A DNA stretch of 64,000 bases from Salpingoeca rosetta (Eukaryota; Protista; Choanoflagellata): NCBI GenBank assembly GCA_033442325.1, contig JAWQFM010000006.1, positions 439,628 to 503,627 of the forward strand, in the 5' to 3' direction. Each line of letters begins with the position of its first letter. The stretch's first letter is position 1. The notes under the pieces were generated by a model. It was given only the letters and a program-made list of their open reading frames with translations, searched no databases and was not told the DNA's origin. Positions 1 to 64,000 of this stretch are shown here, in pieces. The translations under genes and the position numbers were made by a program.

Positions 1-133
1 TACATGCACACGCACACACACATGCACACACACATGCACACATAAATGCACACACACGCACGCACATGCACACGCACACACACACATGCACATGCACAAA
101 CACGCACATGTTCCCACATTCGCACATGCTCAC

Positions 134-346
134 CGCGTCACGGGTGTCGTCGATGTGATAGTGCCAGTAGTCCACGGCACCTTGGAAGCCAACAAAGTTG
201 CCATCCCCGCCACTGCCATTCAAGCGCCCGCTGGCCCGCCGCAACTGCTCTGCCGTCACCCGCAACAACAACCGCGGCGCTGCCTGGGACTGCTGCGCTG
301 CTGTTGCACCATCATCACCACCAGCATCCCGCGCCTCCATCGTCAT
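134..346 (-). CDS. First exon of a probable Ufm1-specific protease (peptidase C78, UFSP1-like); gene continues beyond the window start
   Basis: ATG at 346; 71 codons MTMEARDAGGDDG...RLLLRVTAEQLRR...NFVGFQGAVDYWHYHIDDTRDA, then a GTGAGC donor at 133. GxxDYWHYxxDxxxD resembles the UFSP segment GxYxYYHYxxDxxDDxGWGC just before the catalytic Cys, which would lie in the next exon outside the window. Confidence 0.5.
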
Positions 347-454
347 CCACCAGCAGCAAGCAAAGAAATAAGTGTGTGTCGTTGTTGCTGTTGTCGTCAG
401 TGTCGTGTAGTTTGTGTTTGCTGACTGTGCGCAGAAATCGAAGGTCGCAGCAGC
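347..454. promoter_or_regulatory. Very short divergent intergenic region, putative bidirectional promoter
   Basis: Head-to-head ATGs at 346 (-) and 455/473 (+), only ~110 bp apart. Confidence 0.4.
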
Positions 455-1714
455 ATGCTTGTTGACACAATAATGCGAGGGGCCGGCGTTTTGGTGGTGG
501 TGGTGGTGGTGATGGTGGTGGTGCTTGCACACAGCAGCATGAGTGAGGTGGTGCTGGTGGAAGATCAGCGTGGTGGGTTCCACATCAACACCAGCGATCC
601 ATTGAATGAACCCGTGTTTGTGAATGGGATGGACGTTGGTCAAGTGGGCAACGAGGTGTTGGCGCTGCGCAGCATGGTGTCAACACAGATGAGCATGCTG
701 GAAGCGCAGCAGAGCAGGCTTGAGGAGCAAGAACGTCTCACATGCTTCCTCACTGCCACGGACACCACCTCCATGGCCTACGTTGGCACCGGCAACAATG
801 ACTGGATTGGCGGCGTTTTGGCCAACACTGGACTCATCTATGGCATTCCACATCGCTCAACCTCCGTGCTAATCATCGACCCTGCCACCAACACCGCTGA
901 CACCACCACGATCACAGGCCTGGAAACAGGAGGTGACAAGTGGGGCGGTGGTGTACTGACTGACAACGGCCTCATCTACGGTTTTCCGCACACTGCGGTG
1001 TCTGTGCTCATCGTTGACCCACACACGAACACCATCGACAACACCACCCTCGATGGACTGCCATCTGACGGGGGCAAATGGATCAGCGGCGTGGCTGCCG
1101 ACAATGGCCTCATCTTCGGCGTGCCCTGGAGTTCTTCTTCTGTCCTCATCATCGACCCAGCAGCCAACACCACAGACACCACCACCATCGCTGGGCTTGA
1201 AGGAGATGAGAAGTGGTACGGTGGCGTGCAAGCCAGCAATAACCTCATCTACTGCATTCCAGTCAACGCTGAGACTGTGCTCATCATCGACCCATCCACC
1301 ACCACGTCAGACACCACAACAATCGCTGGCCTGACAGGCAATGGCGCGTGGTATGGCGGCGTGCTTGCTGGCAACGGCCTCATCTATGGCATCCCATACA
1401 AATCTACGGCCGTGCTCATCATCGATTCAGCAACCAACAGTGCCGACACAACGTCCATTTCCGGTCTTGCAAGCAACTACTACAAGTGGAGCGGCGGTGT
1501 GCTGGCGCCCAACGGCCGCATCATCGGCATCCCACGTGATGCTGCATCCGCACTCATCATCGACCCAACCACCAACACCGTCCACACCACGTCGTTGCCT
1601 GTTCCAACTGGAGCCCGCAAGTGGTTTGATGGCGTTCTCGCCAGCAACGGCCTCATCTATGGTTTGCCATGGAGCGCAGCACACAGTGTCCTCATCATCG
1701 ATCCTGGCTGCTGA
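455..1714 (+). CDS. Intronless secreted or anchored protein: hydrophobic leader, short coiled coil, seven ~46-aa repeats (predicted 7-bladed beta-propeller)
   Basis: Clean 419-aa ORF (the start may be the ATG at 473). Leader GVLVVVVVVMVVVLAHS; heptad segment VLALRSMVSTQMSMLEAQQSRLEEQERL; seven copies of WxGGVLAxNGLIYGIPxxxxxVLIIDPxTNTxDTTTIxGL. Confidence 0.85.
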   Translation: MLVDTIMRGAGVLVVVVVVMVVVLAHSSMSEVVLVEDQRGGFHINTSDPLNEPVFVNGMDVGQVGNEVLALRSMVSTQMSMLEAQQSRLEEQERLTCFLTATDTTSMAYVGTGNNDWIGGVLANTGLIYGIPHRSTSVLIIDPATNTADTTTITGLETGGDKWGGGVLTDNGLIYGFPHTAVSVLIVDPHTNTIDNTTLDGLPSDGGKWISGVAADNGLIFGVPWSSSSVLIIDPAANTTDTTTIAGLEGDEKWYGGVQASNNLIYCIPVNAETVLIIDPSTTTSDTTTIAGLTGNGAWYGGVLAGNGLIYGIPYKSTAVLIIDSATNSADTTSISGLASNYYKWSGGVLAPNGRIIGIPRDAASALIIDPTTNTVHTTSLPVPTGARKWFDGVLASNGLIYGLPWSAAHSVLIIDPGC

Positions 1715-2269
1715 GGGCAGAGGCGACCGTGGCGTTCTGCACCCTGTTAGCCACGCTCCCTGCTTGACCTGCTTGACACGCATGCAAGTGTCACCTCGCT
1801 TTGTTTGTTTCTCGTGGCATTTCATTGGCTATTGCTTGACTTCGTTGTGCTGTGTCCCACCCCTCCACGCACATTTCTTGTCATCTGCACCCGTCATTGC
1901 GCTGTGACGTGGTGCCACTTTCTCCTCATCATACCTCTGCCTTTCTGTTGAGTTGCAGAGCGATCCAATTCTTCTGCTCGTTACATGATCGTGGTGACAT
2001 GACTACTGTGTTCCGGCCCGCGCTGCCTCCTTTGAGAAGACTCCCACTGCCCAATTGAACGCGTTGTCACATTGCAGCAAGCATGATGGGGGTCGCGATT
2101 CGCATGTGTCTGTGTGTGTCTGTGTGTGTCTGTGTGTGTCTGTGTGTCTGTGTCTGTGTGTCTGTGTGTGTGTGTGTCTGTGTGTCTGTGTGGCTGGTCA
2201 GTGACTCAACAAGAAAGCAAGTTGAACCTGAATGATTTATACATTCAAACACACAAACGAGTGACAGCG

Positions 2270-2396
2270 ATGATGGACGAGGGTGGTGACAGCTTCGCTG
2301 CCGGGGTGGCAGACGACGATGATGGAACGCGGCTGTTCACCGATGAGCAGATCGAGCAGTGCCCTTCTGTTGCGATATCCAACCTCACAATTAAAG

Positions 2397-2459
<63 letters not shown>

Positions 2460-2460
2460 G

Positions 2461-2520
<60 letters not shown>

Positions 2521-3707
2521 GTGTTTGTGTGTGTGTCTGTGTGTGTGTGTGTTTGTGTGTGTCTGTGTGTCTGTGTGTGGATGTGTGTGTGTGTTTGTAT
2601 GTGTGTGGTGTTTTGACTTGGCTCACTGATGTGTGCAATGCACACACATGCACACACATGCACACACATGCACACACATGCACACACATGCACACTGCAG
2701 AGACCAAGAAGCGGCGACTCATTGGTGCAGGTCACATTGTGGAACTCGGCACTGCATGCAAAGTGTAAGCCAATCCATGTATGCGTTCTCTGTCTGTGTC
2801 TGTCTGTTCGTGTCTGTGTGTACGTGTCTGTCTGTGTTTGTTTGTGCCGTGTTGTCATTGGACCTGTGGACCTGTGAGCGGTTCTCTCCCATCACTTCCA
2901 ATCCTTGAAAGCTCACATGTGCTGCGTTCGCTTGTGTGGGCTCGTGAATGTCACAGCTCCATCTTCGCAACAGCCCGCGCATGTCTGCTCTACCATCTCT
3001 TCTATCAACATCAGTGTCTGGACCACTTTGACGAGCAGGTGTGCCTGTGTGTGTGTGTGCATGTGCATGTGTGTGTGTGTGCGTGCATGTATGCATGTGT
3101 GTGTATGTGTGCATGTGTGCACCACACGATAGCTGCCGAACCGCTTTTCCGGCGTGTGCGTGCGCCTTTGCTTTGGAGGAGCATGCAAGCGCAGCGCATT
3201 CACAGTTGTGGACACGCCTGGGGTTCAGGTGACTGCAATGGCCTGCCTCTTCATCGCATGCAAAGCGGAGTCAAGGCAGCTCAACTTGGATCGCGCTTCA
3301 TATCTCCACATTTCAAAGGTCATCTCCCGGTCATACCAGGTTCGTAGTTGGAGCACTTCCCCGCCCCCATCCAGTCATACAGGGCATGTGCACTTGGTTC
3401 ATGGCCATGTCCGTTGTCACACAAATTCTCATGCGCATACTCATACGTACACGCGCGCACGCGCACGTGCATGTTCGCTGTGTAGCTGGTGCAACGGGAG
3501 AGGATTACAACGGACAGTGTGCTGTTCAAAGAGTACGTTGACCGTATTCTCTTCACAGAGCGCGTGCTTCTGGCCTCGCTTGGCTTCCGCCTCGACATGC
3601 CCACGATGCATGATTACGTCAAGGCTTTCAGCGGTGCGTGCAATGAAGCATGTTCGAGATTGTACCGGCTGCGCGTGTTTGTGCGTCTGTGCGTATGTCT
3701 GTATTTA

Positions 3708-3748
<41 letters not shown>

Positions 3749-5051
3749 GTGTGCGTGTGTGTGTGTGTGTGTGTGCGTGTGCGCGCGTGTGTGTGTGTGT
3801 GTCTGTGTGTGTGTGTGTGTGTGTCAGTGCATCTGTGTTCCCATGTGTCTCTGCGTCTGCGTGTTTGTGAGTATGCGTGTCTGTGTGCTTGTTTGATTGT
3901 TGCTGTCCGCTCATCTTTTGCGTTTTCGCATTTCCGTGACAGAGGCGGCATACTTTCCCAACCTCGTCGCCTGCATTAACACGTTGTAAGTCACGATATC
4001 ACCCATCATTTGCATGAGCGTCTCTCCCCCCCCCCTTTTTTTTTTTACCGTTCTGCGCCATGCAACGCTCGCACTTCAAACATGATGCTCTGTCACTCGC
4101 TCGCTTATGCATGCATTTGCACGACCACCCATGCCCTAGGCTTCCGAGCACGCTGTGCTTGACTCACCACCCTCTGGTGATAATTGCATCCATCGTGCAC
4201 TCCTTTGAGAAGAATGCGAAGGTAGAGGCGTGCTAGTGCGTGCTAGTGTGTGTGCGTGTGTGCGTGTGCGTGTGTGCGTGTGTGTGTGTGTGTGTGCGTG
4301 TGTGCGTGTGCGTGTGTGTTGATATGTCTGTGGCGTGTTTGTTTATGACAATGCCTCCCTTTCGCGTGCATGCACGTGATGCCCAGTTGCCATGTGTTGC
4401 CTTTTCTCTGACCCTTCCCGACCCCATTCCATGCTTCAGATGTTACCAGAGGCGTGGTGGACGAAACTTCCACCAGTATCCGGAAAGGTGTGTTTGAGTG
4501 GGTCGGTGAGTGTGTGTGCGTGGGTGTGTGCGTGGGTGTGCGCGTGGGTGTAACTGGTTGGCTTCCGGAGTGTGCACCAGAGCACTGTCTCATGCTGTAA
4601 TTCATGGCCTTGCATTCGTTATTGCGGACGTGTCCGTAGGCATTGACTGAGGAAGACATGATGTCAGTCTCGGGGAGAATAGAGAAGCACTTGACAGCTG
4701 AGCGCGAGCTGCAGCGTGAGGTGGGTTTGGTTGTGGTCGTGTGGGGCAACCGGCTTCATTGTTTTCATTGTCAGCAGCGCACAGAGACACGGCGTCATGT
4801 CACACACACACACACACACTCACTCACTCACTCACTCACTCACACACTCACTCACTCACTCACTCACTCACTCACTCACTCACTCACTCACTCACTCACT
4901 CACTCACTCACTCACTCACTCACTCACTCACTCACACATGGTCTCAACACAGGTTGGAGCAGATGCAGTGTTTGAGCGGCGCGACAGTATGTTGCGCAGG
5001 CCAGTTCCGCGCAAGCCACCTCCCCACAAGCCACGCAGTGCCAACCCCTAA
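2270..5051 (+). CDS. Multi-exon cyclin of the transcriptional cyclin group (K/T/L/H-like)
   Basis: Spliced segments: MMDEGG...LFTDEQIEQCPS; ETKKRRLIGAGHIVELGTACK; ATARACLLYHLFYQHQCLDHFDEQ; VTAMACLFIACKAES (cyclin-box LFxAxK); ILFTERVLLASLGFRLDMPTMHDYV; last exon ...RKPPPHKPRSANP* with TAA at 5049-5051. Confidence 0.8.
4816..4932 (+). repeat. (CACT)n intronic tetranucleotide microsatellite; similar tracts at ~40885-40963 (GAGT)n and ~46283-46413 (TATG)n
   Basis: Directly visible in the sequence. Confidence 0.9.
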
Positions 5052-5523
5052 TACATACGCGAATGCATTTGGGTTGACCCTAACCACCAACGTGAGTTTC
5101 TCTGTGTATTAAACGAAGCCTTGCCGAGCTTTCTCACATGGGAAATGGATATTTCGGGAGTGACAGAGAGAGTTTGAGCGTGTGAGCGTGTGTGAGCGTG
5201 TGTGTGAGCGTGTGTGTGTGTGTGCGTGTGTGCTGTGTGCATTGATGGTTGAATTGTGCTTCCTTCGTGCTCGCATTTGCAGTTTCGCTCTCCTGATGAC
5301 ATCATCGCCAGCACCCCGTTTCATAGTCGGTCGAAAGTCGACGGGTGTTTTCCCAAAGTTTCTTGTGTTTTGGTTGAGGGGAGCGGGCAATCACAAAGTC
5401 CGTGCACAGCGCAAGCAAGAAAGGAGAAGGTGTGGCAAGGTGCTTTGTTAGTGTGTTGTGGTGTGTGAGTCTCTTGCGGTCGCACGCCGCGCGCTGTCCT
5501 CGACGCACCACAACACCGCCAGC

Positions 5524-6144
5524 ATGAAGCGAGCGGGTCCTCGTGATAAATCGCCGCATCCACAGCAGGCCCAGCAGCCCAACTGGCAGTTCGCAGATCG
5601 AATCACAACACAGGTACGTGCAGTCTCGCCCCCCAATCACAGCCGATCTACGGCTTCTAGCAACAACTATCCAATTGCCACTCAGCTTGGGTTGCTTGCC
5701 AGCTCTATTGTGTGCGCAGGTGTGCTTGTGTTGGGTGGCATATGCCTGTAGCACCTGGAAGTTGCACTGCATTGATGTTTCACTGCGCAAAGTTCTCACA
5801 GAACCACGTCATGGCTTGGTTTTCGTCATGCTGTGCGTGCACTCCCTTTCCCGTCCCCTCCCCTCCCCACCACACACACACACTCCTTTCCGTCGTTGTC
5901 ACGACTGTTGGGGAAGGGAAATTGACTTTTCCGTGCCTTCGGATGGCAGCAACAACACCCGTGATGCCAGCGAAGGTGGCGAGGACGGCTCATGGCAGCA
6001 CACAAGCCCCGATCACACAGGCCGTTTGAGCCGCGCCGGCAGCGGCAGTGCCGTGTATGGCAATGCACCCCTGCCGCCCGGCCTAGCTGCACCAGAACAC
6101 CTCGAGGCGAGCGACGACGTCGTCAGCTCCGCCAAGCATGACAC

Positions 6145-6210
<66 letters not shown>

Positions 6211-6224
6211 GCAACAGCAACAGC

Positions 6225-6273
<49 letters not shown>

Positions 6274-9200
6274 GCAACAGCAACAACAAGCATCGGGCGT
6301 CGGTGGCGGTCGGGACGTGGCAGTACCAGCACCACCAGAGGCAGTGGACACAATCCCACAGTCAGGTTCAGCACCACGAACGACTACAACCACCACGGAG
6401 GTTGTGCTACATCTGGACGTAGCTCCAGGGGCGTCCTCAACTGAGGCAGCACAACTGGCCATCGATGTCACCACCACCACTACCAGCAACGCTTCACCAA
6501 CAGTATCACCACCATCGGCAGCACTCAGTGGGACGGGAGTGCAACCGAACGCAGGCGCAGAAGGCACCGACGAAGACGTTGGTGGTTGCACAGGCGAAGA
6601 CAACCACGCGACTGCAGGTGGTGACGCTGATGCTGGCGGCAACTCGACAGATCTGCAAGGGAGTGCACGCTCCACTCGACCTGCATCCGAGGCCCCATCG
6701 CACGCCTCGCAACGCAGCATTGTGCTTGACGTGGACGATGTGTTCGACAGCGTTAGAAACAGGGCGCGGAACGCAAACGAAACACGAACCAGCGCAGACT
6801 TGCTGCAGAACAACGGCGACAATGACGAGCAAACACGAAGTGAATCTGAGGCAGAGCAGCCCGCCACCCGCATCATTAACGATGCAATCACCGACGCTGG
6901 CGGTGAGATTGATGATGACGATGCTGCTGATGATGGTGACAGAGAGCACGAAGTGCGCGATGACCAGTACGACGATGACGACGTTGAGTATGGTGACGAC
7001 GACGATGACATCGAGTATGACGACCAGTACGACGACGACGAGGATGACGATGATGACGATGAAGAGCTTCAACTCGGCTCCGATGAAGACGAACTTGATT
7101 ATAGTGACAGTGACGGGGAGGACGAGCAAGATGATGATGACCGCTGGATGAACGGCAACTCCTCACCAGAAGTACATCGCACGCCAATGAGAAATGCCGT
7201 GAGAAGGGCAGCTGCAGCGCTCTCGAGCACAGCAGGTGCAACAGGGGCAGCGTCCTCGTCCTTCTCCAGTGTGCGATTCAAGTCGTCGACAACGTCAACT
7301 CCAGCATCAACGCCGGCTGCGAAGCGAGCACCAACCCGCGTCACGCACTTCCCGACCGTAAAGCGGCGTCTCACAGAACACAAGCCCGTCCCTGTTTCCC
7401 CGAGCGTGGTCGGTAGTCTTCGTGGGCAGCGGCGGCCGCAGCAGCACGCTGGCCTGAGCGTGTTCACGTCCCTGCAAGGCGACACGGCCGTGCTGGCGTG
7501 GATGCGGGCGCAGGTGGAGGCGGACTGCACCGCGTTTGGACACATCAGCACACACGACCGCCAGTGCGGGTTTGTGGAGGTGCAAACGGGCGCGAACCCG
7601 GAACGGCTGCTGCGCTGGATGCTGGACAAGAAGCAGATGAAGGAGGACCTCGTGCGGCGGCAATCCCGCAAGCGCCACAGCAAGAAGGAAAAGGGCACCG
7701 CACCCAACAGCCTGACTGCACTGGACGAGAACTCCGCCAACTTGTCCGGTCACTGGCGCATGACCCGGCCAACGGCTGCGGCGACTGCATCATCATCATC
7801 ATCCGCGGCAGCGACGTCATCGGGGGTGAGCACTGCGGGCGGCAGCACATCGCGGCGGTGGGTACTGTTTGACGACAGCTCCTCCAGCGAGGACGAAGGG
7901 GAGGTGCTTGAGGACATTCCGTGCAAGCCGCTCGGATTTTCGCGGCCGCGGCTCGTGGTGAGCGTGACGGGCGGTGCCAAAGACCTCATTCTGGCGCACA
8001 AGATGCGGTCTGTGCTGAGTCAGGGCCTGCACCGCTGCAGCAACGTCACCTCCACGTGGATCTTCACAGGCGGCTGCAACTGCGGCGTGATGAAGGTGGT
8101 GGGCGAGCTTCTCGGGCGCAAGCAGCCGTCAGACCTGCGTCTCACGCGCGAGTACGAGCAGGTGGTGAAGGACCGCCCACGGCGCCACCACGCCCCGTCC
8201 AGCGAGCGATCACGCTCTTCCGCCCCAACGTCGGCGTCGTCATCTGCGGCGCTCACGGCAGCTCACACAGGTGGCGGCAGTGGTGATGGTGACCAGCGGG
8301 GTGCGGGCAAGCGGCGCAGGCTCAAGCGCACGCCTGCTCGTCGCCGCCGTCGCGCGCGCGAGGAATCAGCTGCAAGACACTCAAGGAACCCGCGGCAGCG
8401 ACAGCAGCGGCAAGCACAGGGGCGACAGCAGCAACAACAGCATCAGCAACAACAGCAACAGCAACAACAACAAAGCGTGGGTTCGATGGGATCGCAGAGC
8501 GAAGATGTGCTGGAGAAGAGCCTGAACTCGTTCCTGGAGGAGTCACGGTATGTGCGCGTGATTGGAATTGTGCATGCACAGCACGTCGATTTCGAAGCAA
8601 AGAAGGTGGGCAATAGCACACTTGAGAACATAATCTTTGACGACTATGCCTCAACCACAACCAGGTGCGTATGCTGCGTGCGGGACAAACTGTGTGCGTG
8701 TACGTATGTGTGCACATGTGTGTTTATATGGTGTGTGTCTTTGTGTGCACGTACGAGTACGTGAGGGTGTATGCATGCGTTGATGGCAGGAGGACAGCGA
8801 TCCTCCACGTGTGTGTGTGTGTGCGTTTGTTGCTGCTGGTTTTGAGAGTTGCGTCTTGTTTGGGTGCGCACATCAACCCCAAGAATATCACTCATGCGTG
8901 TCAGTGGAAGTCACACCACGCCAAGGCATCCTGAGACACACACACATACACACACACAATCTCACTCTCTCACTCTCTCACGAATGCACACATGCACCCA
9001 CCACATACCCACACACGACACCACCACAACAGCTCGCTGGACGACAACCACTCGTTTTACATTCTGGTGAACAACCCGTATCTAGAGCGTGTTGGCTCTG
9101 GCGACAACAGCGCCTGGCACACATACACGCGCGGCGTGGCGCCCGAAAACAAGTTCCACTACCTGACAGACTCTGTGTTGTACGGCCTGCGCAAGCTGCT

Positions 9201-12200
9201 GAAGGAGGAAAACGCCGAATCAGCCATGCTGTCCAGGTCGCATGGCAACAGCGCGAGCGCCAGTGGTAGCGGTGGCGGGAACGATGCGTTTGAGGAAGAG
9301 CGGCTGCAAGCGTGGGCGGATTTCGTAGCGCAGCGTATGGACCAGGACGGGGCCATTCACTTTGTTGTTGGCGACAGCGAGAATGAATCCGAGCACATGG
9401 GGGTGCGCGCAGCATACTACCTCATCAAGTACACGCACGCCTGGATCACGAAGCTGACGAAGAACACGCCCAGCAGCAAGGCCCGCGTGACGATCGTGCT
9501 GCACTTTGTCATGGGCCGCGGTGGTCTTCTGCAGCTGGAGGCCGAGCGAAGGCAGCACGTGAGCAGACAGGCATCGGAGCGCTTCTCCAACGGCGGCGGC
9601 GGTGGTGGTGACAGCCAGCCGGAATCACGGCGCAGCACGTTGACGGGGCGACCGGGTGGCGGGGTCGATGCTGTCTTCTCCAGCTCGCTGTGGCGCCTGT
9701 ATCGCCTGCTGGACCTGCTCACACCGCCAGGCGCAACGGACGAGCGTGTGGTGGTGCAGCTTGGCACGGTCACCGGCGAGCAGCACGTGTCTGGCGACGG
9801 CGAGGCGCGGCCATGGCTGTACTCATGCAACCCACAGTCGACGCTGCGCCAGTCCGCCTGGGAGGACACGTGGGGAAAGTGCTCGCAGTATGTGTACTCG
9901 TTGATGGCGCGCATGGACATGGAGAACACGGTGCAGGTTGAGGTACCACCGCACCCAACTGGTGGATACCACCGCACGTGCGCGCGCGGTCGCATGATTG
10001 CACATGCGCTGGCACAGGGCGTGATCACGGACCACCACGACGTGGAAAACATCTCGCCCTGTGTGGTCAGGACGGCTGGTTTGCAGGACAGCCCGCGTAT
10101 GTTCTCGCGGGAAAAGAAGCGGGGCAGGTTTCGCGATGGTGTCTTGCTCTGCACCATGAACGTCTTCGCGTTTAACAGGCTGCACACCCTCCTCACTGAC
10201 GTTGAGGTCAGTGGTGGTGGTAGTGTTTGTGTTTGTGTTTGTGTGTGTGTGTGTGTGAGTGTGTGTGTGTGTGCGTGTGTGTGTACGTGGGTGCGTGTAT
10301 GTGTGCGTGCGTATATGGGTGTTTGCATTTGCATATGTGTTTATGTGCGCGCGTTTTGCGTTTGCATACTTGCTTGTGTGTACGTGTGTTTGTGCGTAGA
10401 CGTGCGTGTTTTTGGTCTCTTGTGCATGTGTGTGTGTGAGAGTATATGTGTGCATCTGTGCGTTGTTTTGTTTCTTATGCGTGTGCGTATGTTTAGAATT
10501 GCTGTCTTGCAGGAAGAGGGGCAATTTGCTTGCCCTTGCTTCAACTTGGTGATGCACTCACGACTGCAATGATGGTTGTTTTGTGTGTTCGACACGTGTA
10601 CAGGTGCTGCGCGCATCTCTGTCTGGTTTAATCGTCGACACGAGCGTCGTCCTCTCAGGTGAGCTGCAGTGGCACCAAACTGTTGTGGTTTATGATCATT
10701 GGTGGGTGCATGCTTGTATGTGTGTAGGTCTGCATGTTTGTGTGCGGGTGTCTGCCTGTGTTGTGTTGTCTTGTGCGTTGTCTTTGAACGAGTGTGACTG
10801 ATGGACAACAGGCACAATCCTTCACAGTAGACCATGTGTTCGCACTTCGCTTACCTGCATGTATGTGCGTGATTACAAACACCAGACAAATGTTTCACGT
10901 TTCCACCGCTGAAGACGCTGGTGCCCATGGGCAGCGTGCTGCTACAGCGCTGGCGGCGGGGCACAAAGGCCAGGGCAAAGCAGCAGACGGCCTCTGCCGC
11001 TCGCAACAACAACATCCACAGACCGTCCATGTTCGGGCTCAGCCAAAGCGGATTTGGACGCAGGAGTGCACGACCCAGCTCCGCCGCTGTCTTTGGTGAT
11101 GACGACGATGACAGCGACAACGAGAGCGTGGACTTGGAGAAGGACGCGGGGGAGGAAGCGCTGTTCTATCGCGATCGCTTCAATAGACTCAAGCGGTAAC
11201 AAAACAGTGAGGCTATTCGGGTGTGTGTGTGTGTGCTGTTGCGTAGCTGTTGTGTACAGCTGGCATGGTCGTGCGTGTGGTGACATGGGGATCGCGACCT
11301 GCAATGGGAATGGGTGCGGGGGTTGCGAGAATGGGAAGCTTCTCGTCTGTGTCCACGTGATGTGTATCGTGGATTATACACATACGTGCTGCATGTCCAG
11401 CACGCTGTTGCTCGAATGCTTGCGACCAAGAGTTCACTCAAGCATCTTGCCATCTTGCATGCACCCCTCACACCCTTATTACATATCGCACACACACATA
11501 TGTATCTCGCACACATCATGCACACATATCACACACATCGCGCGCTTATACCCCCCCCCCACACACACACATCACATCACATCACATCACACATGGAATC
11601 GCTGCAGCGGGGGCGAGCTGGAGTACTGGAACGACCTCACCAGTGCGCTCAAGGGAGAATTCAAGCCTTCAAGCTTGCAGGTCTTCGTGCCCTCAACGCA
11701 GACAAAGTGGCAGCTGCTGCTGCGTAAGCCGGCACAGCAGCGCTTAACGCACCACCAACGCCACGGTCTGCAGCGCCACCGCAACCAGCGAGCGCGGCGA
11801 GGGAAGCATCCCAAGGTCTACTCAAGTACGTGCTTGCGCAACAAACACTACGATGCGTTTGTCCATGGCACCACATCGCCATCTTCAAACGTGACTGTGG
11901 TCTCACTGGCATTGGCGTTTTAGCGAAGCCATGTCATTGCATGGCTTTAAAGCTGAGTTGAAGCCGAAAGCTCCGCTAAAGTGGAGCTTCACATTGTGCG
12001 CAGTGCAATGCCCAGTGTGTCCCGACTTTCCTCACATTATTCAACCCTTTGTTTCTCGCGCGCGCGCACACACGCTCACGTACACATGCACCTGTTTGTT
12101 CGCTGTGTCATCCAGGTTTTGACACCATCTTTGACACGTTCAAGGCTTCGGATCGCACCTTCTCTGTGATGTTGGTGGTGGAGGGCGGGCCAATGACGTG

Positions 12201-13411
12201 GAAGCTCACGCGCCACGCCATTGCGCTCCGAACTCCGATTGTGGTGCGAATTGCTTGCGTGTGTGTGTGTGTGACTGCTGCATTGTGTGTGTCTTTGCAT
12301 TTCCATAAGTGCGTGTGTTGATGTACACTTGTGGCAGCGAAAAACGTGCCCCCAGCACCCTCGCCTTGCAATAACGCATGTGCAGCATCCCAGCAGCTCA
12401 TTGCGCCCCTTGCTTGCAAAACCCTACATGTTTTTGTGCACGCTTGAATCAGGTGGTTGACGGCACTGGGCGATTCTCCAGCATTCTCTCGTATGCATGG
12501 AAGTTCCTGCATGACCAGAGTGCGGCTGCCATTGCCTGCACGTGGGGCCGCCTCTGCAACATGATCAAGGAGTTTGCTGCAACGTCGCACAGCAAGCAGC
12601 ACCCGCGGGAGATGTACGCTGACATTATGGAGCTTGTTGCACTCGAGCATCAGGTACGCACACGTGTTGGGTGGTGACCATGCGAAGGGGGAGGGGTTGT
12701 GGACAAAGGGCTAGTGCTGTCATAGAGTAACAGTGCACATGCACGTTCGTTCCTGTGTACACGCAAACATACAACACAGAATGCACAATGCTTGCATGTT
12801 TGCTTCCAGTCTTGTTGCCATCGTGCGCCAATACGTGCTTGTCTTGTGGTCAACTCTTGTCTGGCCCACACCTTCCTATTCAGGTGGTTGTGTTTGATGC
12901 CGAGAATCCCTGCATGACGCTGCACGGTTCAATTCTCAAAGCCATCAGCAACGTCATGCAGCGAGCGAGCCCTTCCACACAAGCAGACCCTTACGAGGTG
13001 CGTATGTGTTATTTGGCGCTGCTGGCGAGTTGTGGTTGTTTTGGGGTTCGCGTTTGGGTTCAGGTTGACCATGTTTCTGTTGTGCATCAACACGCAAGCA
13101 CAATATAGCCACGTGTTTTCATAGGACTTGCATGTATTATGATTGCAAACTTGCGCGCGTGTAGTTGAAGCTTGCGCAGCTTGAGCTTGCACTTGTGTTC
13201 AGCCGCAAATCGCTTGCTGAGCGGCATTTCACCGAGCTGGTCAAGTTCATTCAGACAGCAACGTAACGGCTGTTGTTGTTGTTTAAGTTGTTGTTGTTGT
13301 TGTTGTTTAAGTTGTTGTTGTTTAAGTTGTTGTTGTTGTTTAAGTTGTTGTTGTTGTTTAAGTTGTTGTTGTTGTTTAAGTTGTCGTTGTTGTTGGTGGT
13401 GGTGGTGGTGG

Positions 13412-13457
<46 letters not shown>

Positions 13458-16400
13458 CCTCCTCACCACCATGCGGCTTATCACTACCACAACCTTCCAC
13501 ACCACATCGCATTCTCCGACGTTGCTCTGAATTGCAGTGCAAACCAGAAGACATCGTTCAAGAACGATATCCACCACGCCCTGAGCTGGGCCCTGCGCCG
13601 CAACATCGCCTTCTTTGTCGAGCTCATCTCACAGCAGGTAAGAAACAACCTCCTCTCCGTGGCGTGTGTGCAAGTGGCTGAGCAATTGTAGTACATGCAC
13701 ACCGCGTCACGTTGTTCCCTTTGCTGTAGTTGCGGCTCTGCCAAAGCTTGATCGACCATCTGCCACTTACACCTGCGTGGCAACATGTGCTGTGCAACAT
13801 TGCATGGTTGAAGCTTGGCAAGGGAATCGTGGAGTATGCAGCACTGGTTCTCTTCTCCGAAGACAACAAACATGCCAACACGTATTATGACCGCTTCGCC
13901 CCGCTGTACACACAAGCGTTCCTTCCGCTGTCCACCTTTCGCTACCTGGACACCGCGCGCAACGGCCAGACCCTTGACGCGTTCATCACCAAACTGTCCA
14001 AGACGAGCGTGTCTGGCGAGAAGGCTGCCCATATGGAGAAGCTGAGCGAGGCAGAGGTGTACCACCACCTGCTGGTGTGGGCTGCCCTCTCCACGCGATA
14101 TGAACTCGCCCGTCTGTTTTGGGTTCGAGGAGGTGCGCTTGCTTGTTGTGTTGACACCACCCGCTCCCATGCTGATGCTAGCTGCTTGATCGTCGTGTGA
14201 AGAGCTACAGGGCATGAGTTTGTGAAAGGGGGGTGAGGATTATGAGCCATTGCATGTGTTGAAGTTGTGCTTGTGTTGTCGCTGTACGCGATGAGTGTGT
14301 GCGATTGCATGTGCTTGTTTTATGTGCGAGGTTTTGTGTCGCTGTACTCGGGCTGCACTTAAACTTGCGGCTGCGACTTATTTCACACCAGGCAACTCCA
14401 TCCAGAACGCGCTGTTCGTGTGCCAGCTGCTTCGGTCCCTTGCTGGACTGAAGAAACTTGAGTCATCCCTGCGCTTCCATGCGGTTTGTGTTGTTGTTGG
14501 ATGACAAGCTCGTGCATGTGCAAGCGTCAGCACTTGCCATGATGACAACAATGTGTTGACTGACGATTGTCATCTGTATTCACACATGCACACTTGCATG
14601 TTCACACACTTGGAGACCGTGAACACCAACGTTCACTGGCACGCGCACCGTGTGCACGCATACACATGCACACTCTCACACACGAAATGCCTGTACACAT
14701 ACGCGTACGTTGACACACTTTTACGCACTCGTGTACTGCCTACGGCAGGACCGCAAACGCATGTTGGATATGGCGGACAAGTTTGAGCGACACGCGTTTG
14801 AAATTTTGGATCAGGTGAGCTCCCTTTGTGTTCTGCGCTTGTCAAGCAATTGCAATGATGCGCTTGTGTGTGACTGCTTGTTAACAGCTGATGGTGCAAC
14901 GCCAAAGCCAGGTACAATGCATACCACAACTCATGGCGTGTGTCTCGTGGCTCTTTGCTTCTCACGGTTTCTCGCTGTAGTGCTACAAGTCAGACCAGAG
15001 CAAAACCATGTCCCTGTTGTGGTGCCCCTTTTCTCTCTTCAACACCCTTCCACCGCTGGTGAGTGTATCGAGCACAGCCATGGGCAGCGCCGAGTCTGTT
15101 TGCAGTTCTGTTCGCATCAAACACACACAAACACTGAATGAATGCTAACACTCATATTGCACCCATATTCACAACAAGCACAACACACGCACACAACGTG
15201 TAACCTCAGCACCAACACATTCTCTATCCCTGAGAAGACGCGGGTGTGGTAGGCACCTCCCACGCCTCCACCCCTACACACACGCGCGCGCTTGTACACG
15301 TGCATCTCACTCCACTGTCGCGCTCCATCTCCATATGCACACGATTGCCTTCAGCTAAAAACGGACAAGTTGGTGATGTTTGACGAGAACTCCATGCTAC
15401 CGCAAACAACAGCATCCACAGCCGCTGCGGCATTGCAACAGCGCGAACAACTGCAGCTGTTTGGCAGCCGCTCCGAGGCGCTTCCACTCACACACAGCGT
15501 TCTTGGCCCAGAGAGCGTGAGTAAATGAGTTGTGCATATGATTTTGTGCGTATGATCATGTGTTCTCCGTTTGTACATTTGCGTTGTCACTACAGTTGTG
15601 AGCAGCCACTCATGACACCACGCCAGCGCGTGCAGTGCTCGAACAAGTAAGCTCACTCATGAGGCATCGCCCATGCGTGATGGTGCGGTTGACGCTCGAC
15701 AGGGCCAACTCGTGAACTGCGTGAGCTTGGCGATGGAGGCGGAGAACACGCTGTTCATCTCCCACCCTGCCGTTGACGCTGTGTTGGAGCAAGCCTGGCA
15801 TGGACGAGGGCCAAATGAGGAAACGCCCGTGCTCAATGCTGGAGCCAAAGTACATGTGCTTGTGCACGTGGTGGTCTTTCTGTATGCTTATGCGTACATG
15901 TGCATATGTGCGTGATTTTGTGAGTGCACATGTACACTTGTGGGATCGTCGTGGCAAGATTGTGGGTTATGAAGGACAATCTGGTGGTTGTGGTTGATGG
16001 GATTCCTCTGACAGCGCTCAGTTTCGCCCTTGTATATCTTCGCCTGTCACTCACTGACTCACTCTCACTCACTCTCACTCATCCACCCACTCACTCACTT
16101 ACTCTCACTTACTTCCTCTTACTCTCACTACACTCTCTCCTGTTTTTCCTGCGACAGTTCTATGTGCACGCCTTGTCCTTCTTCACGTTTCTCAGCGTGT
16201 ATGCGTATGTGATCCTGACGCCGCTGCAAGAGACATTCTCCTACATGGAGATTGCTCTTGCCTGCTTCATGTTTGATCTCATGGTGATTGAGGTTATGCA
16301 AGCGCTGCGTCTCGGCATCAGGCGATGGTCCTCGGAGCTGTGGAACAAAGTCGACCTCCTCTTCGTACGTGCGACAAGGATCTGTTGTCACTTTGTGTCT

Positions 16401-16954
16401 TGCATGCGTTCAGGTCTTTATGCCCAGTGCCTATCCCGCCACATGCCTGTTTGAGACAGTCCACTCACGCTGGACACGCCATGCTTGCGTGAATGCGCAC
16501 GTATACGCGTGTGTGGATGTGTTTGTGTGTGTGTGTGTGTGTGTGCGTGCGTGTGTGTGTGTGTGATTACGTGTGCTTTTTGTGCCGGTGCAGTGCGTGT
16601 GCTATCTTCTGGCACTCTGCTTCAGAATCTCTTCGCTGGTGTCACCTGGCGTTAACCTGAACGACCGCCGCGTTGCCAAGATCCTGCTTGGTCTTGGTTG
16701 CGCCGCTGCGTACATCTCATGTCTCCGCTTCACGGCCTTCATTCGCCCCCTCGGCCCAAAGCTCATCATCATGGGCCGCATGTTCTCTGATGTGGTTGTG
16801 TTCATCCTCCTTCTGGGCGCGTTTTGGCTGGCGTACGCGTTTGCCATGATCAGCGTCCTCTCCAGCGACGAGAACCAGCGGCAGTCAGACTCGTATCACG
16901 TAAGCGCTTTGAGAAGGGCGTGGGACATACCGTTTTGTACATGCTGTGTTAGGA

Positions 16955-16993
<39 letters not shown>

Positions 16994-17012
16994 TTGTTGT
17001 TGTTGTTTAAGA

Positions 17013-17064
<52 letters not shown>

Positions 17065-19324
17065 TGTTGTGCTCAGCAGTCGTTTACCGGCATGTATGTT
17101 GAATTTCAGCCATCTCCCTCCATCATATGTGCACGCACGCACATACATGTTTGTGATGGCTGCTGCTCCACTCGCTAGCTGTCGTACATTATGCTAGTCC
17201 CCGTGTTCCAGGTGTTTGGCGAGTCATTCCTTGAGTGGTATTCGGAGGAGTCGGCATGTGTGGGTGACGGACCGTTCCACACATGCGCGTCGTGGCGGTG
17301 GCTCGTGCCAATCTACATGACCCTTTTCATCTTCGTCTGTACGTTGCCTACCGTCGCGCTTGCGTGCATGTGTGTGCATGTGTGTGAGTGTGTGTGCGTG
17401 TGTGTGAGTGTATGTGCGTGTGCGTGTTTCTCTGTTGATCCGACATTGCTCCATGGGAGGTATTGAAGGACACGCATTTGCACGCAAGCATGCTCACAAC
17501 TCATACCCACGTGCGCACACAAACGCATACACATGCACACAGCGAACATCATGCTCGTGAATCTGCTGATTGCCATGTTTGGCAAGCGGTATGAAGAAGT
17601 GGAGGCAGATGCAATGGCATTCTGGCGCCGGCAAAACTATGATCTGTACTGGGAATTTCGCAACAGAACGCACTTGCCAACACCGCTGTCGTGGCTGGAG
17701 CTGGCGTTTTGGACCTTGTTTCGTCGGCGGTTTCAACGAAACACGCACGTCAGTCACAGCGCCAGTCGCTCGATTGTGCCCCCGAAGGAGCTCGAACGCT
17801 TTCAAGAACTGGAAACAGAAATGTAAGTGTGGTTGGTGTGTGTGTGTGTGTGTGTGTGCGTGAGTGAGTGTGTGTGAGTTCGAGTGTGCGTGAGTGCGTA
17901 TGTGAGTGAGTGAGTCTGATACTTGTAGGCTGTGTCTTACATGTTTGGACATGCTGCATGTGTTGTTTGTGTGTGTTTGCGAGTCGTACGTGGACTGCCA
18001 TGGAAGCACGCACTCCAAACTTGATGTTCTTCTCACCAGCGCGCCATGCTGACATGTAGTTTTGCGGCATTGCGTGTGTGCTCGTGCTTGATTTACATAT
18101 GTGCCCCCACACGTCATTTCTTCAGCCACCATCATCGCTCCAAGGAGAACGACGAGGATGACGAGTTGGATGAGCTCAGCAACGCGCTGTCGGCACAGCT
18201 GCGAACATTTGATTTGCTCGAGGCACAATCCCTTCGCCTCGGTACGGCATGCAATTGAGATGGCATGTGACGTGACATGCATCCAAGTGGAGGATACAGA
18301 AACGAGCAGAGTTTCTGTCCTCGTCGTATACATGTTACCCAGCACAAATCATGTGCATTTACCACGAATACAGCAGCCCTGTCAACGATGCTTCCAACCC
18401 CCCGGCGCATGTGTTGTGTTGCCTTACATGCACCACGTTCTCATGTGGGCTGTTGTCTGTCAAACATGCTCTCTTTCGCATGCCCTGCTTCAACCTGAAT
18501 AACAGGCCGCATCGAAGCATCCCTGCACGAACGCGCAAGCCAGTACGTTGACGTGTGTGTTGGGGTGATTGTATGCGTACACTCTGGAAGTCCCCACTCG
18601 TGACGTGATGAAATTGCTGCTTCCGCCCACGTGATGTGCCAGTGCTTCATGCCCACGTATGTTCTTCCTTAACCCTCTGCTCCTGGCCTGCTTCCATTGG
18701 CCTTGCTCTCACTCTCTGTCTTTGCGTTGCTGGATAGGCAAGAAGAGCTCAACACAGGGGTACGCGCCCCGCATTTCGCGCCACCAGTGTGATTGCGCGG
18801 TGGCAACACATACTGCTGTGCTGTGATATGAAATTGCTCACGGACAGCGGTGATGGTTAGACTGGCATTGATGCCTGCTCCACAACAACCACGCTCACGT
18901 TTTCCTTGCTTGACGCGTGTACTGTTCCTGTTTTCTCCGTGCTGCTTTCCATTTCAGAGCCCTTGCATGCGCACGGTGACGCATCCAGGCGAGGTCATGT
19001 ACTCTGAACGCAACGCGTGCTGTCGCGAGCAGGTGCTGTCAGACAGACCAAAGGCGTTTGTTGTTCAATTTGCAGTATCCTGTGAAAGTGCAATTGTGTC
19101 GTGAACACAATGTCACCGTTTGCATCCTGTGTGTGTAACCATAATCCTGTGTATGCTGCTCAAAAGGCAGACCCATGTTCACACCAACACCAAACACGCC
19201 ACACAACAGGCGAGAAAGGAGGGTGGGTTTGACGTCAGCAAGAATTTGGCCGAAGCCAGCTGGCACGACAGCAGGATTGCAGATGACTTGCTGGCGCTGG
19301 CCCGCCAGTACAACCTTGAGGTCC

Positions 19325-19374
<50 letters not shown>

Positions 19375-22201
19375 GTCAGTGTGTACTGACACATGCACAC
19401 TGACCCGTGTGCATCATATGTGTGCACATTGTTTTCGTGTGCTCGTGCGTCGCTGATGATGACATACTTGCGGCATACGCTGAAAGCAAGTTGGCTGCAT
19501 GTATGTTATGTTACATCTCCTCCCAAAATACAGGATGCTTTGCTTCTTATCTTGTACGCTTTTTCACTTGCCCATGCACCCATGCAGTTGCAACCCGACC
19601 CACACGTCCGAAATCCGGGTGGTCGCACTGGCCGTGCGGGCTGCGGTCGCTTCCCAAAGATGGGTGGGTATTGGCGTGCTCTAGCTATATGCGTCATATG
19701 TGCCATGTGTGTGGTGCACCTTCAATGCTGACGTGATAGTATTGTATCCGGCACATACATCCACTTTCACGTTCAATCTCTCTGGCATACTCTTTCACAC
19801 ATTCTGACGTACACATGCTCTTCCTTGCTGCCTGTCGTCCATGCACACACACACATAAACTCTTTCTCAATCCCCCAATCTCTCTTACACGCCCTCAAAC
19901 ACCCGCATACTGTCACTCACCCTTACAAACACACAAACGCATGAACACACACACACACATGAACACACACACACACACACATATGAACACACACACACAC
20001 AAACACAACAGGCCCGAATCGAGAAGACCGGATTGTGCTCACGCGATGGAAGCGATGCGAAACAACTGGGAATAAAATGCAGCGGCTTGGACAGCATGTC
20101 ATGGAGGTCCTCCTCGTCAGGCATGGTGCGTGGTGTGGCGCCATTCGTGTTTTGTACCTCTGCATATGCTTTGGAGGATACAATGAAGTGGTGTTGTCCC
20201 TTGCTGAGCCTTGCTCGCTGGTGACATCAATCAACAAATACATTCAAGCAAAGCATCACCGTGCGTGCTGTGCAACATGCTGACGCCAACTGCCATTGGT
20301 TGTATTCTCACACACGATTGTTCTCGTGCAGTTGACGACCATGGCAGAGTCAAGTGGTGCCTTCCTCGCCAAGTTGTTGCTGATGAGGCCGAGGAGGTGA
20401 GGTCGTTCAGGCGGTCCCCAGCAGAGTCTGTTTGTTTCAACTTGGGCATTGTCACACAGTGACAATCAGCTCGTCCATAGTTACTTCAAATGCACACACG
20501 TGTGTGTGTGTGTGTGCAATTGCTTGCTCCCGGCCACACACAACACGCTCACAAACTGATCCACACGTCAAATGACATGACAGACACATGGAGAGGAGAA
20601 GCCGGTGCAGCGTGGAACATCGCACTTGGACGCCAACGATCCTCGTGAGCAGGTGTTCAAGCTGCTGTGGGAACTGCGTGGACAGCACCTCGGCCGCGCC
20701 AAATCTCTCGACGTCATCTTGAGCAAGTACCGGATGACCACAGATGACACGACGTGGAAGCTGCGAGGTGTTGACGTCGACTTGTATCATGACAACGCAA
20801 ATCCACTGGCAGACGCATTCATGTACGCTTGCAATGATGAGTGGAATATTTCTGTGGTGCACACTGTGCGCTCATTGTTGGCGTGCTGCTTCGTATGCGT
20901 TCTGTTTGTTCACGTGCATACCCCCCCCCACACACACACATACACTTTTTCACTCACTTTACCACCGCTCTCATCCACAACACACACGCACATGTACCCA
21001 CGCGCGCGCATGCACATTCACACACACACACACACACGCAACCGAAACACATACACACGCACAAGGCCCGCGAGGGTTCATTCCACATCAGCAACCGTTG
21101 AGGAGCGAAGCGGTGGGAGCGTGCTGCGGGTGATTTCAGGGGTGGCTTCGGGTTCATCGCCAGACTTGGCATCCACGCAGTCGTCAACAATCTCACAAGA
21201 GCAGAACTACCACCAGCACCAGCAGCACCAACACCAGTATCACCAGGAAGAGCAAGATCAACACCTTCCACGCCATCATCAGCACCGTCATCACTCACAG
21301 CCACAGCATCACTCACACTTGCATGTGGATGCAACAATCGCGACAACAGGCGCAGACACGCACGACAGCGATCAGCACAACACGTTTACGCATCTTGATG
21401 TCACATCAGCATCCTCAGTGCTGAAGCCCGGCTCTTCAGACAGCCTGGCGTCGTTGGCGTCGCGACAGAGCATTGCAGACAACCAGAAATTGCTCATGCA
21501 ACAAGGCCTCTGCATGACAACAATTGCTGAAGGGCAAGCATCGCCCGTGAGTCCAACACCTGAATCGCCTTCCCCGGAAGCCAGCCCCATGTTCCACTCC
21601 GTTGTTCGCACCATGACAACCAGCCAGGCACAGGCACGTCACAAGTTCATCTACTTGGATGATCCACTCAACACGGACAACGCATGGGTGGAGGGGCGCA
21701 TCTTTTACTTCCACGCCGAGCACTTTGTTGACACGGCCATCGATGAGCACCTGGACAACGCCATTCGTGGGAAAGCGCGAGGTTTGTGCAAGCGGTTTGT
21801 CTTGCATGATCGCTTGCCAAGCCAAACTCTTGCCACCTGTCACCACAAACACGGCAATTTGTACGCTCACCCACCGCCCACAAGCGCGCATGTGCATCCA
21901 TCCACAACGCACACGCATCGCACACCACGAGCATGACACACACACACACACACAAATGTTGTATGCACAGCAGTTGCAGCAATCGTGTTGCGTTTCTCAC
22001 ACCTGCAAACATGCCTTTGCTGTAATCTCATGCACATGGCTGCTGCGTGGCGCAGATCCGCCAGAATGTAGATGGATTGTGGCGCACGATCTTGTGCAGT
22101 ATGAATCTGCAGACACGAAAGAGTTGATTCGCCTCGTTGTCAAGGGACAGTCGACACCCACGCTGTGGGATCTTGAGGCCCACGATACCACGCTTGCCTG
22201 A
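5524..22201 (+). CDS. Giant multi-exon TRPM-family (TRPM2-like) cation channel with SLOG/MHR N-terminus, 6 TM segments, TRP box, coiled coil and C-terminal NUDT9-homology domain
   Basis: SLOG/MHR motifs PRLVVSVTGGAK, WIFTGGCNCGVMKVVGE, LDDNHSFYILVNN, LVVEGGP, VDGTGR. MHR4 motifs LLVWAALSTRYELARLFW and CVSLAMEAENTLFISHPAVDAVLEQAW. S2 IEVMQ, S3 WNKVD, S4-S5 LGPKLIIMGRMFSDV, pore FQVFGE, S6 NIMLVNLLIAMF, TRP box FWRRQNYDLYWEF...LPTPL. NUDT9-H motifs NPGGRTGRAGCG..GPN, LTRWKR, YLDDPLNTDNAWVE. Stop at 22199-22201. Confidence 0.9.
6146..6289 (+). repeat. (CAA/CAG)48 exonic repeat encoding polyQ in the TRPM N-terminus
   Basis: 144 nt in frame with the 5543-8764 ORF. Confidence 0.9.
13271..13456 (+). 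repeat. Intronic compound (TTG)n microsatellite with repeated TTTAAG interruptions
   Basis: Units of gttgttTAAgttgttgttg followed by (GGT)n and (TTG)n. Confidence 0.85.
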
Positions 22202-23161
22202 TGTGTTGTCACGAAGCAAACGCAACATGTCACAGCACTCGGAGATCATGAGATTTGGATGAACTGAGTGATGACACTGGAATCACTTGGTTGTGCAGGG
22301 TGCTGGGTCGTGCGATTTCATCGTTACTTACGTTTGTTGAGTGGTGTTTGGCTTGCCATGTCTCATGGGCCTCAATACATGGGATGGGTTCGATTTCACT
22401 ATTTGATTTGTGTGATTGTGGTGTGATGAAATGTGACATGCGCGGAGTACATGCAAGGCCAACAATGCTGAGACACATGGGGTGGGGAACCGCCCGCATG
22501 AATAGACGCATGTCCTGTCTGTTGTTGATGGTGGTTGTCTACTGCTGCGCTTGATTGACTGGTGAAGGATGTTTCACAGTACACGAATCCCAAAGCCACG
22601 CAGCCACGATGCACTCGTTGCTTGCCAGCGCCAGCATAACGATGTGGCAGTTGCCTGCTCCCTTTTTAAAATAAAAGCCAAGCGTATGACAACACGAACG
22701 TGACTGTTGACTTTTTTTTGCCGCGCGCGGCAGCCCCATCCTTCGCCAGGCAGTCGTGTCCCCTCCCTCTCCAGCACGAGAACTTACACAGGTGCTGCCT
22801 CGGCGCTCCCAAATAGTTCGTGTATTCGCACTATGTAAATGCGCAAACGCGCGGACCAGACAGCAGAATGGACTCACTCAACAGCCACTAAAACACGCGA
22901 TGCATGCATGACATCCATCTATCATCGCTGAGCACACAAACCACGCGTGCATGTCGCACAGCCCATGCAATCAGGAAGCACAAGAAGAAAGCGCTGACAT
23001 TCACATCACGTCCAACCACATAGAAATGACAACATTCGGCGCAGAAAGAAAACGATCATGAAGGCGCACAAGAACGCCATTTCGGTTGTATGCAATGTGT
23101 TCGACGTCAACATGCCCATCACTGAGCATTGGCCAGGACGAATATATATGCTCCCCACCAC

Positions 23162-25809
23162 TTACGCGTTGGAAGTCTCGCACGTGTCAGTGTCAGCAAA
23201 CGGAGAAACGCGAGAGCTTGTTCGGGCAAAGGGTGAAAGCCGCAGAGGAAACATGCTGGACATCCGCTTTGGTGAGGATGCAGCGGCCTTTGACTGGCCC
23301 CTCACAAGCAGAATCACAAGCATGCACAGCACGACTGCAAGCATTCCAATGGCGATATCTGGGATCACAATCGTGAAGAACATAGATGAATGCAACTGGT
23401 GTTAGAACGAAACGGAGAGGGGATGGAAACCCACACGCGCGCACACGCACACACACACACACGTTCATCATTTGGGTTGGAGACGCAACACGCTGACCAA
23501 TTCCAACAATCGATGAACTACCCAAATTGCCAACATAAGCACGCACACATACGCCGGCACACTCACTCACCCAGCTTGATGTTCGCCCACGAATCGGTCC
23601 CAGAAGCGGATGAGCCGGTCGATGCAGATGTCGATGTGTCGGAAGCACCTGCAGCACCTGCGCCGGAGGTTTGGGTGTCAGCGCTGACGGCGTCGTTCTG
23701 CGCCAAGTCCGCGGTGGACGGCTCCACGTCGACCGTCGCTTCCTCGTCCAGCGAGGCAGTGTTGAGGACAGAGAGCGATTCCGTGTACGCTGCATCCTGC
23801 AGCCGGCTCTGCAGCAGGCTGGCGAGATCCGTGGCAGTCGAAGTGGTGGCACGACGGCGACGGCCAGTAGCTGCTGTGTCTGTTCCTTCAGGCGTGAAAC
23901 GGAGCGAGACGGTGATGCCAGCCTCGAAGTTGGTCGCGTCAACGGGGGAGATGCCCGTGATGGTCACGCGTGAGGGGTCCGTGTCCACAATAGTGGCCAG
24001 CTCCGTCTTTAGCACGCCAGCAAAGTCTGCGTACTCCTGCGACGTGGTGTCGGCATACACGTCCTGGTACGGCGCTGCCAGCACCAGGCCGTTCAGCGTG
24101 ACGCTGGCATCGGCCAGGTTCAGCTCCGCAAACTGGAACGTGTGCTCGGGTGGGAACTCCATCAAGTTGTCGTTGAGGTCCTTGACGTTCTCGATGACAA
24201 CAGTGGCAGTGAGGCCGTTGACCTCGTCGTAGCGGAACCTGCGGCGAAGTGACATGGAGATCTTGCGGCCCTCGCACACAATCACCATGTTGTTGTTGTT
24301 GAAGTCGCGGTCGTAGTCCTCCACCGTCAGCGACACCTGGAAGATGAACGGCTGCCGGCACTCCACGTCCTCGTTGAACTGGAACGACATCTCGTCGCCA
24401 GGGAAGAACTCCCCATCCGCTGGCTCAGGGAACCCAAACACGACCGGCGGGCTGCGGTCAACAACGCCAAGCGCAATGGACGACACTTGCTCATCAATGC
24501 CATCGGGCATCTCGTTGATGGACGCCTGGCACTGCGCGCGGATGCGGAGGTGGTAGTCGCCCTCAAGCAGCGTGGACGCGTCCCACCACGACGTTATGTA
24601 GCCGTACTCGTTCTCGCGCTCGCGAATGTCCAGCGCATCCCCGTTTTCATCGCGGGCCAGCAGCCAGACGTACGAGTTGGCGGGCTTGTACTCAATGACG
24701 ACCTTCTCCAGGCGATCGTCCTCCAGCCACGTGCGCTCGGCGTGGTCCGAGTTGAAGGCAACGACGCGGATCTGGCCAGGCTTGTAGTCCTGCTCCATCG
24801 TCTCCTGGTTGAGGGTGAACGCGCCAGACTCGCCAATCTCGCCAACGAGCTTCACCGGGCTGCACGGTTGCAGGAACTCAGCCTCCAAGTACACGTACTC
24901 CACGCTCGTTACTTCGTCTGTGATGTAACCGTTGTCGGGGTGCCTGTCGGCCTCGCACAGCGATCGCCAGCCAATGGCGACTGGGTCATACTTGAACTTG
25001 TTGGGGCCCTGGTTCACGGTGATGACAATGTGGCTTGCTGAGTTGGCCGGGAAGCCTTCAAAGACAAGTGGCGTCTCCAGTGCCTGTCCGTTGGCCACGA
25101 CTTCAAGGCCGTCTTGGTTCAGCCACGACAGATAGAACAGCTGCGCATGTTGTGGGGCGGGACGGAGACCGGAGTTCGGAGGAGTGGAGGAGGGGAGGGG
25201 AGATGATTGTGAGAACAAAGTGTAAATATGTGGGAACGTGCAGGACACGTGTCTGTCCAACTGCTGCTGAGCGTACCAAGACAAGAATCTCCACAATGCA
25301 AGCATGCAGTGCAAGCCCAAACACATCAACACAATCGCAAATGCAACCACCCCAATCACAACACTCACGTTAAAGTCTGAAGTCATGGGACCGTCATTCT
25401 TGAGCAGGAGCTCGAACACGGCGGGTTCGCCAGGCAGCACGGGCGCCTCTGGCCGCTTCAAGATGCTCACGCCAGGCTGCTCAAGCTGCACGGTGTTGGG
25501 CTCGTGTGGACAGGAGGACTGGCCAGAGGTGGTGTGGAACACGAGCGTGCCGTAGTCGGGGTGCAGATACATTTTGACATCAAACACGTCAAAGGGGTCC
25601 GGGTCACCAAGCTAAACGGTGGTGGTGGCGGGTTGTGGATGCGGTCAAGTCAATCAACACGAGCACAGGCATAAACCTCGACTGTGTGCAGGGAACACAA
25701 TAGAATCTGAACATGATAATGGACACACAACACCGAATCATGTTCGCACAAGGTCACATACTCAACAACACGACATCACGACAACACACTCACACACTCT
25801 CTCACACAC

Positions 25810-25843
<34 letters not shown>

Positions 25844-28800
25844 TCACACACTCGCACACACACTCACACACTCGCACACACACTCTCTCACACTCACACA
25901 CACACACACTCACACACTCACACACTCACACACACACACACACACGAATGACATCAAGTGCCCAATATCATGAACTCACATGTGCTCCACTACCCCTCCC
26001 CCCACCCACCACAACACCCCCTTCAACTCACGGTGACTTCGATGTGGGTTTCAGTATCCACGCCTGCCTCGTGTTCCTCGTCATTCGTTTGATCGTGGTG
26101 GTACCCAAGCGCGCCTTCAAAGCTTGCGCCGATGCCAAACACCTTGAACTCAAAGCTGGTCTCCACGCCAAGCGTCGCTTCCACCGTGTTGGTGTCGCCG
26201 GCTACAACGCTCGTGGACTTGGAGATGTCCACCCCAAACGTGTACGTGGAGCCGCCACCAGAGAACTTGATTGCGTTGATGCTGCGAAGTTGCGTCTTGT
26301 CCGCATCCGAGGCAGCCTGGCCGTCCACGTCGCGTGCGTTGTCAATCAGGTCGTGTGGGGCAAGCGCTGCGCCCAAGCCGACGTCGTTTTCAATGTGCGA
26401 AGTGCCGAGAAAGTTGCACCGCTCCTCCTTTGACGCTGCCCTCTTCAGTTCCTCCGCAGATCTCCTGTCAGTCCAAGGATGCTGCGACATATCCGGTATT
26501 TCAGGCGTGCAGTGGTACTCGTTGAAGAACGTGTTGGACATGAGGGCCTGCACGGACTCGAGCGTTCCGTCTGCCGCCTGCTGCCGCACTTCCTTGTTGC
26601 GCGCCAAGTTGTCCTCCCACGCCTTGATCGCCCGCCGCAGCTCAGCAGCCTTCTCCTCTCTATCCTCCTCCGTCTCGTCGTCGTCATCGCCTGGCGGCTG
26701 TTCGGCGAGAGCGAGCAGCTTGCGAAGGTCTGGGATCTCCTTGTTCTCAATCTCAAACGCAGACACCCAGCTCAGCACCTCCGTGTTGTCCTGGCCCTCG
26801 AGGCTCCACTTGACCTTGGTCTGCTTGGATGCCTGGCACTGCTCCACGTCGAACGAGACCTCCTCCGTCTCGAGCCACACCACGTTGAGTGCGGGCACGA
26901 GGAACATGTCCGACTTCTCGCCAGCCGTCATCACATCGTCAGAGGTCGTCAGCGAAATCTCAAACGCCATCGTCTGCCCCGTCATGTAGTTGTCTTCAGG
27001 ATCGGCGCTTGCCCAGTCCTGAAAAGGATGCAGCACATGCGCGATCACAAATGGCGTTGAGCCCAACGTGCACCATCATATCATGGCAGCACAACAAAAA
27101 ATGTCGACTCACATGCAAGTGGTCCAGGGGGCATACTCACTGGAACGTCACGCCACACACAACTCACACAAGTACATACGCGCAAGTACGCACTCGCACA
27201 TTTATCCACACACACACACATGTACATATGGAAACTCGCTCGTACAACAGTACCAATTATGCCACGCACCATCGCCAAGTCTGTCCGGATAAACACGGGC
27301 GTGGTGTCGACGTCCGATGACTTGACACACAGCATCGCACCAAATCCGCCGCAGGTTTGCGTCTCTGCCCCGGCCTTGACAGGCGCAACGCCAAGCGAGG
27401 TGTAGAACCCGTTGTACACCTCGTGCGTGTACGTGTCGACATAGAAGTTGGCGTACGCCTTGGAGTACGTGACGGTGGAGAGGCCACCGGGCGGATCTTG
27501 CACCACCGCAAGCGGTCGGTAGCGCGGGAAGGGCACGCTGAAGTACTTGGAGATGACCTTGTCACCAATCACCACCACCTTCTCGTACACGCTGACGGGA
27601 TTGTGCGGCAGGTTGTGCATGGTGACGCGGAAGAGCTTGGAGTGCGGGTTCTCGGGGTCGATGGCCTGTGGGTTGGTCTCCGGCTCACCCGTCATGATGC
27701 TCAGCTCGATGCGCGTGTTGGAGTACACCGTCTCGCCATCCTCAAGCTCCTCGTCCATCTTCACGTCCCTGATGCATGTGTCGTAGCAGCGCTTGAGCTT
27801 GTTCAGCTGGTCGTCAGAGAGCGGAGTGGTTGCGTTGAGCACGTCCACGATGGCCGGCGACTCGCCCAACTGGTTCTCAACCTCAATCTGGCCCGGCACC
27901 GCATCGCACGTGCCCACGCCTTCGCCATAGTCCTCAATGACCTTCACAGTCGCCTTCAGCTCCACGTTCTGCTTCACAACGTGCAAGGGGCGATCGCCCT
28001 CTGTGCTGTTACAGTTGTGCTTCACCTCCTTGTCAAACTCAACGCTCAGCTGCGGTGGCGGGTGGTACTCGAACCGCACCGTCTTCTTGTCCTCGTCGTC
28101 CTCCTGCGGGTTGCGCAGGTCCAAGTACAGCGACCGCGAGTTGCCCAGCTTGGCCGAGAAGTAGCGCGTTATCTCGCCGCGCACCTCGTAGTTGCGCGTT
28201 ATCTCCTTGAAGCGCACCGTGATGATCTGCGCTGGCAGCGTCCACTCAGACAGGCGGTCGGAGACGGTGTGTGTCTTCACCCACGTTGGGCACGCGTCAT
28301 ACCGGAACTCCATCACCGCATCGCCGAGGTTGAGGTTGCACAGCCCACCAGCAATGTCGATGGTACCTTTGTCAGTGGTCGTGTCCTTAAAGTTGATGTT
28401 CTCCCAGAACTTGCCGTCCGTCACATCGTAGTACGGTGTACGCACCATGGTGTTTGTCGCGTCAATGACCTGATGCAGGCCTGAGGGGGCGTTGGCAGCG
28501 TCCCTGGCGTATGGCGCGCGCTCATAGGTGTGGGACGAGTTGCCATAGGTGAGGCCGACGGTGACAGATGTGCCCATGACGGCGCGGATGAGGTAGCGCC
28601 CCTTGGAGTCCGTCACATCGCAGTTGATGAGGGTGTTGGCCTGGTTGATGTCGTACAGGCACACCTCGACGTCCTTGAGCGGGCAGCCGTCAGGAAGGCC
28701 CTCGTGCTCCGTACCACCAATTGAGACGATACCACTGAAGGGGAGGGAGGTCGTGTCACTGACACTCGCGTGGTGGTCGAAGCGCAGGTGCTCCATGATG

Positions 28801-31800
28801 AGCGTGGTCTCTGTGCATGCAATGCCGCCGCAGGAAAACGTGTGCCTGATGTTGCCCGTGGTCTTGGAGAAGCGGAGCGTCATGCGGTTGCGGTTGCCGC
28901 GCAGCTGGTCCGAGAGGATGTGGATGAAGAACTTGCCGTCCTCGTTGGTGACGCGGCGGCCACGGATGGGCCCAATCTCGTACTCAATCTCCACGTGCTC
29001 AACAGGGAGGTGGATCTCCTTCGAGTCGATGGTGACCTGGCCCTCGAGGTAGCTCTCCCACATCACCTCAAAGTCCTTGCACGCGAGCTGGGAGCTGTAC
29101 CCGCCCTCCGTGTACCAGGTGGGGTTGGTGGCGGCAACGCAGTACCTCTGCGTGCTGCCTGCCTCTGGGCCGGGGATGAAGCGGCTGAAGTCGGGCTGGA
29201 AACTGGCGTGGGTGGCGGTGGCCGGCGTTCCCGTTGTCACGGCGCTGTTGATGACCCCACACACGCCCTCATCCACCATGGTCAGGACACACGAGCCAGA
29301 GTCAATACACGCCTGCTCGCAGTCGTCCTGCGTGCCGTCGAAGATGTAGGAGCCGGACACGCCCGTGCCGGACACGGTGACGCGCTCGTACGATACGGCC
29401 TTCTTCTCGCCGCTTTTCAGGGCAGCCGTCTGCACAACACGCAGCTGGTGGCACACAAGCGTGTCGTCCGTCTTGGTCTGCACAACAAAGGCGATACACC
29501 AGGAGGAGCGGATGTCGCACAGGTCCTTGCACTCCGTCACGGATGCAACCGGTGAGGATGTGCCGGGGTAGTAGCGGTGCTCGTCCTTGGGCACTCCTAG
29601 CGGCGCAGCAGTCGTGGTCGTGCTGGTGGACGCAAAGTGCGTTTCTGGCGAATGTGGCGGTGTTGGTGGTGGCGCGTGAGTTGAGCGCAGGTTGGCGCTT
29701 GCGAGCAGGTGGACCAAAAAACACAAGCACACAAGCGAACAAGCAAGGAATACAAAGTACAAACAGACATTACAAACAAGGCGAGCGACCAAGGTTGCGT
29801 TGCTGTCCATTCATCAAACGTACTCTGGCGTTGCAGCTCGTGAGGATACATGAGGCGCATGTCGCCCTCGTCCACCGCCGTGCTCAGCCGGAGATAGAAG
29901 GACCCTGGACGGAAACAGACCAACAAGCATACATACACACAACACGAACAAGGCATTGGGTTCAATACACGTGAGCGCAAGGTGTGGGAGGTATTGCAGT
30001 GCGGACGTAGGATAATGGGTGTGTGTGTGTGTTGGTGTACATTGTTTTTAAACATTTGTGTTGCGTTTGCTCGTCTATTTGTGTTGCGTTTGCTTGTCCC
30101 GCGTTCTTGTTGTGTGTGCACAACAGTGGCGTGCTTACCTTCGGGAAGCTTGTAGTTGATGGAGGAGTCGAGCTCAGCGAAGCTGCCGGCTGTGGTCGCC
30201 GTGCATCAACATTGAAACAGTGAAGCGACATGGGCAACAAACAACCACGTGATTGATGAGCAAAGAGAAGTATAAAGTATTCCACGGTGATCCCAGCCAC
30301 GCACACACGAAGACACAAGTACGTACACTGAACCAGATGCACAGACGCACGTTTCTAACGCACACGCACACACACATGCCATCTCTTGCACACGCACACA
30401 TGCACACGCACACATGCACACGTACACATGCACACGCACACGACTCACATGATTGGATGGTGAGGTCGTCAAAGAGAGAGAGGGGCTTGTACGCCGCATC
30501 GCAAAGGTCCTCGGCCGTGCTTTCGAAACGCGAGGCAAGGCCAACGCCGTTGCGGGTGAAGGTGAAGGCCGACTCGCACATGCTGCGGTCCCTCCACTCA
30601 AACGTGATGTGCCCGTTGAACTGCTCCATATTGAAGTCCACAGGCGCATCAGAGAGGCCTTGGCAGCCGCACGGTGTCTGCGGATCTGTCGTGCCGGTGT
30701 GGTACGCAACGTGCTCAAAGTGTGGCTGTGGCTGATCATACTCATCAAGCGGCGTCAGGGTGACCTGGCAAACCAGCAGGCAAAGCATTCGTTGGTTCAC
30801 GAGGATAGGGGGGTGGTGGGGTGCGTGGACGTGAGTCAGTGGGCGTGTGGGCGTATGTGTGCGTGTGTGTGTGGATGTTTATGTGTGCATGTGGACATGT
30901 GTGTGGATGTGATTATACATGTGTGCGTGTGGATGTGATTATACCTGTGAGTGTGTGGATGTTCCAGTGCATGTGCACGTTTGCATCACATGAATTGAAA
31001 CACAGTTCCAACATACCCTGTAGCGAGTTCCGTGGGCCAGGTTCGATACGGCGTGGGAGGTAAAGGGTTTGGACACAACTTGCGGGTACCCGTTGATGTC
31101 TGTGTGCGCGGACAGATCGTATGCCCAGCGACCAATAGACACCTGCACGCCATCCAATCCACGCACACATAAACACACACGCACACACACACACATGCAA
31201 ACAACACGCGCGTCAGGTAAGCGAACGAGCGACCCTCACAATCACAATCGTGCTCACCCCTACTCGCAGCTGTGTGCACACGCTCTCAAGTACACGGTGT
31301 ACACAAAATGTGGACACAATATGATAGAACCGGGTGCGCGTGCCGTGACACCTGCAGCGCTGACCTGATAGTTTGGAAACTCGGTTGTCCATTGGCCAGA
31401 GAGGGTAAAGGACAGGGATGCCACGCCAACACTCATGCTCACGGATGGGGCGGGGACTGTAGAGCAAACAGCAGGGTGTAACTGTGAGGGTCGCAGAAAG
31501 AGCATTGCAGCACCAACATCAAACTGGCTGTAAGCACCCACGCGTGCGCGCAGGCAAGCATGTGCCACAATGCTGCTCCGTACTCACCGACACACTGTCC
31601 ATCCACCAAAGTGCCGTAGATGCACGAGCACGAAAAGCTGCCTGGCGTGTTGATGCAGATGGCTGATGGCCCATCGCAGTTGTGGGCGCCAGTGGCACAC
31701 TCGTCAATGTCTGGTAGCAAGGCCACAGAACCGTCACAAAGTCGCCACAGGAGAATGGTGGGAGAAACAGGGCATGGGGTGCACCGTGAGCGAATGTACA

Positions 31801-33102
31801 GCGTGAAATGAACCTGCCTCTTGACATTCACAAGTCTGCACTAGCACACTGTACGCGTTCTCCAAAGCCCACACCGCATGGGTGCTCACACAAACCACAC
31901 ACACGCACTCATCAACATGCACGCACCGTCGCATGTCTTTGGGGTGCCGGACCACACGAGCTCGTCGCCAAGCCACCCGCACGTGCGCGTCTTGTCGCCG
32001 GTGGTTGACAGCTCGTAGCCCTCGTCGCAGGATTCGTATGTGAAGTCGACACCTGTGAATATGGTTGGTGTTGTGGAACGCGAAGTGGAACGTGAAGTGG
32101 GCATATTCTGGGTCAACACATGCCACCATTGCTTCAGAGAACAGTTCCCGCTTATTGCAATGACACGTGAGGACACACACTCACACACACACTTACACAC
32201 ATCAGTACACACTCACGCAAACACACACACTCACCCCTCCCATACGCGCGTGTACACTCTGACACACTTGCACACTTGCATACATACTTGCATACATGCA
32301 CACATGCACATGCATGTTGCTCACCGATAGCACCACCCTGATAGCCGGTGTGGCTCCCGTGTTCCAGGGTGATGTACGGACACGTGACGTCTGCAGTGCA
32401 ATGGGCAACAAAAGGCGAGCAGTCTCAGCACAAGCTCTGAACAACAAGATGGGGTGGCGGTGCTGTTTGATATTTGCATGTTGCTGATTTAGATGCGTAT
32501 GAGGTGGGTGGGTGATACGAACTTACACTCGCACTCGCGCTCGTTCATTGGTTTGAAGCCAGAGTCCCTGTCACACTCGACCTACGAACAGGAGTGAGCA
32601 CGTGTTAGCCCTTTAGCTGCAATCCAGGAGGAGAGGCGGCGATCATGTGCAGAAAATAGAACGCTGCGCGCATGCAGTTGTGAAACCATGAAGTATGCAT
32701 ATGGGCAAGTGATGTGTGTGTGTGGCTGAACAGTCGTGTGGTAGCCCACATGCTGCGGGAACATACCTTGCAGGTGATAAACTGGCGAGGCATCGTCGAG
32801 TACCCAGGAATTGGTGCGGAGGACCAAGTCATCCAAACCAGTCACCAAGAACACCACTGGCGGTGAGTTGGAAATGACGACACAGAAGCCACTCAGATCA
32901 CAACAAGTACATTGTCAATTCACCACATGATCGAGCGATCAAGCAACCTCGCATCTCATTGCAGCATTGCGTGCACACCTTGAATTTTGAATCCAGCAAG
33001 TCGGCGTCATATTCACTGCGCCACCCTGGCCATTTCAAGCACATGACAAGGAGCAAAGTGCGTGAGAGTGCTGTTGTGTCAAACCTGCAAGCGCACAACG
33101 TG

Positions 33103-33167
<65 letters not shown>

Positions 33168-34623
33168 GGCGGTTAGTGCTTGAGTGAAGTGGCTTCCACT
33201 TGATGAATGCTCACCTGTCAGCACCCTTTCGGTGAAAGCGTAAAGGAGCTCTTCCTCGTAGTCATTCGCGAACACAATGTCGCTTCGACAATCGGTGAGC
33301 TTGGCGTTTTCGATGGGTTCGCACAGCAGCTGCCAGTATCTCCTTACGGGCGTACTGTACACGTTGGGGTCGATTGAATTGGCCACTTCGGCGTCATCAA
33401 ACAACCTCTTCACACCAGCCACGTCTGCCGACAAATCAAGTGTGTGAGTGTCGCCATCTCCACGGTATCGCTTTCGATCACAGAGTCAATCAGACTGTCC
33501 CAACAAACAAAGAGCATTGGGCGGAGGTGTAGACACGCGCCACCCACAGCAATCATGCAACCAAGCAACTTTGTCTTCGCACGCACATTGATTATCTGGG
33601 CAAGCGAAGATTGTGTTTCCCTCCCCTGCAAGGATGTCGGACCATCTGTGTGGCAACGTTGTGGGTTCATTTGGAGAATTGTCAGCAAGCGATAATGTAA
33701 CAACAGGGCGCAGATTCCTTTGGAGCCAAGGCGGCTGCGTACTCAACGGTGCTCATGCTCGGGTTGACTCACTGGATAGAAGGGTAGCCATATGCGTAGT
33801 ACATCCAATCCCATCTGTCGATGATGGTGAGGAGATCGGCGGGAAACCTGGTGTAGTGGGTGGAGCCTGTGGACACCCATGTACACCAGAAGTCCCATCG
33901 GCGAGCCTTGACAAGGTTTGGCACCCACAATGGGATTCTGATGAGGTTGAAGGAGCAAGCCACGACACACCACAAAGTTGAAACGACCATGCGTGAGCGA
34001 TTCGAGCTTTGAGAGGCCTCAGTCAAATTCTCACACATACGCGGAGAAGAGGAGGGCACAACATGCACGCACGCACGCAAACACACACACATACACACGC
34101 GCGCGCGCATAGACGCAGCGCGCAACCTCTCGCGCACACGCACACAAACAACTACCACACACACACACACACAAAAACAACTACGACACACACACACACA
34201 AACAACTACGACACACACACAAAAACAACTACGACACACACACAAAAACAACTACGACACACACACACACATGCACGCACACACACATGCACACACACAC
34301 ACATGCACGCACACACACGCATGCACGCACACAAGCACGCATGCACACGCACACACACACACACAAGCACGCACGCACAGCCTCTCACAATCAGCCCACT
34401 TTCAACAAACACGCGCATACCCATCAGGGTGGTAGTCAGGGTCATATTGACTGCGCAACATCGAAAGAGATGCACCCTTTGGACAATGCATCGCGAATCT
34501 GTCCAGAGGTTTGCTGAACCATCCAGCCCACGGTGGCGGGAGGATCCCCCGCGCCGGTGCCGCTGTGTGCATGAGCACCAGCACTACCGCCGCGGCAGCG
34601 ACGAAGCGGCGTGCCATACTCAT
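23162..34623 (-). CDS. ~2,400-aa type I membrane mosaic protein: signal peptide, dermatopontin-like, Sushi/CCP, Ca-binding EGF, FN3-like, 2 PAN/apple-like, large beta-rich core, SEA-like, TM, short tail
   Basis: Signal MARRFVAAAAVVLVLMHTAAPARG. Dermatopontin-like motifs FAMHCPKG..SMLRSQYD, RRWDFWC, FACPDNQ, RYWQLLC, GWRSEYDADLLDSKFKFITC. Sushi CPYITLEHGS..CDEGYEL..RTC..WSG..C. EGF DIDECATGAHNC..CINTPGSFSCSC. PAN-like SVTECKDLC..CIAF and TQDDCEQAC. Large exons at ~27270-29650, 26033-27019 and 23572-25140. SEA-like PYQDVYADTTSQEYADFAGVLKTEL. Last exon with TM IAIGMLAVVLCMLVILLV and TAA at 23162. Confidence 0.8.
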
Positions 34624-35024
34624 GTGCCTTAACGCTGACACAAGGACACACCACCACCCTTTCAGCTTGGACTGTCTGTGTGCAGGACTGCTTGTTCGCT
34701 CGCGTCGTCGTTAGGACGTTGCTGAGTGGCACTCTGGCAGTGCAAAAGTTACATGCATGCGCGCGTGTTGTGTACAGTCATGCATGAAGGGCAACGGCAA
34801 AGAACCGGGCACCTGAGCTGCCCTTCTAAGGCTGTCGATGACGTCATCGTCGAGCATGGAAGTTGTTTATGTATGATGAATTTGAAGACGGACATGATGT
34901 GATGTGGCACACCACAAACACAGACACACACAGACACACAGACACACGCACACACACACCCAGCCAACCAATCAACCAACCAAATACAAATACGAACACA
35001 CACACACACACAACATAAATTTCA

Positions 35025-36020
35025 CTATGGCTGGCTTGCCTGCCGTCGCTTGCGCTCGTGCGTGGTGTAGAAGAGCTCGTAGTCCCGGCGATAAACGGGG
35101 CTCTTGTAGAGCAGGCAGCGAATGCGCTCCTCCTCCTCCAAGTCAACTTCCTTCTTCTTCATCACGTTCACTTGCTTTGTCATGCCAAAGTACGCCGCAA
35201 AGTTGTCCAGTGGCGTCGTGTCAATGCCCGTGCCAGCAAGCCTCTGCTTCAGCACGGGGACAAGGTGGTCCTGGAACGCCTCCCGCATGAAGCGAATGTC
35301 CGCAACAAAGTCCACGACCCATCCGCTCCCACTCGCCACCACTCCAGACTGCGGCATGGCATGCCCGATGCCCATGCTGGTGGCACCACGGAACGCGCCC
35401 TCCGGGTCACTGGATGTGGCCAGCGTGTCTAGGGACGGGATCGGCCGCGGAAACGCACGGTGCGCTGGTCGCCGCAGGTGCGTGGCAAATGCCTGTATGC
35501 TGCGCAGTCGAGAATACGGGTCCCTGACAAACGCGAAGTGGACGTAGTCCCGCAGCTCCCTCACAGCCTTCGAGCAGTGCATACCGCGCAGCCATGACTT
35601 GTCGTGCGATGTGAACCCCCGCTGGTGCATGTCACCGGGCCAGGGCTCACCGGGCTTGTGGCCTGGGATCGTCTCGCCAATCCCGAGCTTCAGGCGCACC
35701 ATGATCGTTGAGCCGCCGTTCTTCAGCACGTGGTGGAACACAAACTTGAACCGGTCCGAGACGTAGCAAGTGGTGTTGCGCCGTGCCGTCGGTCGCTGCG
35801 TGTTCCTGTCAATGGCGTTGACGTTGCGCAGCCACACGTAGTTCTGGTCGTACAACGCATCCGACACGCTGTTCCTTGCTGGTGTGGGAAGCGGGCAGCT
35901 CTCCATGGCCTGCGCCCTCTCAACAACGACACCACCACCGACCAACACCACCCCCAACAGCAGCACCGCCGTGGCGGTGGTGGCTGCTGCGATCACAGCC
36001 CTCCTTCGTAACGGCCTCAT
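35025..36020 (-). CDS. Intronless type II Golgi carbohydrate sulfotransferase (Sulfotransfer_2 / CHST-HNK1 family)
   Basis: ATG at 36020, MRPLRRR followed by a TM segment. 5'-phosphosulfate-binding motif KFVFHHVLKNGGST, 3'-phosphate-binding motif FAFVRDPYSRLRS, then VDFV and C-terminal YRRDYELF. Confidence 0.85.
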   Translation of the reverse strand: MRPLRRRAVIAAATTATAVLLLGVVLVGGGVVVERAQAMESCPLPTPARNSVSDALYDQNYVWLRNVNAIDRNTQRPTARRNTTCYVSDRFKFVFHHVLKNGGSTIMVRLKLGIGETIPGHKPGEPWPGDMHQRGFTSHDKSWLRGMHCSKAVRELRDYVHFAFVRDPYSRLRSIQAFATHLRRPAHRAFPRPIPSLDTLATSSDPEGAFRGATSMGIGHAMPQSGVVASGSGWVVDFVADIRFMREAFQDHLVPVLKQRLAGTGIDTTPLDNFAAYFGMTKQVNVMKKKEVDLEEEERIRCLLYKSPVYRRDYELFYTTHERKRRQASQP

Positions 36021-36722
36021 CAGCGCAGGTTGTGGTTGGATCTGCTCGTGACTTTGAGCTGCTGCTTCGCATTCGTTGAAGCCATCCGCGAAAAATCTAT
36101 CGTGTCGAAAATTAGTAAAAATCTTTAGGTAGTCTTCGTTTTTCTCTCTCACGTGTGTGTGTGTGTGCCTTTTCCTCTTCCTTCGCGGGCAAATGTAACA
36201 AGGCGAACCAGCACCACCAGCCAGCCAACCACACGCACACACACACATCGACTGCCCTCATTTCCTTCGCTCGACTGACGACGACGTGTGTCCCTGAACC
36301 CTTGTTCTGACTCCACAACCCCCCCCCAGCCATGGACGAGCTCAAGATTGCCTCGGGTACCCTCCAGCAAGAAATGTTGTTGAAGAAGCATTCATTGCAA
36401 TGCGAAAGTTACGATACAACTCCAAACACACAACCAACCACAACCAACGACATACCTGTTGTCGTGTGTACAACCAACAGCAAACCACAGTAGGAGATAC
36501 AGAGCGAATAGCAAGCATGGCGGCAGTAACACACCAGATCACAGCGGAACAAACACACAAGCACACACATTCAACTCACATCAAGCTATGATCAGCAACA
36601 CACGTAGAACACCAAAGCAAGAAGAAATTTCAAGGCAAGCGCACCAAAGACGCGCACGGGCAACAACCAGAACAACCAGAAGAGTCTCCAGGGGTCCAGC
36701 CACGCACGGTCTGGCGTGATCA

Positions 36723-44103
<7,381 letters not shown>

Positions 44104-44592
44104 GTCCGCGGTATCAGCTCAACACCGACGATGGATCAACACACCAAAAGATGCACACCACACACACACAAGCGTCGACGGCCAAGAACAACAATGGTGG
44201 CGCTGCTTCACAAAACCACGTGCACCAACCAACCAAGCAAGCGTCCTCAAAAAAGAATCCAACACCATAAATTGCGACTCACAACCTCGCAACAATACGA
44301 AATTTTTGTGTTGGGGGGTGTGCTGGTTGCAACGGGCCCATTTCGCGCTGGCACAAAAAAGGTTTGGAAGGACGCTGCTGATGAGAATGACGAGAGGTGG
44401 AGTGGGAGTGTCTTTGAAGTGGCCTTGAGTGGTGTGGAGTGCTGTCTCTCGCTCGCTCGCTCACTGGAATGCACGCTACCTTATCTTGTTCTCACGAGTA
44501 AGCGTGTATGTGTCTTGCTGGAATGTACAGCACAAGACGTGACCACTTTGTCTCACAACAGCCCCAGCGAGGAGCAAACAACATCAAGCACA
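44104..44592. promoter_or_regulatory. Divergent intergenic region between SPB1 and SHP2, putative bidirectional promoter
   Basis: Head-to-head ATGs at 44103 (-) and 44593 (+). Confidence 0.45.
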
Positions 44593-44924
44593 ATGGCTCG
44601 TCGGTACGTGTCACATGTGCCGATTCCTCACACCAGTGTTTGTACTGTTGTTGACGGGTTTCTTGCGTGTTGCTTGTCCTCCTGTGTGGTGTTTGCTCAA
44701 GGATCCTTGCAAGCGCAACCTCACTAACACACGTTGCATTGGTGGCTGCACAGGTGGTTCCACCCAACAATCTCGGGCCTGGATGCCGAGAAGCTGCTGA
44801 AGCAGTATGGCAAGCATGGCTCCTTCCTTGTTCGAAGCAGCCAAACCAACAAGAACGACTACGCCCTCTCCGTGCTGTACGTCCCAAGCATATGTGTGTG
44901 TTGTGCGCGTATGCTATGTTGTGT

Positions 44925-44964
<40 letters not shown>

Positions 44965-47900
44965 GTGCGCGTGTTTGTGTGTGTGCGTTCTGTCAGGCGT
45001 GATCTTGCTTCCTCGTAGCTAGCACGCTCTCAGTTGTGTTGTTCTGAATTTGTTGCTGTTGTTGCTGCGATGGGGACACGCGTGCTGACGTCGACACAAA
45101 CGCTGCCGCTTTGCGTTGATCATGTGCTGTCCACTGCCAGTCGTGGCGACTCCGTGCTGCACGTCAAGATCCAGAACACAGGCGATTTCTATGACCTGTA
45201 TGGCGGCGAGAAGTTTGCCAACTTGTCAGAGCTCATCTCATACTACACACAGGAGCACAACACGGTCAGTGTATGGCCATATCTGAGCATTGGGGAGGGG
45301 GTTGTCTGTTGTTGCGTTGCGTTGCGTTGTGGTGTGAGGGTGGGGGATGTGTGTGTGTGTGTGTGCAGTGTGTGTTTGTGTTGTGGACCCATGCACGTAT
45401 GCACTTACTGTGGTATGTGTTGCGTGTGTTCGTTACACTTCTGAGCTCACGTGCTTTCCTATGTTGCCCCCGCCTCCAGCTGAAAGAGAAAAACGGCAAT
45501 GAGATTGAGCTGCTGGACCCCCTCCTCTCGGAAGACCCGACATCAGAGAGGTGCACGCATAATCCACTGATACTCTTGCACTTGTTGTCACTCGTATCCA
45601 CTGGTCACACGGCGCTCACCACGTGTGTGTATGTATGTGTGTGTGTGTGTGTTGTGGTGTGTATTGTGGTGTGTATTGTGTTGTGCGTGTGCATTGTTGT
45701 GCGACTCTGGGTACACAATGCTGCAGGTGGTTCCACGGCAACCTGTCGAGTCGGGAGAGCGAGGAGGCGCTGATGCAGCGCGGGCAGGACGGCTCGTATC
45801 TCGTGCGCACATCCTCCAGCCAGCCCGGTCGCTACGTCCTCACCGTCAGGTATCCATCTGAACACACACACACACACACATACACACACATACACGCACA
45901 CACATACACACACATACACGCACACACATACACACACATACACGCACACACACACATGTCACATGACGATCATTGGCATGCGTGAATGGTGGTGGTGTGG
46001 TGGTGATGAGTGGAATTACAGACCACACGTATGTGTGTGTGTGTGTGCAATCAGACGAGTGTCGCGTTGCCCTCACGCTGTCCCAACTGTTGGCGCTGCC
46101 CTTGCCATCAGGGTGAAGAACGAAGTGACGCATATCATGATCCGTGCCGGTCGCGGCGTGTATGATCTTGGTGGCGGACAGCAGTTCTGCGACCTCGCTT
46201 CCCTCAGTGCGTTGTACAGCATGTACATACGCTGTGTGTGTATGTGTTTGCGTGTATTATGTATCTGTGTGTGTAGATGTGTATGTATGTATGTATGTGT
46301 GTGTGTGCAGATGTATGTATGTATGTATGTATGTGTATGTATGTGTATGTATGTATGGTATGTATGTATGTATGTATGTATGTATGTATGTATGTATGTA
46401 TGTATGTATGTATGTGTGTGTGTGTGCAGATGTATGCATGTATGTGTGTGTGCATGTATTTTTTTGTTCATATCTGTGTGTCGTGCACGCATCTTCCGTC
46501 ATTGCCTTCAAAGTGGGCGTCTTTCAGCATGCCCGCCTCTGCGCCTTTCTTCCCCCCCCCCTTCTGTTTGGCTGCACACCACATTGTGACTCTGCTAACT
46601 TGACTCGCCATGACCTGCACCTCACGCAATGCTTCTTCGCTTTGCCCCTTCCCTATACACATCACCCTCTCGCTGCAGTTGAGCACTACAAGAAGCATCC
46701 GATTATTGAGGCCAACAGCCGCGTGGTGAAGCTGGTGTACCCCTTCAACGCAACCCGCCTCACCCTCTCCGCCATCGCAGGCAGATTCGACGAGCTCTCA
46801 AAGGTGCCATGATCGTGGTTGTCATAGTGGTGCTGCCGCTCATGGTGGTTGTGCTCATGGTGGTGGTGCTCCTGCTGACAAGCTGGCCTTTGCGCTCTGG
46901 TCGTCTTATGTCCCCCCCACCACCACCACCACCCATCACGTCTTGCTGTGTGCGCAGGAGTCTGACGATGTTGGGGCGCGGGCCGGGTTCTTTGAAGAAT
47001 TCGAGCAGTTGCAGCAGATGGAGGCACAGTTTCTCGAGAAGCCGCGCATTGAGGGCACCCGTCCAGAGAACAAGCCCAAGAACAGATACAAAAACATCCT
47101 CCCTTGTGCGTGCATGCATGCGTGCGCACATGCATGCACGCGCTTGCGTGCACGTGTACACGTGTGCGGAGCAGCCTGTCCGTCTTGTGTTTTCTCTTCA
47201 CACGCACCCCTACCGAAACACTCACCAAGAGTCATATGCACCCCCCCCCAACACAAAACGCACACACTCACCAAAACACTCACACACACAAACACCAAAA
47301 GCAAACCACACACTCACACACACACACATGTACCCACACATGCTCTCACTGGCGGTTGACGTGCCGCTGCGTGTGTGTTTGCAGACGATGAGACGCGTGT
47401 GAAGTTGCGTGATGTCGGACCGGAAGTTGGCGCCGATTACATCAACGCGAATTACGTCAACGGCGAGGCTGCTGGCACCAACCACGCCTACATTGCGTCA
47501 CAGGGCTGCATGCCCACAACCGTGCCCTCCTTCTGGCAGATGATCTGGGAGAACGATGGTGCGCGTGTGTACATGTGTGTGTGCGTGTGTGTGTGTGTCG
47601 GTGTTCTCTGTGTGTGAGTGTGTGTTCTGTGTCTGTGTGTGTCTGTGTCTGTGTGAGACTGTCCCAGAATATGTCTTTGCGAGAACCCCTGTCTTCACAT
47701 CACTGCCCTCCACATCCCCCAGCAATCGCACCCATCATCACAAAGCCTTAACACCCATCCTCCTCACATCCTCGTCACATCCCCCTTCAACTACCACCTC
47801 CCAGTTCACATTGTGGTGATGGTGACGAAGGAGGTTGAGCGCGGGCGCCACAAGTGCACACGCTACTGGCCTGACAACGCCGGGGACAGCGCCGACTACG

Positions 47901-47971
47901 GCGGCTTCCGCGTGCTGATGCAGGCCGAAGAGGACAGGGGCCCTTTCATTATCCGCACCCTCGTCGTCCAG

Positions 47972-48006
<35 letters not shown>

Positions 48007-48458
48007 TGTATGTCTGTGTGTGTGTGTCTGTGTGTCTGTGTGTCTGTGTGTGTGCAGTTTTACACGTGCGTGCGCTCACTCGTCGTGCATGTACTGGCGT
48101 GTGTGTGTGTGTGTGTGCGTGTGTGTGTGCGTGTGTGTGCGTGTGTGTTTTACGCGCTTGCCTGTGCAGGCTCTGACCCTGCGCGGACGGTGTATCAGTA
48201 CCACTACACCAACTGGCCGGACCACGGTGTTCCCGACGATGCAGAGATTCTCAGCCTTCTCCTCACGGTCCGCGAACACAATAAAGACGTCAAGGAGAAG
48301 AGCCAGCGTCCTGTCGGGCCCCTCCTCGTCCATTGCAGGTGCTGATCCCGTGCATGTGTGTGTGCATGTGTGTGTGTGTGCTGTCTTCTCTTGCGTACAT
48401 CTGGGCCTGTGGTTTGAAACGCGTGTACGTCGTGCCCGTGCTTATATTGCATTTTGAC

Positions 48459-48525
<67 letters not shown>

Positions 48526-48692
48526 AACAAACAAACAAACAAACAAACACCGCCACTCTTTTGTGTGCAGTGCTGGTATTGGGCGAACGGGCACCATCAT
48601 CGTCATCGACATCATCATGGACAAGATTGAGCAAGAAGGTGCGAGCAGCTGTTGGTTGTGACTGCTGCTGCTGCTGATGATGATGATGATGA

Positions 48693-48743
<51 letters not shown>

Positions 48744-48948
48744 AGGGAAAGGTTTGTGTGGTGTGCATTGGGGGATGGCAGCATGACATGCACGTGTTGT
48801 GTGGTGTATCACGTGACCAGCATCCCAACTCATGCATGGGCGGTGCACACCGTTTGTGTCCTTGTTCTGCAGGCACTGGGATTGATGTTGACATCCAAAA
48901 GAGCATCCAGGGGATCCGTGCACAGCGCTCTGGCATGATCCAGACGGC

Positions 48949-49001
<53 letters not shown>

Positions 49002-49348
49002 GTCTGTGTGTCTGTGTGTCTGTGTGTCTGTGTGTGGGGTGGTGGAGGCTGTGCTGGTTGGGGACACGTTGTCATGGCTGGTGGCGTGCATGTCACACAC
49101 CAAGCACATGTGCACACGCATGTGCACACTTGCCAACTCTCACATCAACTTGCACACACACACACACATACACATACACACACATGTAAACACCAATGTC
49201 ACGCACACGCAAACAGGCGCAGTATCGGTTTGTGTACAAGGCGATCCTGGACCACATCAACAACCTTCGCTCGGTGATGGAGGGTGGTGACGTGACGACA
49301 GACCGACAACTGTACGAAGACCTCGTCCTCCGCCAGAAGAAATTCTGA
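44593..49348 (+). CDS. PTPN11: SH2-SH2-PTP tyrosine phosphatase, SHP2/SHP1 ortholog
   Basis: MARR|[43 protein letters not shown]; second SH2 [15 protein letters not shown]; [38 protein letters not shown]|[16 protein letters not shown]|AQYRFVY; TGA at 49346-49348. Confidence 0.95.
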
Positions 49349-49804
49349 CCCACAACACCTTTCTCGTCTTCTGCGACTGCGTCTGTGCTTTGGCACGCGC
49401 GCGCGCGCGTGTGTGTGCGCGCGCGTGTGTGCGTGTGCATGTGTGTGCGTGTGTGTTTGCATGTGTGTGCGTGTCTTGGTTTGCCTTGTTCTCTACTTCC
49501 TCCTCTTGTGCGTCTGCATTGAATGAACCAACACGACGTTGATGGAGGATCAATCGACCACATGATAGGAAGTGTTGCATAGTGCTAGAGGTGTGTGTGT
49601 GTGTGTGTGTGTGTGTGTTGGGAACGGTGTGATGACGTTAAGCAATGCATTTACTGTTCCCATTTCAACAAGCCCTCAACGAAACAAAGAGACACACAGA
49701 CGATGTGCAACCGCAGAAAACACAAATGCGCACGTGTACACACACACATACACAATACACGTCATTCCAACACTGCAGGGTGCGTTGTTGCTGCGGGTCA
49801 GTGA

Positions 49805-50663
49805 TCAGTAGTACTTGAGCAGGTCTGGGCAGAGCTGTCTGCACTCCTCGCGACTCTTCAGGAAGCGACGGCGTCCGTCAAGATACCACATGGACTCTGA
49901 TGATGATGACGATAATGGTGGTGGTGGTGGTGAGGGAACGGATGTATAAGTGTGAAACGAGCAAAGGCAGAACACGAACACAACACGACACGAACACACA
50001 AACACAAACAAACAAACAAACAAACAAACACATACTCATCATCACAACACAGAGCAAGTCGCACCCTCGTATGTCCTGGGGAGAACCGTGGGCACGGTCG
50101 GGTGAGGCGCAGAGAACGTAAAGTGGAACGTGTTGGTCACTTTGCTCTGGCCAGTCCTGGAGTGCGGGAGGGGGGAGGGGCAAAACCATACGCGTGCACA
50201 GATGACATCAACACCGAAGATGACAATAACAACAGCAGTGCTTTGTCGTCCCGTTTGCTCCTCCTCCACCCCTCCATATCCGCGTCCACATTCGCACACC
50301 TACGCACACACACACACACACCAAAGCAAACACATACACACACCTACGCAAACACACACACACACACACATACACACACACAGGCATGCACCGTCAGCAG
50401 CAGCCGTGCTCACGTTGGGCTGATGACTTCAGCGCGGACATCGACTTGCAGGGCGCGGCTGTCATTCCCCGGTGCGTATGTGATCATGGAAGAGAACGTG
50501 AGCAGGGATCCAATCTCAACCGGGTGCTGGAATGAAATGTCGTCCACGGCAAGCAGGAATGGGTGCTGTTGACACACAGAACACAGGTTGGTGCGGATTT
50601 GGTGGGAACGTGAGGCAGCTGAAGTGAGTGTGACACGTCCCTGGACGATCCCAATAGTGCAAG

Positions 50664-50699
<36 letters not shown>

Positions 50700-50793
50700 A
50701 CACACACAGGTTTTGATGTACGTCCTTAACGGCGAGCACAGCAGTCATCCATCCAATCTCAAACGCCTCCCGCATGATGAAGCCGCCAAAGAT

Positions 50794-50839
<46 letters not shown>

Positions 50840-53254
50840 CACAAACAAACACACACGCACAAACAAACACGTGCACGCAAGGCTGGTGAGCACAGAGCGA
50901 GCAATGCTGTTTGGATGTGTATGGGTACAAGTCGAGAATGACTGAGCACAGAGGTGTTGAACATAAAGGCAACTCACGCTGTTGTGAATGTTGCGTTCAA
51001 TCGGGTGACACATGCGCATGGACTGGCGCTGCGTATCCACCCTGGTGAAGAAGAGCACACGCAGGGGTGGTGGGGGTCGAGGGGTGACATTCGTCCAGCA
51101 GACGTGCATCGCAGACAACAAGATAGAGTGACAAAGAGAGGTGATTGTCCCCAAAACACACACACACATGCACACGTCAAGCAGGCGTCAAGCAGGCGTC
51201 GAGGGTCAACGCGCTGATGAGCACCGCAACAGACACCCACGTTTCCACGCCACGAACCCGACATGTGCACACACGTACATCCACAATGTGTCGAGCGGGC
51301 GCTTGCGAGTGGTGTCCTTGGAGCGGAGATAGAGATCATGCACAATCAATCGCTCCTCCTCCGTCGGCGGCTGGCGGTGCACAGACTGCTCCCGCTCGCG
51401 CTGTACACGCGTGGTGGATGATATTGTTGGTGGTGTTGGCGTCAGTGATTGGTGTTAGGGTTGTTGTGTATGTGTGTGTATGTGTGTGTATGTGTGTGGT
51501 TGAAGCAGAGCAACGCTATGAGTGTGTGTGTGCGTGCGTGAGAGAGAGAGGTAGGCAGGCAGCCGGCGTGCATCCTGCTGTGATGCGGTACCTTTCTGAC
51601 ACGCTTGTTGTGCTCGCCGAGTTTCATGATCTCCTCCTCCTCTGGTGTTGTTGCCTTGAGCTTGTTCACGGGGTACGCTGACTTGGTCACGGGATCGCGC
51701 GCCACCATCGTGAACGTGGCAACCTGAACGCCAACCACACAGCAAGCGCACACGCGCACATGTGAGTGTGGAGGAAGGGCGGGGTTGCGTACATGTAAGC
51801 TGCTTGTGCAGCACACATCAAACTACCACACGTGTCCCTCTCCAACTCAACCGCGTGTGACTTGCTTGCTTCCTTCAAACAGTGCGTGCAAAGTGCCTTG
51901 TTTGTACCATGACTTTGTCGCGCTCCTCTGGTGCCGTGTCGCTGTCTGTGTCAACGGTCACAGATATTTCCATGGAAGACGAACCGACGTACGACACGTG
52001 TCCAAACATGCGGTAGTCCCTTCCACATGGATAAAAAGGTGTGCGTGTGTGTTAATGTGCGCGCATGTGTGTGCGTGCGTGCGTGTGTGTGTGCGTGCAT
52101 GTGTGTGTGCGTGCATGTGTGTGTGTGTGTATTTGTGTGTGTGTGTNNNNNNNNNNNNNNNNNNNNNNNNNNNNNNNNNNNNNNNNNNNNNNNNNNNNNN
52201 NNNNNNNNNNNNNNNNNNNNNNNNNNNNNNNNNNNNNNNNNNNNNNNNNNNNNNNNNNNNNNNNNNNNNNNNNNNNNNNNNNNNNNNNNNNNNNNNNNNN
52301 NNNNNNNNNNNNNNNNNNNNNNNNNNNNNNNNNNNNNNNNNNNNNNNNNNNNNNNNNNNNNNNNNNNNNNNNNNNNNNNNNNNNNNNNNNNNNNNNNNNN
52401 NNNNNNNNNNNNNNNNNNNNNNNNNNNNNNNNNNNNAGCAAGGGACCAAGCAAGCCAAAGCCAGCAAGGGTTACCTGCTTGCCGCAGTGCTTGAGGAGGG
52501 TGATGCGGTCAACGGATGCAGTGACGATAGTCAGGGGACCGTAGTGGGTCGTGTCGTCACAGTGGCGATAGGCGATGGTGCCGGCGAGGGCATCCAGGTC
52601 CTCCAGAATCTTTCCGACGCGGATGGAGCCTGCATAGGTCAGGTATTCTTCCTGCAGTAACTTGTCTGTGGAGAATGGCAGGCACACCTCCGTGTAGCTG
52701 TCAGCCATGGTCTTTGTCAAGACCTGGGACGGCTTGTGGGCATCCTCCTTTGTGATGGAATTGCGTGCGCGCCACAACTTGTTGGTGATACTGGACCTCT
52801 ATATGTGTGTATGCGTGTGTATGCGTGTGTATGCGTGTGTATGCGTGTGTATGTGTGTGTATGTGTGTGTATGTGTGTGTATGTGCGTGTATGTGCGTGT
52901 ATGTGTGTTTATGTGTGTTTGCAACGAAAGCTGCGGCAAGGTGTGCTCACCAGCATTCACACACGCGCGCGCACGCACACACGCGCACACACACTCACAC
53001 GCACACACTCACACACACACTCACACACTCACACGCACACACTCACACACACACGCACAACTACCACTAGCAAGCCGCACCGGTCGAACTTCTCCGAGGA
53101 CAGAAGCCAGGTCGTCTCTTGAGGAGGAAAGCGAAGCCGATGGCGAGGAGGAGAGGAGCCGCACACCGGCCACACGAGCAACGGCCGCGGTCTGCTGACG
53201 ATGCCGAAGCACCACTCCAGCAACAGCCCGCAATCCACCACCCGCAACCATCAT
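49805..53254 (-). CDS. ACOT9: Mitochondrial double-hotdog acyl-CoA thioesterase (ACOT9-like)
   Basis: Arg/Ser/Ala-rich targeting peptide; [55 protein letters not shown]|[50 protein letters not shown]. Confidence 0.9.
52147..52436. other. Assembly gap (290 N) inside ACOT9; may hide a small exon
   Basis: N run. The flanking exons appear phase-incompatible: phase-0 donor after ..KHCGKQ, but the next exon starts one base before the DYRMFGH codons. Confidence 0.8.
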
Positions 53255-53615
53255 TGTCGTTGCTTTCCTTGCTTGCTTGAGGGGCTACGGAAAATTTACT
53301 GAAGTCTTTCACTGTTCATCGCCGAGGAAGGACTGCCCACGTTGGTTCTGTTGTTGTTGCTGTTGCTTGAGGTCGTCGTCGTCGTGTAGGCTTCTCAGCT
53401 TCTCTGGTGCTGTTGTTGCGGCTGCCTGTAAAGCCCGACAGAAGAGCACAGTTGATGCATTCGGGAGAGTGCATTGGACGTAGGGACGTGTATTGGATGG
53501 TATGGCGTTCATGTGAATGTGTTCATGTCTGTCACTGTATTTATGCAAACAAAAAAATGCAAAGAATAAATTACACAACAATGCACACCATGTCTGCAGT
53601 GTCTGCGTGTCCCAT

Positions 53616-54082
53616 TCACGATTCCGAATGTCCAACCCCTTCTGGGTCCTCCTCCTCCTCCTCCTCACCACCACCACCATCACCATCATCATCATCGTCG
53701 TCATCCTCACCACCACCACCATCACCATCACCATCAGCAGCGCTCGCACACGCTGGTGTTTTGAACTGCAGATGATACAGCTCTGATATCTATACGAGAA
53801 GAGATCCATCAGCGCAGCGCAGCACAGCACACAGACATTTGCGACGGTGAGGAAGCAGCTTTTTTTGACAGCAAACGCAAGCAAACCACGCACACACAAG
53901 CAGTGGCGAAACCATGCACACACGCTCTGGCACTCTTCATACTTGTGTGGAGGTTGTCGCCTCCTCCGGTGTCTTGTCCTCTCGCTTGCGGATGAACCTG
54001 GCAGCACAACAACCACACCTCAGCTGTGAGAATGATGCAGTGCAGCAGCGCGGTGCAAGCGCAGCAAGGCCACCACCCCCCC

Positions 54083-54117
<35 letters not shown>

Positions 54118-54871
54118 CGTCTGTCATGTACCCAAGAGCACAGAGCTAGATGCAGATTATGCACATTGCGCCTCTCCCCACCTGCCGAAAGCTGTCACAA
54201 CAGTGCAGCATCGCATTACACAGAGCATGACCACCACCACCACCACCACCACCACCACCACCACCACCACAGTGCTACCAACGCACCGCGGGAAGCGCAG
54301 GGAAATGCCTGCACCAGGTCGATCTGCAACAGCGCCCCTGGCGGCGGTGTGCGCTGGCGACGCCGTAAAGTCGGCTCCCTTGATCTCCCACACCTGATCG
54401 GAGTGAAAGCACAGGCAGACGCGCACAAACTTGTGAAGTCGCTGAACACGCAGCAGTGAGTAAAGCAGCAGGCGGCAACGGGTTGCACGCAGCGAGAGGG
54501 ACAGATTGAAACTGCGCAAGCACGACTGCGCAAGCACACACACGCACACACACACACAGACGCAAACTAGCAGACACACCTCGACCGAGTCAAACCAGAC
54601 GCTGGGCGACATTTGGGCGCTGACGTCGTAGTAGCTTCGCTTGGCGTCAATGACATGCTTCTCTTTGAACAGTGCCGTTGTCGTCTTGTAAAACTCGTCC
54701 GTGAACCCAGACATCACCTTCAATACCAAGTGTGAAGGAGCAGGCGAGAGACAGGGGGGGGGGGTGTAGACATGTTGCAGCATCAGCACGGAGTGATTAG
54801 TACAGGTAACTGCACAGCAAGCAACCACAACAAAGGCAAAAAAAACCGCAAACAAGCACACACACATACAC

Positions 54872-54956
<85 letters not shown>

Positions 54957-55898
54957 AAACACCAACCTTGCAAACGGATTGATAGGTCTCTGTTTCTTCG
55001 TCATAGCAGGCGAGGAGGAAAGGGGAGAACCAGCCTGCCTTGCGGCCGTTGCCCCACCACGCGCCAATCACAACCAAATCAAGGCTGTCGCTCAACCCTT
55101 CCACGTAGTCTTTCTTCACCTGTCACAACACACGGCCACAAAACCACAACACACGGCCAAAATATGCTATGAACGCGTGCATATGATTACAGCGACTCAT
55201 GCTCAGCTGTGCCAACAGCATATGCTCTCTTGCCAATGCTTACGGAAAGTGGAGTGCAATGCACACCCACACATACACATACGCATACACACACACACAC
55301 ACACCACAGAACAACGAACACGATTCCCAAGCAAAGGTGACCAGTGAGTGGCACAGACCTTGAGCCAGTTTTCGCAGCGCTTGGATGGTTGATATGTGGA
55401 GAGGGCATACAAGTCGTCGCTGTCACTGCCTTGATTCTTGACAGTCTTCTTTCCGTGGGACGTGGTGGCTGCAAACACATGCACAAGTAGGAAAGGTAAG
55501 CAGATGTTTTCTGTCCCTGCAAGCATACCTAAAGCACTTGCACGCACAGAGTTGTACCGAAAACACACCAAACGTACACACATGTACACACGTACACACA
55601 CACACACACACACATGTACACACACGTACACACACACACACACACGTACACACACACACACACACGTACGCACACACACACACGCGTGCATAAACAAAGG
55701 CACACGTACTGTCGTCTGCTGCTGGGATCATTTCAGGACCAAGTACCTTAATCATCAATCCTTCGCACCTGTTGTGGCAGGCAGTTGTGCCAGAGCATGC
55801 TCGAGTGTGATTGGCTGGTGGCGGATGCAGGTGACCGCGCACGTGCAATAGCAGACGCTTAGTTGCAATCGACATGGGATGCCGCAACTGCAAGCAGA

Positions 55899-55946
<48 letters not shown>

Positions 55947-55965
55947 ACACACACACAGACACACA

Positions 55966-56012
<47 letters not shown>

Positions 56013-57179
56013 GCACACAAAACAACACACGCGTACTTGGCATCGAGAGCAGCGTGCAGGAACTCGCGCAAGGGCTGTGGGCTGTGTGAGCCATCGGGTT
56101 TGCACTGAAACGTTTTGGCCGTGACCAGCTGCAATCGGTTGGGAAGCATTGTGAACGTGTCTTGCAGCAGCTTCCGCCGGAGTCTGTGGACACACGTCGC
56201 CATGAACACATGTAATCAAAACAGTGAGGTGACATGTGGGCCTGGGCGAAGCCAGTGAAATGACCACCCGCAATAGTGCAAAGCGCCCACATGTCAGCAC
56301 GTCCCACCCCTTCAGCGAAAGTGAAACACCGCGTGTACCTGAACGGGTGCTTGAGTAACGACGCGCCGTTGTGATGCATGATGTCAAACAGGTGGACGCG
56401 CACGCGAATGGACACGGAGCTGCCATCGACATTCTTGCGCGCGCGGTTCATGAGCGTCTGAAACGGAAGCATGGTCCCGTCCTCCGTCACCGCAACAATC
56501 TCCGCATCTGATGACCACGACAACAGAGGCGGTGACAATGATGATGACGATGATGATGACGATGATGATGACGATGATGATGATGATGACGATGATGGAG
56601 GGGATGACAGCAAACGGCACGGTCCGGTGCAAGGTCGGAGAACGACGAGGCAAGGTGCGTGTATCCGTGTTGGGTATGTGTGATTGTCACGAACAACACG
56701 CAATCCACCCAACACACATTTGGCCACATCCACGAATCCATGCAGTGCTCAGCACGTACACACACACACACACAGACACACACACACACACAGACACACA
56801 CACACACAGACACACACAGACACACACACACACACACACGAATACACACACGTACCAAGAACGCAGCTTGAGATGGCCAAGGCATTGCTATCGCCATCAA
56901 CAGCCAGTGCATCCAGAACGCTTTCAAGCGCGTCCGGGTAGCGGTCCGTCATATTCTCCAAGTGGCGGCTGAACATGTGCAGCGTGGCTGCGGACCTGAT
57001 GCGTGGACGTGGGCACAGCACATGTGGGGGGGGGGATGGGAGGGTTGAATCGGTGGCTAGTGCGACGAAGCTGTCACTTGAAACGTAACTTGCAGACAAC
57101 TGGGCAGACACAAGATATGTGCATGCACACGCACACACAAACACAAACACAAACACAAACAAACAAACAAACAAACAAA

Positions 57180-57220
<41 letters not shown>

Positions 57221-57691
57221 CAGCAGACCTTTGTCTGGTGGGAGCGTCAATGTGAATCTGCGCACGCACACCGTCGTATTTGAATTCCGCCTGGAAGTTT
57301 TTTCCGCGCAGCCGCTCCAAAGCATCGGCGAGATCGCGTGTGATTTTTCCGAGCATGGGGCGTACGGGGACGCCCGGGTGTGCCTGCGTTCGCGCCGCAA
57401 GCTCATCAAAGCACCCGGGACTCAGCAGCGCACTTGTGGTTGGTTGGACGATGGTACATGTGCATGTGTGCGGGAGGAGAAGGGAGGGAGAAGGAGTGTG
57501 AGTGTCAGCATGGTGGCGCGGTGTTGTGACAAAAGTATGGGCAAGATGGGTGCGGGTGCGTTGGTTGGGGGTTCGAGTACAGCAACACATGCACTGAACC
57601 CACGTAACAAGCAGACAAGTAACAGATAAAACAGATGTTGTTACACACAGTGAACTCCCCCCCCCCCAAACACGCACACACAAACACGCAC

Positions 57692-57753
<62 letters not shown>

Positions 57754-57757
57754 ACAA

Positions 57758-57813
<56 letters not shown>

Positions 57814-58206
57814 ACAGCGCAACGCGACTTTATACGCTATGTGTGGCTCACGTGAGGATGGTTTCCCAGCACGGGTGCCGCGCGTACGCGTCCTTGACAC
57901 GCTGTGCAGCCTCATCGGGTGCAATGTGCGTTTGGCGTCGGTACTCGCGGATTGCGTGGCCGACAGCGACCTGCAGCGTCAGTCCAACAGCACCGATGCG
58001 CAAATTTGCTGGGCGAATATCAAGTTGTGTGTGTGTGTGTGTGTATGTGTGTGTGTGTGTGTGAAGTGGTGTTGGAGGATGTGTTGTGCGAGAGGAGCCC
58101 GGACAAGCATCCCAGCACATATTCGCACACGTACAAGCCTGCTCATAGATGAATGCACAAATCAAACCAGGCAAGGAGAAAGCGATTCACGAAACCACAG
58201 GCATTC

Positions 58207-58246
<40 letters not shown>

Positions 58247-58275
58247 CTTAAACAACAACAACAACAACAACAACT

Positions 58276-58324
<49 letters not shown>

Positions 58325-58820
58325 CTTAAACAACAACAACTTAAACAACAGCAGCAACAGCAGCAGGAAATGGGCCGTACAGATGAGGGTTCTGACGAGG
58401 AATCGGATCTCGGGCCCGCGACAGCTCACGAGCAGTTTGTGCACGAGCGCTTGCTTCTGCTTCACTGATCCCGGGCCCTTCATTACCGCGATGCGGTGAA
58501 GATCACGGAAGAGCGCTGGCGGCGTGAGGAGACACAAGACAAGGCGTGACAACATGGCAAGGATGAGAAAAGAACGGCGGAAGAAGGCCGAGAAAAGAAA
58601 TCAACGGGGTGAAGCGTGGAAAGCGTGTCATCCATCAAGCCACTCGACTTGTTCTCCTCCTCCCACCGCTCCGATCATTGCGCTGCTGCCACCGTACCTT
58701 TGATCTGGAGCGGTCTTGGCCGAAAGAGGGTGCGCACGCTTGATCGCGCCTTGAAGGCGACGTCCCCCAAATCGCCCAATTCCTTGTAATCGCTGCGCAT
58801 TTGCTGACGCGATCGCCCTG

Positions 58821-58868
<48 letters not shown>

Positions 58869-59271
58869 ATACAGAGAGAGGTGTGTCAACTCTTGTGCGT
58901 ACACGATATCAAGCCCACCACGCGTGGCAGAGAACAAACACGGGGCGTTGCACAAGAACGAAGGAAATCATCACTCGCAGGTGCATCGAGCACCACTCCA
59001 CCACCCCATCGCTCCATCACACCATCGGTCTACATGACCGCTGCAGCGTCCCGCGTGTTTTGGTTCTCACACCTGTTGCGGTGCGGACGGCAGCTGCAAC
59101 CAGGCGCTCGCCAATACCCAGCTCGACGTTGCGGTAGGAGGGCGCAATGCTGTTGGTTGACAGATACACAGTCGCAATTAGCGCCTCGGTGTCAGGGGTG
59201 CCTGCAAGCAATGGTGATGGTGATGTGATGATTGCGACAAGCACATGAGCGCTTAGAATTCATCGTACACT

Positions 59272-59306
<35 letters not shown>

Positions 59307-60777
59307 CGAGGCTCTACCAACACACGTGCATACGGAAGCAGCAGCACGTGTGCACGCGTGTGCTCGAGCCTCACCATCCGGCTTCTCTGTTGTGGTGAGC
59401 ACCGTGCACAGCATCGTCTTGAGCAGCTCTGTAATCTTCAGCCGCGATTTCGTCTTTAACATCTCCTCGAATGTCGATGCAATCACCAAATACTCGCAGT
59501 CCTCAGATGTTGTTGCTGTCGTTGTTGCTGTTGATGCTGCTGTCGTTGTTGTTGGCGTTCCGCTGGTAAGTGCTGCTGTCATATGGCTTGTCATTGGTTC
59601 GCGCTTGACTCCAGGCGCCGTTGCGTCTGTTGCTGGTGTTGACGCTGGAAGCGTGTCTTGGTGTATCGCATCACCACCGCCACCATTTGTCGAATCATGT
59701 GCGTCATCATCGCTGTCAATCAACAGCACGTCCCCCTCACCCATCGACAGCCGTCTTGCTGTTGGCTGTGCTCTTTCTTCAGCACCGCTTGTGTTCGTTC
59801 TCTCAACTGCTCTGGTTTCGGCTGCTGCCGTACTCGTCGTGCTCTTGGGCGATTTTCGCTTGCGTGGTGAAAGCCATCGAGTCAGCGTCATCTGGCAGCA
59901 ACCACCGTGTGTGCGTGTGTGCATGTGTGCATGAGAGCGTGTTGAACCATGTTTGTGATGCTGAGCATGAAAGCATGCACATGCGCGTGCAGGTTGCCAG
60001 CTAATACCAAGGGCATCATCGTACCTGAGCAGCGCCCGCATCCTTTTGTTTCTTCGCTCGATGCCGGTTCTTGCCACCGCCACTCCTGCTGCCTTGCTTG
60101 ATGCCCTTGTTGCTGCTGCTGCTGGTGCTGGTGCTGGTGCTGGTGCTCGTGGTGGTGGTGGTGGTGCTGCTGCTGCTGCTGGTGGTGGTGGTGCTGGTGC
60201 TGCTTGCGGTGATGTTGGACGTTCCACTGTCCAGTAGGATGTTGACTGCCTTCTCTGCATCCCCGCCACTTGCCGCCAGCGCTGCTGCAATCGCTTTTCG
60301 CTGCGTGAACACAACAGCAAGCAGCGCGTAAGTACGATGTGTGGTGTGGCGCTTGCAGTGCGCTGTACACTGCATGTGTGCATGCGTGTATGTGTGTGTT
60401 TGGACATGTGCACATGTTTGCGCATTGTGTGCAGGCCTCACCGAGACGTCAGCGCCAAGAAGAGCCTGAATGCGACACACGGATTCATCTGACGAACGAC
60501 AGTACACAGCAGCGCATACGTGTGTGAGCACAGTTAGGGGTGGGCTGATATACGCGCCAGTGTGGACACGTGCATAATGGGACACACAACGCCGAACAAG
60601 CAACGATGCAGGGTTCCACACAACAATCATAAGCCTGACCTGTCGCAGGTGCGGGACGGCCATCAGTTGCGTCCTGCTGCGACTCTGCACTAGCGTCGTC
60701 ACCGCCGCTTTTATCATGCTGAGCACCACCATTCCTTGCTCGATCATCATCGTCGTCATCATCGATGATCATCAACA

Positions 60778-60810
<33 letters not shown>

Positions 60811-63800
60811 TACCACCACCCTCAATATAGTTGCCACCATCATCGTCAGTGTTCTCCCGTTTGGGCCGCTTCTGTGTGGGATTATCGCTTTCGTGCGCTG
60901 ATACTCCGCTAGGCCGTCCTGGTAACGTATACACATGCGCACCAACACATACGCGTTCATGCAGGTGAGAGGAGGGTTAGCGTATGTTGAATTGGCTTGG
61001 GCTGCACTAATCTCCACAGAGCGTCGCTCTGCACCCGTATACACACACACAGCACACATAAGCACACACATACACACGCATACACACGCATACACACACA
61101 CACACACACAGAGCTGCTGGGGAGCATGTGAAGATCACCGAGCATGGACGCGAGAAAGTTGCGCGATGCGGCCTTCTTGTCGATCAAATCATCAAAGTGC
61201 GAGCAGATTTTGGCGTATAGGCGCGCCTTGTTCGAGCTTCGCCCGCCGCCTGAGGCGGCACCACCGCCAGCGCATGCACGTGCACGTGCGCATATGTATG
61301 TGATGTTTGCGAATGACATTGGGCGTGTGTACGTGAGCGAATTCGAACACTGCAGACACAGACAGACAGAGAGACACACAAGCATACACACAGACACACA
61401 GACACACAGACACACAGACACACAGACACACAGACACACAGACACACACCAGCACGCACGCACGCACGCACACACGCACGCACGCACGCACGCACACAGA
61501 CAGACACAGAGAGACATACAACCACACACACATACACACACCAGCACACACACACACACACACACACATAAGCACACGCACACACACACACACACACACC
61601 TATGACTGTTGGGACGACACGCGCAGGCTTGAGCCAGGCGACAAATTCCCTGAGCTCGAGGTAATTGCTGTGCTCGGAATACGGCACCGTGAAGACCGTG
61701 ACGTTCCGCTTGGTTTCCTTGTGGTGCAGCACGCCAAGCACCTCTTCGTCTGGTGGTGTTGGCGTTGTTGGTGAGCAGTCACGGTGGTGGGGGTAGTGGG
61801 GCGGGGTGGTGGTGGAAGAGAAGGGTGTGAGACATGTGACAAAGTGGGGTTGGGGTGAGGCAAGAATGAGGCTGAGAGCAGATTCAATCACCGACACGTA
61901 TGCATGAGCAGAGCAGCTTACACATGCAACAAATAGATTCGCCTTCACGCACACATAGATATGCACACGCACACATACAGATATACACGACGGCTGGACG
62001 CACCGTGCTGGGCGAGTGCCTGGCGACGCTGGTGTTCTTTCGCAATGACATATGTCCAACCCGTTGGCACAAACGCGACAATTCGGTGATATCTGCAACA
62101 GAAAGATAACCAATGTACCGCGTCAGCTTGAGGGACACGTGAGCACGCACATCAAGCACACGAGGATGTACACACACTCGCAGATCCACACACCCACAAA
62201 GTCACAACAACCATTGCTCTCTCCACACACACACACACACTCGCACATGCACACACACGCACACGCACACACACGCACACGCACACGCACACACACACAC
62301 TCGCACATGCACACACACGCACACACACACACACATCACCTTGGCTTGTAGTGGTCAATCATGTCATGCAACGTTTCGTAATCTGGCAGAAACGTCCACC
62401 CACCGGCGGCCATTGTGCCCAGCATGTGCCACCCCACCACGTGCACGTTGCTCGCCTTGTGCCCAGCATGTGCCACCCCACCACGTGCACGTTGCTCGCC
62501 TTGGTTGCACACGCACACACACGCACACACACGCATCTCCAAGGCGAAACAAAGTCACAACTCAGTCCAATAAACATGAGCGTCAGTCACAGCGACAATG
62601 GCCGCAGCGCTTACGAGGTGGTCAGAGGTGAACATTTCGTCGAATGGCACGGGCCAGTCAAGATCAAGTTGCTGCATCATGAGCCGCTTCTTCTCAGACA
62701 CAACCTAAACATGCATACACACCCAGGGAGACAATTGTACACCACCCACCCACAAACAAACATGCACAAACCACAACACACACACACACACACACACAAA
62801 ACGCACGCACACACGTGTCTGTGAGAAGAGTGCAGGGCACGACACCAACTCTTACAGGCCTCGATGAATCGCTACAAACGCGAGTGAAAGCAGGCCAAGC
62901 GGGCTGTGGGTGACGTATGACGCACCAGTGGCTTGTGCTGGTCTTTGACAAGTTGTGTGAGGATCTTTTCTTTCCCGACGGAATATGTGGCCACCAGAAA
63001 CAGGGTATCTGTATCCAAGCAGTTGAGTGCAAAGCATGGAGCGTGCATGAGAACACCTTCAGGCTCCCGTTCGCTCACTTTCGAGCATACGCGTGTCAAC
63101 GTGCCTGGCACGATGCCAAGTGTCGAAAGCACAATTAACAGTCAGGCTGCCAATATAGCAACCCGCAATCTCACAAAAACATCCAGGGCACACAAGATGT
63201 ACACACACAAACACACACACGCAGACAGACACACAGACACACACACAGACACATACGTAGACACATGTACGCATTTGACGAACCGACACCGTCGGCTCTT
63301 TGCTGGTCCTCGTGCATGTATTGCGAGACCGTGTCAGAAACAAAGCGAACAACTTGCTCCTGTGGCGGGAACGTGTGCTTGGGATCGCAATATGTTGTGT
63401 CCAAGAATAAGATGTCAAGGGCCACGTTCTGCAGGAGGGGGTGTTGTTTCCATGCAGGGGTATAGCGACAATCCCCAGAGTGAAGGTACCAATGCTCCAA
63501 GCCACCCTCTGTTTCTACACAGGGCAGACACACAAACAACGGCAGGCGTTGCAGATGAGGAGCACGGGAACATCAAGCCGAAAGGAGAATCGTGCTCAGC
63601 TGCTTCGCGAAGCAATTGACAAAGAGCACTCACCCCCCCCCCCAATCACAATTCATGCGCGGAAGTGTGTGTGTGTGTGTGTGTATTCTCGCACGTATTT
63701 GCCCATTGCCAAGGAAAAAAAAAGCATCGGCAACCAGCCCACCTCTGACATGGAAGAGAAACATGGCTGCGCCTGGGCAGTGGTTGGCGTCGATGAGGGC

Positions 63801-64000
63801 CACTCGGCAAGTGGCGGTGACGTCCACCCAGGTATCCAGTGGCAGTGGACGCAGGTAGTTTGCGTCGACCTCCAACACAGCGGCCACTAACTTGGCCGTT
63901 GTTTGGGAGCAATAAACGGGACCCCACTGCCAGTCCTTGTTCAGCTTCCCGTAGTGGTCTGCGTGGAAGTGGGACAGGAAGAACAGGGTGCCGGATTCCC
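53616..64000 (-). CDS. LIG6: DNA ligase VI-like fusion: SNM1/Pso2-type metallo-beta-lactamase beta-CASP nuclease + UBA-like + ATP-dependent DNA ligase; 5' end outside the window
   Basis: Nuclease motifs FLSHFHADHY, IDANHCPGA, LHSGDCRY, LFLDTTYC, LVATYSVGKEKIL, VHVVGWHMLG, FVPTGW, VPYSEHSNYLELREFV. Ligase motifs KSRLKI, GDLGDVA, PVRPML, AEFKYDGVRAQIH, CEGLMIK, YQPSKRCENWLK|VKKDY, DLVVIGAWWGNGRKAGWFSPFL, VWEIKGAD, SLRFPR|FIRKREDK. Last exon 53789-53616 ISELYHLQ plus an acidic tail. Confidence 0.88.
58206..58350 (-). repeat. Intronic compound (TTG)n microsatellite with TTTAAG interruptions (same motif as 13271-13456)
   Basis: Plus strand caacaacTTAaacaacaac units. Confidence 0.85.
62413..62502 (-). 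repeat. Exact 44-bp tandem duplication spanning a 3' splice site of the LIG6-like gene
   Basis: ttgtgcccagcatgtgccaccccaccacgtgcacgttgctcgcc occurs at 62413 and again at 62457. Confidence 0.9.

What the first reader, a model, noticed from the sequence alone, without database searches (positions are those of the whole stretch)
53616..64000. 'Plant-specific' DNA ligase VI architecture (beta-CASP nuclease fused to ligase) in an apparent choanoflagellate
Seen: one spliceable gene carries intact SNM1-type catalytic motifs (HFHADH, DANHCPG, GD, LDTTY, YSEHS) and an intact ligase adenylation motif (EFKYDG). Known: this fusion defines plant LIG6, which is usually described as plant-specific; animals encode SNM1/Artemis nucleases and ligases separately. 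Signatures LFLVATYxVGKEKIL, VHVVGWxxLG, GAWxGNGRKAGWxSPFL and VMSGF match what I recall of plant LIG6 rather than LIG1. Inference: either an ancient eukaryotic cut-and-seal repair enzyme lost in animals, or an algal gene transfer. The many native-style introns suggest long residence.
Basis: partly seen in the sequence, partly recalled or inferred. Interest (0 to 1): 0.75.

Follow-up and report, generated by a model that had tools for sequence, protein, structure and literature searches.

The report
LIG6-type nuclease-ligase gene in choanoflagellate
This is a real, intact choanoflagellate gene that joins a DNA-trimming nuclease to a DNA-sealing ligase in one protein, the 'DNA ligase 6' design that the literature calls plant-specific. 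Other single-celled relatives of animals have it too, early fungi carry the two halves as separate genes, and animals appear to have lost it.

Summary
A minus-strand gene runs from window 53619 to 64070, so its start codon lies 70 nt past the window end. It has 27 exons and 26 GT-AG introns. It encodes exactly the public 1437-aa model P0001: an SNM1-type nuclease, a UBA-like linker domain and a three-domain ATP-dependent ligase. All catalytic motifs are intact.

The same architecture occurs in transcript-derived ORFs of Choanoeca flexa, C. perplexa and Salpingoeca infusionum. It also occurs in Monosiga (partial), Capsaspora, Pigoraptor and Corallochytrium, and in green plants and algae.

In domain trees both halves fall in LIG6-type clades. 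These are distinct from LIG1 (100/100) and from fungal Pso2-type nucleases (92/88). Within those clades the holozoan sequences group with fungal stand-alone ligases and chytrid stand-alone nucleases, outside a monophyletic green clade.

AU tests reject an origin inside chlorophytes (7e-20 for the ligase, 6e-4 for the nuclease). They also reject an origin from opisthokont LIG1 (5e-90) or Pso2 (0.006). Ancient inheritance is therefore favoured over algal transfer. No animal member was found.

I found no paper reporting LIG6 outside plants, but the gene model is already public. This is a new member of a known kind, of moderate interest.

The parts
53616..64000 (-). LIG6-type gene. The CDS runs from 64070 to 53619, with the TGA stop at 53618-53616. 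It has 27 exons. The first 70 nt of exon 1 lie beyond the window end.
   Evidence: Exon map with all 26 introns GT-AG; translation identical to public protein P0001. The start codon was read in L002.
61242..64000 (-). SNM1-type metallo-beta-lactamase/beta-CASP nuclease domain, aa 1-365, exons 1-8 (to aa 365).
   Evidence: Aligns over the whole catalytic domain of human SNM1A at E 3e-56, versus Apollo 1e-34 and Artemis 5e-10. DRMBL scores 86 bits.
63954..63971 (-). Metal-binding motif 2, HFHADH (HxHxDH).
63771..63791 (-). Motif 3, DANHCPG.
61667..61681 (-). Beta-CASP motif B, YSEHS.
62417..62446 (-). VHVVGWHMLG. The W..LG signature is specific to LIG6-type nucleases.
   Evidence: Present in holozoan fusions, chytrid stand-alone nucleases and green LIG6. 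Absent from Pso2/SNM1 rows.
59493..61241 (-). Low-complexity linker, aa 366-733. It holds two acid-flanked hydrophobic stretches that look like SUMO-interaction motifs (aa 447-458 and 655-663).
   Evidence: Sequence read. The SUMO-interaction reading is inference only.
60226..60643 (-). UBA-like domain, aa 492-533. It is spread over exons 9-11.
   Evidence: PF24559 UBA_RAD5A scores 28.5 bits against a cut-off of 27 when the linker is scanned alone. Plant LIG6 (Brachypodium) has UBA_4 at 32.5 bits in the same place.
57968..59492 (-). Ligase DNA-binding domain (DNA_ligase_A_N, aa 734-914). It begins inside exon 12, which also encodes the end of the linker.
55747..57359 (-). Ligase adenylation domain (DNA_ligase_A_M, aa 978-1180). 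The motif I lysine lies in EFKYDG at 57287-57270.
53973..55038 (-). Ligase OB-fold domain (DNA_ligase_A_C, aa 1257-1370), with motif VI LRFPRFIRKREDK.
62414..62501 (-). Two tandem copies of a 44-nt unit. The unit comprises the acceptor AG plus the first 42 nt of exon 5.
   Evidence: Only the downstream AG (exon 5 start at 62455) keeps the reading frame.

Best explanation
This is a single, intact, intron-rich nuclear gene of a choanoflagellate, very probably Salpingoeca rosetta. It encodes a DNA ligase 6 (LIG6) family enzyme.

Architecture: an N-terminal SNM1-type 5'-3' exonuclease, a UBA-like ubiquitin-binding module in a long acidic linker, and a complete LIG1-like three-domain ATP-dependent DNA ligase.

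Likely mechanism (inferred from the families, not shown here). The linker module brings the enzyme to ubiquitin-marked damage sites. The nuclease trims damaged or cross-linked 5'-phosphorylated ends. After gap filling by a polymerase, the ligase of the same polypeptide seals the nick. This is a 'cut-and-seal' repair enzyme.

Evolution. The gene was inherited vertically within Opisthokonta from an old eukaryotic LIG6 lineage shared with green plants. The fusion persists in unicellular Holozoa, is split into two genes in chytrid fungi, and is apparently lost in animals.

In this genome it is the only SNM1A/Pso2-like nuclease that I could find.
For: Gene reality.
- 27 exons and 26 GT-AG introns encode exactly the public 1437-aa model.
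- Exon 12 encodes both the linker end and the ligase start.
- A single BLASTP alignment with the transcript-derived Choanoeca perplexa ORF covers 97% of the protein.
- Complete transcriptome ORFs with DRMBL plus ligase N/M/C domains exist in C. flexa (1488 aa), C. perplexa (1471 aa) and S. infusionum (1800 aa).

Catalytic competence. All SNM1 and ligase motifs are aligned to human SNM1A (3e-56) and LIG1 (1e-108).

Family.
- Ligase tree: LIG1 versus the LIG6 family is supported at 100/100. Holozoa plus fungal stand-alone ligases are supported at 96/93. The same topology appears with PMSF quick trees.
- Nuclease tree: the LIG6-type clade has 92/88. Green plants have 100/99, Holozoa 96/84, and fungal Pso2 forms a separate clade at 99/94.
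- AU tests reject holozoa plus opisthokont LIG1 (5e-90), holozoa plus chlorophytes (7e-20 for the ligase, 6e-4 for the nuclease) and LIG6-type opisthokont nucleases plus Pso2 (0.006).
- A UBA-like linker domain is shared with plant LIG6.

Split state in fungi. Spizellomyces has the nuclease P0021 and the ligase P0280 on different contigs. Rhizophlyctis has P0412 and P0279.

Paralogues in this genome. It has a separate LIG1 (C10) and two other ligase loci. Its other DRMBL genes are an Apollo-like gene (C16) and a weak hit on C7. A fungal Pso2 query finds only this gene plus that weak C7 hit.
Against: - There are no RNA data for this species.
- Two choanoflagellate transcriptomes (Hartaetosiga, 914 aa; Stephanoeca, 1159 aa) give ligase-only ORFs. 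These may be truncated assemblies or real short isoforms.
- Support for the LIG6-type nuclease clade (92/88) and for opisthokont monophyly in the nuclease tree (82/54) is moderate.
- The trees are unrooted with respect to archaeal ligases. The position of the LIG1 branch within the LIG6 family is not fixed: holozoa next to LIG1 is not rejected (p 0.13).
- The careful PMSF ligase search did not finish.
- Absence from animals rests on hit lists capped at 120.
- No biochemical function has been tested. Even for plant LIG6, I did not find nuclease activity reported in the papers I read.
Confidence: 0.8

Rival explanations
1. Convergent or repeated fusion. The ancestor had two separate partner genes, a LIG6-type nuclease and a LIG6-type ligase, as chytrids have today. 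These genes fused independently in the holozoan and green-plant lineages.
For: - Chytrids carry both halves as separate, unlinked genes.
- Galdieria has a ligase-only member.
- Fungal stand-alone ligases show no UBA remnant at their N-termini.
- One environmental fusion (P0044) has a nuclease that does not fall in the LIG6-type clade, so fusions of this kind can arise more than once.
Against: - The domain order is the same, and a UBA-like module sits in the same linker position in plants and holozoans.
- One fusion followed by fission in fungi needs fewer events among the sampled groups.
- Both domain trees give the same grouping.
Confidence: 0.15
2. Horizontal transfer of a ready-made LIG6 gene from a green alga, or another alga, into an ancestor of choanoflagellates.
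For: - Choanoflagellates eat algae, and algal HGT into them has been reported (titles and abstracts of PMC4046809 and PMC7971027).
- LIG6 is richest in Viridiplantae.
Against: - Green sequences are monophyletic and exclude all holozoans in both trees (100/99 for the nuclease, 93/98 for the ligase).
- A clade of holozoa plus chlorophytes is rejected by AU tests (7e-20 and 6e-4).
- The fusion is also found in Filasterea and Corallochytrium, and the holozoan ligases group with fungal ones (96/93).
- The gene has 26 native-style introns rich in (TG)n repeats, as elsewhere in the window.
- The two HGT papers do not mention a ligase or nuclease in their main text.
Confidence: 0.04
3. Annotation chimera. 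Two adjacent genes, an SNM1-like nuclease and a ligase, are transcribed separately, and the public model and the reader merged them.
For: - There is no RNA evidence for this species.
- The linker is long and low-complexity.
- Ligase-only ORFs exist in two other choanoflagellate transcriptomes.
Against: - The reading frame is uninterrupted through 27 exons with canonical splice sites.
- Exon 12 carries both linker and ligase codons.
- The introns between exons 8 and 12 are only 133-220 nt long, which leaves no room for a terminator plus a promoter.
- De novo transcript ORFs from three other species contain both halves.
- The alignment to the C. perplexa ORF spans 97% of the protein, linker included.
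Confidence: 0.04

Closest known systems
Plant DNA ligase 6 (AtLIG6 and orthologues in land plants and green algae)
   Same: - The order of parts is the same: N-terminal SNM1-type nuclease, UBA-like linker domain, three-domain ATP-dependent ligase.
- Identity is 32-40% with up to 96% coverage, at E about 1e-190 to 1e-200.
- Both halves fall in the same clades.
- Diagnostic signatures are shared.
   Different: - The choanoflagellate protein branches with other opisthokont sequences, outside the green clade.
- Its nuclease starts at residue 1, without the 40-120-aa N-terminal extension of plant proteins.
- Its linker is much more acidic and rich in Ser/Thr.
- Known plant phenotypes (seed longevity, mild X-ray sensitivity; PMC3198793, PMC12586901) have no counterpart here.
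Fungal stand-alone LIG6-type ligases and chytrid stand-alone LIG6-type nucleases. The ligases occur in chytrids, Basidiomycota and Histoplasma, and may be the family of S. pombe Adl1; that name is from memory and was not tested.
   Same: - They are the nearest relatives of each half. Ligase: 96/93 with Holozoa. Nuclease: chytrid clade at 100/100, sister to the holozoan fusions.
- They carry the same signatures.
   Different: - The two activities are encoded by separate, unlinked genes.
- The chytrid nuclease is named as UBZ4-type by its source (a weak ubiquitin-binding zinc-finger Pfam hit), not a UBA.
- No UBA was detected in the fungal ligases.
Animal SNM1A (DCLRE1A) plus DNA ligase 1, as separate proteins
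   Same: - These are the best solved-structure matches: SNM1A at 3e-56 and LIG1 at 1e-108.
- All catalytic residues align.
   Different: - They are separate genes, and SNM1A carries its catalytic domain at the C-terminus.
- Phylogenetically they are paralogues, not orthologues. The LIG1 versus LIG6 split is 100/100, and the AU test gives 5e-90.
- This genome has its own LIG1 on contig C10.
Bacterial Lig B gene cluster (Lhr helicase, MPE nuclease, ATP-dependent ligase, SNM1B/Apollo-like exonuclease), and Verrucomicrobiota proteins combining RMMBL and ligase domains
   Same: They also couple a beta-CASP-type nuclease with an ATP-dependent ligase, either as neighbouring genes (PMC7470946) or in single proteins (ESM Atlas clusters).
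   Different: - They are prokaryotic, and the relationship was seen only by language-model features. No alignment or tree was made.
- The eukaryotic ligase half is clearly LIG1-like.
- This is analogy, or very distant kinship at most.

Membership tests
DNA ligase 6 (LIG6) | N-terminal SNM1/beta-CASP nuclease domain with intact metal-binding and beta-CASP motifs | tested here: met
   DRMBL scores 86 bits. The full-domain alignment to SNM1A gives 3e-56. HxHxDH, DANHCPG, GD, LDTTY and YSEHS are present.
DNA ligase 6 (LIG6) | C-terminal DBD, adenylation and OB domains with motifs I-VI | tested here: met
   Pfam A_N, A_M and A_C are all above their cut-offs. The alignment to LIG1 gives 1e-108, and motifs I, III, IIIa, IV, V and VI are kept.
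DNA ligase 6 (LIG6) | Both activities in one polypeptide from one mRNA | tested here: inconclusive
   There is one continuous spliced frame, and full-length transcript ORFs exist in three sister species. No RNA data were obtained for this species.
DNA ligase 6 (LIG6) | Ligase half groups with LIG6 ligases, not with LIG1 | tested here: met
   The split is supported at 100/100. The AU test rejects a clade with opisthokont LIG1 at p 5e-90. Signatures GRKA..W.SP and MSGF are present.
DNA ligase 6 (LIG6) | Nuclease half groups with LIG6 nucleases, not with SNM1A/Pso2 | tested here: met
   The clade has 92/88 (PMSF) and 93/90 (LG+G4). The AU test rejects union with fungal Pso2 at p 0.006. The W..LGE signature is present. 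Support is moderate.
DNA ligase 6 (LIG6) | UBA-like domain between nuclease and ligase | tested here: met
   PF24559 scores 28.5 bits against a cut-off of 27 at aa 492-533. Plant LIG6 has UBA_4 at 32.5 bits.
DNA ligase 6 (LIG6) | Exonuclease and ligase activities; a role in repair of breaks or cross-links | not testable with these tools
   Needs protein biochemistry and a knockout.
DNA ligase 1 (replicative ligase) | Orthology to LIG1 | tested here: not met
   A separate LIG1 locus lies on C10. Known LIG1 proteins match C10 about twice as strongly as they match this gene. See also the tree and AU test.
SNM1A/Pso2 | Orthology to the stand-alone cross-link repair nuclease, which has a C-terminal catalytic domain and an N-terminal UBZ/PIP region | tested here: not met
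   The nuclease sits at the N-terminus and lies outside the Pso2 clade (99/94). No PIP box or UBZ4 was found by pattern search.

The most novel reading that the evidence does not exclude
The nuclease-UBA-ligase enzyme LIG6 is not a plant invention. It is an ancestral eukaryotic repair machine that was already fused in the common ancestor of opisthokonts and green plants. It was later split in fungi and discarded on the animal stem. In choanoflagellates it replaces a stand-alone SNM1A/Pso2, so that cross-link or dirty-end processing and sealing are done by one polypeptide.
Probability: 0.5. Interest if true: 0.6.

Novelty: new member of a known kind. Interest (0 to 1): 0.45.

Why it matters
LIG6 is treated in the literature as a plant-specific ligase, and general ligase reviews list only Lig I, III and IV for eukaryotes. 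Three results change that picture:
- The two halves survive as separate genes in early fungi.
- No animal copy was found.

Together these re-date the family to an early eukaryotic ancestor and add one more gene to the list lost at the origin of animals.

The finding also offers a fast-growing, genetically tractable unicellular model (genome editing in S. rosetta: PMC7314544, title). In that model one can ask what the fused nuclease contributes. None of the plant papers I read reports a test of the nuclease.

The split and fused states are a classic 'Rosetta stone' argument that the fungal stand-alone ligase and nuclease work together.

Tried and rejected
- **Joined spliced model.** Searches used exon references or the stored public protein P0001. 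The exons were joined only inside scripts: to place the junctions, and to compare their translation with P0001, which was identical.
- **Odd intron.** An apparent 44-nt AT-AC intron in my first exon map was an artefact of a 44-nt tandem duplication. Using the downstream AG gives a normal GT-AG intron.
- **Acropora P0113.** This 1141-aa protein with an N-terminal nuclease looked like an animal LIG6. It has two DRMBL domains and no ligase, and it groups with the Apollo-like S. rosetta C16 gene.
- **Orbicella and Trichobilharzia ligases** are LIG1.
- **Fimicolochytrium.** The neighbours of its stand-alone nuclease include no ligase.
- **Prokaryotic relatives.** The scan of prokaryotic genomes with the ligase half gave one irrelevant weak hit.
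- **Careful PMSF ligase tree.** It was still unfinished at the last of three runs (715 s on the tool's counter). I report the PMSF quick tree and the LG+G4 careful tree instead.
- **AU test of holozoa plus all LIG1.** It was not rejected (p 0.13). I judged it uninformative for the question, because it only moves the attachment point of the LIG1 branch.
- **Literature.** Searches for LIG6 together with choanoflagellates, Capsaspora, Adl1, DRMBL or LECA found nothing. The two choanoflagellate HGT papers do not mention ligases or nucleases in their main text; their supplements were not read.

Full report
**Observation**

The region holds one minus-strand gene. Six-frame ORFs show the conserved pieces. 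Reading the strand gives HFHADH and DANHCPG in the first exon. The window is G000:C6:439628-503627 of a 55.4-Mb, 68-contig genome. Fetching the next 6 kb showed that the ORF of exon 1 starts with ATG 70 nt beyond the window end. A divergently oriented poly(A)-binding-protein-like ORF lies about 0.5 kb further on.

Exon-by-exon Pfam scans hit DRMBL, DNA_ligase_A_N, A_M and A_C in the expected order.

An exhaustive HMMER search with exon 1 (L002:372-698:-) returned a 1437-aa protein, P0001, that is 100% identical over the exon. It is the window's own public gene model, held by NCBI, UniRef and EukProt. A script mapped it onto the DNA. The result is 27 exons, 26 GT-AG introns of 133-419 nt, and a translation identical to P0001.

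All searches used exon references or P0001.

**Anatomy**

Pfam on P0001 gives the following:
- DRMBL at 237-362
- A UBA-like domain at 492-533 (PF24559, 28.5 bits when the linker is scanned alone; cut-off 27)
- DNA_ligase_A_N at 734-914
- A_M at 978-1180
- A_C at 1257-1370

The nuclease aligns over the whole catalytic domain of human SNM1A at 3e-56, versus Apollo at 1e-34 and Artemis at 5e-10. Every metal-binding and beta-CASP motif is present.

The ligase aligns with human LIG1 at 1e-108, versus LIG3 at 2e-33 and LIG4 at 3e-24. Motifs I, III, IIIa, IV, V and VI are kept.

The linker is acidic and rich in Ser/Thr. It has two acid-flanked hydrophobic stretches that resemble SUMO-interaction motifs. 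That reading is inference only.

**Is it one gene?**

The indirect evidence is good:
- The frame is continuous.
- The introns between the last nuclease exon and the first ligase exon are only 133-220 nt long.
- Exon 12 encodes both the linker end and the first 40 residues of the ligase domain.
- De novo transcriptome ORFs marked complete carry DRMBL plus all three ligase domains in Choanoeca flexa (1488 aa), C. perplexa (1471 aa) and Salpingoeca infusionum (1800 aa).
- The C. perplexa ORF aligns to 97% of P0001 in one local alignment.

Two other species gave ligase-only ORFs: Hartaetosiga (914 aa) and Stephanoeca (1159 aa, with a weak UBA hit). These may be truncated assemblies or short isoforms.

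**Distribution**

The same architecture occurs in:
- Monosiga brevicollis (partial model)
- Capsaspora owczarzaki (XP_004364857.2, 1575 aa)
- Pigoraptor chileana
- Corallochytrium limacisporum
- Several unnamed environmental proteins
- Land plants ('DNA ligase 6') and green algae, at E about 1e-190 to 1e-200

With the ligase half alone, the nearest non-fusion proteins are stand-alone ligases of chytrids (Rhizophlyctis, Spizellomyces, Gonapodya, Paraphysoderma), Basidiomycota and Histoplasma. True LIG1 proteins follow.

With the nuclease half alone, the nearest proteins are stand-alone nucleases of chytrids (Fimicolochytrium, Thoreauomyces, Rhizophlyctis, Synchytrium, Spizellomyces). Plant SNM1 follows.

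Spizellomyces and Rhizophlyctis thus have both halves as separate genes. In Spizellomyces they lie on different contigs, and in Fimicolochytrium no ligase lies next to the nuclease.

No metazoan sequence fell in either LIG6-type group:
- Orbicella and Trichobilharzia ligases are LIG1.
- Acropora P0113 is a tandem-DRMBL, Apollo-like protein.
- The Nematostella fragment lacks the LIG6-type W..LGE signature.

**Phylogeny of the ligase half**

The data set had 44 rows and 623 columns. Under LG+G4 with ultrafast bootstrap and SH-aLRT, the supports are:
- LIG1 versus the LIG6 family: 100/100
- Holozoa plus fungal stand-alone ligases: 96/93
- Fungi: 100/99
- Choanoflagellates: 99/99
- Viridiplantae: 93/98

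PMSF quick trees on 68 and 44 rows give the same groups.

AU tests reject holozoa plus chlorophytes (p 7e-20) and holozoa plus opisthokont LIG1 (p 5e-90).

**Phylogeny of the nuclease half**

The data set had 43 rows and 342 columns, analysed with a PMSF careful search. The supports are:
- LIG6-type clade: 92/88. It is made of Viridiplantae (100/99) and an opisthokont group (82/54).
- Within the opisthokont group: holozoan fusions 96/84 and chytrid stand-alone nucleases 100/100.
- Fungal Pso2: a separate clade at 99/94.

AU tests (LG+G4) reject LIG6-type opisthokont nucleases plus Pso2 (p 0.006) and holozoa plus chlorophytes (p 6e-4).

Alignment signatures agree with the trees.

**Limits of the trees**

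- There is no archaeal outgroup.
- The nuclease clade has only moderate support.
- The careful PMSF ligase run did not finish.

**Paralogues in this genome**

There are four ligase loci: this gene, LIG1 on C10, and two more on C2 and C9. There are three DRMBL loci: this gene, an Apollo-like 1255-aa ORF on C16, and a weak hit on C7.

A fungal Pso2 query finds only this gene plus the weak C7 hit. The fusion therefore seems to be the organism's only SNM1A/Pso2-like nuclease.

**Interpretation**

The gene is a bona fide LIG6-family member. Both halves and the UBA-like linker domain are shared with plant LIG6. The branching of both halves follows the species tree, with opisthokonts against green plants. 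The gene is full of introns typical of this genome.

This favours old vertical inheritance, with fission in fungi and loss in animals, over algal transfer. Independent fusion of two ancestrally separate partner genes cannot be excluded; I put it at about 0.15.

The mechanism is inferred from the families: ubiquitin-guided recruitment, 5'-3' trimming of damaged ends, and sealing by the same polypeptide.

**Comparison with what is known**

The literature in the held library calls LIG6 plant-specific (PMC3198793). Every DNA-ligase LIG6 paper among the 40 listed of 49 hits concerns plants. Two ligase reviews do not mention it for eukaryotes. I found no paper on LIG6 in holozoans or fungi.

The gene model and its domain hits are, however, already in public databases.

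Bacterial Lig B clusters with an Apollo-like exonuclease are an analogous coupling (PMC7470946). So are the Verrucomicrobiota RMMBL-ligase proteins.

That fits the 55-Mb size and the tree position.

**Verdict**

This is a new member of a known kind, of moderate interest.

Noticed in passing
window 62414-62501 (minus strand): There is a perfect 44-nt tandem duplication covering the 3' splice-site AG and the first 42 nt of exon 5. It creates two acceptors 44 nt apart. Only the downstream one keeps the frame, and use of the upstream one would shift it. It could be a real polymorphism, a source of unproductive splicing, or an assembly artefact.
   Followed up: partly
window 53790-63742 (introns of the gene): 17 of the 26 introns contain a pure (TG)n or (CA)n run of at least 12 nt, up to 78 nt. 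Dinucleotide microsatellites therefore mark most introns and none of the exons.
   Followed up: partly
L002:1176-3566 (+), about 0.5-3 kb beyond the window end: A divergently transcribed ORF of about 796 aa looks like a poly(A)-binding protein. Its start lies about 0.5 kb from the LIG6-type gene's ATG, which suggests a shared bidirectional promoter region.
   Followed up: no
G000:C16:227134-230898 (L017:2134-5898, minus): A single 1255-aa open frame encodes an Apollo/SNM1B-like nuclease (best PDB match Apollo, 3e-19). No stand-alone SNM1A/Pso2 gene was found in the genome.
   Followed up: partly
proteins P0021 + P0280 (Spizellomyces) and P0412 + P0279 (Rhizophlyctis): Chytrid fungi carry the LIG6-type nuclease and the LIG6-type ligase as separate genes. 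Dikarya in the sample show only the ligase half. This split state seems undescribed.
   Followed up: partly
proteins P0044, P0393, P0380, P0383, P0384 (environmental, unnamed): A divergent, long-branched group of LIG6-family ligases, two of them (P0044, P0393) with DRMBL. P0044 adds RanBP zinc fingers, and its nuclease does not fall in the LIG6-type clade, which hints at a second, independent nuclease-ligase fusion.
   Followed up: no
ESM Atlas clusters: Verrucomicrobiota protein clusters combine RMMBL (beta-CASP) and ATP-dependent ligase domains. They are a prokaryotic counterpart of the same domain pairing.
   Followed up: no
window 52147-52436 and 39837-39936: Runs of N (assembly gaps). The first lies about 1.2 kb downstream of the gene's stop codon.
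   Followed up: no
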